64,000 bases of DNA, taken from NCBI GenBank assembly GCA_041649155.1, contig JBAZNP010000002.1, positions 6,640 through 70,639 on the forward strand, in the 5' to 3' direction. Positions within the stretch are counted from its first letter, which is position 1. Each line of letters opens with the position of its first letter. Both the position numbers and the translations under genes were made by a program. Source of the DNA: Patescibacteria group bacterium. Lineage in GTDB: Bacteria > Patescibacteriota > UBA1384 > XYA2-FULL-43-10 > 1-14-0-10-43-13. This document shows positions 1 through 64,000 of the stretch, one piece after another. The notes under the pieces are model-generated. The model saw only the letters and a list, made by a program, of their open reading frames with translations. It was not told the origin of the DNA and made no database searches.

Positions 1-2889
1 TGTATGCATTTTGTCATCAACCAAGTGGTGAAGTTTCAAAATATACATAATACCGACAGTTGATTTTCTTGCGAATGGTTCGCCTGTTTCACCATTGAAA
101 AGTTGGATTTTACCGTCTTCTGGCATTCCTTCTTTTTTGAGTCTTTCTTTGATCTCCGAAATCTGAATACCTTCAAAAGCAGGGGTGCCAATCTTGTATT
201 CGCCCTTCATAGCTGCAAGACCCAAGTGAGTTTCCAATATCTGACCAACGTTCATACGAGAAATAACACCAAGAGGGTTCAAAACCACGTCAACTGGTCT
301 ACCGTCAGGCAAGAAAGGCATATCTTCTTGTGGAAGAATTACTGAAATAACACCTTTGTTACCATGTCGTCCGGCAAGCTTGTCGCCGATAGATATTTTT
401 CTAAGCTGAGCAACTGAGACTTCAACCATTTGATAAACACCCGCAGGAAGCTCATCGCCATTTTCTTTAGAAAATATTCTGACATCAACAACTTTTCCGT
501 ATTCACCATGAGGCAGTCTAAGAGAAGAGTCACGAACGTCTTTAGCTTTCTCACCGAAGATTGCTCTCAAAAGTTTTTCTTCTGAAGTCAATTCGGTTTC
601 ACCCTTTGGTGAAATCTTACCAATTAGAATGTCTCCGGATTTTACTTCCGCGCCAATTCGGATAACACCTAATTCATCAAGGTTTGATAGAGCTTCTTCG
701 GAAACGTTTGGAATATCACGAGTTAATACCTCAGGCCCTAGCTTGGTGTCCCGAACTTCGATTGAATATTGTTCAATATGAATTGAAGATAGAGCATGAT
801 CCTTAACCAAACGATTTGAAATAACGATAGCATCCTCAAAGTTGTTTCCGCCCATAGACATGAAAGCTACAAGCAGGTTCTGCCCTAAAGCCAATTCACC
901 ATGATCTGTAGCAGAAGAATCTGCAATGACTTGTCCGACTTTAACTTTATCCCCGAGTTTCACTATTGGTCTTTGGTTAATTGAAGTTCCTTGATTAGAT
1001 CTTACAAACTTCTCAAGGTAATATTCTTTATTTTCGCCGTTTTTGTCTTTGATTTTGATCAATTTTGAGGAAAGGTGTGTAACTTCACCGTCACGATCAG
1101 CGACAGCAATCTGTCCTGAATCCTTGGCAGCGTTAGCTTCCATGCCTGTTCCAACCATTGGAGAGTCAGGACAGATCAGTGGAACGGCCTGTCGTTGCAT
1201 GTTTGAGCCCATCATTGCTCTGGCGCCATCATCATGCTCAACAAAAGGAATTAAAGAGGTAGCAATAGAAACGATTTGTCTTGGTGAAATATCCATGTAT
1301 TGGACCTTGAGAGCGTCTTCAATATCAGGTTCGCTGTATTTTCGAACGATTACTCTCTTGTCTTTAATAACACCTTTTTCGTCGATTTCAACAGAAGCAG
1401 GAGCAATAATAGCTTTTTCTTCTTTTCCTGCATCAATATATTCAATTTCATTGGTTACGCGGGCTTTGCCGTTTTCAATCTTAACTTTTCGGTAAGGTGT
1501 TTCAAGGAAACCGTAGTCATTAATTCTTGAATAACAAGCAAGATAACTAACCAAACCAATGTTTGGTCCTTCAGGAGACTCGATCGGACAAATACGGCCG
1601 TAGTGAGTTGAGTGAACGTCACGAACCTCAAAGCCAGCTCTTTCTCTGGAAAGGCCACCAGGACCAGTAGCAGACAAGGTTCGCTTGTGCTCTAGCTCTG
1701 ACAATGGGTTTGTCTGGTTCATGAACTGAGATAATTGTGAGCTTGCGAAGAATTCCTGCAAAGCTGCGACAACTGGTCTTGAGTTAACAAGAGCTGAGGG
1801 GGCGACTTCTACTGGATCACAAATGCTCATTCTGTCTTTTACAATTCTCTCTACACGAAGAAGACCAACACGAACTCGTCCTTGGATTGATTCGCCAACT
1901 GCTCTGATACGTCTGTTTTTCAAGCTATCTGTATCATCCGGCTGTGCGTCTGGAGTATTGTTTAATCTAATTAATTCACGAATTACTGCGACAATATCTT
2001 CTTTTCTAAGAGTTCTGTTTTCTGGAGTGTTTTCAACATTCATATCCAAACGCTGGTTGACTTTGTAGCGTCCAACTCTACCTAGATCGTATCTCTTTGG
2101 ATTAAAGAACATCGCTTCGATAAATTGTTTTGCTGATTCAGCCGTAGCTAAGTCACCAGGTCTTATTCTCTTGTATGTTTCAACCAAACCTTCTTCATAG
2201 TTGCTTGCAGGATCTTTAGCCAAAGTTGCATCAATATATTTTAGTTCATCGTTGTCATCGACATCTGCGAACAAAGCTTTGATCTCTGAGTCATCACCCA
2301 AACCAAGAGCTCGCAAGAAAGTTGTAATTGGAATTCTTCTTTTTCTATCGACTTTAACTGAAATCACACCTTTTGAGTTGGTTTCAATTTCAAGCCAAGC
2401 GCCTCTTGAAGGGATGACTTTTGCACCAAAATAGTTCTCACCGTTGACTTTATCGGCTGTAAATAGAACACCATATGATCGAACGATCTGGGAAACCACG
2501 ACTCTTTCAACACCATTGATGATAAAAGTGCCGCATTCAGTCATGAGTGGGAAATCGCCCAGGAACACTTCACCGTCTTTAATTTCTTTTGTTTTCTTGT
2601 TTAGAAGTGATACTTTAACGCGCAATGGAGCCTTATAGGTCAGGTTTTTCTCTCTTGCGGTTTTTTCGTCTACTTTTGGCTTCTCTAGATAGTACTTGCC
2701 AAAGCTAAGCGAATAAAGCTCTCCGGTAAAATCTTCGATTGGAGAAATCTCATTGAAAAGTTCTCTTAATCCCTCTTTGAAAAACCAGTCATATGACTTT
2801 GTCTGAATTTCAACTAAGTTTGGAAGTGCTTCCCACGACTCAGCTGGTCTAGGTAAAATTCTAGCCTGATCATTGATCTTCTTGGACAT
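1..2889 (-). CDS. rpoB: DNA-directed RNA polymerase beta subunit, partial (C-terminus runs off the window start)
   Basis: Reverse translation from the ATG at 2889-2887 gives MSKKINDQARILPRP...SYDWFFKEGL...GTFIINGVERVVVSQ, then the conserved RpoB blocks to the window edge. An AGGAGA Shine-Dalgarno sits upstream on the minus strand. Confidence 0.95.
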   Translation of the reverse strand, partial: MSKKINDQARILPRPAESWEALPNLVEIQTKSYDWFFKEGLRELFNEISPIEDFTGELYSLSFGKYYLEKPKVDEKTAREKNLTYKAPLRVKVSLLNKKTKEIKDGEVFLGDFPLMTECGTFIINGVERVVVSQIVRSYGVLFTADKVNGENYFGAKVIPSRGAWLEIETNSKGVISVKVDRKRRIPITTFLRALGLGDDSEIKALFADVDDNDELKYIDATLAKDPASNYEEGLVETYKRIRPGDLATAESAKQFIEAMFFNPKRYDLGRVGRYKVNQRLDMNVENTPENRTLRKEDIVAVIRELIRLNNTPDAQPDDTDSLKNRRIRAVGESIQGRVRVGLLRVERIVKDRMSICDPVEVAPSALVNSRPVVAALQEFFASSQLSQFMNQTNPLSELEHKRTLSATGPGGLSRERAGFEVRDVHSTHYGRICPIESPEGPNIGLVSYLACYSRINDYGFLETPYRKVKIENGKARVTNEIEYIDAGKEEKAIIAPASVEIDEKGVIKDKRVIVRKYSEPDIEDALKVQYMDISPRQIVSIATSLIPFVEHDDGARAMMGSNMQRQAVPLICPDSPMVGTGMEANAAKDSGQIAVADRDGEVTHLSSKLIKIKDKNGENKEYYLEKFVRSNQGTSINQRPIVKLGDKVKVGQVIADSSATDHGELALGQNLLVAFMSMGGNNFEDAIVISNRLVKDHALSSIHIEQYSIEVRDTKLGPEVLTRDIPNVSEEALSNLDELGVIRIGAEVKSGDILIGKISPKGETELTSEEKLLRAIFGEKAKDVRDSSLRLPHGEYGKVVDVRIFSKENGDELPAGVYQMVEVSVAQLRKISIGDKLAGRHGNKGVISVILPQEDMPFLPDGRPVDVVLNPLGVISRMNVGQILETHLGLAAMKGEYKIGTPAFEGIQISEIKERLKKEGMPEDGKIQLFNGETGEPFARKSTVGIMYILKLHHLVDDKMHT

Positions 2890-3081
2890 ATCTCTCCTAT
2901 AGTGTTATCTACTCAAATATTTGTTCAATAAATAATCTACGGACAATAAATTTTCCTTTGAGATGCTAAGTTACATAACAAAAATTCCCCAATTCGCAAG
3001 GGGTCATAAGTTTTTGTTAGAAACTACAGTTAGAACGCATCAAAGGCCTAAAATATTTAAATAATTGTCTATACAGAAAGT

Positions 3082-3110
3082 ATAATAGCACAAGAAAAAG
3101 AGCTTGTCAA
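3082..3110 (-). promoter_or_regulatory. Proximal sigma70-like promoter for rpoB (minus strand: TTGACA-17-TATTAT)
   Basis: Reverse complement of 3105-3110 is TTGACA and of 3082-3087 is TATTAT, with a 17-nt spacer, about 190 nt upstream of the rpoB start. Confidence 0.5.
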
Positions 3111-3149
3111 CTCCACTGCCATCGGAAAATTAGAATCTATACATTTACC

Positions 3150-3179
3150 ATTTTAGAAACATTACATTTCAATGTCAAT
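3150..3179 (-). promoter_or_regulatory. Distal sigma70-like promoter for rpoB (TTGACA-18-TAAAAT)
   Basis: Reverse complement of 3174-3179 is TTGACA and of 3150-3155 is TAAAAT; it lies in tandem with the proximal promoter. Confidence 0.4.
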
Positions 3180-3231
3180 AGGACAAATTCACAAAAATTT
3201 AATGTATTGTCATTGCGAGGTCGCAAATATT

Positions 3232-3259
3232 CCTCTCCTTTTTGGCACAGAAGGAGAGG
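3232..3259. repeat. Perfect 9-bp-stem hairpin (CCTCTCCTT / AAGGAGAGG) in the divergent intergenic region
   Basis: Seen directly: cctctcctt-tttggcacag-aaggagagg. No U-tract follows on either strand. Confidence 0.5.
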
Positions 3260-3308
3260 CTAGGTGAGGTTACAACTTGTAAGAAATATCCAGATTAAAT
3301 TCAAAATA

Positions 3309-3337
3309 TTGACAGATCACAATAATTGTGATACAAT
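3309..3337 (+). promoter_or_regulatory. Sigma70-like promoter with extended -10 (TTGACA-17-TGaTACAAT)
   Basis: ttgaca at 3309-3314, a 17-nt spacer, tacaat at 3332-3337 preceded by tg. It would give a ~115-nt leader for the 3468 CDS. Confidence 0.6.
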
Positions 3338-3467
3338 ATATAATGTAAGTGGGAAGTGTTTTGAGCCTGAAAATCAGACTTGAAACGTTGCCTCATTGGC
3401 GACACCAGACCGAATTTACGCTCATTCTACTGCTAGACGATAGAGAGCTCCAAGGAGGAATTCGGCT

Positions 3468-3851
3468 ATGCGAAGTGATAGAATTATAAGCTTGGTATTG
3501 TTTATAGCTATTGTAGCTGCAGCTTGCGTTCTTGTATTTCAGATCATCGAGTTAAAAAAAACTAAATCTGAGCTCAGAGAGATTGAGGTACAGACATATA
3601 ACTCTTGTGTCAAAATGTTATCTAGAACTCAGACAGAGCGCAATTGCACTTTACGCGAGATCGATAGGTTTAAAAAAACTTCCATCGAGGACAGCGCCCT
3701 TACAGCTAGACACCACAAGCGTTGGGTGATCGATTATATTGAAATCTACAATATAAGGTGTGATGACTACAACTCACGCATAGAAGACCTTACTATACCC
3801 AAAGGTAAGCGTCCTCTACCAAAGATGACCCACCTGAACATCCCAAAATAA
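3468..3851 (+). CDS. Hypothetical small protein with one N-terminal TM helix
   Basis: 127-aa ORF with a strong GGAGG Shine-Dalgarno 7 nt upstream, a hydrophobic N-terminus (IISLVLFIAIVAAACVLVF) and an intrinsic terminator downstream. Confidence 0.6.
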   Translation: MRSDRIISLVLFIAIVAAACVLVFQIIELKKTKSELREIEVQTYNSCVKMLSRTQTERNCTLREIDRFKKTSIEDSALTARHHKRWVIDYIEIYNIRCDDYNSRIEDLTIPKGKRPLPKMTHLNIPK

Positions 3852-3907
3852 AGTCGACGCTCAGTCGCAGACACGAGGACTAACAACTTAGTTCTCATAA
3901 ATCACAC

Positions 3908-3936
3908 AAAACCCGCTTCATATGAAGCGGGTTTTT
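3908..3936 (+). terminator. Rho-independent terminator
   Basis: aaaACCCGCTTCAtatgAAGCGGGTttttt: an 8-bp GC-rich stem followed by a U-tract. Confidence 0.7.
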
Positions 3937-4083
3937 ACATTATTAAAAAGATTTTTATGATAGATTGCCACGCCCCTTTGGGGCTCACAATAACAATAAT
4001 GCTACTTCCTCCCCTAGATTAGGTGCCGGTAGGCAGGGCTAGGCGGGGTAGTTTACTAATACCTTTTTTTATACCACCCCTAG

Positions 4084-4104
4084 CCCCTCCTACCTTAGGA
4101 GGGG
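4084..4104. repeat. Strong GC hairpin (CCCCTCCT-acctt-AGGAGGGG) inside a GC-rich structured spacer (3961-4105)
   Basis: Seen directly. Preceded by a T7 run and by the imperfect inverted repeat ggtaggcagggctaggcgggg / ccacccctagcccctcctacc. Confidence 0.4.
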
Positions 4105-4118
4105 GATTACAGAGAATG

Positions 4119-4274
4119 TTAGATTTTAGAATTTATAACTTTAACTAGTTCTTCAATATTTTTATGCGTAGCAGCCGAGATTAGAATCGGCTTTTTTCTA
4201 ATTTTCTTCAGCTCTGCCACCTTCGTTTCGAGTTCTTCGGGCTGTAGCGTATCTATCTTATTTAGCACATCCAT
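4119..4274 (-). pseudogene. Remnant or duplicated copy of the obg 3' end (GTPase G4-G5 region), 51 codons, no Shine-Dalgarno
   Basis: Translation MDVLNKIDTLQPEELETKVAELKKIRKKPILISAATHKNIEELVKVINSKI aligns at about 60% identity with the C-terminus of the intact Obg in this window (INKSDTLPEAELEEKMEALQKIKVKPVLISAATNKNLDELIKAVKKQI). It starts 3 nt after the stop of the upstream gene. Confidence 0.5.
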
Positions 4275-4277
4275 TCT

Positions 4278-5660
4278 CTAATTCGGGTTTAGAAAAGTAT
4301 TATTTACTAGTTCAAATATTTCAGTATTCTGTATTATTCCCACCTTTTTAACCGTTTGATTACTTAAATTATAGATATAAACTTCCAAATCCTTATTATT
4401 AATAGGATTGATTGAAAAGATTATTTTGCCATCGCTCAAAAAACTCATTGATCTAATTTTCCCCGCAGATAAGCCAGATTTCTCAGGTGTAAAAACACTG
4501 GCTATTAAACAAGTCTGCTTATCCATTTTGAAAATAGCGGTGTTTTCACTTTTATCTAAAGCGGTAAAGTAATAAAACTTACTATCAGAAATTGTTACTG
4601 CATTCTCACCACCCGACCTAGTGTTATATATGTAATCATAATGATAGTCAAAATCATTTTGTAATTGCTCTGTATACTGACTAGTTCCGTGCATCGCTCC
4701 TAAGCAGTTATCATAGCTCAAATTTCTTGCATCTACAGTATGAGCAGATTGGGTTGTCTTTTCGGAGGCAGCTACTTCGCTGCTATTAACCAGTTTAAAT
4801 GTCTGATCGGTCATATTAATAACGACAAAAACACTTCTAGAAGATACTGCACTTTGTCCAACAGTACCAGTATATTCAATCTTTGCTTGATATTTACTTG
4901 AGTCATCAGAGAATGTCCCCCCTGAAAGTCTTTGACCCTCTTCTGCTTGTAAATTTATCGCCACCTTTTTACCAAGAGAGTAATTAAAAATCTCAACATC
5001 ATTATCCCTTGAAATCGCCAAAGCGTTATTAAAGTCAGTATATACTGGAGTTCCATTTATTGTAGAATCAACAGGTTTAATCTCATCATTTGATGTTAAA
5101 AAATTAAATATGAACTTGCTGCCATTAGAAACGGATTTATACAGTCCTATTTTGTTAGTACTTTTCGCCTCAATGCTAGAAGAATAAGTTACGGTTATTT
5201 TATTTGACAAAGCGTTCTTCCAAACTTCATATTCTTTATCCAATTGAACATTATTCATGGCAACGACAGCCTGTCTCTGTAAGATTTGAACATAGGCTCC
5301 AGCAAAATTTGCACCCAAGCCCAAGCCAAGAGTCAAGAGAAAAAGGCAAACAAATGCGAGCAATTTCATAGAAAAGAACTTTAAATTGCGGAAAATGCTA
5401 ATAGTTGCTGCTATTAATATGATTAGTTCTATCCCTAAACCAAACATTACAACCTCTCCGGGCATAGAGCCGTCACTCATAGTGAGACCAAAAAGAAACC
5501 CGATTGTTATCAGAATTAAAGTAATGTAGAACCAGGGTGTTTTATAAAAAATAAATTTATTTTGTTCTTGTGGAACAGGACCAGTAGGGACTTGTTGGTT
5601 AGAATTTAAATTGTTCGTCTGGTCCTCATTTCCTTGAGTTTGAAGATTATTCTCAATCAT
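4278..5660 (-). CDS. Hypothetical membrane protein (4 TM) with a large extracytoplasmic domain
   Basis: Long ORF; the likely start is MIENNLQ (ATG at 5660) preceded by a GGAGG Shine-Dalgarno. Hydrophobic segments are followed by a Ser/Thr/Asn-rich domain. Confidence 0.65.
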   Translation of the reverse strand: MIENNLQTQGNEDQTNNLNSNQQVPTGPVPQEQNKFIFYKTPWFYITLILITIGFLFGLTMSDGSMPGEVVMFGLGIELIILIAATISIFRNLKFFSMKLLAFVCLFLLTLGLGLGANFAGAYVQILQRQAVVAMNNVQLDKEYEVWKNALSNKITVTYSSSIEAKSTNKIGLYKSVSNGSKFIFNFLTSNDEIKPVDSTINGTPVYTDFNNALAISRDNDVEIFNYSLGKKVAINLQAEEGQRLSGGTFSDDSSKYQAKIEYTGTVGQSAVSSRSVFVVINMTDQTFKLVNSSEVAASEKTTQSAHTVDARNLSYDNCLGAMHGTSQYTEQLQNDFDYHYDYIYNTRSGGENAVTISDSKFYYFTALDKSENTAIFKMDKQTCLIASVFTPEKSGLSAGKIRSMSFLSDGKIIFSINPINNKDLEVYIYNLSNQTVKKVGIIQNTEIFELVNNTFLNPN

Positions 5661-5811
5661 TCCCCTCCTGATTGTATTGATAGTTATTTTAATAATATTA
5701 TCATATGCTTTTATTCTTAAGTCGTAAATAACTATCAATTGTTCATAACACAATATTTATTCTTACGATTATCGACGATCGTTCAAAATTGCATTAAAGT
5801 CTATCTAGCTA

Positions 5812-6780
5812 TTAGATCTGTTTCTTGACAGCCTTGATTAGTTCATCGAGGTTTTTGTTTGTGGCTGCGGATATTAGTACTGGTTTCACTTTTATTTTTT
5901 GCAAAGCTTCCATTTTTTCTTCTAGTTCCGCTTCAGGAAGGGTGTCTGATTTGTTTATGGCGACTATTTCTTTCTTTTTAGTAAGCGTTTTGGAGAATTT
6001 TTTCAATTCATTACGGATGGTTTTATAGTCGCGAACAACATCGTCAGAATTTGCATCAACTAAATGAACCAGAATTCGAGTTCTTTCAATGTGTTTTAAG
6101 AATTTATCCCCTAATCCTTTTCCTTCTGCAGCACCCTCAATAAGACCCGGGATATCGGCAATTATAATATTTTTATCGATATTCTTCATCGCGCCAAGAT
6201 TTGGCTCAAGAGTGGTGAAAGGATAATCGGCAATTTTAGGTCGAGCGTTTGATAGTACAGAAAGAAGAGTAGATTTGCCTGCATTTGGAAGACCGATTAA
6301 GCCAACATCGGCAATAGTTTTGAGCTCAAGTTGAATTTTCTTCGATTCCCCAGGTAAACCTTTTTTTGACCACTTTGGAGCTTGCTTTATAGAAGTGGCA
6401 AAATGCTGGTTTCCCCAACCGCCATTTCCGCCTTTTGCCAAAATTATCTCTTCCCCCTCTTTTGTGAAATCAAAGAGAAGTTCGCCATCGTGGTAAATCT
6501 GAGTACCGGTAGGAACCCTCAAAATGAGATCGTCGGCGTTTTTGCCATGTTTGTTGCTTCCAGTGCCTGGATGTCCGTTTTTAGCTAAAAATCGCTTCTC
6601 ACGGTTATACTGAGCTAATCCGTGGCAATGATTATCGACAATGATTAGAATATCACCACCTTTTCCACCATCTCCACCGTCTGGGCCGCCCTTGGGGACA
6701 TATTTTTCACGTCGAAAAGAAACGGCTCCGTCGCCGCCTTTTCCCGCTTTTACATAAATTTCCGCTTGATCGATAAACAT
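5812..6780 (-). CDS. obg: GTPase Obg/CgtA (Obg fold plus G domain; no C-terminal OCT/TGS domain)
   Basis: MFIDQAEIYVKAGKGGDGAVSFRREKYVPKGGPDGGDGGKGGDI glycine-rich Obg N-domain; GLIGLPNAGKSTL P-loop; NKSD G4; SAAT G5. Confidence 0.95.
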   Translation of the reverse strand: MFIDQAEIYVKAGKGGDGAVSFRREKYVPKGGPDGGDGGKGGDILIIVDNHCHGLAQYNREKRFLAKNGHPGTGSNKHGKNADDLILRVPTGTQIYHDGELLFDFTKEGEEIILAKGGNGGWGNQHFATSIKQAPKWSKKGLPGESKKIQLELKTIADVGLIGLPNAGKSTLLSVLSNARPKIADYPFTTLEPNLGAMKNIDKNIIIADIPGLIEGAAEGKGLGDKFLKHIERTRILVHLVDANSDDVVRDYKTIRNELKKFSKTLTKKKEIVAINKSDTLPEAELEEKMEALQKIKVKPVLISAATNKNLDELIKAVKKQI

Positions 6781-6882
6781 AGGTTAGAATTTTGAATCAT
6801 GAATTAGGAATCATGGGTTTTATTGAATAATAATATTCTTAATTCACCATTCAAACCCGTAATTCTACGTAATAATAACATA

Positions 6883-6910
6883 AAATCCCTATTTATGCTA
6901 GGGATTTTAT
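6883..6910 (-). terminator. Terminator-like hairpin downstream of the LysM-CHAP gene
   Basis: AAATCCCTA-tttatg-CTAGGGATTT with a flanking T/A-rich tract; usable in either direction. Confidence 0.4.
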
Positions 6911-6943
6911 TATAGAATATATTTGGAATCTATTAAGCTTTGC

Positions 6944-8095
6944 TTAGTAGATGTAGCCTCTAACAACTCCACCAGAAGCAGATAGTGTCCTTCGACTGGT
7001 GACACCCCAACCTTTCGCATTCATCTCAGAAATTGTGATCTCGTTACCATTAACACTTTCAACATAAGCAACATGCCCCCACCAAGACTCTCTGGTTACA
7101 ACAATCGCCCCTACAGCCGGAGTTGAACCAGTCTGATACCCAGCTCTAGTTGCTGAATTGAGCCAGTTTTTTGCATCGCCCCAAGAAGTTGGAACATAGC
7201 GACGTGTAGCAACATAATAAGTACAGTAACCGTAAGGATATCCGTTTTTACTGCTGCCAGGATTTTTCTTCACAGTAGGATTGCTATTTGCAGCAAGCGC
7301 TCTGCTTGAAGAAGTATTTCTTGTTACTGTGTTTCTGGAAGCTGCAGCCAATTTAGCTTGCTTGTCTGCTTCTTTCTTAGCAATAGCACTGGCAGAAACT
7401 TCATATCCCTTCTTAGGAACTGTCAATTTCACGCCAGGTCTAATTGAATCAGCATTATCAATATCATTCACATATTTTAATGTAGAAAGTTTAACTTCAA
7501 ATTTCCAACCGAGACCAGTTAAAGTATCACCATTGCGAACAATGTATTCAACGCTGGCCGCTGAATTGTCCGGCAATGGAGTTTCTCTGCTAGTGAGTTG
7601 GGTAGTAAATGAGCTAGAGCTATTTACGAATCCGCCCTCTGTATTTGAAGCAATAATCTGTTTTTTCACCGACTCAGAGTCGCCCTGAATAAGATTCGTA
7701 TACTGGTCAATACTGCTTGCCACCGCATACTCTGCATCAGGACCTGTCGAGATAAAGTCATTGTAAAAAGCTTCTGCGGCAACCTTATCACTAAAGTTTG
7801 AGGTTATAACCAAAAGCCCCAAACTAACTAACACAACATGGGGAAGGTATTTATTGCTAAAAATAAAATTCCTGACCTCTTTAAAACCTTTGATAAGTCC
7901 CGTCTTTAAAACATTGAGTCTCGAAGAGAGTGAACTTAGGTTTACAGTCCGGAATTGGTTTAGATAATTATTAAACTGATGTTTAGTTTTTGTGGAAGTT
8001 TTATCAGTCAAAGACTGATGGGACTTTGGCCCAGATTCTTTTGTTTTCTCCGAAGTCTTATACGACGGAGGTTCGATTTCTTCTAGTAAAGCCAT
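6944..8095 (-). CDS. Membrane-anchored peptidoglycan hydrolase with LysM and C-terminal CHAP domains
   Basis: LysM-like YIVRNGDTLTGLGWKFEVKLSTLKYVNDI...PGVKLTVP; CHAP-like GYPYGYCTYYVA...WGHVAYVESVNGNEITISEMN; one N-terminal TM helix. Confidence 0.8.
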   Translation of the reverse strand: MALLEEIEPPSYKTSEKTKESGPKSHQSLTDKTSTKTKHQFNNYLNQFRTVNLSSLSSRLNVLKTGLIKGFKEVRNFIFSNKYLPHVVLVSLGLLVITSNFSDKVAAEAFYNDFISTGPDAEYAVASSIDQYTNLIQGDSESVKKQIIASNTEGGFVNSSSSFTTQLTSRETPLPDNSAASVEYIVRNGDTLTGLGWKFEVKLSTLKYVNDIDNADSIRPGVKLTVPKKGYEVSASAIAKKEADKQAKLAAASRNTVTRNTSSSRALAANSNPTVKKNPGSSKNGYPYGYCTYYVATRRYVPTSWGDAKNWLNSATRAGYQTGSTPAVGAIVVTRESWWGHVAYVESVNGNEITISEMNAKGWGVTSRRTLSASGGVVRGYIY

Positions 8096-8218
8096 AATTT
8101 TGTTGTACTACTTTTTCGGCAGTACAAGGGTTAAGTTTAGCAAACGCTCAGATTTTGTCAATACTCTACAAAAAGTTACAAGAAAATATCAATTATTTTG
8201 TTGTTGCAACATAGAAAA

Positions 8219-9442
8219 TCAATTATTTTTGTCAACCGAAACCAATATAGATGACGGAACAATGCTTGTCACGGAAATGCCGTTAGGAACAGTAAAGTTT
8301 TTTGAAGTTATATCGAAGCTGTACGTCCCCCCTTGCACTGCTTTCTTATCCTGAAAATCGAGAGTGAAAATTACGTCCGATACTTTTAGGTTGTTGATCA
8401 CCTCTATCGGTCCCGAAACAGTCACTTTAACTTGACTCGGCTTCACAATACTGGGAGAAAGTGAAGAATCGAGATTTTTAGTTGTAATATCCGGCGTTAT
8501 TTCCTTGGATATTTCTGCGTGTGAAAATTTAATTTTAACTTTAACACTAGCAGGAGAATTTGGCTGTAAGATAATCTCGCTCTTGGTATTTAATTGGACA
8601 TCTTTTTCGAAATCATCCGAAAGACCAGCCACGTCTATTGCGTATGTTTCAATAAAATTTATTTCCGATAAAACAGCAATCGGACCAGTAACATCAACGC
8701 TGGAAGGTTCAACGGCCACGCTTGAAATATAGTAGCCGGCCTTGGGCGAACCGGTGACCTTGGCTTTAATCCCAACAGTTTTATTGTTAGATGCCTTTAC
8801 AATCGGAACTGTCGCCCTAACCTCTTTAGGAATAAAATCAATCCCTTCGATTTTCTCACCTTTCTCATTGAAAGCAGTGACTGTAACAGTCTTGGTAAAA
8901 TTGTCAGTCTCACCATTCAATTCTATCAGGACTGTGGCTTCAGTCAGAGTGTCAATAAGACTTTTTGGTCCTCGTGCTTCGATTTTGCTCGGCTCCAACT
9001 CAATTGAGCCCGCAACCAAGCCCTCCCCTGCACTTCCTTCGATTTTCTTGTTTATATTCACTTCCTTTGAAACTCTTGGCTCTAGAGTCACAAAAATTTT
9101 CTCTGGAGTTTTCTCAACTATTTGAACATCTGCAACAGAAGAAACAACGTTCACATTCAATTCATATGTTCCTTCCGAATGGGCCGAAAGATCAACGTAA
9201 GCAGAAAAAGTATCAGCTGAAAGTTTTCTCCACACCGAAGGATCGGCCATTATTTTAATATCAACGGTTTGTTCATCATAAGTTGCGACCAACCCTGCAG
9301 GAACATTAATAGCGCGAATTTTAATACTGCCCGGGAATTTGCCCACAGAATTTTGACCAGCAGCAATATATACCCACAACAATGCTGCTGCAATAAAACA
9401 GGCTAATTTTATTCCAAAATTTTTAGTAATAATTTTCCACAT
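8219..9442 (-). CDS. cdaR: YbbR-repeat protein CdaR (regulator of diadenylate cyclase)
   Basis: 407 aa with an N-terminal TM helix and repeated YbbR-like beta-rich modules. Its start abuts the cdaA stop (9442/9443), the typical cdaA-cdaR arrangement. Confidence 0.75.
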   Translation of the reverse strand: MWKIITKNFGIKLACFIAAALLWVYIAAGQNSVGKFPGSIKIRAINVPAGLVATYDEQTVDIKIMADPSVWRKLSADTFSAYVDLSAHSEGTYELNVNVVSSVADVQIVEKTPEKIFVTLEPRVSKEVNINKKIEGSAGEGLVAGSIELEPSKIEARGPKSLIDTLTEATVLIELNGETDNFTKTVTVTAFNEKGEKIEGIDFIPKEVRATVPIVKASNNKTVGIKAKVTGSPKAGYYISSVAVEPSSVDVTGPIAVLSEINFIETYAIDVAGLSDDFEKDVQLNTKSEIILQPNSPASVKVKIKFSHAEISKEITPDITTKNLDSSLSPSIVKPSQVKVTVSGPIEVINNLKVSDVIFTLDFQDKKAVQGGTYSFDITSKNFTVPNGISVTSIVPSSILVSVDKNN

Positions 9443-10264
9443 TTACTTTCCCTTTTTCTGTCTTAGTATTGCAGAAAGACGATTTTGTAGTCTTTCCTCA
9501 GAGATTCGAGAGTCCAATTTGCCTTCAACTGCCATTGAAATGGAGCCTGTTTCTTCGGATACAATAATAGCAATGGCATCTGAAATTTCCGTAATCCCAA
9601 CACCTGCTTTATGCCTTGTGCCCAAATTTGAACTTAAAACTGCCTGTGTAACCGGCAAAACTGAACGAGCTGAAACTATTTTGTCCCCAACAACAATAAC
9701 GGCTCCATCATGAAGAGGAGACTTATTATTAAATATTGATCGCAGAAGTGCAGATGAGACAGTAGCATCTAGCAGTGTGCCATTGTCGATATATTCTTTA
9801 AGGCCCGTCTGGCGTGCAATAATGATTAATGCACCAACTCTCTGTTTCGAAAGAATGCTAGCCGCAGATACAATTTCAGCAATCAGGCTACTATATCCCT
9901 CTTTGCCTAAGTTTAATTCTCCCAACAACTTTGAACGCCCGATTTTCTCAAGAGCATTTCGAAGCTCTGGCTGAAAAACTACCGGAATCGCCACTATTAA
10001 CATGGTCATAAGGCTTTTTAATAGCCAGTTTAAAAGGATTAAGTTTAACAGTTTTCCTAAGGCCATCAGTACCAAAAGAAAAACTAACCCATACAGTATT
10101 CTGATAGCACGAGTTTCCTTCAGAAAAACATAGGCCCAATAAAACAAAACCGCTACTATGATAATATCAACTATCAAAAGTGGACTCGAGTTAAGTCTTA
10201 AATTTTCATATAGATAGTTTGCACTATCAGAGACGCCCAATATTTTTCCTGAAATAATTCCCAC
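9443..10264 (-). CDS. cdaA: Diadenylate cyclase CdaA (c-di-AMP synthase, DAC domain)
   Basis: Three N-terminal TM helices and a DAC domain with LHDGAVIV and GTRHKAGVGITEISDAIAIIVSEETGSIS motifs. Confidence 0.9.
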   Translation of the reverse strand: MGIISGKILGVSDSANYLYENLRLNSSPLLIVDIIIVAVLFYWAYVFLKETRAIRILYGLVFLLVLMALGKLLNLILLNWLLKSLMTMLIVAIPVVFQPELRNALEKIGRSKLLGELNLGKEGYSSLIAEIVSAASILSKQRVGALIIIARQTGLKEYIDNGTLLDATVSSALLRSIFNNKSPLHDGAVIVVGDKIVSARSVLPVTQAVLSSNLGTRHKAGVGITEISDAIAIIVSEETGSISMAVEGKLDSRISEERLQNRLSAILRQKKGK

Positions 10265-10438
10265 ACTTCCCTCTCTCTATTTTATATAACATTTTATATA
10301 ATAATTACATTATAGCACTATTTTCCGATATGTTCTCAACTTTTTTTAAGAATTTTTTGATTGTTATTTAGACCAATGACTTGTCCTCACCGCTTTGTTA
10401 TTGTGCAAATTGTTTAATTAGTTATAGGTTTATTTTTT

Positions 10439-10813
10439 ATGAAAAAAATATTTCTAAGTATCTGTATAGCAGTTTTAATGTTCGGCTGTGGGTTTGTTCA
10501 TCGCATAGCCGCCCAGACAGCAACAATTCCCGATACCACCAATTTGAGTGCTGAAGATAGTCAAGCTATTGCCCAATATCTGAAAAGTAAGCAACAAACG
10601 CAAGCCCAAAACACCCAAAATCAACAATCACAGGACTCACAATCACAGCAGAATCAAACAGATCAAAATACAGATGATACTAAGACACAAAATAAGTACC
10701 CGACCAGATTGGTGATCATTTTATTAGTTCTTTATGCCATTATTCTAGCTTTATCTTTGATAGCACTAATCCTGTCAATAATCGCCCTCTCACGATGGAT
10801 TCGGAAGAATTGA
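10439..10813 (+). CDS. Hypothetical secreted/membrane protein (signal peptide, Gln-rich low-complexity region, C-terminal TM)
   Basis: Signal-like MKKIFLSICIAVLMFGCG, a Q/T/D-rich middle and a C-terminal hydrophobic helix; terminator downstream. Confidence 0.5.
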   Translation: MKKIFLSICIAVLMFGCGFVHRIAAQTATIPDTTNLSAEDSQAIAQYLKSKQQTQAQNTQNQQSQDSQSQQNQTDQNTDDTKTQNKYPTRLVIILLVLYAIILALSLIALILSIIALSRWIRKN

Positions 10814-10830
10814 TTACAATATATTTCACT

Positions 10831-10858
10831 AAAAAAGCTCCGTTTCCGGAGCTTTTTT
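10831..10858. terminator. Bidirectional rho-independent terminator between convergent genes
   Basis: aaaaaAGCTCCGtttCCGGAGCTttttt: an A-run, a GC stem, then a T-run. Confidence 0.75.
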
Positions 10859-10877
10859 AAAGATAAAATTCTTTCTA

Positions 10878-11201
10878 TTATCTGTATGATTGTCTTCCGC
10901 CGCCATTGTAACCACCGCGATTTGAATCACGTTTTTCCTGTGGTTTTGCAACATTGACGAAGATTTGTCGGCCTGAAACTTCTTTACCATTCAATTCAGT
11001 AATACAAGCTTCTGCCATTTGCTCGTTTTCAAGAGTTACGAAGCCAAATCCTTTGGATCGACCGTCGTTAAATTTGTCAACGATAACTTTTGCCTCAACA
11101 ACCTTTACGCCTTCGACTTCTGAGAAGATCTTTTCAAGAGCTTCATCATTGATGTCGTAGGACAAGCTGTTGACGAAAAGTTTATTTTTTTCGTTCTGCA
11201 T
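10878..11201 (-). CDS. RRM-type RNA-binding protein with a Gly/Arg-rich tail
   Basis: RNP-2 LFVNSLSY and RNP-1 KGFGFVTL. The start was moved to MQNEKNK (ATG at 11201) with an AAGGAA Shine-Dalgarno; the C-terminus is RGGYNGGGRQSYR. Confidence 0.85.
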   Translation of the reverse strand: MQNEKNKLFVNSLSYDINDEALEKIFSEVEGVKVVEAKVIVDKFNDGRSKGFGFVTLENEQMAEACITELNGKEVSGRQIFVNVAKPQEKRDSNRGGYNGGGRQSYR

Positions 11202-11489
11202 TTTTTCCTTTGCTCTGTGCAATAACTTTCTGCATAGAGCTAAACTAAAATTATTCGACCAAGTTATTTCTCGGTCTATTCACCTAAATAGTACTTAAAT
11301 AAATGACGAGTATTTAACTCGTTAACTATACAATAAAATTACAAACAAGTCAACAACCTTAAATTGTGTCCTACTAGAAGCAAATAAGCTTACTATGCCA
11401 GCCCGAGGCATTGACAAGAGCCCTAGTGAGAGTAGTGTATAGATATAGTCTACAGTTTATTAGAGGGGTTTCTTCTTTTAAACTTAGTC

Positions 11490-11530
11490 GGGAGAGTCGC
11501 AGCATACGGGCTCTCTCTTTTTCTTTATTT
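11490..11530 (+). terminator. Plus-strand intrinsic terminator with no upstream plus-strand CDS (possible 3' end of a small RNA)
   Basis: GGGAGAGTC...GGGCTCTCTC stem followed by TTTTTCTTTATTT. A TTGACA at 11412-11417 lies about 75 nt upstream. Confidence 0.4.
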
Positions 11531-11541
11531 GGAATCAAATT

Positions 11542-11952
11542 TTAGTTAAACCAGCCCGACCACATAACATATCCGAAGCAAATTGGAAAAATGAAATAAA
11601 TAATAAATAAAATGAGAGGTTTTATTATTATTTTCCAATTTTTTTGTATTATCGCCTTTCTCACGCTACTGATAAAATAAAGTGTTGGAGCAATCATAAC
11701 AAGAATACTCGTTAGGTTAGGTATAAATAAAACCAACACAAAATATAAAAAGGGAATTAATGCTAAAAGCAACCAGAATGGATCGATTTTTTTATGCAAA
11801 AAAGAGCCCTTTGTTAATTTACTTCGATCTTCTTGATCCAATGAAGATAATATCGTTTGAGTATTAATATTAGTTGCAGAATTACCATTTATGTTACTAG
11901 ATTCCTCTGCTTGTTCTATGTCATTGGTATTCTCATGTATTTGTTCCTCCAT
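11542..11952 (-). CDS. Hypothetical small membrane protein (3 TM)
   Basis: 136-aa ORF with an acidic, polar N-terminus and hydrophobic helices. Confidence 0.5.
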   Translation of the reverse strand: MEEQIHENTNDIEQAEESSNINGNSATNINTQTILSSLDQEDRSKLTKGSFLHKKIDPFWLLLALIPFLYFVLVLFIPNLTSILVMIAPTLYFISSVRKAIIQKNWKIIIKPLILFIIYFIFPICFGYVMWSGWFN

Positions 11953-11964
11953 TTTTCTCCTTGA

Positions 11965-12585
11965 CTATTTTTCTAATTTAATTAATTTACCAACACCGTC
12001 TTCAACTAAGATTAACTCTTGGTCTGTTAACTTTTTGACCTTATATTTGCACTTTTCAATCTTTGGTCTGATTATTGGTTCAAGTTCCTTTTTATAATGA
12101 GCTGTGATTAAAAACGGCACCAACCCCAAAGCGGTTAAATCTTTGAGCTTAATAATATTTTTGTCCTGATTTTTCCATTGAGCCATTTCAATTGTCGGGC
12201 AAGCAACGTATGAACCGGCGCTCTCACCAATATAGATAACGCCTTTATTTACCAATCCGTGAACCATCTTGTTAAACCCACTTTTTTTCATAGCGTTCAG
12301 GAGCCAAAAAGTGTTGCCACCCTTTACATATATCGCGTCGCAACCTTCAAATTGATCTTTGGCTTCTTCAGGGCCTAGTACTCCAAGTTCTATCAACTTA
12401 ACTTTAAATCCGGCTTCCTCAAAGTTTGTTTTATCTTTAAGAACATGATTTGGATCGATTGAAAACCTCGGTCTCTTAGCGTCCATAATATACGCAATTT
12501 TATTAACTTTTCGCTCATGCAAAAAGTTAATAAGCCAACCCTGAGCCTCGCTACAATGAGACAGCAATAATAATGTTTTAACCAT
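11965..12585 (-). CDS. Peptidase S51 family (dipeptidase E/PepE-like, class I glutamine amidotransferase-like fold)
   Basis: GCDAIYVKGGNTFWLL and IGESAGS (catalytic Ser region) typical of S51 peptidases; 206 aa. Confidence 0.7.
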   Translation of the reverse strand: MVKTLLLLSHCSEAQGWLINFLHERKVNKIAYIMDAKRPRFSIDPNHVLKDKTNFEEAGFKVKLIELGVLGPEEAKDQFEGCDAIYVKGGNTFWLLNAMKKSGFNKMVHGLVNKGVIYIGESAGSYVACPTIEMAQWKNQDKNIIKLKDLTALGLVPFLITAHYKKELEPIIRPKIEKCKYKVKKLTDQELILVEDGVGKLIKLEK

Positions 12586-12677
12586 AATATTTAATCCAAA
12601 TTTAACGATTTAATTGTACCTTTCGATTTTAAAAAGTTCAACGGCCAACGACAGACACGGTTGAGCACTCAATATTC

Positions 12678-12706
12678 TTGTCCAAATTAGATATTTTTGA
12701 TATACA
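12678..12706 (+). promoter_or_regulatory. Sigma70-like promoter with extended -10 (TTGTCC-17-TGaTATACA)
   Basis: ttgtcc at 12678-12683, a 17-nt spacer, tg-a-tataca at 12698-12706, about 25 nt upstream of the CDS. Confidence 0.5.
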
Positions 12707-12734
12707 GTACTTATCACCCAAGTGAGGTATGTCA

Positions 12735-13058
12735 ATGAAAATGGTTACGTATTTCGGAACACTGACCTCTCTGGCAATGATTGACTTAGCGGCAATCTGG
12801 CAATTTTACTCTTATCAAGGAGGAAATAGTCTGACAATGTTAATCTTAATCATCATCTTGCTCTTTTTGGGATTTGCGATCATTGGAGGAGCACTCGCTC
12901 TCCAGTCTCAAAAAAACGATGAAGACCAAGATGATGACGATGATGATACTTTCGAACCAGAGCCACCGCCTTCGTTGCCGGATACCACAAGCATTCCTTC
13001 TTGCATGAGGGGCTACATGCCTTCCAGCGTGCACAGAGACACTGTGTTGAAACGCTAG
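12735..13058 (+). CDS. Hypothetical small membrane protein with a poly-Asp acidic tract
   Basis: The ORF track starts at 12729; the ATG at 12735 has better spacing to the GTGAGG Shine-Dalgarno. Two TM helices are followed by DEDQDDDDDD and a Pro-rich tail. Confidence 0.5.
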   Translation: MKMVTYFGTLTSLAMIDLAAIWQFYSYQGGNSLTMLILIIILLFLGFAIIGGALALQSQKNDEDQDDDDDDTFEPEPPPSLPDTTSIPSCMRGYMPSSVHRDTVLKR

Positions 13059-13188
13059 CCTGGTGCCGGACGACTCTCTTGCTGAGTTGCCCGGCCATTT
13101 TTTTAATAATTTCGGCTTTGATACAAAAAAGCCTTCGATTTTTATTTAGTGATAAATTTCAAAAGGCTTTATCTGTTTAGTACAAATA

Positions 13189-15084
13189 TTATTTAATCAC
13201 GCGTTCTTTGCGGATGGTTTTAAATGCTACGTATGTGTCTCCAACTGCCACATTTGCGCCGGCAGGAAGACCAAAACCGCATTCTGAACCGGATTCACAT
13301 TCCTTGACTTCGCTTTTCTCTCTTCTCAAAGAGACAATCTTGGCTCGATATTTTTCGTTTTTTCCTTGAAATATTTTAATTTCGTCTCCAACAGCAATTT
13401 TGCCCTTTTCAACTTTTCCGCCAGCAACAAAGCCTTTTCGATCATCACGAAAGATACCTAGTACATCACCTGAGCCAATTTCTTCTTCAATAATTTCAAG
13501 AGGAAGGATGGCCGCAATATCTTTTTTAATCTTATCAATCAATTCATAAATAATATCGAAAGTCTGAATTGAAACTTTTTCTTTTTCAGCAATTTTTTTA
13601 GCCGCATCAAGACGTTTAACCCGAAAGCCGATTACACAAGCATGAGTAGCCTTAGCCAAAGTCACGTCAGACTCGGAAATTGAGCCAACCCCCTCGGAGA
13701 TAATCTTAATAGAGGCTTCCTGTGTATCAACCTCACCAAGAAGCTTCTTGATTGCTTCCAGAGAGCCATGAACATCGCTTTTTAAAATAATGTTGAAATC
13801 ATAGTGTTTTTGCTCTTTCTCACCTTCTTCCTCCATGCCGTATCTCTTTGCTGTAGCCACTTTGATCTTAACATCTGATTTCCTAAATTTCTCAGCCGTT
13901 TCTTTAGCCATTTTTTCATTTCTGAAAGCCAAGAGACGATCACCAAAATTTGGAAGCGATTTAAGACCGGCAATATTTACAGGAAAACTTGGACCGGCTT
14001 TTTCTATTGGTTTATTCAATGTATCTTTCAAAATTCTTATTCGTCCATAAGAAGAACCAATTGCAACAGGATCACCTTTCTTTAAAGTTCCGTTTTCGAT
14101 AAGAACTAAAGCCATCGCGCCAGCGCCCTTTTGCATATGGGATTCAATAACAATGCCAGTTGCCTCATCTTTAGGATCGGCCTTTAACTCCATCAAATCC
14201 GCCTGAAGTAGAATCATCTCGAGCAAATCATCAACCCCCTGACCAGTCTTAGCTGAAATTTCTACCATAACAGTCTTACCACCCCATTCTTCAGGTATTA
14301 ATTCGTATTCTGATAGCTGCTGCTTCGTCTTCATAATATCAGCATCAGGAACATCAACTTTGTTTATTGCCACGATAATAGGAACATTGTTGACTTTAGA
14401 ATCCTCAATCACTTCTGCTGTCTGAGGCATAACACCGTCAGTGGCAGCAACAATTAAAACGACCATATCAGTAATGGCTGTGCCATGCTCTCTCATGGCG
14501 GCAAAAGCGGCATGACCAGGAGTATCAATAAATGTAATAGTTCTATTCTTTAAGTTTTTATTCTTAGTGTCTTCGAGCGTGACCTGATATGCTGTAATAT
14601 GCTGAGTAATTCCACCGGACTCCCCTTCTGCAACATGAGCTTTGCGAATATTATCAAGCAAAGTAGTTTTGCCATGATCGACATGGCCCATAATTGTCAC
14701 GACAGGCGGCCTTAATTCAAGGTTCTTTTTATCAACTTTTTCTTCGACTGTTTTATGCTTTTCTTCAGCTTCTTCTGCAAGGGAAATTTCCAAGCCCAAA
14801 TCATCGCCGATAATGGAAGCCGTATCAAAATCAATTGTTTCATTAATTGTAGCCAGAACTCCACTTTTCATCAGTTCAGTAATAATTTTTGTTACAGGAA
14901 GACCGGCAATTTCAGCAAAATCCTTTACCGAAACGATGGAAGGAAGTTTTATTTTCTTTTTAGTAGTTTCTGTTTTAACTTCTTTTTGATAGTTAATTGA
15001 AAACTTATCTTTGCCAAAATCAGGCATTTTGTCAGCGGCCTTTTGTTCTTTTTTGCTCAGTTTTCTTTTAGGTGGTCGTGCCAT
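13189..15084 (-). CDS. infB: Translation initiation factor IF-2 (short form, 631 aa)
   Basis: VVTIMGHVDHGKTTLLD G1, DTPGH G3, NKVD G4; full G domain plus C-terminal beta-barrel domains. Confidence 0.95.
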   Translation of the reverse strand: MARPPKRKLSKKEQKAADKMPDFGKDKFSINYQKEVKTETTKKKIKLPSIVSVKDFAEIAGLPVTKIITELMKSGVLATINETIDFDTASIIGDDLGLEISLAEEAEEKHKTVEEKVDKKNLELRPPVVTIMGHVDHGKTTLLDNIRKAHVAEGESGGITQHITAYQVTLEDTKNKNLKNRTITFIDTPGHAAFAAMREHGTAITDMVVLIVAATDGVMPQTAEVIEDSKVNNVPIIVAINKVDVPDADIMKTKQQLSEYELIPEEWGGKTVMVEISAKTGQGVDDLLEMILLQADLMELKADPKDEATGIVIESHMQKGAGAMALVLIENGTLKKGDPVAIGSSYGRIRILKDTLNKPIEKAGPSFPVNIAGLKSLPNFGDRLLAFRNEKMAKETAEKFRKSDVKIKVATAKRYGMEEEGEKEQKHYDFNIILKSDVHGSLEAIKKLLGEVDTQEASIKIISEGVGSISESDVTLAKATHACVIGFRVKRLDAAKKIAEKEKVSIQTFDIIYELIDKIKKDIAAILPLEIIEEEIGSGDVLGIFRDDRKGFVAGGKVEKGKIAVGDEIKIFQGKNEKYRAKIVSLRREKSEVKECESGSECGFGLPAGANVAVGDTYVAFKTIRKERVIK

Positions 15085-15200
15085 TTATTTGTCCTGAATT
15101 AGCTTTTCAATATAAAAATTAGCGATTTATCCTTACTAACTTAGAATAATACAATAAATGAGCCCAAAAAGCAATTTTAGATCAGTAAAACCGAGATTGA

Positions 15201-15707
15201 TTAATATTTCCTACTATCATAGGCCCAATGTAAAATAGCTTGACGTTGACGAGGACGGCATAAATAGTCCTTGGCTCTGCAGTTTTTTTGCAGTTGAACA
15301 ATATGCCTTTTAATGGCTTTCCATCTTTTAATTTGCCTGTTATCTTCTTTGGGAATTCTTCGCCCCATATAATATCGACAATACCATTGAAACCACCCTC
15401 TCGGATCACCCGGATAAATCCAGCCCTTTTCCCTCCAAACCGCTAAGGGTTGGCTGGCATTAACCTTAAAATAGTTTAATCTTGGATCATGTTTTTCTGA
15501 GCAAAGCTTAGCTTTTTTAAACCAATCAATAGGAAATTCATCCTTACAATCTGTCATATACTTTCCGCCAAAAACACCTAGTTCCAACATCTCTCTGGGA
15601 GTCAACTCTGGATTAAATTCAACATCAAAATTCTTACCAACTGGTTCAGTCAGCTCATATGAATAATTTTTCTGCATCTTATCATTAACAGTGACAATCC
15701 TGCCCAT
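15201..15707 (-). CDS. Conserved hypothetical cytoplasmic protein (Trp/Arg-rich)
   Basis: 168-aa ORF in clean coding frame; I could not assign a family by eye. Confidence 0.55.
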   Translation of the reverse strand: MGRIVTVNDKMQKNYSYELTEPVGKNFDVEFNPELTPREMLELGVFGGKYMTDCKDEFPIDWFKKAKLCSEKHDPRLNYFKVNASQPLAVWREKGWIYPGDPRGWFQWYCRYYMGRRIPKEDNRQIKRWKAIKRHIVQLQKNCRAKDYLCRPRQRQAILHWAYDSRKY

Positions 15708-15789
15708 TTTACTTTAATTAATGACAATTGCAGATTAGTCCAAAAAATTTAAAAAATCTTTACTAGATTCCCCAACATTGTTGCTCAAA

Positions 15790-16008
15790 CTACATTTTAA
15801 GGAATTCTAGTAGCTTATAAACCAGCATTGCGGGCCAGACGAGGGCCTTTAGAAAACCAAGTACACCTATACCAAAAGTGTCAGCAGTAGAGAAATAGTA
15901 GACTAGCGCACCAATTAGGCCCATGCCATAAATTGCTCCACCTGAAGCGTTAGAGTTCATGTTTTTCTTATCACCGCAACATTCCGATGAACCTTTTTCA
16001 CTTGCCAT
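15790..16008 (-). CDS. Hypothetical small membrane protein (2 TM)
   Basis: Start moved to MASEKGSS (ATG at 16008) with a GAGGAG Shine-Dalgarno; the C-terminal half is hydrophobic. Confidence 0.5.
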   Translation of the reverse strand: MASEKGSSECCGDKKNMNSNASGGAIYGMGLIGALVYYFSTADTFGIGVLGFLKALVWPAMLVYKLLEFLKM

Positions 16009-16299
16009 TTGTTCTCCTCGTCCCGTTGAATGCATGTCTATTCAACTAGAGCTATTTGATTAAATGTTTTCCTATAATTATTTTACCACAAGACAGCCAA
16101 AATAAACCCAAAGAGCAAAACCCTTTGCTTATCTTTATCCTCAATATTACATTATAATATTACAATATTATCACCTGGTCTTTAGATTCCTTTCCAACGA
16201 TCGTCATTATTGGACAATCGTCCATATTTGACGATTACGATATACTATACGAGTTTGATTCTTGGCAAGTATTTATGAATTTATAAAGGGTATTATACC

Positions 16300-16376
16300 C
16301 CAGGGCTTGCCCTGGACCCTGTCCCGATAAATCGGGACAAATTGCGCGGCAAGCCGCGCGGTATTTCACCTTTTTT
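16300..16376. repeat. Three consecutive perfect GC-rich palindromic hairpins followed by a T6 run
   Basis: CCAGGGCTTGCCCTGG (16300-16315), GTCCCGATAAATCGGGAC (16321-16338), GCGCGGCAAGCCGCGC (16344-16359), then tttttt (16371-16376). On the minus strand a TATAAT (reverse complement of 16292-16297) follows immediately. Confidence 0.6.
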
Positions 16377-16411
16377 ACGCACTGAATTATTTACTATTCG
16401 TATCTTGTAAT

Positions 16412-16447
16412 AAAAAAGAAGCCTTCCGAGGATTTTCCAAAGAAGGC
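16412..16447 (-). terminator. Rho-independent terminator for the small minus-strand gene
   Basis: Minus strand: GCCTTCtttggaaaatcctcgGAAGGC followed by TTCTTTTTTATT. Confidence 0.6.
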
Positions 16448-16468
16448 GACTATGTAATTTTTAGAAGA

Positions 16469-16672
16469 TTACTTGCTTTTAGGTTTATTTAACCTAATAT
16501 GGCAGAGTGGAACTCCAATCTGACAGCCTGTGCCGTCTTTATTCTCCACCGTACAAGTTCCCTCGTCCTCTCTCCAGTGCCGCACCACGACTTTCTTCCC
16601 AACATCATGAACAACTCTGCACCAGTTACGAATTGGCTTCGCAACAATTCCTATCTGAACCACGCCATCCAT
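16469..16672 (-). CDS. Hypothetical small protein (67 aa, beta-rich, 4 Cys)
   Basis: AGGTGA Shine-Dalgarno 6 nt before the ATG, a TATAAT-like box upstream, and a dedicated terminator downstream. Confidence 0.5.
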   Translation of the reverse strand: MDGVVQIGIVAKPIRNWCRVVHDVGKKVVVRHWREDEGTCTVENKDGTGCQIGVPLCHIRLNKPKSK

Positions 16673-16746
16673 ACATTTTCACCTCGCTATTTAACTTAGC
16701 AATACAGCACCATAGCAGAGTCATTATATTACAATTAACCACAAAT

Positions 16747-16774
16747 AAATACCGCTGAAGAATCAACGGTATTT
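16747..16774 (-). terminator. Terminator-like hairpin 35 nt downstream of the gyrA stop
   Basis: AAATACCGctgaagaatcaaCGGTATTT with flanking T/A-rich sequence. Confidence 0.4.
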
Positions 16775-16808
16775 ATTTTGTAGTGAAATATTTTTCAATC
16801 AAGCGTTT

Positions 16809-19800
16809 TTATTTGCCCCAATAGTTTTCTTCGTCTTTTACAATTGGCGGATTTTTTGGTTTATTTAATCCCTGATCTTCTTTGCCATCTGACTCTTTAT
16901 TATAGAACTGGACATTAATATTGTCTTTTTTCGTTTCAGTCTGTTCTTTCATACTTCCATCATCCGCTTCCTTTGCGCCACCATAATAATTAACATTAAC
17001 CTCAGGATCCTTAGTTTCTACTATTTCATTGGATTTGTCAGACTTTGCAGTAACTTGTTCCTTTTTTTGTTTCGAAAGAACAGATTTATCTAAGGTTTTA
17101 GAATTATCGGGTTTTATTGGCACGACAGGTGGATTTTTTTCATTTGCAGAGCCATCCTGTATCTCATCCGGCAAAATCAAGGCTACTGAAGAAACTTTAT
17201 CTCCGTCTCTTAACTTCATTAATGTAACTCCTTGGGTATCTCTGCCAAGCCGTTTAATCTTGGCAAGTTCCATTCGGATAAACTGCCCTTTTCTTGACGC
17301 TAGAATAACATCTCCTAGATCAGAATAAGTGATATGCATGCCGATCACATTACCAGTTTTAGGCGTGCAGTTTGCGGCCCGTATTCCCATTCCGCCTCTC
17401 TTCTGAAGATGAAAATTTTTAAGCATCGTTCTCTTACCAAAACCGTTTTCAAGCACAATCAACATATCCGGTCCGCGACTTGTGCTCTTGTCATCAAATG
17501 AGATATTACCGCCAGATACCACATCCATAGACATCACTTCATCTCCAGAACGTAATTTCATTCCGGAAACACCAGAAGCACTTCTTCCCATAGGTCTAAC
17601 ATCTGTTTCAGGATAGCAAATTGCCTGACCTTTCTGGGAAACTTCCACAATAATATCTTTACCCTCGGACATTTTAACCCATTTTAATTCATCATTGCCT
17701 CTAAGACCGACAGCGACAATTCCGGTTTTTCTTATATTTTCATACTTTTCTATTTCAGTCTTTTTGATCGAACCGTTTTTAGTTCCCATGATAAAGTATT
17801 TGCTCATATCTGTTTTTGGCACCGTCAAAATTGATGTTACCTTTTCATCCTGAGAAATTTGAACAATATTTACAATCGGTGTGCCTTTTGACTGGCGTGA
17901 AGATGCCGGTAACTCATAAACCTTGCTCTTGAATACTCTTCCTTTATTCGTAAAGAAATAAATATCGTCGTGAGTACTTGCACAAACAAGATAGTCGACA
18001 ATATCTTCCTCTTTAGTCGTCATACCAACAACGCCAAATCCGCCTCTGGTTTGTTTTCTATATGTTTCAATTTCCTGACGTTTAATATAGTTACCACGCG
18101 AAAGAGCCACTATTACTTTTTGATCAGGAATCAAATCTTCCGCTTGAAAAGTACCTAATTCTCCAGGGAAGATAGTTGTTCTTCTGGCATCGCCATATTT
18201 ATCAGTCACCTCTTTAAGATCGGTTTTAATCAAAGATAATATCTTTTCAGGATGAGCCAGTAAGTCTTCTAAGTAGGCAATCCTTTTTATGATTTCTTCA
18301 TACTCATCTTCAATTCTCTTTCGCTCCAGGGCAGCCAAAGCAGAAAGACGCATATCCAAGATTGCATCCGATTGTAAGATGGACAATTGGAATTTGGCCA
18401 TCAAATTCTTCTTGGCCTCTTCTCTGTTAGCAGAAGAACGAATAGTGTTTATGACCTCATCAATATTATCAAGAGCAATTCGCAAGCCTTCCAAAATATG
18501 GGCACGATCTTTAGCTTTTTTAAGCTCATACTGAGTTCTGCGTTCAATTACATTTCTTCTGTGCTCAATATAATAAGAAAGAACATCCTTTAATGTCATG
18601 ACTCTTGGCTCAAGATCAGGAGTTAAAGCAAGCATATTAACATGAAATGCTGTTTGCATTTGAGTGAGCTCAAAAAGCCTATTCAAGACCTTCTTGGGGT
18701 ATGAATTCGCTTTAAGCTCAATAACAACTCTAACACCATGCCTATCTGACTCGTCTCTCAAGTCAGAAATTCCGTCAATTTTCTTATCCTTAACCAAATC
18801 AGCTATTTTTTCAATCATAGATGACTTATTAACTTGATAAGGAATTTCAGTGACGATAATTTTAAAACCGCGTTTTCCCTCTTCGATTTCAGCTTTTGCC
18901 CGCATCATAATACGGCCTTTTCCGGTAGCATAAGCCATCTTAATATCTTCCTTGTTGTAGATGTTGGCGCCGGTAGGAAAATCAGGACCTTTTACGTGCT
19001 CCATCAACCCCTCGACTGTGATGTCAGGATTATCAATTAGGGTCGAAATACCATCACAAAGTTCCCCCAGATTATGAGGAGGAATATTGGTCGCCATTCC
19101 AACAGCAATACCCATTGTACCATTCAAAAGAAGCTGGGGAACTCTGGCTGGCATCACAATTGGTTCTTGGGTGGAACCATCGTAGTTATCCTGCCAATCA
19201 ACAGTATCTTTATCAATATCAGCCACCATTTCCTCAGCAATAGAGGACATACGACACTCCGTGTATCGCATTGCTGCGGGAGAGTCGCCATCCATCGAAC
19301 CAAAGTTACCCTGACCGTCTACCATTGGATATCTCATCGAAAAGTCCTGGGCCATACGAGCAAGAGTATCATAGATAGCAGAATCACCATGAGGGTGATA
19401 ATTACCCATAACTTCACCTACAACTTTTGCAGATTTTCGATATTTAACATTATGACGAAGACCTGTCTCGTACATACCGTATAGAACACGACGATGGACT
19501 GGTTTTAAACCGTCACGAACATCCGGAAGAGCACGAGAAACGATCACGCTCATGGCATAGTCTAAGTAGGAAGTTTCCATCTCAACTTTTAGGTCTCGAT
19601 TTACCAAGTTTCCAACTTCAGGCACAAAAGAATTTTCAGTGACTATCCTATTTGCCAACGCCGCCGACTTGTCATCTTCGGCTTTTTCCGATTTATTTTC
19701 CTTCTCCATTTCTTCTTCTGGAATTTCTTCGGCTTTGTCTATGTCTTTTTCGGTTTCGCTTTCTTTCTCAATATCAGAAGATTCAGTTTCTAGATCATTG

Positions 19801-19835
19801 CTATCTATTTGGTTGTCGTTGTTATTTTCGTCCAT
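16809..19835 (-). CDS. gyrA: DNA gyrase subunit A with acidic N-terminal and long low-complexity C-terminal extensions
   Basis: [28 protein letters not shown] and catalytic Tyr region; 1008 aa against a typical ~830. The first ~60 aa are D/E-rich and the last ~170 aa are K/D/E/P-rich. Confidence 0.95.
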   Translation of the reverse strand: [1008 protein letters not shown]

Positions 19836-19905
19836 ATATATTCCTTTTGTAATTGCTCATTGATCGGTTTTCTCTTAACCATTGAAAATAGCTTGGTAAA
19901 TATTT

Positions 19906-22017
<2,112 letters not shown>

Positions 22018-22124
22018 TCAAATAATTTGAAACCAACAAAATATATCAAGATTTTGTGGTCTCTCTTACTTATTTATATACTATCACTCTTCTTCATCTG
22101 CTTCAAGCTAATTTTATAGTAAAA

Positions 22125-22188
22125 GGTAGAAAGGCAGAGAATGGAAGGTAGAAAGCAGAGAGTGGAAGGTGGAGAGCAGAAGAAGAAA
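22125..22188. repeat. Three tandem ~21-22-nt repeats in the gyrB upstream region
   Basis: ggtagaaaggcagagaatggaa / ggtagaaagcagagagtggaa / ggtggagagcagaagaagaaa. The minus strand (the gyrB leader sense) is pyrimidine-rich with CTTCCAC/CTTCCAT motifs. Confidence 0.7.
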
Positions 22189-22304
22189 TATCAATCTTCC
22201 TTAAGTTACGAAATTGTGAGCCCTTGTCAAATTTCGACGGTTGCAAGCGCATGGAGCCTTGAGAGCGCCTAGAAATTTGATGGGGGTGAGCGTAATTTCG
22301 TAAC

Positions 22305-24503
22305 TTAAAGTATTTTTTTAAACTTAATCTTAATCGTTTTATCTTGATCAAGATTGAATTTAATCAAGATTTTTTTATTTTTTTTATCAAAATTCTGGAC
22401 ATTTTGGGGCTCAAAATTATCCGGATAATTTAATTCAAATTCCACATTATCAGTCGGCGCGCCAGGCTGCTTTTGAAAAGTTATTGAATAATTGAAGTCA
22501 CTATCAGTATCGACTGAATAACTGGGCGTATAATTTATCTTAACTTCACTTTTTTCTTTTGGCTTTGTGCTCATCCAAAAATTAACTATTTTTTTGCCAT
22601 AATCATCGCTTGTCCAAAAGGCTTTTCCATCTTTCAACCCCTTGTCAAACATTTGCTCGAAATAGCCCTGAACCGTTTCAAAATTAGTAACTTCTGAATT
22701 TTGCGGAATTAAAAAACGAATAAAATTTTTATTTAGCCCATCTGGCCATACATCAGATCCCGTATGATAACGAATTAGATCAACAAAATCGACAACCCCG
22801 CCTTCAGCAGAAATAGTAGTGGAAAATTTAAGTGATTCTTCCATGCTTAAACTGCTTTTAAGACCATCAAGATTTGAATTATTCACGTAAATATAGTCCC
22901 CGACTGACGGATAAACATTAGCCGAATAATTTAAATCAGCCAGCCTCTTCTCAAATTCTTCATTAGTAAAATATAACGTAATGTCTTTTTGCTTTAGTGA
23001 TTTTGACAATGATGCAAATATGGCAGGAGAAGTTTCCGTGTCTTTCAGCGCCGAAAAAAGTTTATCAAGAAATTTTGGCATCATAAGAGACAATATTTTT
23101 TTAGGTTCGTTTTCTTCCTTGTCGCCCTCCCTGTCAAAATATCCCTTGTGAACCTCGTATTCTACTTCATCTTTGAAGTTATCAGCATTAATATTTTTAC
23201 CTAGTTCTGAAACCTCTATCGTACCAACCTCCTTTAAAAGAGAGGTAAACGCCGTGGTATCAATCATCATAACCCCGTCTGCACTGTTTCCTGTTTCCTG
23301 ATTATAAAACCACAAAATCCTTTCCATTGCCTTCGGACCGTCAACATCCCACCCTGAATCCTTCATTGTTAAAGCACTATCCGGCATTAACCATTTTAGT
23401 TCATCTGGAGCTGTAATTTTAGTCTTATCCCTAAAAGCTTGATCGATTTTGTAAATATTAATTCCAAAATCAATGCCAGTTAAACTCCCTTCTTTAAAAT
23501 GAGCTACACCAAACGAACCGAGAGATCCTCCACTACCGCCTCGCAACTCGCTATTATTTTGAAACAATATTAATATGTTTTTTTCTTTTCCGTCTGCACC
23601 GGAAAGCCACGTTAGATCCTTCTCCAAAATTACCTGAGAGGAGTCTATAGATTTAATCGTTTTATCGATAACAGAAATCGCGTCATCTACTTCAGCCGCC
23701 TGATCACCTGACAAGCCTTTTCTGGCTAACAAAAGTTCAGTTTTACCATTATTCAACCTGCTCTTTCCATTATTGATCACAGAAATCAATACCTGCTGAT
23801 TGTCTGTGACATTAAATGAAAAACCCAAACCGGAAGTCTTGCTTTCTAAAAAAGAAATATTTGCTAATTGTCCATGGATTACAGATAGGGTATTTATGAT
23901 ATTGTATGATGCATCGAGTAAACGCTCGTTTGCAAGAAGTTTTGAATTGCTAGCTGAAGCTAAGCGAAGATATTGAATGTCCTGTCCCCAAGATTGCGCA
24001 ATTAGTTTGATTTTTCCTATATCTTTCTTTGCTTCGTCAGCCTCCTCCATCGCTCCACCAATATCACCACTATCTATAAGCGAAAAGGATTGCTGTAAAT
24101 GATCTCTTGCCTGTATGGAAAGCTTTTCCGTGCTGCTCTTTGCTGCCGTTATTCTAATTAGTGAAAATAATACAAAAACGCATACCGCTACCGCTATTGC
24201 AAGAGATTTATAGGAATAATTCAATTCAAAATTTATCTTAGAATGCTTAATTGGGTTTTTCGGAGTCTTTTTTAAAAATAGTTTTGTTTTATTTTTAGAA
24301 GAAGCAACCCTCGCAACAAAATCAGCTTTCACATCCCTAATATAATCATCAAAATCCACGTCGCTAGTTTTTTTTGTCCGACTATTTTGAGAATCAAAAT
24401 TGGAGAATTTATCAATATCCTCTTTAACACGCCTCGATTTTATATCGTCAATTCTTGGCAAAACCCCTCCAGGGTTAGTTGTTAGTAAACAAGCCCTCTC
24501 CAT
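22305..24503 (-). CDS. DUF4012-family membrane-anchored protein (large extracytoplasmic domain), head of a glycan locus
   Basis: N-terminal TM helix and the ILILFQNNSELRGGSGGSLGSFGVAHF block characteristic of DUF4012; 732 aa. Confidence 0.65.
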   Translation of the reverse strand: MERACLLTTNPGGVLPRIDDIKSRRVKEDIDKFSNFDSQNSRTKKTSDVDFDDYIRDVKADFVARVASSKNKTKLFLKKTPKNPIKHSKINFELNYSYKSLAIAVAVCVFVLFSLIRITAAKSSTEKLSIQARDHLQQSFSLIDSGDIGGAMEEADEAKKDIGKIKLIAQSWGQDIQYLRLASASNSKLLANERLLDASYNIINTLSVIHGQLANISFLESKTSGLGFSFNVTDNQQVLISVINNGKSRLNNGKTELLLARKGLSGDQAAEVDDAISVIDKTIKSIDSSQVILEKDLTWLSGADGKEKNILILFQNNSELRGGSGGSLGSFGVAHFKEGSLTGIDFGINIYKIDQAFRDKTKITAPDELKWLMPDSALTMKDSGWDVDGPKAMERILWFYNQETGNSADGVMMIDTTAFTSLLKEVGTIEVSELGKNINADNFKDEVEYEVHKGYFDREGDKEENEPKKILSLMMPKFLDKLFSALKDTETSPAIFASLSKSLKQKDITLYFTNEEFEKRLADLNYSANVYPSVGDYIYVNNSNLDGLKSSLSMEESLKFSTTISAEGGVVDFVDLIRYHTGSDVWPDGLNKNFIRFLIPQNSEVTNFETVQGYFEQMFDKGLKDGKAFWTSDDYGKKIVNFWMSTKPKEKSEVKINYTPSYSVDTDSDFNYSITFQKQPGAPTDNVEFELNYPDNFEPQNVQNFDKKNKKILIKFNLDQDKTIKIKFKKIL

Positions 24504-24628
24504 GTCATCCTCGGGCAGGCAACGCCATGGCCAGGGGATCCAGGATAGTAAATCTTAGTGAATTCCCGCCAGATGTTTACCCCGATAAATCATTGGGGCG
24601 GGAATGACAAAACAATTAGCAATTGCTA

Positions 24629-25741
24629 TCAGAGCTTATGGTTCTCCAATATATCTTCTACTGCTTTTTTAAATTCATTTTTAAAGCGATCAACGGAGAA
24701 ATTGTTTGCATGTTGCCTTATTTTTTCTGGATTGAACTTTTTAGAGTCGAAATTCTTTATGGTGTTGATCAAACATTGCGGAGTTTGCTCATCAAAAAAT
24801 ATTCCCGTAACACCATCGACAACAGTTTCCATGGCACCTCCGCCACGATACGCAATGACAGGTCGCCCTGACGCCATTGCTTCAACAGGCACTATGCCAA
24901 AGTCTTCCTCAGCTGGAAAAATGAAAGCTTTAGCCTCAGAGTAATACTTTTTCATATCATCATCTGAAACGAATCCAAGAAATTCAATATTAGATTTGGC
25001 CCGTTTTTTAAGCATGCTTTCATCTGGACCAGAGCCAATAATTTTTAATGGCAGACAGAGATCATTAAAAGCATCAATTACAAGGTCGCACTTTTTATAA
25101 TTTACTAATCTGCTAACAAACAAGTAATAGCCTTTTATATCTTGCGGTGGAGCAACTTTAAATCTGTCTACATCAACTGGTGGATAAATAACTTGAGATT
25201 CCCGATCGTAATACTTTTTAATACGGTTTGCGACATATTTTGAGTTAGCAAAGAAATAATCGACCCGATCGGCTGCTACCCTGTCCCAAATTCTCATTTC
25301 ATGGGCAACTTTGTTTCTTAGAAAAGAAAATTTACCTCTTCGGGCTCTAGGATCAACGTTCGCTTCCCATAAATAACGTGGTGGAGTGTTGCAATATGAA
25401 ATATGTATTGTGTCTGGTTTTGTTATTACGCCTTTAGCTGCCATGCTGGTATTGGAAATTATAACATCATACTTTGCAAGATCGAATTGCTCAAAAGCAA
25501 AGGGGGTAAAAGGAACTAAAAATTCTCTTCTTGATCTCATGAAAGGTAACTTTTGTAAAATCGAAGTCCTGACATCAAATTTCGCAAAAGGCTTAGCTTT
25601 ATTGGAATCGAAAACCGAAGTAAAAATCGGCGCTTTGGGATACATTTCCTTAAGCGCTAGAAGCACCCTCTCCGAACCGGCTACATTTGTAAGCCATTCA
25701 TGAACGAGAGCGATATTCATATTTTCCACCGAATGTTTCAC
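24629..25741 (-). CDS. Glycosyltransferase family 4 (GT-B, glycosyl transferase group 1)
   Basis: EDFGIVPVEAMASGRPVIAYRGGGAMETV, the C-terminal GT4 EX7E-type signature; 370 aa. Confidence 0.85.
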   Translation of the reverse strand: MKHSVENMNIALVHEWLTNVAGSERVLLALKEMYPKAPIFTSVFDSNKAKPFAKFDVRTSILQKLPFMRSRREFLVPFTPFAFEQFDLAKYDVIISNTSMAAKGVITKPDTIHISYCNTPPRYLWEANVDPRARRGKFSFLRNKVAHEMRIWDRVAADRVDYFFANSKYVANRIKKYYDRESQVIYPPVDVDRFKVAPPQDIKGYYLFVSRLVNYKKCDLVIDAFNDLCLPLKIIGSGPDESMLKKRAKSNIEFLGFVSDDDMKKYYSEAKAFIFPAEEDFGIVPVEAMASGRPVIAYRGGGAMETVVDGVTGIFFDEQTPQCLINTIKNFDSKKFNPEKIRQHANNFSVDRFKNEFKKAVEDILENHKL

Positions 25742-27122
25742 GAACCACCAACACTAATGTTTTAATAATTATTTTGAAATCAAACCATAAAGACCAATTT
25801 TCTATATAGAATATGTCATACCTAACACGCTCTTTAATTGAGGTGTCACCTTTAAGACCGTTAACTTGTGCCCATCCGGTCAATCCTGCTTTTACTCGAC
25901 GTCGTCTGAAATATTCCGGAATTTCATTTTCAAATTTTTGTACAAGTTTTGGCTGCTCCGGTCTTGGTCCGACAAAACTCATTTCGCCAGATAATATATT
26001 CCAGAGCTGTGGCAACTCGTCTAAATTTGTCTTTCGCAATATCTTCCCCAAAGAAGTGATCCGCTCTTTCTCATCATTTGCTGTAGTCCATTTTGAACCG
26101 CCATTTGAAAAATCACACTTATCTAAATACATTGATCTAAATTTATAACATCTAAATTTTTTACCGTCCCTTCCAATTCGATCATGATAATAAAAAATAG
26201 GACCTCTTGAAGTCAGAAGCTGCAAAAACATTACAAAAACAAATATAGGCGATAGTAAGGCTAACAAAAAAAACGCAAAAACAAAGTCGGATATCCTTTT
26301 TAGGATTCTGCCCCAACCATCCAATGGAATTGGTCTTAGCTCCATTACGGGCATGGATCCCAAAAGACCAGAGGAAACATTTAATGTCATCAACGATAGC
26401 GTGTCTGGGATATATTTAAAAACAACATTATGATCTGAACAAATCTGAATTAGTTCAATAATTTTTGACTTACTTAAAGCAACATCTGTTAAAATGATTT
26501 CATCAATTTGATGTTTAGATATCTTGTCCTTAAGATCTCTGATTCTACCGATGATCTTTAATCCATGTTTGCTTGGCTCAAAATCATTATTTAAGACCCC
26601 GAAAACTCTATATCCTGCTCCAACATTGCCTGACACGTAATTAATAATATTAGATGAAGTACTATTATCCCCAATTAATATCATTTTTCGTTCGCCCACC
26701 CCAAATTTTAATAGATCCTTCTGGACCAGATGGACAATGGTCCTACCGAAAGATATTGTTATAATACTAGTCACCCATGTAAATACCAAGATCAATCTGG
26801 AAAAAAACAACGATCTGGAAAGAAAAATTCCAACGATTAAAAGCAGTATTGAAATTGATGAAGCGTTAAAAATTTTGAAGATTTCTGACCAAAAACTTCT
26901 TGATGTCTTAATATTATAAAGACCATGAGAGGCGAAAAGGGTAATCCATATGGGTATTAAATAAATAGAATAACGAAGATATTCCTCGAGACCAATATTA
27001 GAAAAGACCGAAACAGTCTCTAGATCAGCCCTTAAATAATAAGCCACAACAAAAGAAGCGATTATCATTGCTATGTCAACCGGAACGAGAATGAAAGCAA
27101 AAAACAGTTCAGAGCGTTTCAT
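25698..27122 (-). CDS. Polyprenyl-phosphate sugar-1-phosphate transferase (WbaP/bacterial sugar transferase family)
   Basis: Five N-terminal TM helices plus C-terminal PIFYYHDRIGRDGKKFRCYKFRSM ... DELPQLWNILSGEMSFVGPRP. Start placed at M35/M37 of the track ORF. Confidence 0.85.
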   Translation of the reverse strand: MKRSELFFAFILVPVDIAMIIASFVVAYYLRADLETVSVFSNIGLEEYLRYSIYLIPIWITLFASHGLYNIKTSRSFWSEIFKIFNASSISILLLIVGIFLSRSLFFSRLILVFTWVTSIITISFGRTIVHLVQKDLLKFGVGERKMILIGDNSTSSNIINYVSGNVGAGYRVFGVLNNDFEPSKHGLKIIGRIRDLKDKISKHQIDEIILTDVALSKSKIIELIQICSDHNVVFKYIPDTLSLMTLNVSSGLLGSMPVMELRPIPLDGWGRILKRISDFVFAFFLLALLSPIFVFVMFLQLLTSRGPIFYYHDRIGRDGKKFRCYKFRSMYLDKCDFSNGGSKWTTANDEKERITSLGKILRKTNLDELPQLWNILSGEMSFVGPRPEQPKLVQKFENEIPEYFRRRRVKAGLTGWAQVNGLKGDTSIKERVRYDIFYIENWSLWFDFKIIIKTLVLVVRETFGGKYEYRSRS

Positions 27123-27245
27123 AATCATTATTATATTCCAAAAAACGATCAGATTCAATGTTAGAACTTTTTTAATAACTAAAATAGTCCAAACCCGAAG
27201 ATCTGGACATTTTAGTGTTATCAAAAACAAAAACTTTATCTATGA

Positions 27246-27389
27246 CTAGGCAGCTTTTCCAATTCTGAACATTTTAGTACCACAAACTGGACAAATACCT
27301 TGTGTGGCAGGTTTGCCGTTTTTCATAGTAACAGCTACTGTATCTTTCATCTCTTGTTTAGCTTTACATTTAACGCAATATGCTTCCAT
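27246..27389 (-). CDS. Small zinc-ribbon protein (47 aa, CxxC...CxxC); missed by the 60-aa ORF track
   Basis: Reverse translation MEAYCVKCKAKQEMKDTVAVTMKNGKPATQGICPVCGTKMFRIGKAA, with a GGAGGTGA Shine-Dalgarno 7 nt upstream. Confidence 0.6.
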   Translation of the reverse strand: MEAYCVKCKAKQEMKDTVAVTMKNGKPATQGICPVCGTKMFRIGKAA

Positions 27390-27637
27390 TTTTTTCACCT
27401 CCTCCCAAAAGAAATTAATATTGGTGCATCTAAGTTAATCTCACTATATCATTTTATTGGTCACGACTTACGCTTGTCAAGAAGAAATTAAGCTTATTTT
27501 AAAGTTATAAATATTTCCACGATCCAACAATCTAAATATTACTGTCCAGAACTACATAATATCAATTAGTTGAGAAAACTAGTTTAGAAATTAGAAATTA
27601 GAAATTAGAAATTTTCTTTGGGTTATCCCCAATGTAA

Positions 27638-28084
27638 TCACTCTGAAAATCCTACTATTCCTGCAAGTTCGGCTAATGTTCTCTCGCCAGCATACTGCTT
27701 GCCTTCATATATCCAGGTCGGATAGATACTGATTTCCAGAGCAAGGCATTCATCCGGATTAGCGTTTAATCCTGAAGCATCACATTCCACATAATCCAAA
27801 TATTGTGATGAAGCTTTAAATAGCTCTTTTTGATCGAGACTTCCCTTGGATTGATATGAACCATACAAAACCATACCTTTTTCATTCAAAAATCTGGCAA
27901 GACGTTCCGTATAGTCTTCACCTTGAATAGTGGTGCTTCCGGCCACATCACCCTCACTGGTTTTAATAATTCCTGTGTTAATGTCTTTTTTGTCCTGTTC
28001 TTTAGACAGAAAAAAAGTTGCGAACAAGGCAGCCACAACAATGAACGTAATTAAAAAAAGTAAACTTTTCCAATTCGCTTTCAT
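27638..28084 (-). CDS. Hypothetical membrane-anchored/secreted protein
   Basis: N-terminal TM or signal (LLFLITFIVVAALFATFFL); 148 aa. Some thioredoxin-fold flavour (IYPTWIYEGKQY) but no CxxC motif. Confidence 0.45.
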   Translation of the reverse strand: MKANWKSLLFLITFIVVAALFATFFLSKEQDKKDINTGIIKTSEGDVAGSTTIQGEDYTERLARFLNEKGMVLYGSYQSKGSLDQKELFKASSQYLDYVECDASGLNANPDECLALEISIYPTWIYEGKQYAGERTLAELAGIVGFSE

Positions 28085-28145
28085 ATGCCTCCTTTTTAGA
28101 ACTGAGAATTTAGAGCTTTGAACTTAGGCTATTTTCTTACACCTA

Positions 28146-28751
28146 TTAATTGTAGGTGATATTTTCTTCCCCGTCAAAGACAAACCCTTTATCTGATATT
28201 TCATAAGAGCTTCTTATTGAGCTAGTCAAAGGATTCAAATCGTAGTTTCTTTGATCAATTATGAGTTTAGTTTTTCCGTTGTCTTCACTGAAATGAAAAT
28301 ATGGCACGTCAGTAGTAATGTTTTCACTAGTCGATTCTCTTACAAACGGAATAATTGAGAAATGATTATCTAGATACTTGATGACTTGAATATTCTGGCT
28401 ATGCACACCCACATTCCCCATCAGGCAGATGGCTTCATTATCGTTCTGTAGCTTAACAACCTTTTGTTTGCACAACAATATCTCTTCTTCAAACCCCGAA
28501 AGTTTAATTTTATGTTTTGAGCCGAAAAGATTATTTTTAACTAAAAAATATTGATATTCATTATTGTTTTGATATTTTTCAATAGAAAATTTCTCTGAAT
28601 GTTCATTAATAGTGACTTCAACCTTTTTAGACGACACCGGCTTACCTTCATTATTTGAATCAGCAAAAATGTAGTTTTTGCAAGTAAACACAAAAACCAG
28701 CACTAAAAATACTAAGAATATGATTTGTCTTATTTTTGCCCGACGTGTCAC
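28146..28751 (-). CDS. Hypothetical secreted protein
   Basis: GTG start with an AGGAGG Shine-Dalgarno and an N-terminal hydrophobic segment; 201 aa. Confidence 0.5.
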   Translation of the reverse strand: MTRRAKIRQIIFLVFLVLVFVFTCKNYIFADSNNEGKPVSSKKVEVTINEHSEKFSIEKYQNNNEYQYFLVKNNLFGSKHKIKLSGFEEEILLCKQKVVKLQNDNEAICLMGNVGVHSQNIQVIKYLDNHFSIIPFVRESTSENITTDVPYFHFSEDNGKTKLIIDQRNYDLNPLTSSIRSSYEISDKGFVFDGEENITYN

Positions 28752-28830
28752 CTGCCTCCTAATTATATTTAATACAATGATAACATAACGCTTGTTACTA
28801 TCAAGCGCTGATCACACAAGAGAGATGCAC

Positions 28831-28907
28831 TTTCCACTTTCCACTTTCCACTTTCCACTTTCCACTTTCCACCTTCCACCTTCCACCCTCCACCCTCTAC
28901 CTTCCAC
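28831..28907. repeat. Heptanucleotide microsatellite: 6 perfect TTTCCAC units plus 5 degenerate units (CTTCCAC, CCTCCAC, CCTCTAC)
   Basis: Seen directly; 11 tandem 7-mers. It lies about 80 nt upstream of the 28146..28751 gene start and just downstream of the polyprenyl synthase stop. Confidence 0.9.
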
Positions 28908-28909
28908 TA

Positions 28910-29977
28910 TTAGTAGTCTCTTTCGGCCATATATTTTGCGACTCCGATAAAAAAATCTTTACTCTTATTTTTCATATTAGAAGATTCAATCGATTTGATC
29001 GCTTTTTGAACATATTTCTGAACAATTTCCTTTGACCTGTCCAATGCACCTGTTTCAATAACAATCTTTCTGACTTGTTCCAATTCTGAAAATCCAACTG
29101 CAGAATTACCTAGGTTTTTAACTATAATCTTTCTTTGCTTATGATCGGCATATTTTAATGCGTCTAATGTCAATAGTGTTTTTTTGCCTTCTCTCAGATC
29201 GGAAAAAGTGGATTTCCCCAACTTTTCTTCAGAACCAAACATGCCTAAAATATCATCCTGAATTTGAAATGCAACACCAAGTGACACTATATATGTATCT
29301 AATTTCTTAAGCTTTGTCTCATCTGCTCCAGCTAAAATTGCTCCCATTTTTATAGGACCGCTAAAAGTATAGGGAACTGTTTTTAGCTTGTGGATAAGTA
29401 CCACATCCCTTTCTGCTATTCCATTTTGTGCTTCTGAATAGATATCTAAAAATTCACCATAAAATTCCAGAGCGTATACTTGGTTAAACTCTTTAAGCGC
29501 ACGAACAACGTTCTTCGGTTTAAATTTACTGTTAGCGATTATTTCATTGCTCATTGAACATGCCAAATCACCTGCCAATAATGCTCCAGAAATACCAAAA
29601 AGCCTTTTATCAACTTCTTTATCAAACTGATCAGCATTTTTTTCAAATGACTTGTGCGCAGTCGGACCACCGCGCCTTAAAGAATCGTTGTCAATGATAT
29701 CATCGTGAATTAGAAGGAATGTTTGCATCAGCTCCATAGCCATTGATACTGTCAGAGCCTCTTTTTCGTCCTTGCCGCCATGTGCCAAATAACTATAATA
29801 GAAAAGAGCAGCCCGGATTCTCTTACCACCTCGCATCGTCATATCTTCAACTGCTTCAGATAGCATTTTCAATTCCAAAGAAATCTTAGCGCTTTCTTTG
29901 ATTTGCCCATTCAAATACTTACAAAGGACTTTCTCTAACTCAGTCTTAAATTTTTTAAGCTCAGTTCTAATATCCAT
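28910..29977 (-). CDS. Polyprenyl diphosphate synthase (trans-isoprenyl diphosphate synthase family)
   Basis: First DDxxD motif LIHDDIIDND and second FQIQDDILG. Start set at MDIRTELKK (ATG at 29977). Confidence 0.85.
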   Translation of the reverse strand: MDIRTELKKFKTELEKVLCKYLNGQIKESAKISLELKMLSEAVEDMTMRGGKRIRAALFYYSYLAHGGKDEKEALTVSMAMELMQTFLLIHDDIIDNDSLRRGGPTAHKSFEKNADQFDKEVDKRLFGISGALLAGDLACSMSNEIIANSKFKPKNVVRALKEFNQVYALEFYGEFLDIYSEAQNGIAERDVVLIHKLKTVPYTFSGPIKMGAILAGADETKLKKLDTYIVSLGVAFQIQDDILGMFGSEEKLGKSTFSDLREGKKTLLTLDALKYADHKQRKIIVKNLGNSAVGFSELEQVRKIVIETGALDRSKEIVQKYVQKAIKSIESSNMKNKSKDFFIGVAKYMAERDY

Positions 29978-30107
29978 ATTAATATAATACTCTAACGAGC
30001 AAATTTTATTAAATAACATAAAATTTATGGATACTGCCGACTCCACGCCGGCGGTTTCTAGGCTTCGAAACTCTGAGTCCCTGGTCCTCAATAAAGGAAT
30101 AAATTGC

Positions 30108-30156
30108 TATGCTTTTAAACGAAAACAAGTATTCCCCGAGCGTAACACGCTCGGGG
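30108..30156 (-). terminator. Terminator after the M48 peptidase gene (hairpin also usable on the plus strand with T7)
   Basis: CCCCGAGCG-taaca-CGCTCGGGG at 30134-30156, with T-rich flanks on both sides. Confidence 0.55.
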
Positions 30157-30168
30157 AATATGGTTTTT

Positions 30169-31398
30169 TTACTGCTTAAAATTCAGATATCGACTCCTGA
30201 ACGCAAACTTAAGTGCGCTATCAACAGTGATTCCTTTTGCCTCCGGTGAGACCGGTGCTTTACTAAATATTCCGCAGACTCTGATCTGGTCTCCCTGAAG
30301 AAGAGAGGAAGACGATACTAGCACCGCCAGATGACGACATGACTTGTTCTTATACTCGTCGAAAATCATTACTGAATTAGTTTTGCCCAAAATCACGCTA
30401 GCCGTGAGTCCGATATAGTTATCCGGCTTCGGATTCATTATCAAGAGTATCACCTCTTTTGCGTTTTTTGGCAAAACAATCGCTTTACCTTCTATCGGCA
30501 TCTCGCCCTGACCGCCCTTCGCCAAAACATACACGGGGCCGTCATTCATTAACTTTCGATAAGTATATCCTGAAAAGTCCTGAGAGATAGCCATCTTGGC
30601 ATAATGTTCAGAATCAATGACCTTGGCTGATCCCACAATTGACTTTATAGATTCGATCCTGGCTTCTTCTGCTTCTGCCTTTGGCAAACTCTCCAATAAT
30701 CTTGCCTTACGCTTATCAGAAGGTGGGTGAGTTGAAACCCAGTTAAGGACTCCTTTGGAGCCTCTGCCCATCAAGCTAAAGACTTCAAGTGCCTCCTCTT
30801 TACTGTACTTTTGGTTGATTGCCAATAAAAAGCCTCCAAGATCAGCATCGTACTCATCTTCACGCGAATAACGAAGAGCCGACAGTTTCAGAAGGGGTTT
30901 GGCGATCTTGGCTGCTACTTTAGCGTTCCCTTCATAACCAGGCTTATTTAGCGCATCAATGGTCTGATCAATCTGCTGCGCATCTCTAACCTGTTTGTCA
31001 TACTGGCGCTCAAGATGGCCATGAGCTATGTGTGTTATCTCATGGCCAAGTATTACCGCTAAAATGCTGTCGTTCGGACACGCTTTAACTGCACCAGAGT
31101 TAACATAGATATACGACATGGCCGCACATGCATTGAAGTTATCGTCTTTGACAACACATACCCAATATGGGCATCCCAACTTTTTAGCCACTTTATGCAC
31201 CCGATTATAGATCGAGCCCGAAGTGATAAATCTTTCACCGTTTGGCCCACCCATCTGACGGTAAACTTCAGCGTCAAAACCTTTTGACACCTTCTGAAAA
31301 CTCGGATAGTCATCCTTGGCTATCGCTGGGAAAATTCCCAGTACTACCATCATAGTAGTAAGAAGCAGTGTTACTACAAACATCAATCTTCTTTCCAT
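30169..31398 (-). CDS. M48-family zinc metallopeptidase with signal peptide
   Basis: HEXXH as ILGHEITHIAHGHL; N-terminal signal/TM; 409 aa. Confidence 0.7.
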   Translation of the reverse strand: MERRLMFVVTLLLTTMMVVLGIFPAIAKDDYPSFQKVSKGFDAEVYRQMGGPNGERFITSGSIYNRVHKVAKKLGCPYWVCVVKDDNFNACAAMSYIYVNSGAVKACPNDSILAVILGHEITHIAHGHLERQYDKQVRDAQQIDQTIDALNKPGYEGNAKVAAKIAKPLLKLSALRYSREDEYDADLGGFLLAINQKYSKEEALEVFSLMGRGSKGVLNWVSTHPPSDKRKARLLESLPKAEAEEARIESIKSIVGSAKVIDSEHYAKMAISQDFSGYTYRKLMNDGPVYVLAKGGQGEMPIEGKAIVLPKNAKEVILLIMNPKPDNYIGLTASVILGKTNSVMIFDEYKNKSCRHLAVLVSSSSLLQGDQIRVCGIFSKAPVSPEAKGITVDSALKFAFRSRYLNFKQ

Positions 31399-31635
31399 GG
31401 ACTTCCTCCTGATTGTTCATCCGGAAATTACCGGTCGTTCTTATTTTACAATATTTTTTTCAATTTGTCAATGTTACTATTGACAGAAATAAAATAACGG
31501 TGTAGAGTACGCCCGCATAAAAAACTAAGCGAAAGGTTTTATAATCGCTTGTATAAAATGCAATTGGAGGTGGCCTAACCATCAAAAAGTACCTGTAACC
31601 GTAGGACAAAACACAAACTGATTTGGAGGAAAAAA

Positions 31636-32181
31636 ATGAAAGTCGTAGTAGTGTTTCTTGTGGTTGTGGTTATGATGCTTGCGGCAGCAACTTCGTTCGC
31701 TGCCAAAGCAAATGACGCCAATCTGAATGTCTCCATTGGAAATTTCATGCTATCCAACGGAGAAGTGGCAGACATGGTTGGTCCCGGATTAGGGATTACG
31801 CTTAACAAGGAAATCCCCATGTCCGGTCTGTTAGGATCCCTGAAAAATGTGAAACTTTACGGTAACCTGAGTTATGTTCGTTTTTCGAATAGCTACCAAG
31901 GCGTTTCCATTAAAGAGACTCTCATCCCTATCACAGTACGGGCAATTAAGGATTTTGATCTGGAAAACAAATCATCCTTACGCCCATACGCAGGTTTGGG
32001 TGTCGGCATAGTGCTTATGAGCCTGGATATTGAAGGTACCAGCGGATCCAAGACAGATGCCTGTCTCGAGTTGATAGGCGGAACAAAGTTCGGTTCCAAC
32101 GCCTTTGCCGAATTGAAATATCTCGGCGGTAAACGCAACGGCAACACCGGCTGGGGCCTAAATGTGGGCTGCAGCTTCTAA
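31636..32181 (+). CDS. Secreted beta-rich protein, outer-membrane beta-barrel-like (ends in ...NVGCSF)
   Basis: Signal peptide MKVVVVFLVVVVMMLAAATSFAAKA, alternating hydrophobic patterning and a C-terminal aromatic Phe; GGAGG Shine-Dalgarno. Confidence 0.45.
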   Translation: MKVVVVFLVVVVMMLAAATSFAAKANDANLNVSIGNFMLSNGEVADMVGPGLGITLNKEIPMSGLLGSLKNVKLYGNLSYVRFSNSYQGVSIKETLIPITVRAIKDFDLENKSSLRPYAGLGVGIVLMSLDIEGTSGSKTDACLELIGGTKFGSNAFAELKYLGGKRNGNTGWGLNVGCSF

Positions 32182-32187
32182 TCTCTT

Positions 32188-32225
32188 CCAGGCTAGATCG
32201 CAATGCGATCTAGCCTGTTTGTTTT
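32188..32225 (+). terminator. Rho-independent terminator
   Basis: CCAGGCTAGATCGCAatgCGATCTAGCCTG followed by TTTGTTTT. Confidence 0.75.
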
Positions 32226-32246
32226 AATGTAGATCAAAATATAATA

Positions 32247-33275
32247 TCATTTCCCCCATTTTGCCATCATGACGGCAAAATCATCAACACCTACTTTTTT
32301 GCTTTTATCAGCACCAAGTTTCGCCATCGGGTATTCCGTCTGGTTGCATCCCCAATATCTAAGCAAAATTGCAAAATCTCTAATATTTATAGAACCATCG
32401 CCATTAATATCAGCCATCTTATGTTTTTTGATCTTAATGGTTTTAGCCTCAGTTTCGCCTTCACTATTTCTATAATTAATAACATATGTTTTTGATTCTA
32501 AATCAGCAGAAAGAGAAACCTGCCAAGAAAGAACATCGAAGCCAGCAATGGGACTGGAATTATTATCAAGATAGACAGAAACAACATTCGACTTAGAACC
32601 TGTGATTTTAACTTTGTCATCATAAGTGTCGATTTCTTTGTAAGCGGTGTCATTCGTTCCAATAACTGAGTAAATCGCCTTAATCTGAATTGGCCAAATA
32701 GAACAACCCATATGCTCATTGTTTACACCATTTGTCTTCCATGTAAATTTGAATTTTAGATTATCACTTTTATAATCTGTTATATTTTCGGACACATTAT
32801 GAAAAAGCTCATCGCCAAATAGAGTTTCATCATATTTATTAATTTCAGTCCAAACGCCGTCTTTAAGAATGCTCAGACTGACATAATCAGTCCATTCACT
32901 GACTCTCGGCTCAGTATCACAAGAAATATTAAAATCAATGCTGGCAGATACTATTTTAGCATCACTCATATCTGTCGCGATAGAAACGACTGAATTTTCA
33001 ACATCATCAAGATATGGAGTATTTAAATAATCACTCCATAGAATATTATTGTCGCCTGCTTTAACAACGCCCCAATAATTATTGTTTCCTTCCCATATAA
33101 GATTCGGGCCAATTATTCCTTCCTGCAGACCAGAAAAATCTTCAAAAAAGATGGTTCTGGTATCGGTATTTGCATCGGCATTTTTACGAACAAACGAAGG
33201 AAGAAGCGTCGAAATCAATCCAACGAAAAGCAAAAAAACTACAACAAAAATGGCTTTTATGTGCCAATGTCTCAT
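32247..33275 (-). CDS. Secreted protein with a C-terminal dockerin-like tandem repeat
   Basis: Signal peptide, and a C-terminus DINGDGSINIRDFAILLRYWG ... ADKSKKVGVDDFAVMMAKWG matching a dockerin type I calcium-binding repeat pair. Confidence 0.6.
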   Translation of the reverse strand: MRHWHIKAIFVVVFLLFVGLISTLLPSFVRKNADANTDTRTIFFEDFSGLQEGIIGPNLIWEGNNNYWGVVKAGDNNILWSDYLNTPYLDDVENSVVSIATDMSDAKIVSASIDFNISCDTEPRVSEWTDYVSLSILKDGVWTEINKYDETLFGDELFHNVSENITDYKSDNLKFKFTWKTNGVNNEHMGCSIWPIQIKAIYSVIGTNDTAYKEIDTYDDKVKITGSKSNVVSVYLDNNSSPIAGFDVLSWQVSLSADLESKTYVINYRNSEGETEAKTIKIKKHKMADINGDGSINIRDFAILLRYWGCNQTEYPMAKLGADKSKKVGVDDFAVMMAKWGK

Positions 33276-33390
33276 ACTTAATATGATGCCAGATATTTTC
33301 TTTTGCTACAAATTGTTTTGGTTATTAAAATATCTGTGTTATGATTTTTCTACTGCTTTTATCAAACACAACGCATGGAGGCAAAGAACG

Positions 33391-35280
33391 TTGAAAATAT
33401 ATGTGTTCGTTTTAACAGCGCTGTTTCTGTGTTCGCCCTCTTGGGCCAAATACGGAGTATTTGATTTAAATCTTGTAGGCAACACTTACTATGCTGTTGC
33501 ACAAGGGATTAACGACAAATGTCAAATTGTCGGTTACTGCAGCACATCTGCAACTGACGATACAGTCCAAATCCCGTTTATCTGGGATGAGATTAATGGT
33601 TTAAGGGTGCTTCCCGGCGGATATGGGGATGCAAAATCGATCAGCACCAATGTTGTATGCGGCTACCTAAAGAAAAAGGGCTGGATAGCGACCATGTGGA
33701 GTGCTTCCTCAAGACAGATACTTTCAGCTACACCATTGAACTTGCCTAGTCTTGGCGGATCACAAAGTTGTCTTTTGTCTTGTAGCTCCGGAGGAAAATT
33801 GGTCGGCTGGACCACTGACGTCTCTCAGAATAAAAAGGCCTGCACTTGGATAACTAATCAAACCAACATTCACGTTGAAACTAGTCTAGTCTGTACTCCT
33901 AATGACGATGGTACATACCATTTGGGCTACACGACTAGCAGTTCCTACGACCCTGCCACCTATATATGCAAGCCAATCGGTCCGAGTACAATAGGTTATG
34001 AAGCAACATCGGTCATTGGCACAGAAAGAAGTTGGGGAGGATTTGGTAACGCAATTGTGGCTGGTAAAAACGCTTCAGGACAGGGATTCTTAGTCCTGAA
34101 CAATCAACATTACCCACTTAATGTTTACCCCTCGTGTAATCCGCAGAATGACATCTTCCAGCTCTTACTTGACAGCAGCGCTTCCTTTACGGGAATCAAT
34201 GAAATGGAGTCTCTCTGCGGCCAAGTGGGGAATGTTGGATCTGAACGAGCTTTCCTGCAAGAGAACGAAGTTCGAACGCTTATTCCACTCTTCAATGGAG
34301 ATGTTAAGAGTTTTGCGACCGGTATTAATGATCAAATTAGTAAAAATGTTTGCTTCTTTGATCCTCTGGCCGCAGAAACACGCGGTATAAATGTTTTAAA
34401 TTATCAACATGCCGTTCAGGTAGTTGGTTATTCATTCGACAGTCTTAACAGAAACCATGCTTTTATCTGGACCAAAGGCGGAAATTGTGTGTATTTGCCA
34501 GATTTAGGCGGCGGAGAGTCATGGGCCTACGGTGTTAATGATGTTGGCGAAGTCTGCGGCGCCTCTAAAGACTCTTCTGGTATAGTCCGCGCAGTACTGT
34601 GGCGCCAGATTGATGATGAAGCAGATCCTCCCCGCATGATGTCGTCTGCAGGCAAAAGTACCGGCTTACAAGTTGGCCACGTTCATATTCTAAACGGATT
34701 AGTCATTAGTAACACGCTAAGTGATTATTCAGGTTGTTTCTCTTACATCCAAATTCCGGAAGTCCTTTCTGCTGTTAAGGTAATTGGCCCATATGGTCTA
34801 ACCAAAAGAGAAATCGTTGAATTCGAAGGTACACTAAAAAGAGAGTGCGGTGAATTCACACTCTATCCGGAAATGACCCTCTTCGCTAGAGCAAACGGAG
34901 AAATTCCTTCTCCGTTTGCTTTCAGCAATAGATCTATCGTCGATACATCAATCGGCAGTGGTCCTCCTTACTCAGGCAGAGCCAAAATCTGGGGCAAGGT
35001 GTTGGATATTAGTTATTTCCCCGACTATCAACGTCTGTTGATTAATGACGGAAGTAATTTTATCCTGCAGGATAGCTATCCTGTTTTCGACGGAGACGGT
35101 AACCTTGCTTATGATGAGAACGGGCAAACAATAATGGTTCCGCCTGTTATCGGCATCTTCGTATGCTTGCCTCGCACCATACCTGTCTCCATTGGAGAAT
35201 CTTACGTCTTTACAGGCGTAAAAGGCAATCTAATGTATAACAAACTCGTCCCGATACTCTGGGACGCAGAAATACAATAA
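33391..35280 (+). CDS. Secreted HAF-family extracellular repeat protein
   Basis: TTG start at 33391 with a GGAGG Shine-Dalgarno 9 nt upstream. This avoids the track's 5' extension that overlaps the convergent gene. Signal peptide MKIYVFVLTALFLCSPSWA. Repeated G(I/V)ND.G.V.G units including NRNHAFIWTKGG...DLGGGESWAYGVNDVGEVCG. Confidence 0.55.
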   Translation: MKIYVFVLTALFLCSPSWAKYGVFDLNLVGNTYYAVAQGINDKCQIVGYCSTSATDDTVQIPFIWDEINGLRVLPGGYGDAKSISTNVVCGYLKKKGWIATMWSASSRQILSATPLNLPSLGGSQSCLLSCSSGGKLVGWTTDVSQNKKACTWITNQTNIHVETSLVCTPNDDGTYHLGYTTSSSYDPATYICKPIGPSTIGYEATSVIGTERSWGGFGNAIVAGKNASGQGFLVLNNQHYPLNVYPSCNPQNDIFQLLLDSSASFTGINEMESLCGQVGNVGSERAFLQENEVRTLIPLFNGDVKSFATGINDQISKNVCFFDPLAAETRGINVLNYQHAVQVVGYSFDSLNRNHAFIWTKGGNCVYLPDLGGGESWAYGVNDVGEVCGASKDSSGIVRAVLWRQIDDEADPPRMMSSAGKSTGLQVGHVHILNGLVISNTLSDYSGCFSYIQIPEVLSAVKVIGPYGLTKREIVEFEGTLKRECGEFTLYPEMTLFARANGEIPSPFAFSNRSIVDTSIGSGPPYSGRAKIWGKVLDISYFPDYQRLLINDGSNFILQDSYPVFDGDGNLAYDENGQTIMVPPVIGIFVCLPRTIPVSIGESYVFTGVKGNLMYNKLVPILWDAEIQ

Positions 35281-35286
35281 TCCAAT

Positions 35287-35322
35287 CTCCCCTCGCTAAC
35301 TTGCAGCGAGGGGGATTTTTTT
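35287..35322 (+). terminator. Rho-independent terminator
   Basis: TCCCCTCGCtaacttgcaGCGAGGGGGA followed by TTTTTTT. Confidence 0.75.
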
Positions 35323-35407
35323 GAAAATAGCCAAAATAGTCCACAAAAAAAGTCCCCCCACATTAATCTGTGAGAGGACTTCAGTTTTTTCTTCCCTGCA
35401 AAATACT

Positions 35408-36337
35408 CTATTCCTTATACTCGATTTTCACTTTAAGCGAATCATTCTTTTCAGGAGTACATACTTTAAACCATATGCTCCCCGTGGTTCGAGCTATCCC
35501 CGTGCCGGATCTTTCCTCGAGCAACTTCATTCTCGGACCGGAATATCCATAGTCATGTTCAAGATATAGTTTTAATTCTTCCCCCGTACCAACGAAAACT
35601 GCCATATCTGAATAGTCGACCTTATCAATCCCATACGCTCCATAGTCATAGACTTTTTCTCCAATCACCTCATATCGAAATCTCTGACCCTTGCAAATAG
35701 AATGGCCATGCCAGTTCTCATCAAAAGGAACGTTCATGGTAACGCATCCCCACCAGTCAGATAACTCTTTTTTGGCTTTCTTACCCTCATCTGTTCGAGG
35801 ATATTGCTCAGCCAGACGACTATACAACGCCCTAGACTCATTACGATCAGAATCGAAATTCGTTGATGCTGCGCTCAAGATTGCGCCAGGAGCCCTTTTG
35901 TCTTGTGGAAAGTTGTCTGCGAACTTTACCTGATTAACGCAAGTTCTCACATTAAGATCATAGCAGAAATCGGCATCTTCCTCCTCTAATTCAGGCATGA
36001 TTTCCGCTGCAATCACAAGATCATCAGTTTTTCCCGTTTCCTCATCCTTTGTGAGAAAATCGCAGACCTTCTTCTTGAACGACTCATCCAATTGAACTGC
36101 TTTTTTGAATCGCTCAAGTGCTTCATCGCGATTGCCTTCCAGTCGCTCAATTTGCCCATAAACAAATTGGGCATCGGCGTTCTTGGGATTGTCCTTGATT
36201 TCTTCCTTGAGCAGATCGATGGCTTCTGAATAGGAACTTATCTTCATAAGCTCTTTCGCTTTATCCACACGATGTGATCCGCATCCTGCGACGACCACGA
36301 CTATTACTACCAAAATCAAAAACATTACCTTTTTCAT
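35408..36337 (-). CDS. Lipoprotein with an N-terminal TPR-like region
   Basis: Start at MKKVMFLILVVIVVVVAGCGS (lipobox VAGC); TPR-like helices at AIDLLKEEIKDNPKNADAQFVYGQIERLEGN. Confidence 0.55.
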   Translation of the reverse strand: MKKVMFLILVVIVVVVAGCGSHRVDKAKELMKISSYSEAIDLLKEEIKDNPKNADAQFVYGQIERLEGNRDEALERFKKAVQLDESFKKKVCDFLTKDEETGKTDDLVIAAEIMPELEEEDADFCYDLNVRTCVNQVKFADNFPQDKRAPGAILSAASTNFDSDRNESRALYSRLAEQYPRTDEGKKAKKELSDWWGCVTMNVPFDENWHGHSICKGQRFRYEVIGEKVYDYGAYGIDKVDYSDMAVFVGTGEELKLYLEHDYGYSGPRMKLLEERSGTGIARTTGSIWFKVCTPEKNDSLKVKIEYKE

Positions 36338-36480
36338 TTTGCGTCCTCCTATCGGATCGTTTTTTTGCAGTATTTGAATATACGACACTAACTTAGCGTT
36401 AGTGGAAAAATGGATGTCAATGTACAATGTACGATCGACACTATATCACTAAATTGAAATTATGTCAATATAACCCTATC

Positions 36481-36502
36481 AAAAAAGACCTGCGACAGGT
36501 CT
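36481..36502 (-). terminator. Terminator ~158 nt downstream of the GNAT gene
   Basis: Minus strand: AGACCTGtcgCAGGTCT followed by TTTTTT. Confidence 0.5.
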
Positions 36503-36659
36503 CTTGCATACTGGAACTTTCTCCCGGGCTTCTTTTGTATCGTCCGTTCATAGTCTTCCATGATCGGTTTCCATCGTTTAAGAACAACGATATCTCCACA
36601 TTTCACAGGCCTCCTTTTAGTATTAATTATACCTCAGGAAGTTACCTAATTAGTGAACA

Positions 36660-37175
36660 TTAACAACCGTCCCTGAAAACCGCAATTAGCCCCATCCTCA
36701 CCTCATTACAATATTTGCCATTTTTATAAAATTGCTCTCTAATCAAGCCCTCTTTGACGAACCCGCATTTTTTATAACACTTAAGGCCTGCGACGTTTTC
36801 TTCAAAGCAGCCGAGTGAAATTCGATGTAACTTTAATGTTTTAAAGGCATAGTCAATTATAAATTTAACTGCTCGTTGACCAATCCCCTTTCCGCGAAAT
36901 TCCTTTTCACCAATTGCAATATATAGCTCTGCATTTTTATCATCTTGATCAATATGAGTAAGCCCAACCTGTCCAATTGGCTTTTTGTCATACAAAATCA
37001 TAAATATTTTTCTTGTCTCGTCAGTCTTATATTTCTCATACCATCTTAAATGAAAATCAAAATCAGTTCCTTGTCTGGTTCTAGTACCAAGGAATTCTGT
37101 GGTTTCTGGATCATTTAACCATTTGAATCGATATTTCAAATCAGTTTTTCGAATCGGTCTAAAAGTAATTTTCAT
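36660..37175 (-). CDS. GNAT-family N-acetyltransferase (RimJ/RimL-like)
   Basis: QVGLTHID...IAIGEKEFRGKGIGQRAVKFIIDYAF acetyl-CoA binding motif; 171 aa. Confidence 0.8.
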   Translation of the reverse strand: MKITFRPIRKTDLKYRFKWLNDPETTEFLGTRTRQGTDFDFHLRWYEKYKTDETRKIFMILYDKKPIGQVGLTHIDQDDKNAELYIAIGEKEFRGKGIGQRAVKFIIDYAFKTLKLHRISLGCFEENVAGLKCYKKCGFVKEGLIREQFYKNGKYCNEVRMGLIAVFRDGC

Positions 37176-37182
37176 AGTTCTA

Positions 37183-37380
37183 TTATATCAACTTTCTTAA
37201 AGTTTTATCAAAAGCAGACACAAGTTCACTTCTTTCTGTTGCGTCTAAAATCCGTAAGAGTTTTGCTTTGCTTTTTTGTTTTGGTTTGATCCCTAAATTA
37301 GACGCGATCATGACAAGATCACTAACAGCTAAATTCTTAAGAACCGGTATCACAGAACTATTGTTTAATGCTTGATCCAT
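37183..37380 (-). CDS. Small SAP/Rho-N-like helical protein (65 aa) upstream of the GNAT gene
   Basis: NLAVSDLVMIASNLGIKPKQKSKAKLLRILD resembles an Rho_N/SAP helix-extension-helix; 8-nt gap to the GNAT start. Confidence 0.4.
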   Translation of the reverse strand: MDQALNNSSVIPVLKNLAVSDLVMIASNLGIKPKQKSKAKLLRILDATERSELVSAFDKTLRKLI

Positions 37381-37452
37381 TTTATCCTTTCTTTAAAAAA
37401 TTTTTGTTCCGCACATATGCACGATCGTGTATTTGAGCGGAACTGTTTAATG

Positions 37453-37680
37453 TTAAGAATTATTAATTTTCAAAATTACACAACTGGTCGATTTTTTTAA
37501 GTTATTTAAATAGCTAACTATTGCTCCTTCTTTTTTGCCAACAACTGCTTTTCCGAACAAAGAGTCGACTGAAATTTTACCTAAGCTTATGTCCGTTTCT
37601 CTTTGGGAAACTAGCTCAATAGTTTCCTCCTCCTCTCCAAACTTGACGATTATTTTTGAACCAATTTTGACTTCTTTCAT
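37453..37680 (-). CDS. GreA/GreB C-terminal (FKBP-like) domain-only protein, 75 aa
   Basis: ISVDSLFGKAVVGKKEGAIVSY matches the Gre-factor C-terminal domain consensus (iSxxSPlgxALlGkkxGD); no N-terminal coiled coil; AGGA Shine-Dalgarno. Confidence 0.5.
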   Translation of the reverse strand: MKEVKIGSKIIVKFGEEEETIELVSQRETDISLGKISVDSLFGKAVVGKKEGAIVSYLNNLKKSTSCVILKINNS

Positions 37681-37726
37681 TTCAATCCTTGTTAATGATT
37701 TGCTTGTTTTATACTACATAAAAAAA

Positions 37727-37830
37727 TCCCCATCCATACCGCATCCGTACTTGAGAGGTTCTTTTCTATGAAAAATAGCAAAAAAGGTGTCACTTTTATG
37801 CGGTCGCATTATTTTGACACCTTTTTTGCT
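37727..37830. repeat. Copy A of a ~100-nt two-part intergenic repeat, ending in a bidirectional terminator-like hairpin
   Basis: Part 1: tccccatccataccgcatccgtacttgagaggttctttt. Part 2: atgaaaaatagcaaaaaaGGTGTCActtttATGCGgtCGCATtattttGACACCtttttt. Part 2 matches copy B at 55/57 positions. Confidence 0.85.
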
Positions 37831-37942
37831 ACATAATGAATCTTTAAGCAATTTCGCGTGACTTGTCCAATCGATTAATTTAACATAATATACAGACATG
37901 AAAACAGACAAATATTTAAGAAAAAGAGGCGGACGCGCGCAG

Positions 37943-38205
37943 ATGATTTATGTTGTATGCGCCAAATGTGGAGAAAAAGTTTTGTATTATCAAAAAGATG
38001 CTATTTAAATAGAATATTTGCCCCTTCTCATCTAGAAAAACTACAATATGATAAAAATATTAAGACTCCGAATGATTTGTCTAATCTAATTTGCAGTTGT
38101 GGAAATCTAATCGGGACACCCATGATACATAAGGATAAAAGACTCGCATTCAGATTGGAAAGAGGTAGCTTTAAGAGGAAGAAATTTAAGAAAGAATATT
38201 TGTAG
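37943..38205 (+). pseudogene. Frameshifted zinc-ribbon gene (CxxC ... CxC); two reading frames needed
   Basis: Frame 1: MIYVVCAKCGEKVLYYQKDAI*. Frame -1 continues ...YLNRIFAPSHLEKLQYDKNIKTPNDLSNLICSCGNLIGTPMIHKDKRLAFRLERGSFKRKKFKKEYL. The shift maps near the A5 run/ATTTAAAT at ~37995-38010. Confidence 0.35.
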
Positions 38206-38319
38206 AAGATATCTAGATATTATAAAAGGGCCCATAAAGAGCCCTTTTGGAAATTCTGAACTAATTTAGTATCGTTCAGATCAGATAGGTTAACCAGAAC
38301 CTTTTGTATTAGCCATGGA

Positions 38320-39021
38320 TCAAGTTTTCCTTTGCGATCCTTTGTACGCTATGCCAATCGATGAGAACTCTATCATTTCAACAATGAAATGCTCTTCCAA
38401 CACTCCACAGAAATAACTGGAATTGTATGCTACTGTATCCAAGCCATCGCTCGACACAAAGCGGACACCAGTATTATCGGATATGCATTTGATCTGTTTA
38501 TAACCACAGTTTTGGTAGTACTGTGATCTTGCATGGTTAGCAAAGTCATTTGTGAGATACGAGCAGATTAAAAATGGATAGTGAGCCTTCACAAGGCTGC
38601 TCAAAACCACTGCTGGTTCGCTCATATTTCCAAAACTGTTGAATGGAAATACAGCAAGAACCTTAGCTGAGTCCTGAAGCAGTCCTTCTTTGCACGGAAG
38701 CTCATGTATCATGGCGGCATCGCCTATCTTTATCTGATATCGATCAAAAGATAACCCATATGACAAAATCCTATCTTGGCCATTTTCGACATATCTCTCG
38801 ATAATGTCTATTCCAAGATAGGATTTTTGCTGTCTTACAGCCCAATCAAGATATCTCCCATCCATACAGCCAACCTCAACCAATGTCTCGAATCGGCTAG
38901 CAAGTGATGTAAGCAAATCTTCTTCTGCTATGAGATATTCAGTTATCTCATTGGGGTATCTAGATGGATCCACCAAGCGATCACCATGCCCCGAAGAATA
39001 GAAACCATATGTAGCGAGCAC
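38320..39021 (-). CDS. Putative class I SAM-dependent methyltransferase
   Basis: GTG start; motif-I-like LVEVGCMDGRYL and post-II-like VLAVFPFNSFGN; 233 aa. Confidence 0.5.
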   Translation of the reverse strand: MLATYGFYSSGHGDRLVDPSRYPNEITEYLIAEEDLLTSLASRFETLVEVGCMDGRYLDWAVRQQKSYLGIDIIERYVENGQDRILSYGLSFDRYQIKIGDAAMIHELPCKEGLLQDSAKVLAVFPFNSFGNMSEPAVVLSSLVKAHYPFLICSYLTNDFANHARSQYYQNCGYKQIKCISDNTGVRFVSSDGLDTVAYNSSYFCGVLEEHFIVEMIEFSSIGIAYKGSQRKT

Positions 39022-39033
39022 GTATCACCTCCA

Positions 39034-47557: not shown

Positions 47558-47959
47558 CTATAAGGCAAACGCTAGTATCATTTCCCCCTCAGGAGTGATT
47601 TTATGACGCTTTGTAATTGCGCCAACAATGGATAAGCCCATTCCTCCTTCTCGCCCAATAGCGATAGATTCAAGAGCCTTTTCCTTGGAATCATGTTCCA
47701 TGGCTAGCTCAATCAGATCCCTGGCCTTTTGCGCACATTGACTTTCTGTTTGTATGTGTTCAATAAGGCAATTGTCTTCTCTGGTGAACCAAATCCTTAA
47801 ATTCGGCTCACCACAATGCTTGACTACATTTGTGGTAACCTCACCAGTTACCAACACCACATCATCCACAACACTTGCTGGAACTAAAGCTTCAATCTCC
47901 TCTCGTACTTGTTGACGAATTCCACTTATGCTTTCATTAGAAACAGCACAGCATTCCAT
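47558..47959 (-). CDS. HATPase_c-type serine kinase/anti-sigma-factor-like protein (RsbW/SpoIIAB-like), stand-alone
   Basis: GEVTTNVVKH (N-box-like) and GGMGLSIV (G2-like). The start is probably MECCAV (ATG at 47959) rather than the track start. Confidence 0.55.
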   Translation of the reverse strand: MECCAVSNESISGIRQQVREEIEALVPASVVDDVVLVTGEVTTNVVKHCGEPNLRIWFTREDNCLIEHIQTESQCAQKARDLIELAMEHDSKEKALESIAIGREGGMGLSIVGAITKRHKITPEGEMILAFAL

Positions 47960-48074
47960 TTTCCGCCTCCAAGATGTTTTTTGATTGTATTGCCCCATCG
48001 TTAATTAGAATTGTGAACTTAGAGCTTAGATTTTTGGCCTAGTTCTGAGCCATTCTAATTAACTGAAAGAACAA

Positions 48075-48632
48075 TTAATATGGTCTTGTCAAAAGTTCAT
48101 AATGTGCTTGTGGATGAGCGCAAGCAGGACACACCTCTGGTGCTTCTGTTCCCTTGTGTACATATCCGCAGTTCCTGCACTTCCACTCAACTTCCTCATC
48201 TCGCTTAAATACCAATCCCCTTTCAACATTTTCTTTCAGCCTTAAATATCGATTTTCATGTTCTTCTTCAACTTCACCAATTTCGGTAAAAACTTTGGCT
48301 GCCTCGTCTTGACCTTCTTCCTTGGCAGTTTTGGCGAACTCGGGATACATTTTAGTATGTTCAAAATTTTCTCCAGCTGCCGCAACACCAAGATTTTCCG
48401 CTGTAGTCCCAACAACCGGAAAATCAAACTTTTCCAATGATGATTCAGTTGGACCAGAGAGAAGTTTCATCAACCTTTTGGCATGTTCTTTTTCATTATC
48501 GGCAGTCTCAATGAAAATAGCAGATATTTGTTCGTATCCCTCTTTTTTCGCCTGCGAGGCAAAGTAAGTGTATTTATTCCTTGCCATTGACTCGCCGGCA
48601 ATCGCTTTTAAGATATTTTTTGGCGTTTCCAT
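48075..48632 (-). CDS. Rubrerythrin (ferritin-like diiron domain plus C-terminal rubredoxin-like CxxC...CxxC)
   Basis: Diiron ExxH motifs (EKEHAKR, EEHENR) and C-terminal WKCRNCGYVH...CPACAHP. Confidence 0.9.
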   Translation of the reverse strand: METPKNILKAIAGESMARNKYTYFASQAKKEGYEQISAIFIETADNEKEHAKRLMKLLSGPTESSLEKFDFPVVGTTAENLGVAAAGENFEHTKMYPEFAKTAKEEGQDEAAKVFTEIGEVEEEHENRYLRLKENVERGLVFKRDEEVEWKCRNCGYVHKGTEAPEVCPACAHPQAHYELLTRPY

Positions 48633-48658
48633 TACAAACCTCCGGTTATAGATCCAAT

Positions 48659-49048
48659 CTATTCAATTATTGCTGATTTTTTAGCATTAACAATTTTTTC
48701 CTCAGTCTCTTCAATTTCCTCCTCAATTTCTTTCTCCTGAGACAGGATGTCACGCAGTCTGCTCTCCAGTCCTTTCATTCTAACCTCAAAATAATTCTCT
48801 GCCAATACCCCAAGAATGAAAAGCATAATCGGAATGCTAATTATTCCATAAACAACAGTGACAATCTTAGAAACATCATGAGAAGGCACAAAATCACCAT
48901 AGCCGACTGTGGTCAGAGTCATAACTGTAAAGTAAAGGGAATTAACTATACTCCAACCCTCAGAATAACGATAAAACCATGTCCCAAACACGACAAGAAC
49001 CAATATAGTAGTAACTGCACCAAGCAAAAGCGTAAACCGTTTAATCAT
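48659..49048 (-). CDS. Small 2-TM potassium channel (KcsA-like) with a charged coiled-coil C-terminus
   Basis: Selectivity filter TTVGYGD in MTLTTVGYGDFVPS, flanked by two TM helices; 129 aa. Confidence 0.8.
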   Translation of the reverse strand: MIKRFTLLLGAVTTILVLVVFGTWFYRYSEGWSIVNSLYFTVMTLTTVGYGDFVPSHDVSKIVTVVYGIISIPIMLFILGVLAENYFEVRMKGLESRLRDILSQEKEIEEEIEETEEKIVNAKKSAIIE

Positions 49049-49091
49049 TTTTATATTTCCCTATTTATTCTGAGCTCTAAGTTTTAACTTA

Positions 49092-49259
49092 TTATTCTCT
49101 CGAATCAAGCACAACCACAATTGCAGCTAAAACACCGATAATAATCTCTGCCCAAGCAAGCCATGTGGGCTCTTTTAGAAAATCCCAACCTGTGATTAGA
49201 CCGGCAATACCCAAGAAAATCATTATGATCCCAATTATCCCAAGCGCTAACTTTGACAT
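49092..49259 (-). CDS. DUF378-like small membrane protein (55 aa); missed by the ORF track
   Basis: MSKLALGIIGIIMIFLGIAGLITGWDFLKEPTWLAWAEIIIGVLAAIVVVLDSRE; AAGGAGG Shine-Dalgarno 5 nt upstream. Confidence 0.55.
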   Translation of the reverse strand: MSKLALGIIGIIMIFLGIAGLITGWDFLKEPTWLAWAEIIIGVLAAIVVVLDSRE

Positions 49260-49383
49260 TTTACCTCCTTAAATTATTATCGTTATTTACTGATAGTCGA
49301 TTACCTACAACTGTTTTGCTGTCTTCGACTCTGAGGGATGAGCCCTCAGGCTCAGACTCGAATGAGACCTGACAACTATTATA

Positions 49384-49800
49384 TCAATCTGCATCCTTCT
49401 CATACTGTCCGAATGTGTTTCTGTTTTGGTATACCCCTTTTTTAGGTAGCAGTTTTACACTTACCTTAAATTTCCTAGGCTCTCCGTTTGCATCATGGAA
49501 TTCATCGGTTTTATTCTCCTGAAATATTTGCATCAATTCCACAGATAAGATCTCTTTTAATGTTGCTATCTCTTCAGTATTAGCCTTAATATCTGCTAAC
49601 AGTTTCTGATTAGGACCGCTACCTAAGACTTCATCTTTAATTTGTTTTTTCTTTTGAGTAACTGCCTTTGCTTCCTCTACCGCTTCCAGATACTCCACTG
49701 AATTATCAAGCTCTCCGTCTAACATTTCCTTAGCATTACGCACTTCTTCTTCATACTTTTCCAATAAATCAATTCTTTTTTGAATAGTCGAAACGTCCAT
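49384..49800 (-). CDS. Hypothetical coiled-coil protein
   Basis: 138 aa with heptad-like charged repeats; no motif recognised. Confidence 0.5.
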   Translation of the reverse strand: MDVSTIQKRIDLLEKYEEEVRNAKEMLDGELDNSVEYLEAVEEAKAVTQKKKQIKDEVLGSGPNQKLLADIKANTEEIATLKEILSVELMQIFQENKTDEFHDANGEPRKFKVSVKLLPKKGVYQNRNTFGQYEKDAD

Positions 49801-49859
49801 TTTAATTTATCCTGTTTGCTCTGCAAAGCAGTAGCCAATAGGACCCTTTTATTAATAAT

Positions 49860-50549
49860 CTAATAACTATTTGGTCTAAAGCTCCCAATTACAACATTGG
49901 CATTTATATGTAATTTTTTCTCAATAATAAGACCTTCGTTTAAAACTTTCAGAACTCTGTTATCCAGAGCCGATTCAGCAACATTTTCCTTGCTAACAAT
50001 ATTGTGTCTTTCGTTATCAAAAATTTTCCCGACTTCAACCTCGGAATCCATAAAATCATAGCCGACAGGACGAAGCTTGTGTTTGAGTTGTTTTCTGATT
50101 ATTTCTCCATTATATCTTACCCAATCTTCTTCTGGGGATAAAACCTGAATTGTATCTGGCTTTGAGGTGAGATTAATAATAAAAGATTCATCGATTTTCT
50201 TGTACTGGCCAGACATTATTAATTTTGAATTTTGTATAAAAACTTTAATACTTTGTAATACTTCGGGCTTTATTTTGCCTTTTGTAGCAAAGTTATTTAC
50301 CACTATTTCGAATTCTTCAACATTATGAATATTGGGAGGTAAGTGATATTCAGGCTTTGGAGGTAGCGGCGGAGTCAGCGGCTTTAGCGGTTTTTTTTCT
50401 TCGACTTTCTTTTCTTCTTTAAGTTCTTCTTTTTGCTCTGGAATTTGGACTAGCATGCTCTTAACATTATCCAAACCATAAGTTTTAACTAACTCAGTTA
50501 ATTCTTCTTTGAGCCTGATTGCTGATACTAAATCTAATTTTTTATTCAT
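49860..50549 (-). CDS. Hypothetical protein with a possible GrpE-like C-terminal domain and a Pro-rich linker
   Basis: The C-terminus FDNERHNIV...VLKVLNEGLIIEKKLHINANVVIG weakly resembles the GrpE FDPnlHeAv ... vlqkGYkl.drvlRpA.V.V pattern. No dnaK adjacent; speculative. Confidence 0.3.
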   Translation of the reverse strand: MNKKLDLVSAIRLKEELTELVKTYGLDNVKSMLVQIPEQKEELKEEKKVEEKKPLKPLTPPLPPKPEYHLPPNIHNVEEFEIVVNNFATKGKIKPEVLQSIKVFIQNSKLIMSGQYKKIDESFIINLTSKPDTIQVLSPEEDWVRYNGEIIRKQLKHKLRPVGYDFMDSEVEVGKIFDNERHNIVSKENVAESALDNRVLKVLNEGLIIEKKLHINANVVIGSFRPNSY

Positions 50550-50577
50550 TTTACCCTCAAATACAAGCTATTTTCGA

Positions 50578-50943
50578 TTACTCTTCAATAAACTCGATCG
50601 TGTCATCACTCGAATTATTACTTACCAGATATTGATACACAAAATAACCGCCCACAAGTAAAACAATGGCCGCAGCGACAATAACGATCATTTTTAATTT
50701 AGATGATTTAGTTGAAGCAACTCCCGTTGGAATACTTGGCTCCGCTGCTTGCGGCTGTTCCTGAGTATTTTGTCTTACTTCCGAGGTTGGTTGAACGCTT
50801 GGTTCGGATTGTTGCGGCGCAGATGTTTGAACTGGAATTCCAGTATTGATCTCAGGTGCACTCGGAGCCTGTACGGGCACATTCTGTGGCTGGTTTGTAT
50901 TTGGAGTACTATTAGCTGTCACGTTTGGATTTGAATTTTCCAT
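50578..50943 (-). CDS. Hypothetical membrane protein with an S/T/P/Q-rich N-terminus and a C-terminal TM
   Basis: 121 aa; low-complexity PNTNQPQNVPVQAPSAP region, then KMIVIVAAAIVLLVGGYFVYQYL. Confidence 0.45.
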   Translation of the reverse strand: MENSNPNVTANSTPNTNQPQNVPVQAPSAPEINTGIPVQTSAPQQSEPSVQPTSEVRQNTQEQPQAAEPSIPTGVASTKSSKLKMIVIVAAAIVLLVGGYFVYQYLVSNNSSDDTIEFIEE

Positions 50944-51006
50944 TGTCCCTTCCTATTTACTTGATTTTTTCTTTTAATTTAAGGATAAACTGTTTTAAAT
51001 TCTAAA

Positions 51007-51471
51007 TCAAATCAAAGATTGTAATTGCTTAATATCATTCAAATTATTTAATCCGCTGGAGTTCATAAAATTAGATAATATTTTGACTTCACAATAAACC
51101 GCTCCGAATATCAGTATCACAAATATTATCAGCCCATAAACAGAGGCCCTATCCCATTTCTCCTGCACAGACTTAAACTGGCTAAATGAGCGCCATTCTC
51201 GCAGCTTCCAGGCTCGCCGTCTAGCATAGATAGGTAATATGAACAGCACAGGAAAAAACAAAACTCCAAATACAATGCTCACCCAGAAAAACACTTTGTC
51301 TTTCATGTACCAAAAGTAGATGGCGCTACAAACGAGAGCACTGAAAGAGTATTTGCTTAGATGCGCCTCTTGTTCTTGCGACGAGAGCTCAACTTCCTGA
51401 TAACCTTCATTTTCTGCAATAACCTCACTCATTTTCTTATCAATCTTAGATTGTTCAATATTTGTTTCCAT
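51007..51471 (-). CDS. Hypothetical 2-TM membrane protein
   Basis: The track ORF (to 51603) overlaps the upstream rSAM gene; METNIEQSK (ATG at 51471) is the first in-frame start beyond the overlap. The Shine-Dalgarno is weak. Confidence 0.4.
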   Translation of the reverse strand: METNIEQSKIDKKMSEVIAENEGYQEVELSSQEQEAHLSKYSFSALVCSAIYFWYMKDKVFFWVSIVFGVLFFPVLFILPIYARRRAWKLREWRSFSQFKSVQEKWDRASVYGLIIFVILIFGAVYCEVKILSNFMNSSGLNNLNDIKQLQSLI

Positions 51472-51541
51472 ATTCTCATTATATGCCAAGTCTGGAATAT
51501 GAAAAGCCCCAGCAACATTAATGCAATTACTGGGGCTTAGA

Positions 51542-52939
51542 CTAGCGAACAAAGCGATTTCTGATCGTTTGCCAAAAACGGGATAAGGACTGCTTAAACG
51601 CAATCCAGAGTATGCCGCGGTAGGACTTCCAGTGTTCCTTGATTAGCCCACGGCCGTGGCTAGTAAGGAAGTAGAACCAGATCGGAATGGCATAGAGGCA
51701 AAGCCAAGCACCAAACCGGCTCATCTTTTTCGGTCGGAATAAAACATGCTGGCCATTGTAGAGATCATAATTTCTCAGCCATTCACGCCCTTCCGATTCA
51801 AAATCACGCTCAATTTCAGTTCCAGGCAGAAGTACAAGCCCTAAAACCTGAAGGTAATAGGCTCCCCACTGTCGGAGTTGGCGGATGCCTTGAAAAAACG
51901 ACCAGGCAGTGTCCGTGTCGATACCTGCAATAGTCATAGCCAACGATTTAATACCGGCAGCATGGAGAAGAGCCAGACAATTTCTGATCTGCTCGGGATT
52001 TTGTCCTTTTCGCATTTTTTTCAATGTGACTGCGTCAGCAGACTCAATGCCCAGACAAACGGTTATACATCCGGCCCGCTTCATTAGATCTGCGATTTCC
52101 GGCGTGATATCCGTTACTCTTGCCTGGCAGAGCCAACCTTTCGGCGGAACCAGATCTAAAACGATCATCTGTTTCATGAACTCAATCGTTATCAACCTAG
52201 TACGAGCATTTCCGAAGAAATTGTCGTCAGAGAAAAAAATAGGATTTTTCTTCCACAGAACAGGATAGTGTTTTTTATACTCCTGCAACCAAGCAATGCG
52301 TGCCTCAACTGTTGAAGCGCGATATTCCGCCCCAAACATTGTTGCAACGGCACAAAATCGACATTTAGATGGACATCCCCGGCTATTATTTAAAAGGGTT
52401 TGCTCCATCTTCTCATAGCCGATGACGGTGTTAAAAGCCGGAAGCGGCAAAGCTGAAAGCTCTTTCTCTGTTAGAAGAGATTGATCATCATTTTGCCTTA
52501 CTAAGTTGCCATCTTTCCAAGTTATGCCAAGGATATTTCCAAGGCTTTCTCCGCTCTGTATCGCTTTTACAAGCTGCGGGAAAGTCTTGTCGCCCTCATG
52601 TCGGACAACCACATCAGCGCCAGCCGAGAGTGATTCTTCAGGCAATTTCGTTGAATGTGGTCCGCCCACTACAATAGCATTCTTGTATCCTGCAGAACGC
52701 AGTTGACTTATCATCTTATACGTTGGATTAGCTGTACATGTTATCACACTAAAACCAACAAGATCGTAGTTCATGAGTTCCTGCCAATCAAATTTTTGTA
52801 TTGATTCAACATAGCAGGTAACTTCATAACCCTCTTCTTTCAAAATAGCCGCAAGAAGCGGGACGCCTCTTGACATTTTGATCAGGGCATAGATATTCAA
52901 ACGATCCAGACCCAGATACTCAACTAGAGCTATCTTCAA
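51542..52939 (-). CDS. B12-binding radical SAM protein (class B)
   Basis: N-terminal cobalamin-binding-like DLVGFSVITCTANPTYKMISQLRSAGYKNAIVVGGPHST and CxxxCxxC as GCPSKCRFC; AGGAGGGG Shine-Dalgarno. Confidence 0.8.
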   Translation of the reverse strand: MKIALVEYLGLDRLNIYALIKMSRGVPLLAAILKEEGYEVTCYVESIQKFDWQELMNYDLVGFSVITCTANPTYKMISQLRSAGYKNAIVVGGPHSTKLPEESLSAGADVVVRHEGDKTFPQLVKAIQSGESLGNILGITWKDGNLVRQNDDQSLLTEKELSALPLPAFNTVIGYEKMEQTLLNNSRGCPSKCRFCAVATMFGAEYRASTVEARIAWLQEYKKHYPVLWKKNPIFFSDDNFFGNARTRLITIEFMKQMIVLDLVPPKGWLCQARVTDITPEIADLMKRAGCITVCLGIESADAVTLKKMRKGQNPEQIRNCLALLHAAGIKSLAMTIAGIDTDTAWSFFQGIRQLRQWGAYYLQVLGLVLLPGTEIERDFESEGREWLRNYDLYNGQHVLFRPKKMSRFGAWLCLYAIPIWFYFLTSHGRGLIKEHWKSYRGILWIAFKQSLSRFWQTIRNRFVR

Positions 52940-53044
52940 GATATTCCCCTCCTTTACGGGAAACTGCTTGTATTTTGTACTAATTTAAACCGCATTTTCA
53001 TGCAACCCAAATTGCAAGCTCATCATACTAATAAATGATTCACA

Positions 53045-53080
53045 AAGCAAAAAATGAACGAACTAATCGTTCATTTTTGC
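53045..53080 (-). terminator. Terminator after the NUDIX gene (hairpin usable in both directions)
   Basis: AATGAACGA-actaa-TCGTTCATT with an A-run and a T-run on the flanks. Confidence 0.55.
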
Positions 53081-53099
53081 TTACTTGTTTACCCGTTTA

Positions 53100-53534
53100 C
53101 TAGCCCAATAGCTTAATTAATTTCTCTTTTGCCTCTATTGGATAAAGATTCTCTATATTTTTCATCTCACTTATTTTGACCCATTTGGGATAAAATTGAT
53201 TATTTTCATTCATTTTCTCCTTCTCTGGACCGCCTAATTCAACTTCTCCAGAAAAATCAGTTATCAAATAAAAATATTCATCTCTACCCTCAAACTCATA
53301 AACTTGAGTAGGATTATGTTGAACAAACAACAGTCTATCAATTTTAGCGTCAAGCGAAAGCTCTTCTTTGATTTCTCGAATTGTCGCTTCTTCGGTCGTT
53401 TCCCTTTCCTCAACCCCACCACCAGGAAATACATAATACCAACCCTTTTGCCAACTCGGATTAAACCGATGGATTAGAAGAATTTTATTATCTTTGACAA
53501 TTATGCCAACTGCTCTTTTTGCAATATTATTCAT
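53100..53534 (-). CDS. NUDIX hydrolase
   Basis: Nudix box GGGVEERETTEEATIREIKEELSL (Gx5Ex7REUxEExGU). Confidence 0.85.
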   Translation of the reverse strand: MNNIAKRAVGIIVKDNKILLIHRFNPSWQKGWYYVFPGGGVEERETTEEATIREIKEELSLDAKIDRLLFVQHNPTQVYEFEGRDEYFYLITDFSGEVELGGPEKEKMNENNQFYPKWVKISEMKNIENLYPIEAKEKLIKLLG

Positions 53535-53576
53535 ATTAAAATTATATAACTAAGATATAGGAATTGCTAATTTGGG

Positions 53577-53610
53577 CAAAAAAAGTGCCCCGACGCATAT
53601 GCATCGGGGC
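53577..53610 (-). terminator. Rho-independent terminator
   Basis: Minus strand: GCCCCGATGCATATGCGTCGGGGC followed by ACTTTTTTTGCCC. Confidence 0.7.
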
Positions 53611-53631
53611 GAGATAATCTGTCTAGATATT

Positions 53632-55647
53632 TTAATTCAATATCTGCTTGTCTTCAGGGTAAGCAACATAAAATGTTCCATTGCGTTCTACCCCATTTAG
53701 TACAACTAATTTACCAACAGAGAGATCGAAAGCCGACAAACTGACGGCTGTAAGAGTGTTGTTCAGAGTTACCGAATACTGACCCGTAAGACTATTGTAG
53801 CCATTATCCGCAGTCACCCTAGCCACAATCCTTGAGTATAAACTACTGGTTGTCGACAACTTCTCAACAGGAACTCCGACCGCTTTAACCTTGTATTGTA
53901 CCGACGAAGGATAATCCTGCAAAACAATATTCTGATAGCCCGATATATAGTTAACAAAGCGCCGTCCATCAGACTGCTCTGTTACAGTGCCCTTCAGCCA
54001 GTTAATTTTCTTTCCCAGCATAGGTTTACTAGCAGCAACTCCTTTCACTAACACCGCTGGAACTCTTTTTTCGTATGGCTGAATAATCATCTCATCCGGA
54101 CCAGTTATTGCTGTAATCACCCCATCAAGCAGAATTGTTGTCTCACCAATTGGTGCCTCGTACAATGCAGATAACCCAAGAATATAACCGACAGTTCCGT
54201 GATAGAAATTATACTCTACTTTTCCTTCTGCATTTAATTGGCCAGATAGGGTTTTTATAGTTGGGCTAGCCTGATCGTCTTGCTCGGAAAGCACTACGTT
54301 ATATTGATGTCCAGGTTCTCCAATAATTATTAATACATAGTCTCCTGGTGGAGCATTACCTATCTCTGCAATTGGACCAGTATTTATTGTTTCGCCGGTT
54401 TCCTGGTTTTCAAACTGCTCATCTTCACTAGCCACAGTCGACCTATTAGGTTGAGTAAGCAACAATCGAAGGCTCGTGTCGGATGACATCGCAGTCACAG
54501 ATGAAGATAGATAGTTTGGTAACAAATCTGATCCTTGATCAAATGATAACGAAGAGTCTTGTGTCGAAATATTTGACGACGCTAGATCTGAAGTTGAAAT
54601 ACTCTGCGTCGCCAAATTAGTTTTTGTAGGCGCAGGCGATATCATTCGATAGAAAGAGCGCGTATTTGATGTACTAAATCCAGAATAATCTTCCAGAAAC
54701 TCTACATCTCGAACACCGTTTGGATCAAGTATTCTTGTCTTGATGGCTCCTCCTTCTACCACTGCCTTGCCAAATATTGCCACCCAATGCCCAGAATTGT
54801 GAACAGAGGTTATTGTGGGGATATTTCTTGCTAACGCTTCGTCGACCGACAAGCCACGCACAACCTTTAGAGAAATGCCATAGCGCTTCTTAATAATCCT
54901 AGCAACAGCTTGACTGTTAACCTTTAATCCAACAAAACCATCTGATTCGAGTTTCAGGTAGTAGTTCATATCAGATGGAGATATTGTAATCCCAAAGGTC
55001 GCCAAAACATTACAGATCGACGTCATAAAACATCCCCAAGCTCTAATTGTAGCCCCTGATACCTTCGAGTAGCTTTGAGAATAATTTGTCTGACGGTAGT
55101 GTTTGATACCGCCGTCAAATATACTATCCGAACTGTAAGATACGTAAGCTTTGTTCGGATAAATATCAGAATCGGCCGTATTAACATACTCCATCCAATC
55201 ATTCCCTGCACCCTGGAACTCACCTTTGTAATAAGAACCAACAGGATTGTTAGGCAAAACATCAATTTTCAAACGAGCCGTTGCACACGGTTTTTTCACG
55301 GCTGGATCAACCGTCCATTGTTCGACAACTTGATCATTAAATGGTTTGTAGGTTTTTGTCTCATATCCGAACATTTTGATATGGACATTTTCTCGTTTCT
55401 GAGTGTTGAACTGAAAATCGAAGCCAACGTTATCATAAATATAGATTCGTTTGTATTTTTCCCAGTAAATACACACTTCTTTAGTTGATGCCCATGGAGT
55501 TCTGGCAGTTGAAAAGATCCAGCCACCTCCCGCCACTTGAACACCAAGTATTGACCCTACATACCAATCGTAATCAGGACAAGTAACATTAGCCAAACTA
55601 GGAGCGATAGCGATGAAAATTAGAAGCACTAACAAACATACTTTCAT
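53632..55647 (-). CDS. Secreted protein with a putative papain-like/C39-like cysteine peptidase domain and a C-terminal beta-rich domain
   Basis: Signal peptide MKVCLLVLLIFIAIAPSLANV. WGCFMTSICNVLATFGI (Cys region) and HNSGHWVAIFG (His region) are consistent with a C39-like fold; 671 aa. Confidence 0.45.
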   Translation of the reverse strand: MKVCLLVLLIFIAIAPSLANVTCPDYDWYVGSILGVQVAGGGWIFSTARTPWASTKEVCIYWEKYKRIYIYDNVGFDFQFNTQKRENVHIKMFGYETKTYKPFNDQVVEQWTVDPAVKKPCATARLKIDVLPNNPVGSYYKGEFQGAGNDWMEYVNTADSDIYPNKAYVSYSSDSIFDGGIKHYRQTNYSQSYSKVSGATIRAWGCFMTSICNVLATFGITISPSDMNYYLKLESDGFVGLKVNSQAVARIIKKRYGISLKVVRGLSVDEALARNIPTITSVHNSGHWVAIFGKAVVEGGAIKTRILDPNGVRDVEFLEDYSGFSTSNTRSFYRMISPAPTKTNLATQSISTSDLASSNISTQDSSLSFDQGSDLLPNYLSSSVTAMSSDTSLRLLLTQPNRSTVASEDEQFENQETGETINTGPIAEIGNAPPGDYVLIIIGEPGHQYNVVLSEQDDQASPTIKTLSGQLNAEGKVEYNFYHGTVGYILGLSALYEAPIGETTILLDGVITAITGPDEMIIQPYEKRVPAVLVKGVAASKPMLGKKINWLKGTVTEQSDGRRFVNYISGYQNIVLQDYPSSVQYKVKAVGVPVEKLSTTSSLYSRIVARVTADNGYNSLTGQYSVTLNNTLTAVSLSAFDLSVGKLVVLNGVERNGTFYVAYPEDKQILN

Positions 55648-56181
55648 TTAGCCGACCCTCCTCTCCTTAAATGTTCCAACTGCCTTGATGAATAATTTGG
55701 GCAGCTCCTTGGCATGACTTTGTTGGCTTATTACTAGTTTCTGGCCATCTTCATTTCCGCCAAGCTTTTTAATAACAACGTGCTGAAAAAAGTATAGATG
55801 ACCCTTTTCATCATCACTAATACTGCCCTCGGCACAAACAATCTGTTTTTTGCCTAGTTTTATAATCGTACCGGTCATTAACTCATCCTTTGGTTCGATA
55901 GTCAGAAAGAAGCTTTTTTTGGGCTCCACTTGAAGAACACGACCATTTTCATAAAGTTGAATGATCAGTGAACCTTCTTGGAATCGATGGGCTTTCTCAT
56001 TTTGAAATTTAGCCTGTTTAACAAGCTTTCCATTAATCTTCAAAAAAGACTTGCCGTTGTCCAATTTTGTGACAATGACATCGTGTTTGTTGATACTGAC
56101 CGAATAACTAAAATCAGCCAGCGTTGCCGTTGCCATTAAGACAAAGCAAAGTGACATTACCATTACAGATACTTTTTTCAT
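55648..56181 (-). CDS. Hypothetical secreted protein, first gene of an operon with the C39-like protein
   Basis: Signal peptide MKKVSVMVMSLCFVLMATATLA; AGGAGG Shine-Dalgarno; its stop is adjacent to the next gene's start. Confidence 0.5.
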   Translation of the reverse strand: MKKVSVMVMSLCFVLMATATLADFSYSVSINKHDVIVTKLDNGKSFLKINGKLVKQAKFQNEKAHRFQEGSLIIQLYENGRVLQVEPKKSFFLTIEPKDELMTGTIIKLGKKQIVCAEGSISDDEKGHLYFFQHVVIKKLGGNEDGQKLVISQQSHAKELPKLFIKAVGTFKERRVG

Positions 56182-56267
56182 TTTCTTAAACCTCCTAGGC
56201 TGTCAAAGTCGCGCTGGCCTCAAGAACCAAACGCTACTGCTTGCACAGTGCTATGTAATCAAAACGG

Positions 56268-56294
56268 GACAAAAAAAGCCGAATTACTTCGGCT
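56268..56294 (-). promoter_or_regulatory. Intrinsic-terminator-like hairpin inside the long 5' leader of the secreted-protein operon (candidate attenuator)
   Basis: Minus strand: AGCCGAAGtaatTCGGCT followed by TTTTTTTGTCCCGTTTT, about 90-110 nt upstream of the start codon. Candidate promoters lie further upstream (TTGACA at reverse complement 56508-56513 and 56418-56423). Confidence 0.4.
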
Positions 56295-56543
56295 AACCCA
56301 GCTACCGTAACCCTTGATTGCTCAAGCGTCTTAGGCCATAGGCTTTGCGTCGCCAGCTTTCACTGGTTTTGCTATTGTCGGTTTTGATACCGCAAATCAT
56401 ACACCAAAAAATAATTTTGTCAATACTGAAAAAGAAATTATCGGAAATATTAATCGATCGTACATATTTGACGATATTAAAAATATTTACAACACTATTT
56501 CAAATTTTGTCAAAATGAGGTATGATGTTTTAGTGTAAATATT

Positions 56544-56625
56544 CATTGTCATTCCCGAGTAGTCGGAAATCTACCAACAGAATTTACTATCTTGGATCCC
56601 CGCCTGCGCGGGGATGACAACAATG
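56544..56625 (+). promoter_or_regulatory. Leader element with mutually exclusive pairings upstream of the flavoprotein gene
   Basis: Local GC hairpin ATCCCCGCctgcGCGGGGAT (56596-56615). Its 3' half (CGGGGATGACAACAATG, 56609-56625) can instead pair with the distal CATTGTCATTCCCG (56544-56557). Confidence 0.35.
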
Positions 56626-56667
56626 AATTAACAGTTATGTTTTAGTAATTTGAGCAAAGCGATATTT

Positions 56668-57885
56668 ATGTATGACGTTGCAATAATTGGTGCCGGCGCA
56701 GCAGGAATAATGGCTGCACTATCCGCTTCAGAAAATTCTAAGTCGGTCATTTTGATTGAAAAGAATCAAATAATCGGCCGAAAAATCCTCGCAACAGGTA
56801 ACGGCCGATGCAATCTCACCAACCAAAATGTTGATGCTTCCCGCTTTCATGGCGCGGAGCCATCTTTTATTAAGAATGTTCTGTCTCAATTCGATCAGGT
56901 TAAAACAATGCGATATTTCGAATCACTCGGCTTAATTCTAAAAGAAGAAGACAATGGACGAATATTTCCCCGAACTAACCAAGCTTCAACCATTGTCGAG
57001 GCACTTGGCCACGAACTTAATCGCAAAAAAGTGACTGTAAGAACAAACTGCTTGGTAAAAGAAATAAAACACGACAGTACTTGGAAAATTAAAACTGAAA
57101 ATGGTCAGGAAATTCTAGCCAAAAAATTAATTCTGACAACTGGCGGGAAAGCTGCTCATCAACTCGGCTCATCCGGTGATGGGCTTTTCTGGATCGAAAA
57201 AATAGGACACACAGTGACACCGATTTATGCCGCATTAGTTCCGATAGAAACTATTGAGTCATGGCCAAAAGATATTCAGGGATTGAAAATTGAAGGCACA
57301 GCCAACGTAGTTGTGAACGAAAAAACTGTAGATCAAAAACACGGTGACATATTATTTACGCATTACGGCCTCTCCGGCCCTGCCATTATGGGCCTATCCA
57401 GAACAATTGCGCCATTACTTGAGAAATCAAAAGTTATGATAAAAATTGACACAATCCCTGAAGAAACTAACAATTCACTTGATGAGAAAATCAATAAAGT
57501 ATTTTCAATTAACGGAGTGAAATCAGTCAAAAATGCTTTGGCCGGAATAGTGCCGACAAATTTAGTTTTAACTATACTAAAAAATTTATCCATAAATCCG
57601 GACAAAAAAGCTGCAGAGATCTCACGAAGCGACCGCCAGATCATAGTTGAAACTTTGAAGAACCTAACCCTGACAGTCAGCAAAACCCGCCCCTTAAAGG
57701 AAGCCCAGGTCACTTCAGGAGGAATTCTATCATCTGAAATAGACTCAAAAACTATGAAATCAAGAAATATACCTGATCTATATTTTGCCGGTGAAATTGT
57801 TGATGTTGACGGTGATTCCGGAGGCTTTAATCTACAATGGGCATGGTCCAGCGGCTATGTAGCCGGTAAAAGCGCTAATAAATAA
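56668..57885 (+). CDS. HI0933-family FAD-dependent flavoprotein (aminoacetone oxidase/BaiN-like NAD(P)/FAD oxidoreductase)
   Basis: MYDVAIIGAGAAGIMAA dinucleotide-binding motif, LATGNGRCNLTN, and C-terminal ...GEIVDVDGDSGGFNLQWAWSSGYVAG. Confidence 0.85.
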   Translation: MYDVAIIGAGAAGIMAALSASENSKSVILIEKNQIIGRKILATGNGRCNLTNQNVDASRFHGAEPSFIKNVLSQFDQVKTMRYFESLGLILKEEDNGRIFPRTNQASTIVEALGHELNRKKVTVRTNCLVKEIKHDSTWKIKTENGQEILAKKLILTTGGKAAHQLGSSGDGLFWIEKIGHTVTPIYAALVPIETIESWPKDIQGLKIEGTANVVVNEKTVDQKHGDILFTHYGLSGPAIMGLSRTIAPLLEKSKVMIKIDTIPEETNNSLDEKINKVFSINGVKSVKNALAGIVPTNLVLTILKNLSINPDKKAAEISRSDRQIIVETLKNLTLTVSKTRPLKEAQVTSGGILSSEIDSKTMKSRNIPDLYFAGEIVDVDGDSGGFNLQWAWSSGYVAGKSANK

Positions 57886-57888
57886 GTC

Positions 57889-58881
57889 TTAAATTTTCAT
57901 ATACTCTTCTTCGTAATTTATTAGATAAGGCCAAATTTCTTCTTGTGCTAATAAATAACAGATAGTGCTTTCAGCGCCACAATTAGGATCTACTCTTTTT
58001 AAATTCAACCCATCGCCACAGCTCTCATTTTTTATATTAATCAATGGCTCTTGTAAAATGTTATTACCCCAAAACCAAGAAAAATATATTTTAGCTTCCT
58101 CTAAATAGTTCTCATTATCGGTTAATTCCCATGCTTTTAGATTTGCCAGAACCTGATATGCAGCATCTATCGGTTGCTGATCGATAATGGCTTTCTCTCC
58201 CGTTTTTTCATACCACCCTCTGTTGCCAATCGTGATTGGATAACCGTCATGCTTGGATTCTTTATTTAGAAAACTTAACATTTCCAGGCCATATAATTTT
58301 AAAACAGGTTTTTTCAAAGCCTCAGAAGCGCATAAAAAACTTAAGGGAATAATCGCATTTGCATAAGTTAAATTATCTTCCGCCCATTGCCAGCCATCTA
58401 GCTTATTTTTTTCGTAATCTTCAGATAATGATTCAGCTAAATGATTTGTGAGCTCAAAATCAATTTGTGAAGCACCTAGAATAGCATATGCCCTGCCCCT
58501 GACAGTCTTAAAGTTCTTAATTCTTGTAATCATACTTTGTATGATTTGCTCTGAAGCTACCGGATAAAACGAATTTACCACCGCAGTACAAAGAGCCCAA
58601 TAAGCTTCCGCTAAGGCATCTTCCGACCAAGGCTTGCCAAGCGGTCTTTTTTTAGAATCATAGAAGTTAATAATCGCTTCATCGCCAATTGCTTCATTCA
58701 TAAAATTAATATAGGTCATCGCTTTTTCGTAATCTGAGAATTTGATTGCCAATAGTAATCCTCTGGCAGCATCATCTAAAGCATATCCATGTTTTCGGTC
58801 GATTACAGGACCCTTAGTGTGTTGCCAGATCCCGAAATCATCGGTTAAATAATCAATGTGTTTTAATCCTATTTTTTTCAT
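57889..58881 (-). CDS. Hypothetical protein, possibly a six-hairpin (alpha/alpha)6 glycosidase-like enzyme, co-operonic with GT4
   Basis: 330 aa, Trp/Tyr-rich helical repeats (WALCTAV, WQWAEDN, WFWGNN); overlaps the GT4 stop by 4 nt. The family assignment is tentative. Confidence 0.35.
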   Translation of the reverse strand: MKKIGLKHIDYLTDDFGIWQHTKGPVIDRKHGYALDDAARGLLLAIKFSDYEKAMTYINFMNEAIGDEAIINFYDSKKRPLGKPWSEDALAEAYWALCTAVVNSFYPVASEQIIQSMITRIKNFKTVRGRAYAILGASQIDFELTNHLAESLSEDYEKNKLDGWQWAEDNLTYANAIIPLSFLCASEALKKPVLKLYGLEMLSFLNKESKHDGYPITIGNRGWYEKTGEKAIIDQQPIDAAYQVLANLKAWELTDNENYLEEAKIYFSWFWGNNILQEPLINIKNESCGDGLNLKRVDPNCGAESTICYLLAQEEIWPYLINYEEEYMKI

Positions 58882-60059
58882 TCCTGATTCTTTAATGATA
58901 TATATCTAAAAAGATTAAGATATCTTTCAGCCACTCTTGGCCAGCGCATCTTCCTACCAAGAACATAGGCTCCGTCTTCCAATTTTGCCCTCAAGATAGG
59001 ATCTTGCAATATTTTTATTACTGCATCAGCAATTTGCTGAGAATTTTTAAAGTCAACGATTATACCTCTGTTGTTCGCCAACATTTCTTTAGCATAAGGA
59101 TATCCGGTCGAAATACAGGCTTTCCCCATGCCCAAAGCATAAGCAAGAGTGCCCGAAGTAATTTGCTGCGGATCAAGATGTGGGGTTAAATATATGTCAG
59201 ATTTTTCATACAATTTAAGCAAATCTTGAAGCTCTAAATATTTATTTATAAACTTAACGTTTTTTTGGACGTTCAAACTTTTGGCCAAATTTTTTAAATT
59301 CGTTCTATATTTTTCCCCTTCATTTTTCAGTACCGACGGATGAGTTTGTCCTGCAACGACCAATAATAGATTAGGAAATTTTTTTACGATCTCAGGAAGA
59401 GCTTCGATGACGTATTCTATTCCCTTATTTTTACTAATTAACCCGCTCATAAGTAAAATAGGACTATCTCCCCAGTTTAGGTTATTATTTGTGCTCTGAG
59501 CTTTTTTTTGATCAGATACTCCATGGTGGATGATTACAACCTTATCCCGATCAATACCATAATCTCTCTCAAGACGCTCTTTTGCATCTGGTATCATTGC
59601 AACGACACTGTCTGAAATCTCACCCAACCTCTGCAAAGTTGAGCGTTGAATATCAGTCGGTTTAGCAAGAATAGTATGAAATATTGTGACAATCGGCTTA
59701 TTAATATTTCTTAAAAATGCAAAGATGTGTTCTCCTGCCTTACCACCGAACAACCCGAATTCATGCTGAAGACAAACGACATCAGCAGAAGACTGGTTTA
59801 CATATTCTGCAGCTTGATAATAACTGTCGTATTTATGCTGGTGAATTTTATATTTTACTTCCCATGGATATTCGAGATCTATTTCTCCATCATTTATAGC
59901 TATAATTTCGGCCAGACTTTCTGAATTCAGATCGTTAAGAGCATTTGTTAAATCTTTAGTGAAAGTAGCTAACCCGCATTTTCTCGGGATATAGCTTGAA
60001 ACAAAGATTGTCCTAACTGTACTTTGCTGGGTATCAAGTATCTGATTTATTTTACTCAT
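58878..60059 (-). CDS. Glycosyltransferase family 4 (GT-B)
   Basis: C-terminal GT4 block LLLVVAGQTHP...GMGKACISTGYPYAKEML; 393 aa. Confidence 0.8.
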   Translation of the reverse strand: MSKINQILDTQQSTVRTIFVSSYIPRKCGLATFTKDLTNALNDLNSESLAEIIAINDGEIDLEYPWEVKYKIHQHKYDSYYQAAEYVNQSSADVVCLQHEFGLFGGKAGEHIFAFLRNINKPIVTIFHTILAKPTDIQRSTLQRLGEISDSVVAMIPDAKERLERDYGIDRDKVVIIHHGVSDQKKAQSTNNNLNWGDSPILLMSGLISKNKGIEYVIEALPEIVKKFPNLLLVVAGQTHPSVLKNEGEKYRTNLKNLAKSLNVQKNVKFINKYLELQDLLKLYEKSDIYLTPHLDPQQITSGTLAYALGMGKACISTGYPYAKEMLANNRGIIVDFKNSQQIADAVIKILQDPILRAKLEDGAYVLGRKMRWPRVAERYLNLFRYISLKNQE

Positions 60060-60244
60060 ATAATAAATTTTGCCTTATAGCAAACCTTTCTGTCTTATTT
60101 TTACCTAAGAAGCCTTTGACCATCAATGTAAATTCAAACAAAAAATACCTTTTGAAGGTATTTTCCTTAAAATAGACCTTTATATAATGAAAGATAACTC
60201 AAGTCTCCCTAAAATTAGGGTAGCACACTAGAGTCATAATAGAT

Positions 60245-60976
60245 ATGGAGAACAACAATCTAAAAATTAAAGGCAAGAACATTCTCATTAGCGGCGGCAC
60301 AACCGGAATCGGCCGTGCCACGGCAAAACTTCTGGTAAATTATGGTGCAAATGTGATGATTTTTGGTAGAGATAAAAATCATTTAGATGACGCTATTTTC
60401 GATATTGAAAATAAAAATGGGAAAATATTTGGAGTAACCGCAGATGTTTCCGATAAAAATCAAGTCAAGGAAGTCTTCAAAAAATTTGAGGAAACATATG
60501 GCGACATTGATGTCTTAATCAATAATGCTTCCTTGCCGGCGCGAAGTATTTTGGATTGTCAAAGCAATAAATGGCAATATATAGTCAATGTAAATATTTT
60601 AGGCTACCTGTATTGCTCAAGCGAGGCAGTTAACAGAATGATAAAAGGAAATGGCGGACATTTAATAAATATTGGGTCTCTTAGCTCGGTCTTAAGGGAA
60701 GAAGGGGCGGACATATATGTCGCCACGAAGTCTGCAGTTGAAGGCTTTAGCGATTCGCTTAGAAAGCAGATAGGTAAATATGAGATTAAAGTTTCTTTAA
60801 TTGAGCCAGGGTCAGTTGGTACTAACTTGATAACTCATAATTCCAAGGAACAAGAAATATTGCAGAAAGAATCTAAAATGTTAAAAGCGGAAGATGTTGC
60901 CGAAGCAATATTATTTTGTCTCACAAGACCAAAAAGATGCGATATAATTGAATTAAAAATACGCCCGCACAAGTAA
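60245..60976 (+). CDS. Short-chain dehydrogenase/reductase (SDR) family oxidoreductase
   Basis: ISGGTTGIGRATAK (TGxxxGxG), NNAS, and the catalytic YVATKSAVEGF (YxxxK). Confidence 0.9.
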   Translation: MENNNLKIKGKNILISGGTTGIGRATAKLLVNYGANVMIFGRDKNHLDDAIFDIENKNGKIFGVTADVSDKNQVKEVFKKFEETYGDIDVLINNASLPARSILDCQSNKWQYIVNVNILGYLYCSSEAVNRMIKGNGGHLINIGSLSSVLREEGADIYVATKSAVEGFSDSLRKQIGKYEIKVSLIEPGSVGTNLITHNSKEQEILQKESKMLKAEDVAEAILFCLTRPKRCDIIELKIRPHK

Positions 60977-61017
60977 CTCACATAATTAAAAACAAACTTC
61001 AAACCGACCGCTATCTA

Positions 61018-61047
61018 TTGACAAAATTAATCTCTTCGTGTTATAGT
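61018..61047 (+). promoter_or_regulatory. Sigma70-like promoter with extended -10 (TTGACA-17/18-TGtTATAGT)
   Basis: ttgaca at 61018-61023, then tg-t-tatagt at 61039-61047; about 130-nt leader to the helicase gene. Confidence 0.5.
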
Positions 61048-61179
61048 AAAAACGTAAAGAAAATTGTTCTATAGATTTCCGAAACAAATTTTAAATTTCG
61101 ACGTTCTATACAGCAATTCGAAATTTATTAATTATTTTGCGGCGGATCTTTTTTTGTTTTGTCGCATCGGAAAGAATTT

Positions 61180-62745
61180 ATGTTCAAAAACAAAAGTGCC
61201 AATAATAAATTTGGCAAAAAAAACTATGCCGGCAACTTTAGATCCGGCGGTAACAATAAAAAATCATTTTACTACGGATCAAGCGACGGAGATAAAAATG
61301 TATCCAGATCAACCTCAACTGGTAACTCCAGACCTTCATTTAGAAGCTCCTCTCCAACAGCCTCCGGTTTTGCGTCTAACACATCAGGAAAAACAGCTTT
61401 TGACGGCCCAAAGCGTGTATCAAGAAATGCTTACGGAAACCCATCAGCCGCTAGCGGAAAACTAAAAACTTCTTACGCGGGTCCAAACACAGAGAGAAGC
61501 ACGAGTTTTGGTGAAAACAATAGGCCATCATATGGCAGTAGAAATAGCAGACCTTCATATGGAGATAGAAACGGAAGACCATCTTATGGTAATTCTAGAC
61601 CCTCATTTAGATCAGGGTCTAGATCCCCTAGAGCTAGATTCAGTGAAAATATTGATATCTCAAAGTTCATTTGCAAACCATCTGGAAATGTAGAAGTCAA
61701 AGCAGTAGAAATCAAAAACTCATTTGCTGATTTTCGTTTTGTTCCAGAATTACAAACCAATCTTCAACATAAAAAATATATCACTCCAACCCCGATTCAG
61801 GATCAGTCTATAAATCATATTGTGGACGGTAAAGATATAATCGGCTTGGCAAATACCGGCACAGGAAAAACCGGAGCATTTTTGCTGCCGTTGATTAATA
61901 AAGTCTTCAAAAATAAATCTCAAAAAGTTTTGATTTTAGCCCCAACAAGGGAACTTGCCCTACAGATTGATGAAGAATTCAGACAATTCTCTTGGTCAAT
62001 GAAAATATTTTCGACTGTCTGTGTTGGTGGATCACCAATCTTTAAGCAAATCAATAATCTAAAAAGAAACCCCAACTTCGTTATTGGGACTCCAGGTAGA
62101 TTGAAAGACTTGAGCGAACGAAACCTAGTAAGATTTGAATCATTTAACAATATTGTTATTGATGAAATTGACCGAATGTTAGATATGGGATTTGTTGATG
62201 AAATTAAAGCTATTTTAGCCAAATTACCAAAAGAGAGACAGTCTTTATTCTTTTCAGCAACTATGCCAGAAAAAATCAGAGGCCTAATTCAACAATTTTT
62301 GGTTGACCCTGTTACAGTTGAAATAAAGTCAGGACAAACTGCCGACAATGTTGAACAAGATGTCGTCCGAGTAAGAAGTTCAGAAATGAAATTCAATCAA
62401 CTTCAGGAAATACTAAGACAATCTGACTTTAAAAAAGTTTTAATCTTTTCTGAAACCAAAAGAGAAGTGGAAAAATTGACATCTAGTTTAGTGGGCGAAG
62501 GCTTTAAAGCTGACTCAATTCATGGTGACAAAAAGCAACATCAGAGGCAAAAAGCTCTTTCTCTATTTAAAAATGATACCGTGAATATTCTAGTTGCAAC
62601 AGATGTTGCTGCGCGCGGTCTAGACATTGACGACGTATCGCATGTAATTAATTACACTGTTCCACAAACATACAACGACTATATTCACAGGATTGGAAGA
62701 ACAGGTCGTGGAGATAAAAAAGGAATGGCTTTAACTTTCGTTTAA
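61180..62745 (+). CDS. DEAD-box ATP-dependent RNA helicase with an N-terminal Ser/Arg/Gly-rich low-complexity extension
   Basis: Q-motif FVPELQTNLQHKKYITPTPIQ, motif I ANTGTGKTGAF, motif II VIDEIDRML (DEID), SAT, and HRIGRTGR. The TTG at 61159 is an alternative start. Confidence 0.9.
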   Translation: MFKNKSANNKFGKKNYAGNFRSGGNNKKSFYYGSSDGDKNVSRSTSTGNSRPSFRSSSPTASGFASNTSGKTAFDGPKRVSRNAYGNPSAASGKLKTSYAGPNTERSTSFGENNRPSYGSRNSRPSYGDRNGRPSYGNSRPSFRSGSRSPRARFSENIDISKFICKPSGNVEVKAVEIKNSFADFRFVPELQTNLQHKKYITPTPIQDQSINHIVDGKDIIGLANTGTGKTGAFLLPLINKVFKNKSQKVLILAPTRELALQIDEEFRQFSWSMKIFSTVCVGGSPIFKQINNLKRNPNFVIGTPGRLKDLSERNLVRFESFNNIVIDEIDRMLDMGFVDEIKAILAKLPKERQSLFFSATMPEKIRGLIQQFLVDPVTVEIKSGQTADNVEQDVVRVRSSEMKFNQLQEILRQSDFKKVLIFSETKREVEKLTSSLVGEGFKADSIHGDKKQHQRQKALSLFKNDTVNILVATDVAARGLDIDDVSHVINYTVPQTYNDYIHRIGRTGRGDKKGMALTFV

Positions 62746-62777
62746 ACCTGAGAATCATAAGTAAATTCGAGGAAATT

Positions 62778-64000
62778 ATGGAATTAAGAAATGTAGCAAT
62801 CATAGCCCACGTTGACCATGGCAAGACAACTTTAGTTGATGGCCTCTTAAAACAGTCGAAGACTTTTCGTGAAAATGAAACAGCAATGTCCGAAGTATTG
62901 ATTATGGACTCAAATGATCAAGAAAAAGAGCGTGGTATTACTATTTTGGCAAAAAATACAGCTATTAGCTATAAAGACATTAAAATAAATATTATTGATA
63001 CTCCAGGGCACGCCGACTTTGGTGGTGAAGTCGAAAGAACTTTAAATATGGCCGACGGCGCTATTTTATTGATTGATGCCCAAGAGGGACCAATGCCTCA
63101 AACTAAATTCGTTCTTAAAAAAGCATTGGAAATCGGGCTCAAAGTGATTGTTGTCATAAACAAAATCGATAAACCAAATGCCAATATCCCTGAAACGATT
63201 AATAAAACTTACGATCTATTTCTTGAATTAGCGACAAACGACGACCAATTGGATTTTCCAATATATTACGCCATCGGACGAGACGGTAAAGCCTGGAATG
63301 AACTTCCGGCTGACGAAAATACGCCTTCTGATCTTTCGCCAATTTTAGACGCCATAATTGATCATATTCCCGCTCCAGAGAAGAAAGATGATGCTCCTCT
63401 AAAAATGCTGGTTTCAGCTCTTGACTGGGATAATTTTATGGGAAAATATGCCATCGGAAGAATTAAAACCGGTATTGCCAGGACAGGAATGGCTGCAATG
63501 CTGATTAACCAGGATGGAATTGTTGAAAATGGTAAAATTGAAAAGATTTATATCACACAGGGACTAAAAAAAATCGAGACAACAGAAGCAAGATCGGGCG
63601 ATATTGTCTCAATCGCAGGACTTAAGAAAGCAACTATCGGAAATACCATTTCTGACGTCTCAGACGAAACTCCTCTTCCTGTAACCGTGATCGAAGAGCC
63701 TACATTAAGTATTTCTATATATGCCAACACTTCTCCATTTGCCGGCAAAGAAGGTAAATTTGTGACTGCAAGGCATCTTCATGATCGTATTATGAAGGAA
63801 CTTGAGACTAATATTTCAATGAAAGTACACACTGCTGAAACCGGTGATTTTATATTATCGGGCCGCGGTGAACTGCATTTGTCTGTTTTTATTGAAACAT
63901 TGAGACGCGAAGGTTTCGAGCTACAGGTTGGCAAACCTAAAGTTATTACCAAAGAAATAGATGGAATAATGTCTGAGCCAGTCGAAGAATTAACCATCGA
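62778..64000 (+). CDS. typA: Translational GTPase TypA/BipA, partial (runs off the window end)
   Basis: MELRNVAIIAHVDHGKTTLVDGLLKQSKTF..., DTPGHADFGGEVER, NKIDKP; GAGGA Shine-Dalgarno upstream of the ATG at 62778. Confidence 0.9.
   Translation, partial: MELRNVAIIAHVDHGKTTLVDGLLKQSKTFRENETAMSEVLIMDSNDQEKERGITILAKNTAISYKDIKINIIDTPGHADFGGEVERTLNMADGAILLIDAQEGPMPQTKFVLKKALEIGLKVIVVINKIDKPNANIPETINKTYDLFLELATNDDQLDFPIYYAIGRDGKAWNELPADENTPSDLSPILDAIIDHIPAPEKKDDAPLKMLVSALDWDNFMGKYAIGRIKTGIARTGMAAMLINQDGIVENGKIEKIYITQGLKKIETTEARSGDIVSIAGLKKATIGNTISDVSDETPLPVTVIEEPTLSISIYANTSPFAGKEGKFVTARHLHDRIMKELETNISMKVHTAETGDFILSGRGELHLSVFIETLRREGFELQVGKPKVITKEIDGIMSEPVEELTI

Follow-up and report, generated by a model that had tools for sequence, protein, structure and literature searches.

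Array 1, a tract of eleven tandem heptanucleotides lying between a polyprenyl synthase gene and the gene for a 201-aa protein in an uncultivated CPR/Patescibacteria MAG, is on balance probably a slippage-driven SSR of nil or modest quantitative effect, placed where a stop codon and a promoter leave the DNA between them unconstrained. The contig carrying it is also present in ENA as ERZ27247363 k141_786268 (101,891 bp), and a stretch of 64 kb, hereafter called the window, was analysed; coordinates refer to the window unless another contig is named. The locus is composed of the following features.

28910..29977, minus strand: polyprenyl synthase gene (355 aa; PF00348, E 4e-56), ending in the tandem stops TAA TAG
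28831..28907, minus strand: array 1, eleven heptamers, unstructured as RNA (MFE 0.0)
28777..28804, minus strand: promoter of sigma-70 type serving the 201-aa gene; congeners B and C conserve it, and it can still be recognised in lineages D and E
28755..28760, minus strand: Shine-Dalgarno (SD) sequence AGGAGG, 3 nt before the GTG start, invariant in three congeners
28146..28751, minus strand: 201-aa protein gene with a GTG start at 28751, encoding an N-terminal signal peptide or anchor and an all-beta domain

On the plus strand, positions 28831-28872 read (TTTCCAC)x6 and are followed up to 28907 by CTTCCAC, CTTCCAC, CCTCCAC, CCTCTAC and CTTCCAC; the sense (minus) strand reads GTGGAAG GTAGAGG GTGGAGG (GTGGAAG)2 (GTGGAAA)6. 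TRF places the array at 28828-28908 with period 7, 11.6 copies, 91% matches and a score of 106, the highest of the 64-kb window. Two-unit matches with at most 2 mismatches were observed 8 times against 0.79 +/- 0.87 expected, and none of 100 shuffles reached 8. The length of the array is unusual because a comparison set of 852 kb, made of loci from other CPR and archaeal genomes, contains no comparable period-7 array: all those found there have TRF scores of 56 or less and at most 4.7 copies, with one exception (7.7 copies, 72% matches). Array 1 is a prokaryotic long SSR by definition, that is, a unit of 1-11 nt repeated head-to-tail beyond chance length. In fact, the sequence itself, TRF and the shuffles all agree on the tract of eleven units, including (TTTCCAC)6, that had been noticed in a preliminary description of this DNA.

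That description had also placed the tract right after the synthase stop and about 80 nt upstream of the next start codon, and both positions hold. The synthase gene ends with TAA (28912-28910) and TAG (28909-28907), array 1 abuts these tandem stops and takes the G of TAG as its first base, and 79 nt separate it from the GTG at 28751. Translation reading through the array was ruled out by inspection because of the two tandem stops that precede it, and no terminator-like site was found between the synthase gene and the 201-aa gene. The predicted promoter is composed of a -35 TTGATA (28804-28799), a 16-nt spacer and an extended -10 TGnTATCAT (28785-28777); it begins 25 nt past the end of the array on the sense strand, and the array is wholly upstream of the -35, at about -62 to -140 from this conserved promoter. 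Species A (that of the window) and its congeners B and C all conserve the block from CTCTTGTGT through the -35, the extended -10, the SD and the start codon. This conservation across lineages, with a promoter still recognisable in D and E, argues that the promoter is real and wholly downstream of the tract, and as a consequence gain or loss of units would alter only the distance to the upstream gene. The proposal that a change of copy number would shift promoter spacing finds no support for the same reason, the -35 and the extended -10 both lying beyond the tract with their spacing unaffected. Array 1 is probably upstream of the transcription start of the 201-aa gene, whose place we infer. A hairpin at 28787-28809 that overlaps the -35 was considered as a terminator or conserved operator and rejected: it is not conserved in the congeners and no T run follows it.

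The 201-aa protein has an N-terminal hydrophobic helix, then an ISA/IFA-DSN junction and an all-beta domain that is modelled confidently (pLDDT 85). These three features make its description as secreted plausible, in the form of a secreted or membrane-anchored product. The protein has no Pfam family, and its model found no significant fold match in the PDB (best E = 0.009, partial, beta-propeller-like). The gene opens a block of 6.8 kb that continues with a 148-aa membrane protein, DUF5679, a Bac_transf sugar transferase, a GT4 glycosyltransferase and DUF4012; the last three make the genes near array 1 envelope-glycan genes. Among congeners the 201-aa protein is the most divergent of the block, with 72-76% identity against 79-90% for the other five proteins.

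Strain variants of the locus were taken from the 90% cluster of the 201-aa protein. One of them (L356; ENA ERZ27247350) aligns without gaps to window positions 27121-29170 (2050 bp) with 20 mismatches, of which 11 fall in the 77-bp array and 9 in the other 1973 bp (Fisher p = 1.3e-11); between these two strains array 1 changes about 30 times faster than its flanks. The variant allele is GTGGAAG GTGGAGG GTGAAAA (GTGGAAA)3 (GTGGAAG)5, again of 11 units in a different order. All 11 array differences are exchanges between A and G, and five of them repeat one A>G change at a fixed position of successive units, which argues for turnover of blocks of units and not for independent point mutation. A third sequence (L355; JGI 3300014204) starts inside the array and has at least five GTGGAAA units beside the 3' flank, as in the window, yet six of its flank SNPs are those of L356, so that array state and flanking haplotype are not coupled. 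Contigs assembled by Logan at k=31 end inside the tract, because its perfect run (42 nt) exceeds k, and give no repeat number.

No change in the number of units was seen within the species, where the two complete alleles both have 11 (n=2; the L355 allele is partial). This constancy, despite at least five inferred events, hints at selection on the length of array 1. The call for a comparison of repeat number was answered in two ways, with 11, 8 and 0 units among congeners and the same number in the two alleles of the species. The claim of a slippage-prone microsatellite was sustained both by this range and by the concentration of 11 of the 20 strain differences in the array. Taken together, the alignments indicate that array 1 is hypermutable relative to its flanks, between strains as well as between congeners.

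The nine SNPs outside the array that distinguish the window from L356 all fall in the 201-aa ORF (28146-28751), and none was found in the adjacent 148-aa gene or the DUF5679 region within the L356 overlap. Among the three strains this ORF has 10 SNP sites, 6 of them nonsynonymous, which suggests that the 201-aa gene is under diversifying or relaxed selection.

The congeners B and C were found via the protein database; lineages D and E are more distant. In species B (84% identity; L085, L086 and L087) the synthase gene ends in TGA TAG and eight degenerate units follow at the site of array 1, namely GTGGAAG GTAGAAA GTAGAAG GTGGAAG GTAAAAA GTAGAGG GGGGAAA GTGGAAA; this degenerate array is identical in all three samples. 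In species C (83% identity; L088) array 1 is absent and 28 unrelated bases stand at the site, and yet the promoter, the SD and the 201-aa gene are kept. The tract is therefore dispensable for the promoter and for basal expression of the 201-aa gene, to judge by this congener. Pairwise protein identities make A and B the most distant pair in four of the six block proteins, so that the arrays common to A and B are probably ancestral; they would be old and have been lost or replaced in species C. Conservation in GTDB species representatives was looked for and discarded: the closest synthase homologues have at most 56% identity and lack both the repeat and the downstream synteny, the best representative being Candidatus Berkelbacteria (56% identity) and the others belonging to other CPR.

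Short repeats of other kinds were noticed in neighbouring spacers. In lineages D and E (L357 3179-3213; L360 3546-3568) the 201-aa homologue has a 5'-UTR made up of (TAAGCAAG)x4.5 or (AGTAATA)x3.3, and these short repeats replace the canonical SD; the 201-aa gene therefore seems to attract short tandem repeats in several lineages. The spacer between the GT4 and DUF4012 genes is unalignable between species (window 24504-24628; L085 13341-13393; L088 9276-9292; L360 7688-7706) and contains differing short repeats of 7-8 nt in most of them (B, C and E). Spacers rich in repeats are thus a trait of the clade.

A search for (GTRGARR)x3 with at most 3 mismatches found three places only in the 64-kb window, array 1 and two others. 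The search for other tracts that the preliminary description had proposed thus gave, within the window, two further related arrays, both in one 6.8-kb block and none elsewhere. Arrays 1 to 3 occupy successive stop-to-promoter spacers of this block.

22123..22182, minus strand: array 2, in reverse-complement orientation to the array 1 family, sense CTTCCAC/TTTCTAC type
27584..27613, minus strand: array 3, sense (AATTTCT)x4.3, after the stop of the 148-aa gene and a small hairpin

Array 2 lies 6.7 kb from array 1, with the DUF4012 stop on one side and the conserved gyrB promoter on the other, and has a super-period of 21 nt, equal to two helical turns. In species B it has 10 units and starts 4 nt after the stop (L085 15628-15698); species C lacks it. 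Arrays 1 and 2 are consequently both present in A and B and both absent in C, a concordance that has a chance probability of about 0.17 in three species and is not significant. They form the best inverted repeat of the region: each alone has an RNA MFE of 0.0, and together they are predicted to form a duplex of 62 bp at -90.4 kcal/mol, against -55 +/- 5 for shuffles. Covariation of the two arrays was tested and rejected, because the non-cognate duplexes (A1-B2 -102.7, B1-A2 -73.2 kcal/mol) are as stable as or stabler than the cognate ones (A1-A2 -90.4, B1-B2 -68.4).

Array 3 differs by one mismatch per unit from the reverse complement of GTAGAAA. Its position is kept in five lineages; four of these have 4-5 units and species B has 2.1, and the units vary by lineage (AATTTCT, TAAAATT, AATTYCT); the counterparts are L085 10365-10379, L088 6197-6226, L357 4402-4436 and L360 4690-4723. 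It is preceded by a conserved small hairpin, GGGGATAACCCC, with which it may constitute an unrecognised 3'-end or intergenic element.

Two other elements were observed near array 2. An insertion of about 115 nt (22186-22304, minus strand) with 11-nt terminal inverted repeats, GTTACGAAATT...AATTTCGTAAC, has a MITE-like look, folds as a long hairpin (-33 kcal/mol, z = -3.7) and is absent from both congeners. The gyrB leader (21979-22100, minus strand) is long and near-invariant in three species and contains the hairpin CCACAAAAT...ATTTTGTTGG; it could be a regulatory 5'-UTR.

The explanation that we favour is that replication slippage would generate array 1 as a fast-evolving heptanucleotide SSR, filling the stretch from the synthase stop codon to the upstream limit of the promoter, the only unconstrained DNA there. 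Runs of identical units, such as the six GTGGAAA here or the three GTGGAAA and five GTGGAAG of L356, would grow, shrink and displace one another, and the array therefore turns over far faster than its flanks. It is needed neither for the existence of the promoter nor for the persistence of the gene order. Its effect on the 201-aa gene or on the downstream envelope-glycan genes would most likely be nil or modest and quantitative, and a modest effect would act through the upstream DNA or through the intercistronic RNA of read-through transcripts.

Several observations speak against mere filling of a spacer. The unit number is 11 in each of the two resolved alleles, array 1 shares its 6.8 kb with two more arrays of the family, arrays 1 and 2 complement each other and co-occur, and array 3 keeps its place and length from genus to genus; moreover, the adjacent 201-aa gene is a hot spot of polymorphism with its 6 nonsynonymous SNPs, as one would expect close to a contingency locus. 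All this suits a functional element better than pure filler.

Array 1 is plausibly a contingency locus, although we regard this reading as unlikely. As a candidate locus or rheostat of this kind, it would alter, by slippage, the number or type of its units and thereby the expression of the 201-aa gene and perhaps of the downstream glycan genes, in a manner resembling the tracts upstream of nadA, vlhA or hmw. Its hypermutability and its closeness to a conserved promoter are in keeping with such a role, as is the nature of the downstream product, which carries a signal peptide, evolves faster than any other protein of the block and is a hot spot of SNPs. The envelope-glycan neighbours (Bac_transf, GT4, DUF4012) are, moreover, typical targets of phase variation (PMC12721329). 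The tract, however, shows no length polymorphism, with 11 units against 11, although two resolved alleles are a weak test. It is not placed as contingency tracts are, namely in a reading frame, in the -35/-10 region or between a promoter and a regulatory site: array 1 is intergenic, outside the -35/-10 and upstream of the likely transcription start, and beyond it there is only coding sequence and no known operator or activator site. Finally, congener C keeps the promoter and the gene without the tract.

It is doubtful that arrays 1 and 2, perhaps with array 3, work as a single set of mutually complementary, unstructured tracts in the untranslated spacers that bracket the 6.7-kb envelope-glycan operon. 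Doubtful to the same degree is the form that this set would take, its length being kept while its units turn over, as a long-range RNA clamp or RNase III processing site or as paired heptad arrays that bind protein. If it were true, slippage would diversify the expression of a fast-evolving secreted protein and of surface glycan genes, and this would be the first contingency-type system described in Patescibacteria.

A transcribed RNA element is a rather improbable function for array 1. On read-through synthase transcripts, array 1 would pair with array 3 or array 2, the pyrimidine-rich partners located 1.2 and 6.7 kb downstream, in a long duplex serving RNase III processing or the control of operon stability, by analogy with the hairpin of the hmw 5'-UTR. 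Read-through is conceivable given that no terminator-like site separates the synthase gene from the next one, and the predicted duplex with array 2 joins two arrays that are unfolded on their own, are the top inverted repeat of the region and share their pattern of presence and absence in the three species. The strain differences, all between A and G, would keep pairing with U, and about 13% of the scanned metagenome and viral loci, among the matches listed, have an inverted partner array within 100 nt. The best-understood precedent is that of Haemophilus influenzae, where the transcript of the hmw (ATCTTTC)n tract pairs with a G-rich arm and is processed by RNase III (PMC12721329). Against this, arrays 1 and 2 do not covary, the three-species concordance could well be due to chance, and a span of 6.7 kb is far beyond known mRNA processing stems. 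The internal promoter of the 201-aa gene would moreover leave most downstream transcripts without array 1.

It is very improbable that the units are heptads on which a DNA-binding protein polymerises, whichever way they point, ahead of the 201-aa, DUF5679 and gyrB promoters, in the manner of the omega repressor of inc18 plasmids on its WATCACW heptads. All three arrays lie just upstream of conserved promoters, one unit family is found in both orientations, array length is equal in the two alleles and several arrays have 21-bp super-periods matching two helical turns; no candidate binding protein was found, however, the unit sequences drift freely at three of seven positions, neither array 1 nor array 2 exists in congener C, and permuted controls are as common as the motif family.

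Least of all can we credit array 1 as a G-quadruplex (G4) repeat or CsrA-type GGA platform on the sense RNA: ViennaRNA with its G-quadruplex option predicts two-tetrad G4s where GTGGAAG units prevail in the two alleles of species A (-19 and -29 kcal/mol), G4 formation is described for the G-rich heptamers of Xanthomonas and Nostoc (PMC4692102) and every unit contains GGA, but no G4 is predicted in the (GTGGAAA)6 run or the species B array, the GGA motifs are not in hairpin loops (MFE 0.0), more than 55 nt separate its nearest GGA from the SD, with the array itself probably lying before the transcription start, and the CsrA target first suggested finds no reader in the 64-kb window, where tblastn with CsrA of Escherichia coli and Bacillus subtilis gave no homologue (best E = 0.44). 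Two other identities were tried and abandoned. As a cluster of DnaA boxes, the array contains no exact TTWTNCACA, and the window has 7 against 8.75 expected; as an Rfam family, it gives no match at gathering score, and the only match with E<=1 in 21900-29000 is a chance one to a snoRNA.

To see array 1 as an SSR in a spacer is also to ask how common such arrays are. The pattern (GTRGARR)x4 occurs in at least 120 metagenome contigs, with a GC content of 0.30-0.71 among the matches listed, and in 37 viral contigs, where mirror and permuted control patterns occur in 20, 52 and 67. Because the controls are as frequent, GTRGARR was rejected as a special motif family, and purine-rich heptamer arrays appear to be generic. 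No second copy of the array 1 locus was found among the 120 matches listed in the JGI metagenome. With crude ORF calling, and for listed matches that do not fall in long ORFs, the purine strand has the sense of the 5' neighbour in a ratio of 53:17; by the same crude calling the listed metagenome arrays lie at a median of 17-27 nt past the stop of that neighbour, in agreement with the published placement of the G-rich repeats of Xanthomonas and Nostoc (PMC4692102).

Two arrangements of such units were seen in this material. Many unrelated metagenome and viral contigs (L122, L127, L140, L202, L212, L214, L243 and others) contain a purine-rich heptamer array, a short loop and a reverse-complement array, and these long hairpins built of heptamers are located in intergenic spacers, often ending just before a start codon. 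Another metagenome contig (L186) carries the unit 'ggaggggaacaccc.cggttaga (GTGGAGA)4-6 tttattctactc.tcatgatt' six times in 5 kb, for example at 2564-2592, as a dispersed mobile or regulatory module with repeats inside it.

Two further elements of the window were also recorded. A match to the c-di-GMP-I riboswitch (56289-56383, minus strand; 54.5 bits, gathering score 35) is found upstream of ORFs of 177 and 671 aa, and a DEAD-box helicase ORF (61159-62745) contains in its 5' part a 27-nt tandem repeat (61525-61589; 2.4 copies, score 79).

For episymbiotic CPR bacteria, whose genomes are tiny and whose regulators are few, stochastic surface variation based on SSRs would make sense, but we found no literature report of it in these bacteria; nor did we find a literature description of long heptanucleotide SSRs in Patescibacteria. 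Here a lineage of this group carries a hypermutable heptamer array beside the gene of a fast-diverging, plausibly secreted protein and beside envelope-glycan genes. Even if neutral, array 1 would be a useful strain marker, and it is a caution for assemblers, as assemblies at k=31 break at it.

Repeats comparable to array 1 are known from several other groups. The STRR heptamers of cyanobacteria are, like array 1, perfect-to-degenerate, non-coding arrays with a sporadic distribution and presumed slippage, and heptamer families have also been reported in Geobacter. As summarised in PMC4679880 from Mrazek et al. (2007), heptanucleotides are the most abundant class of long SSRs (5-11 nt) in prokaryotes, described mainly in Burkholderia, Xanthomonas, cyanobacteria and actinobacteria; these long SSRs share with array 1 the passage from perfect to degenerate units, the non-coding location, the sporadic phylogeny and the presumed slippage.

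The repeats of H. influenzae hmw1A and hmw2A (PMC12721329) resemble array 1 in having 7-nt units, in about 10-20 copies, upstream of a secreted or surface-protein gene with glycosyltransferase genes adjoining. The units themselves are alike (CACTTTC on the plus strand here, ATCTTTC in hmw), both tracts are hypermutable, and in both the pyrimidine-rich strand has a purine-rich partner. The hmw tract, however, is downstream of its promoter, in the 5'-UTR, and its length varies and tunes expression, whereas array 1 is upstream of the promoter and has 11 units in both resolved alleles. The two also differ in pairing, as the hmw tract forms a local hairpin with its G-rich arm; the complement of array 1 is 6.7 kb away, and array 1 itself, upstream of the predicted promoter, is essentially unpaired in the fold of the intergenic RNA.

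The vlhA gene of Mycoplasma gallisepticum has a GAA tract that, as an SSR upstream of the -35 of a surface-protein gene, is placed like array 1. The same position is taken by the TAAA tract of Neisseria meningitidis nadA (PMC2791445). The nadA tract separates operator and IHF sites from the promoter, so that changes in its length change phasing, while beyond array 1 there is only coding sequence without a known binding site.

The G-rich repeats GGGNATC and GGGGA(C/T)T of Xanthomonas and Nostoc (Rehm et al. 2015, PMC4692102) are likewise intergenic and variable in unit number between co-oriented ORFs, with the G-rich strand coding; they are found within 50 bp after stop codons, 0-50 bp from the stop of the 5' neighbour or overlapping it. 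They differ in being genome-wide, in preferring four units and in forming three-tetrad G4s, whereas the window has three arrays in 64 kb, and array 1 has 11 units, G runs of 2-3 and a predicted G4 that is not conserved in the congener. The TAACTGA repeats, abundant in marine Beggiatoaceae (PMC4679880), are also intergenic direct repeats of heptamers, for which an RNA-binding reader (S1, Csp or CsrA) has been proposed. They occur in 2-6 copies directly upstream of start codons, in place of the SD, at 169 sites per genome, whereas array 1 lies 79 nt from the start of a gene with a strong SD and has few related sites. Judged by its sequence and position, array 1 brings to a Patescibacteria genome a further case of intergenic heptanucleotide repeats, a class already known.
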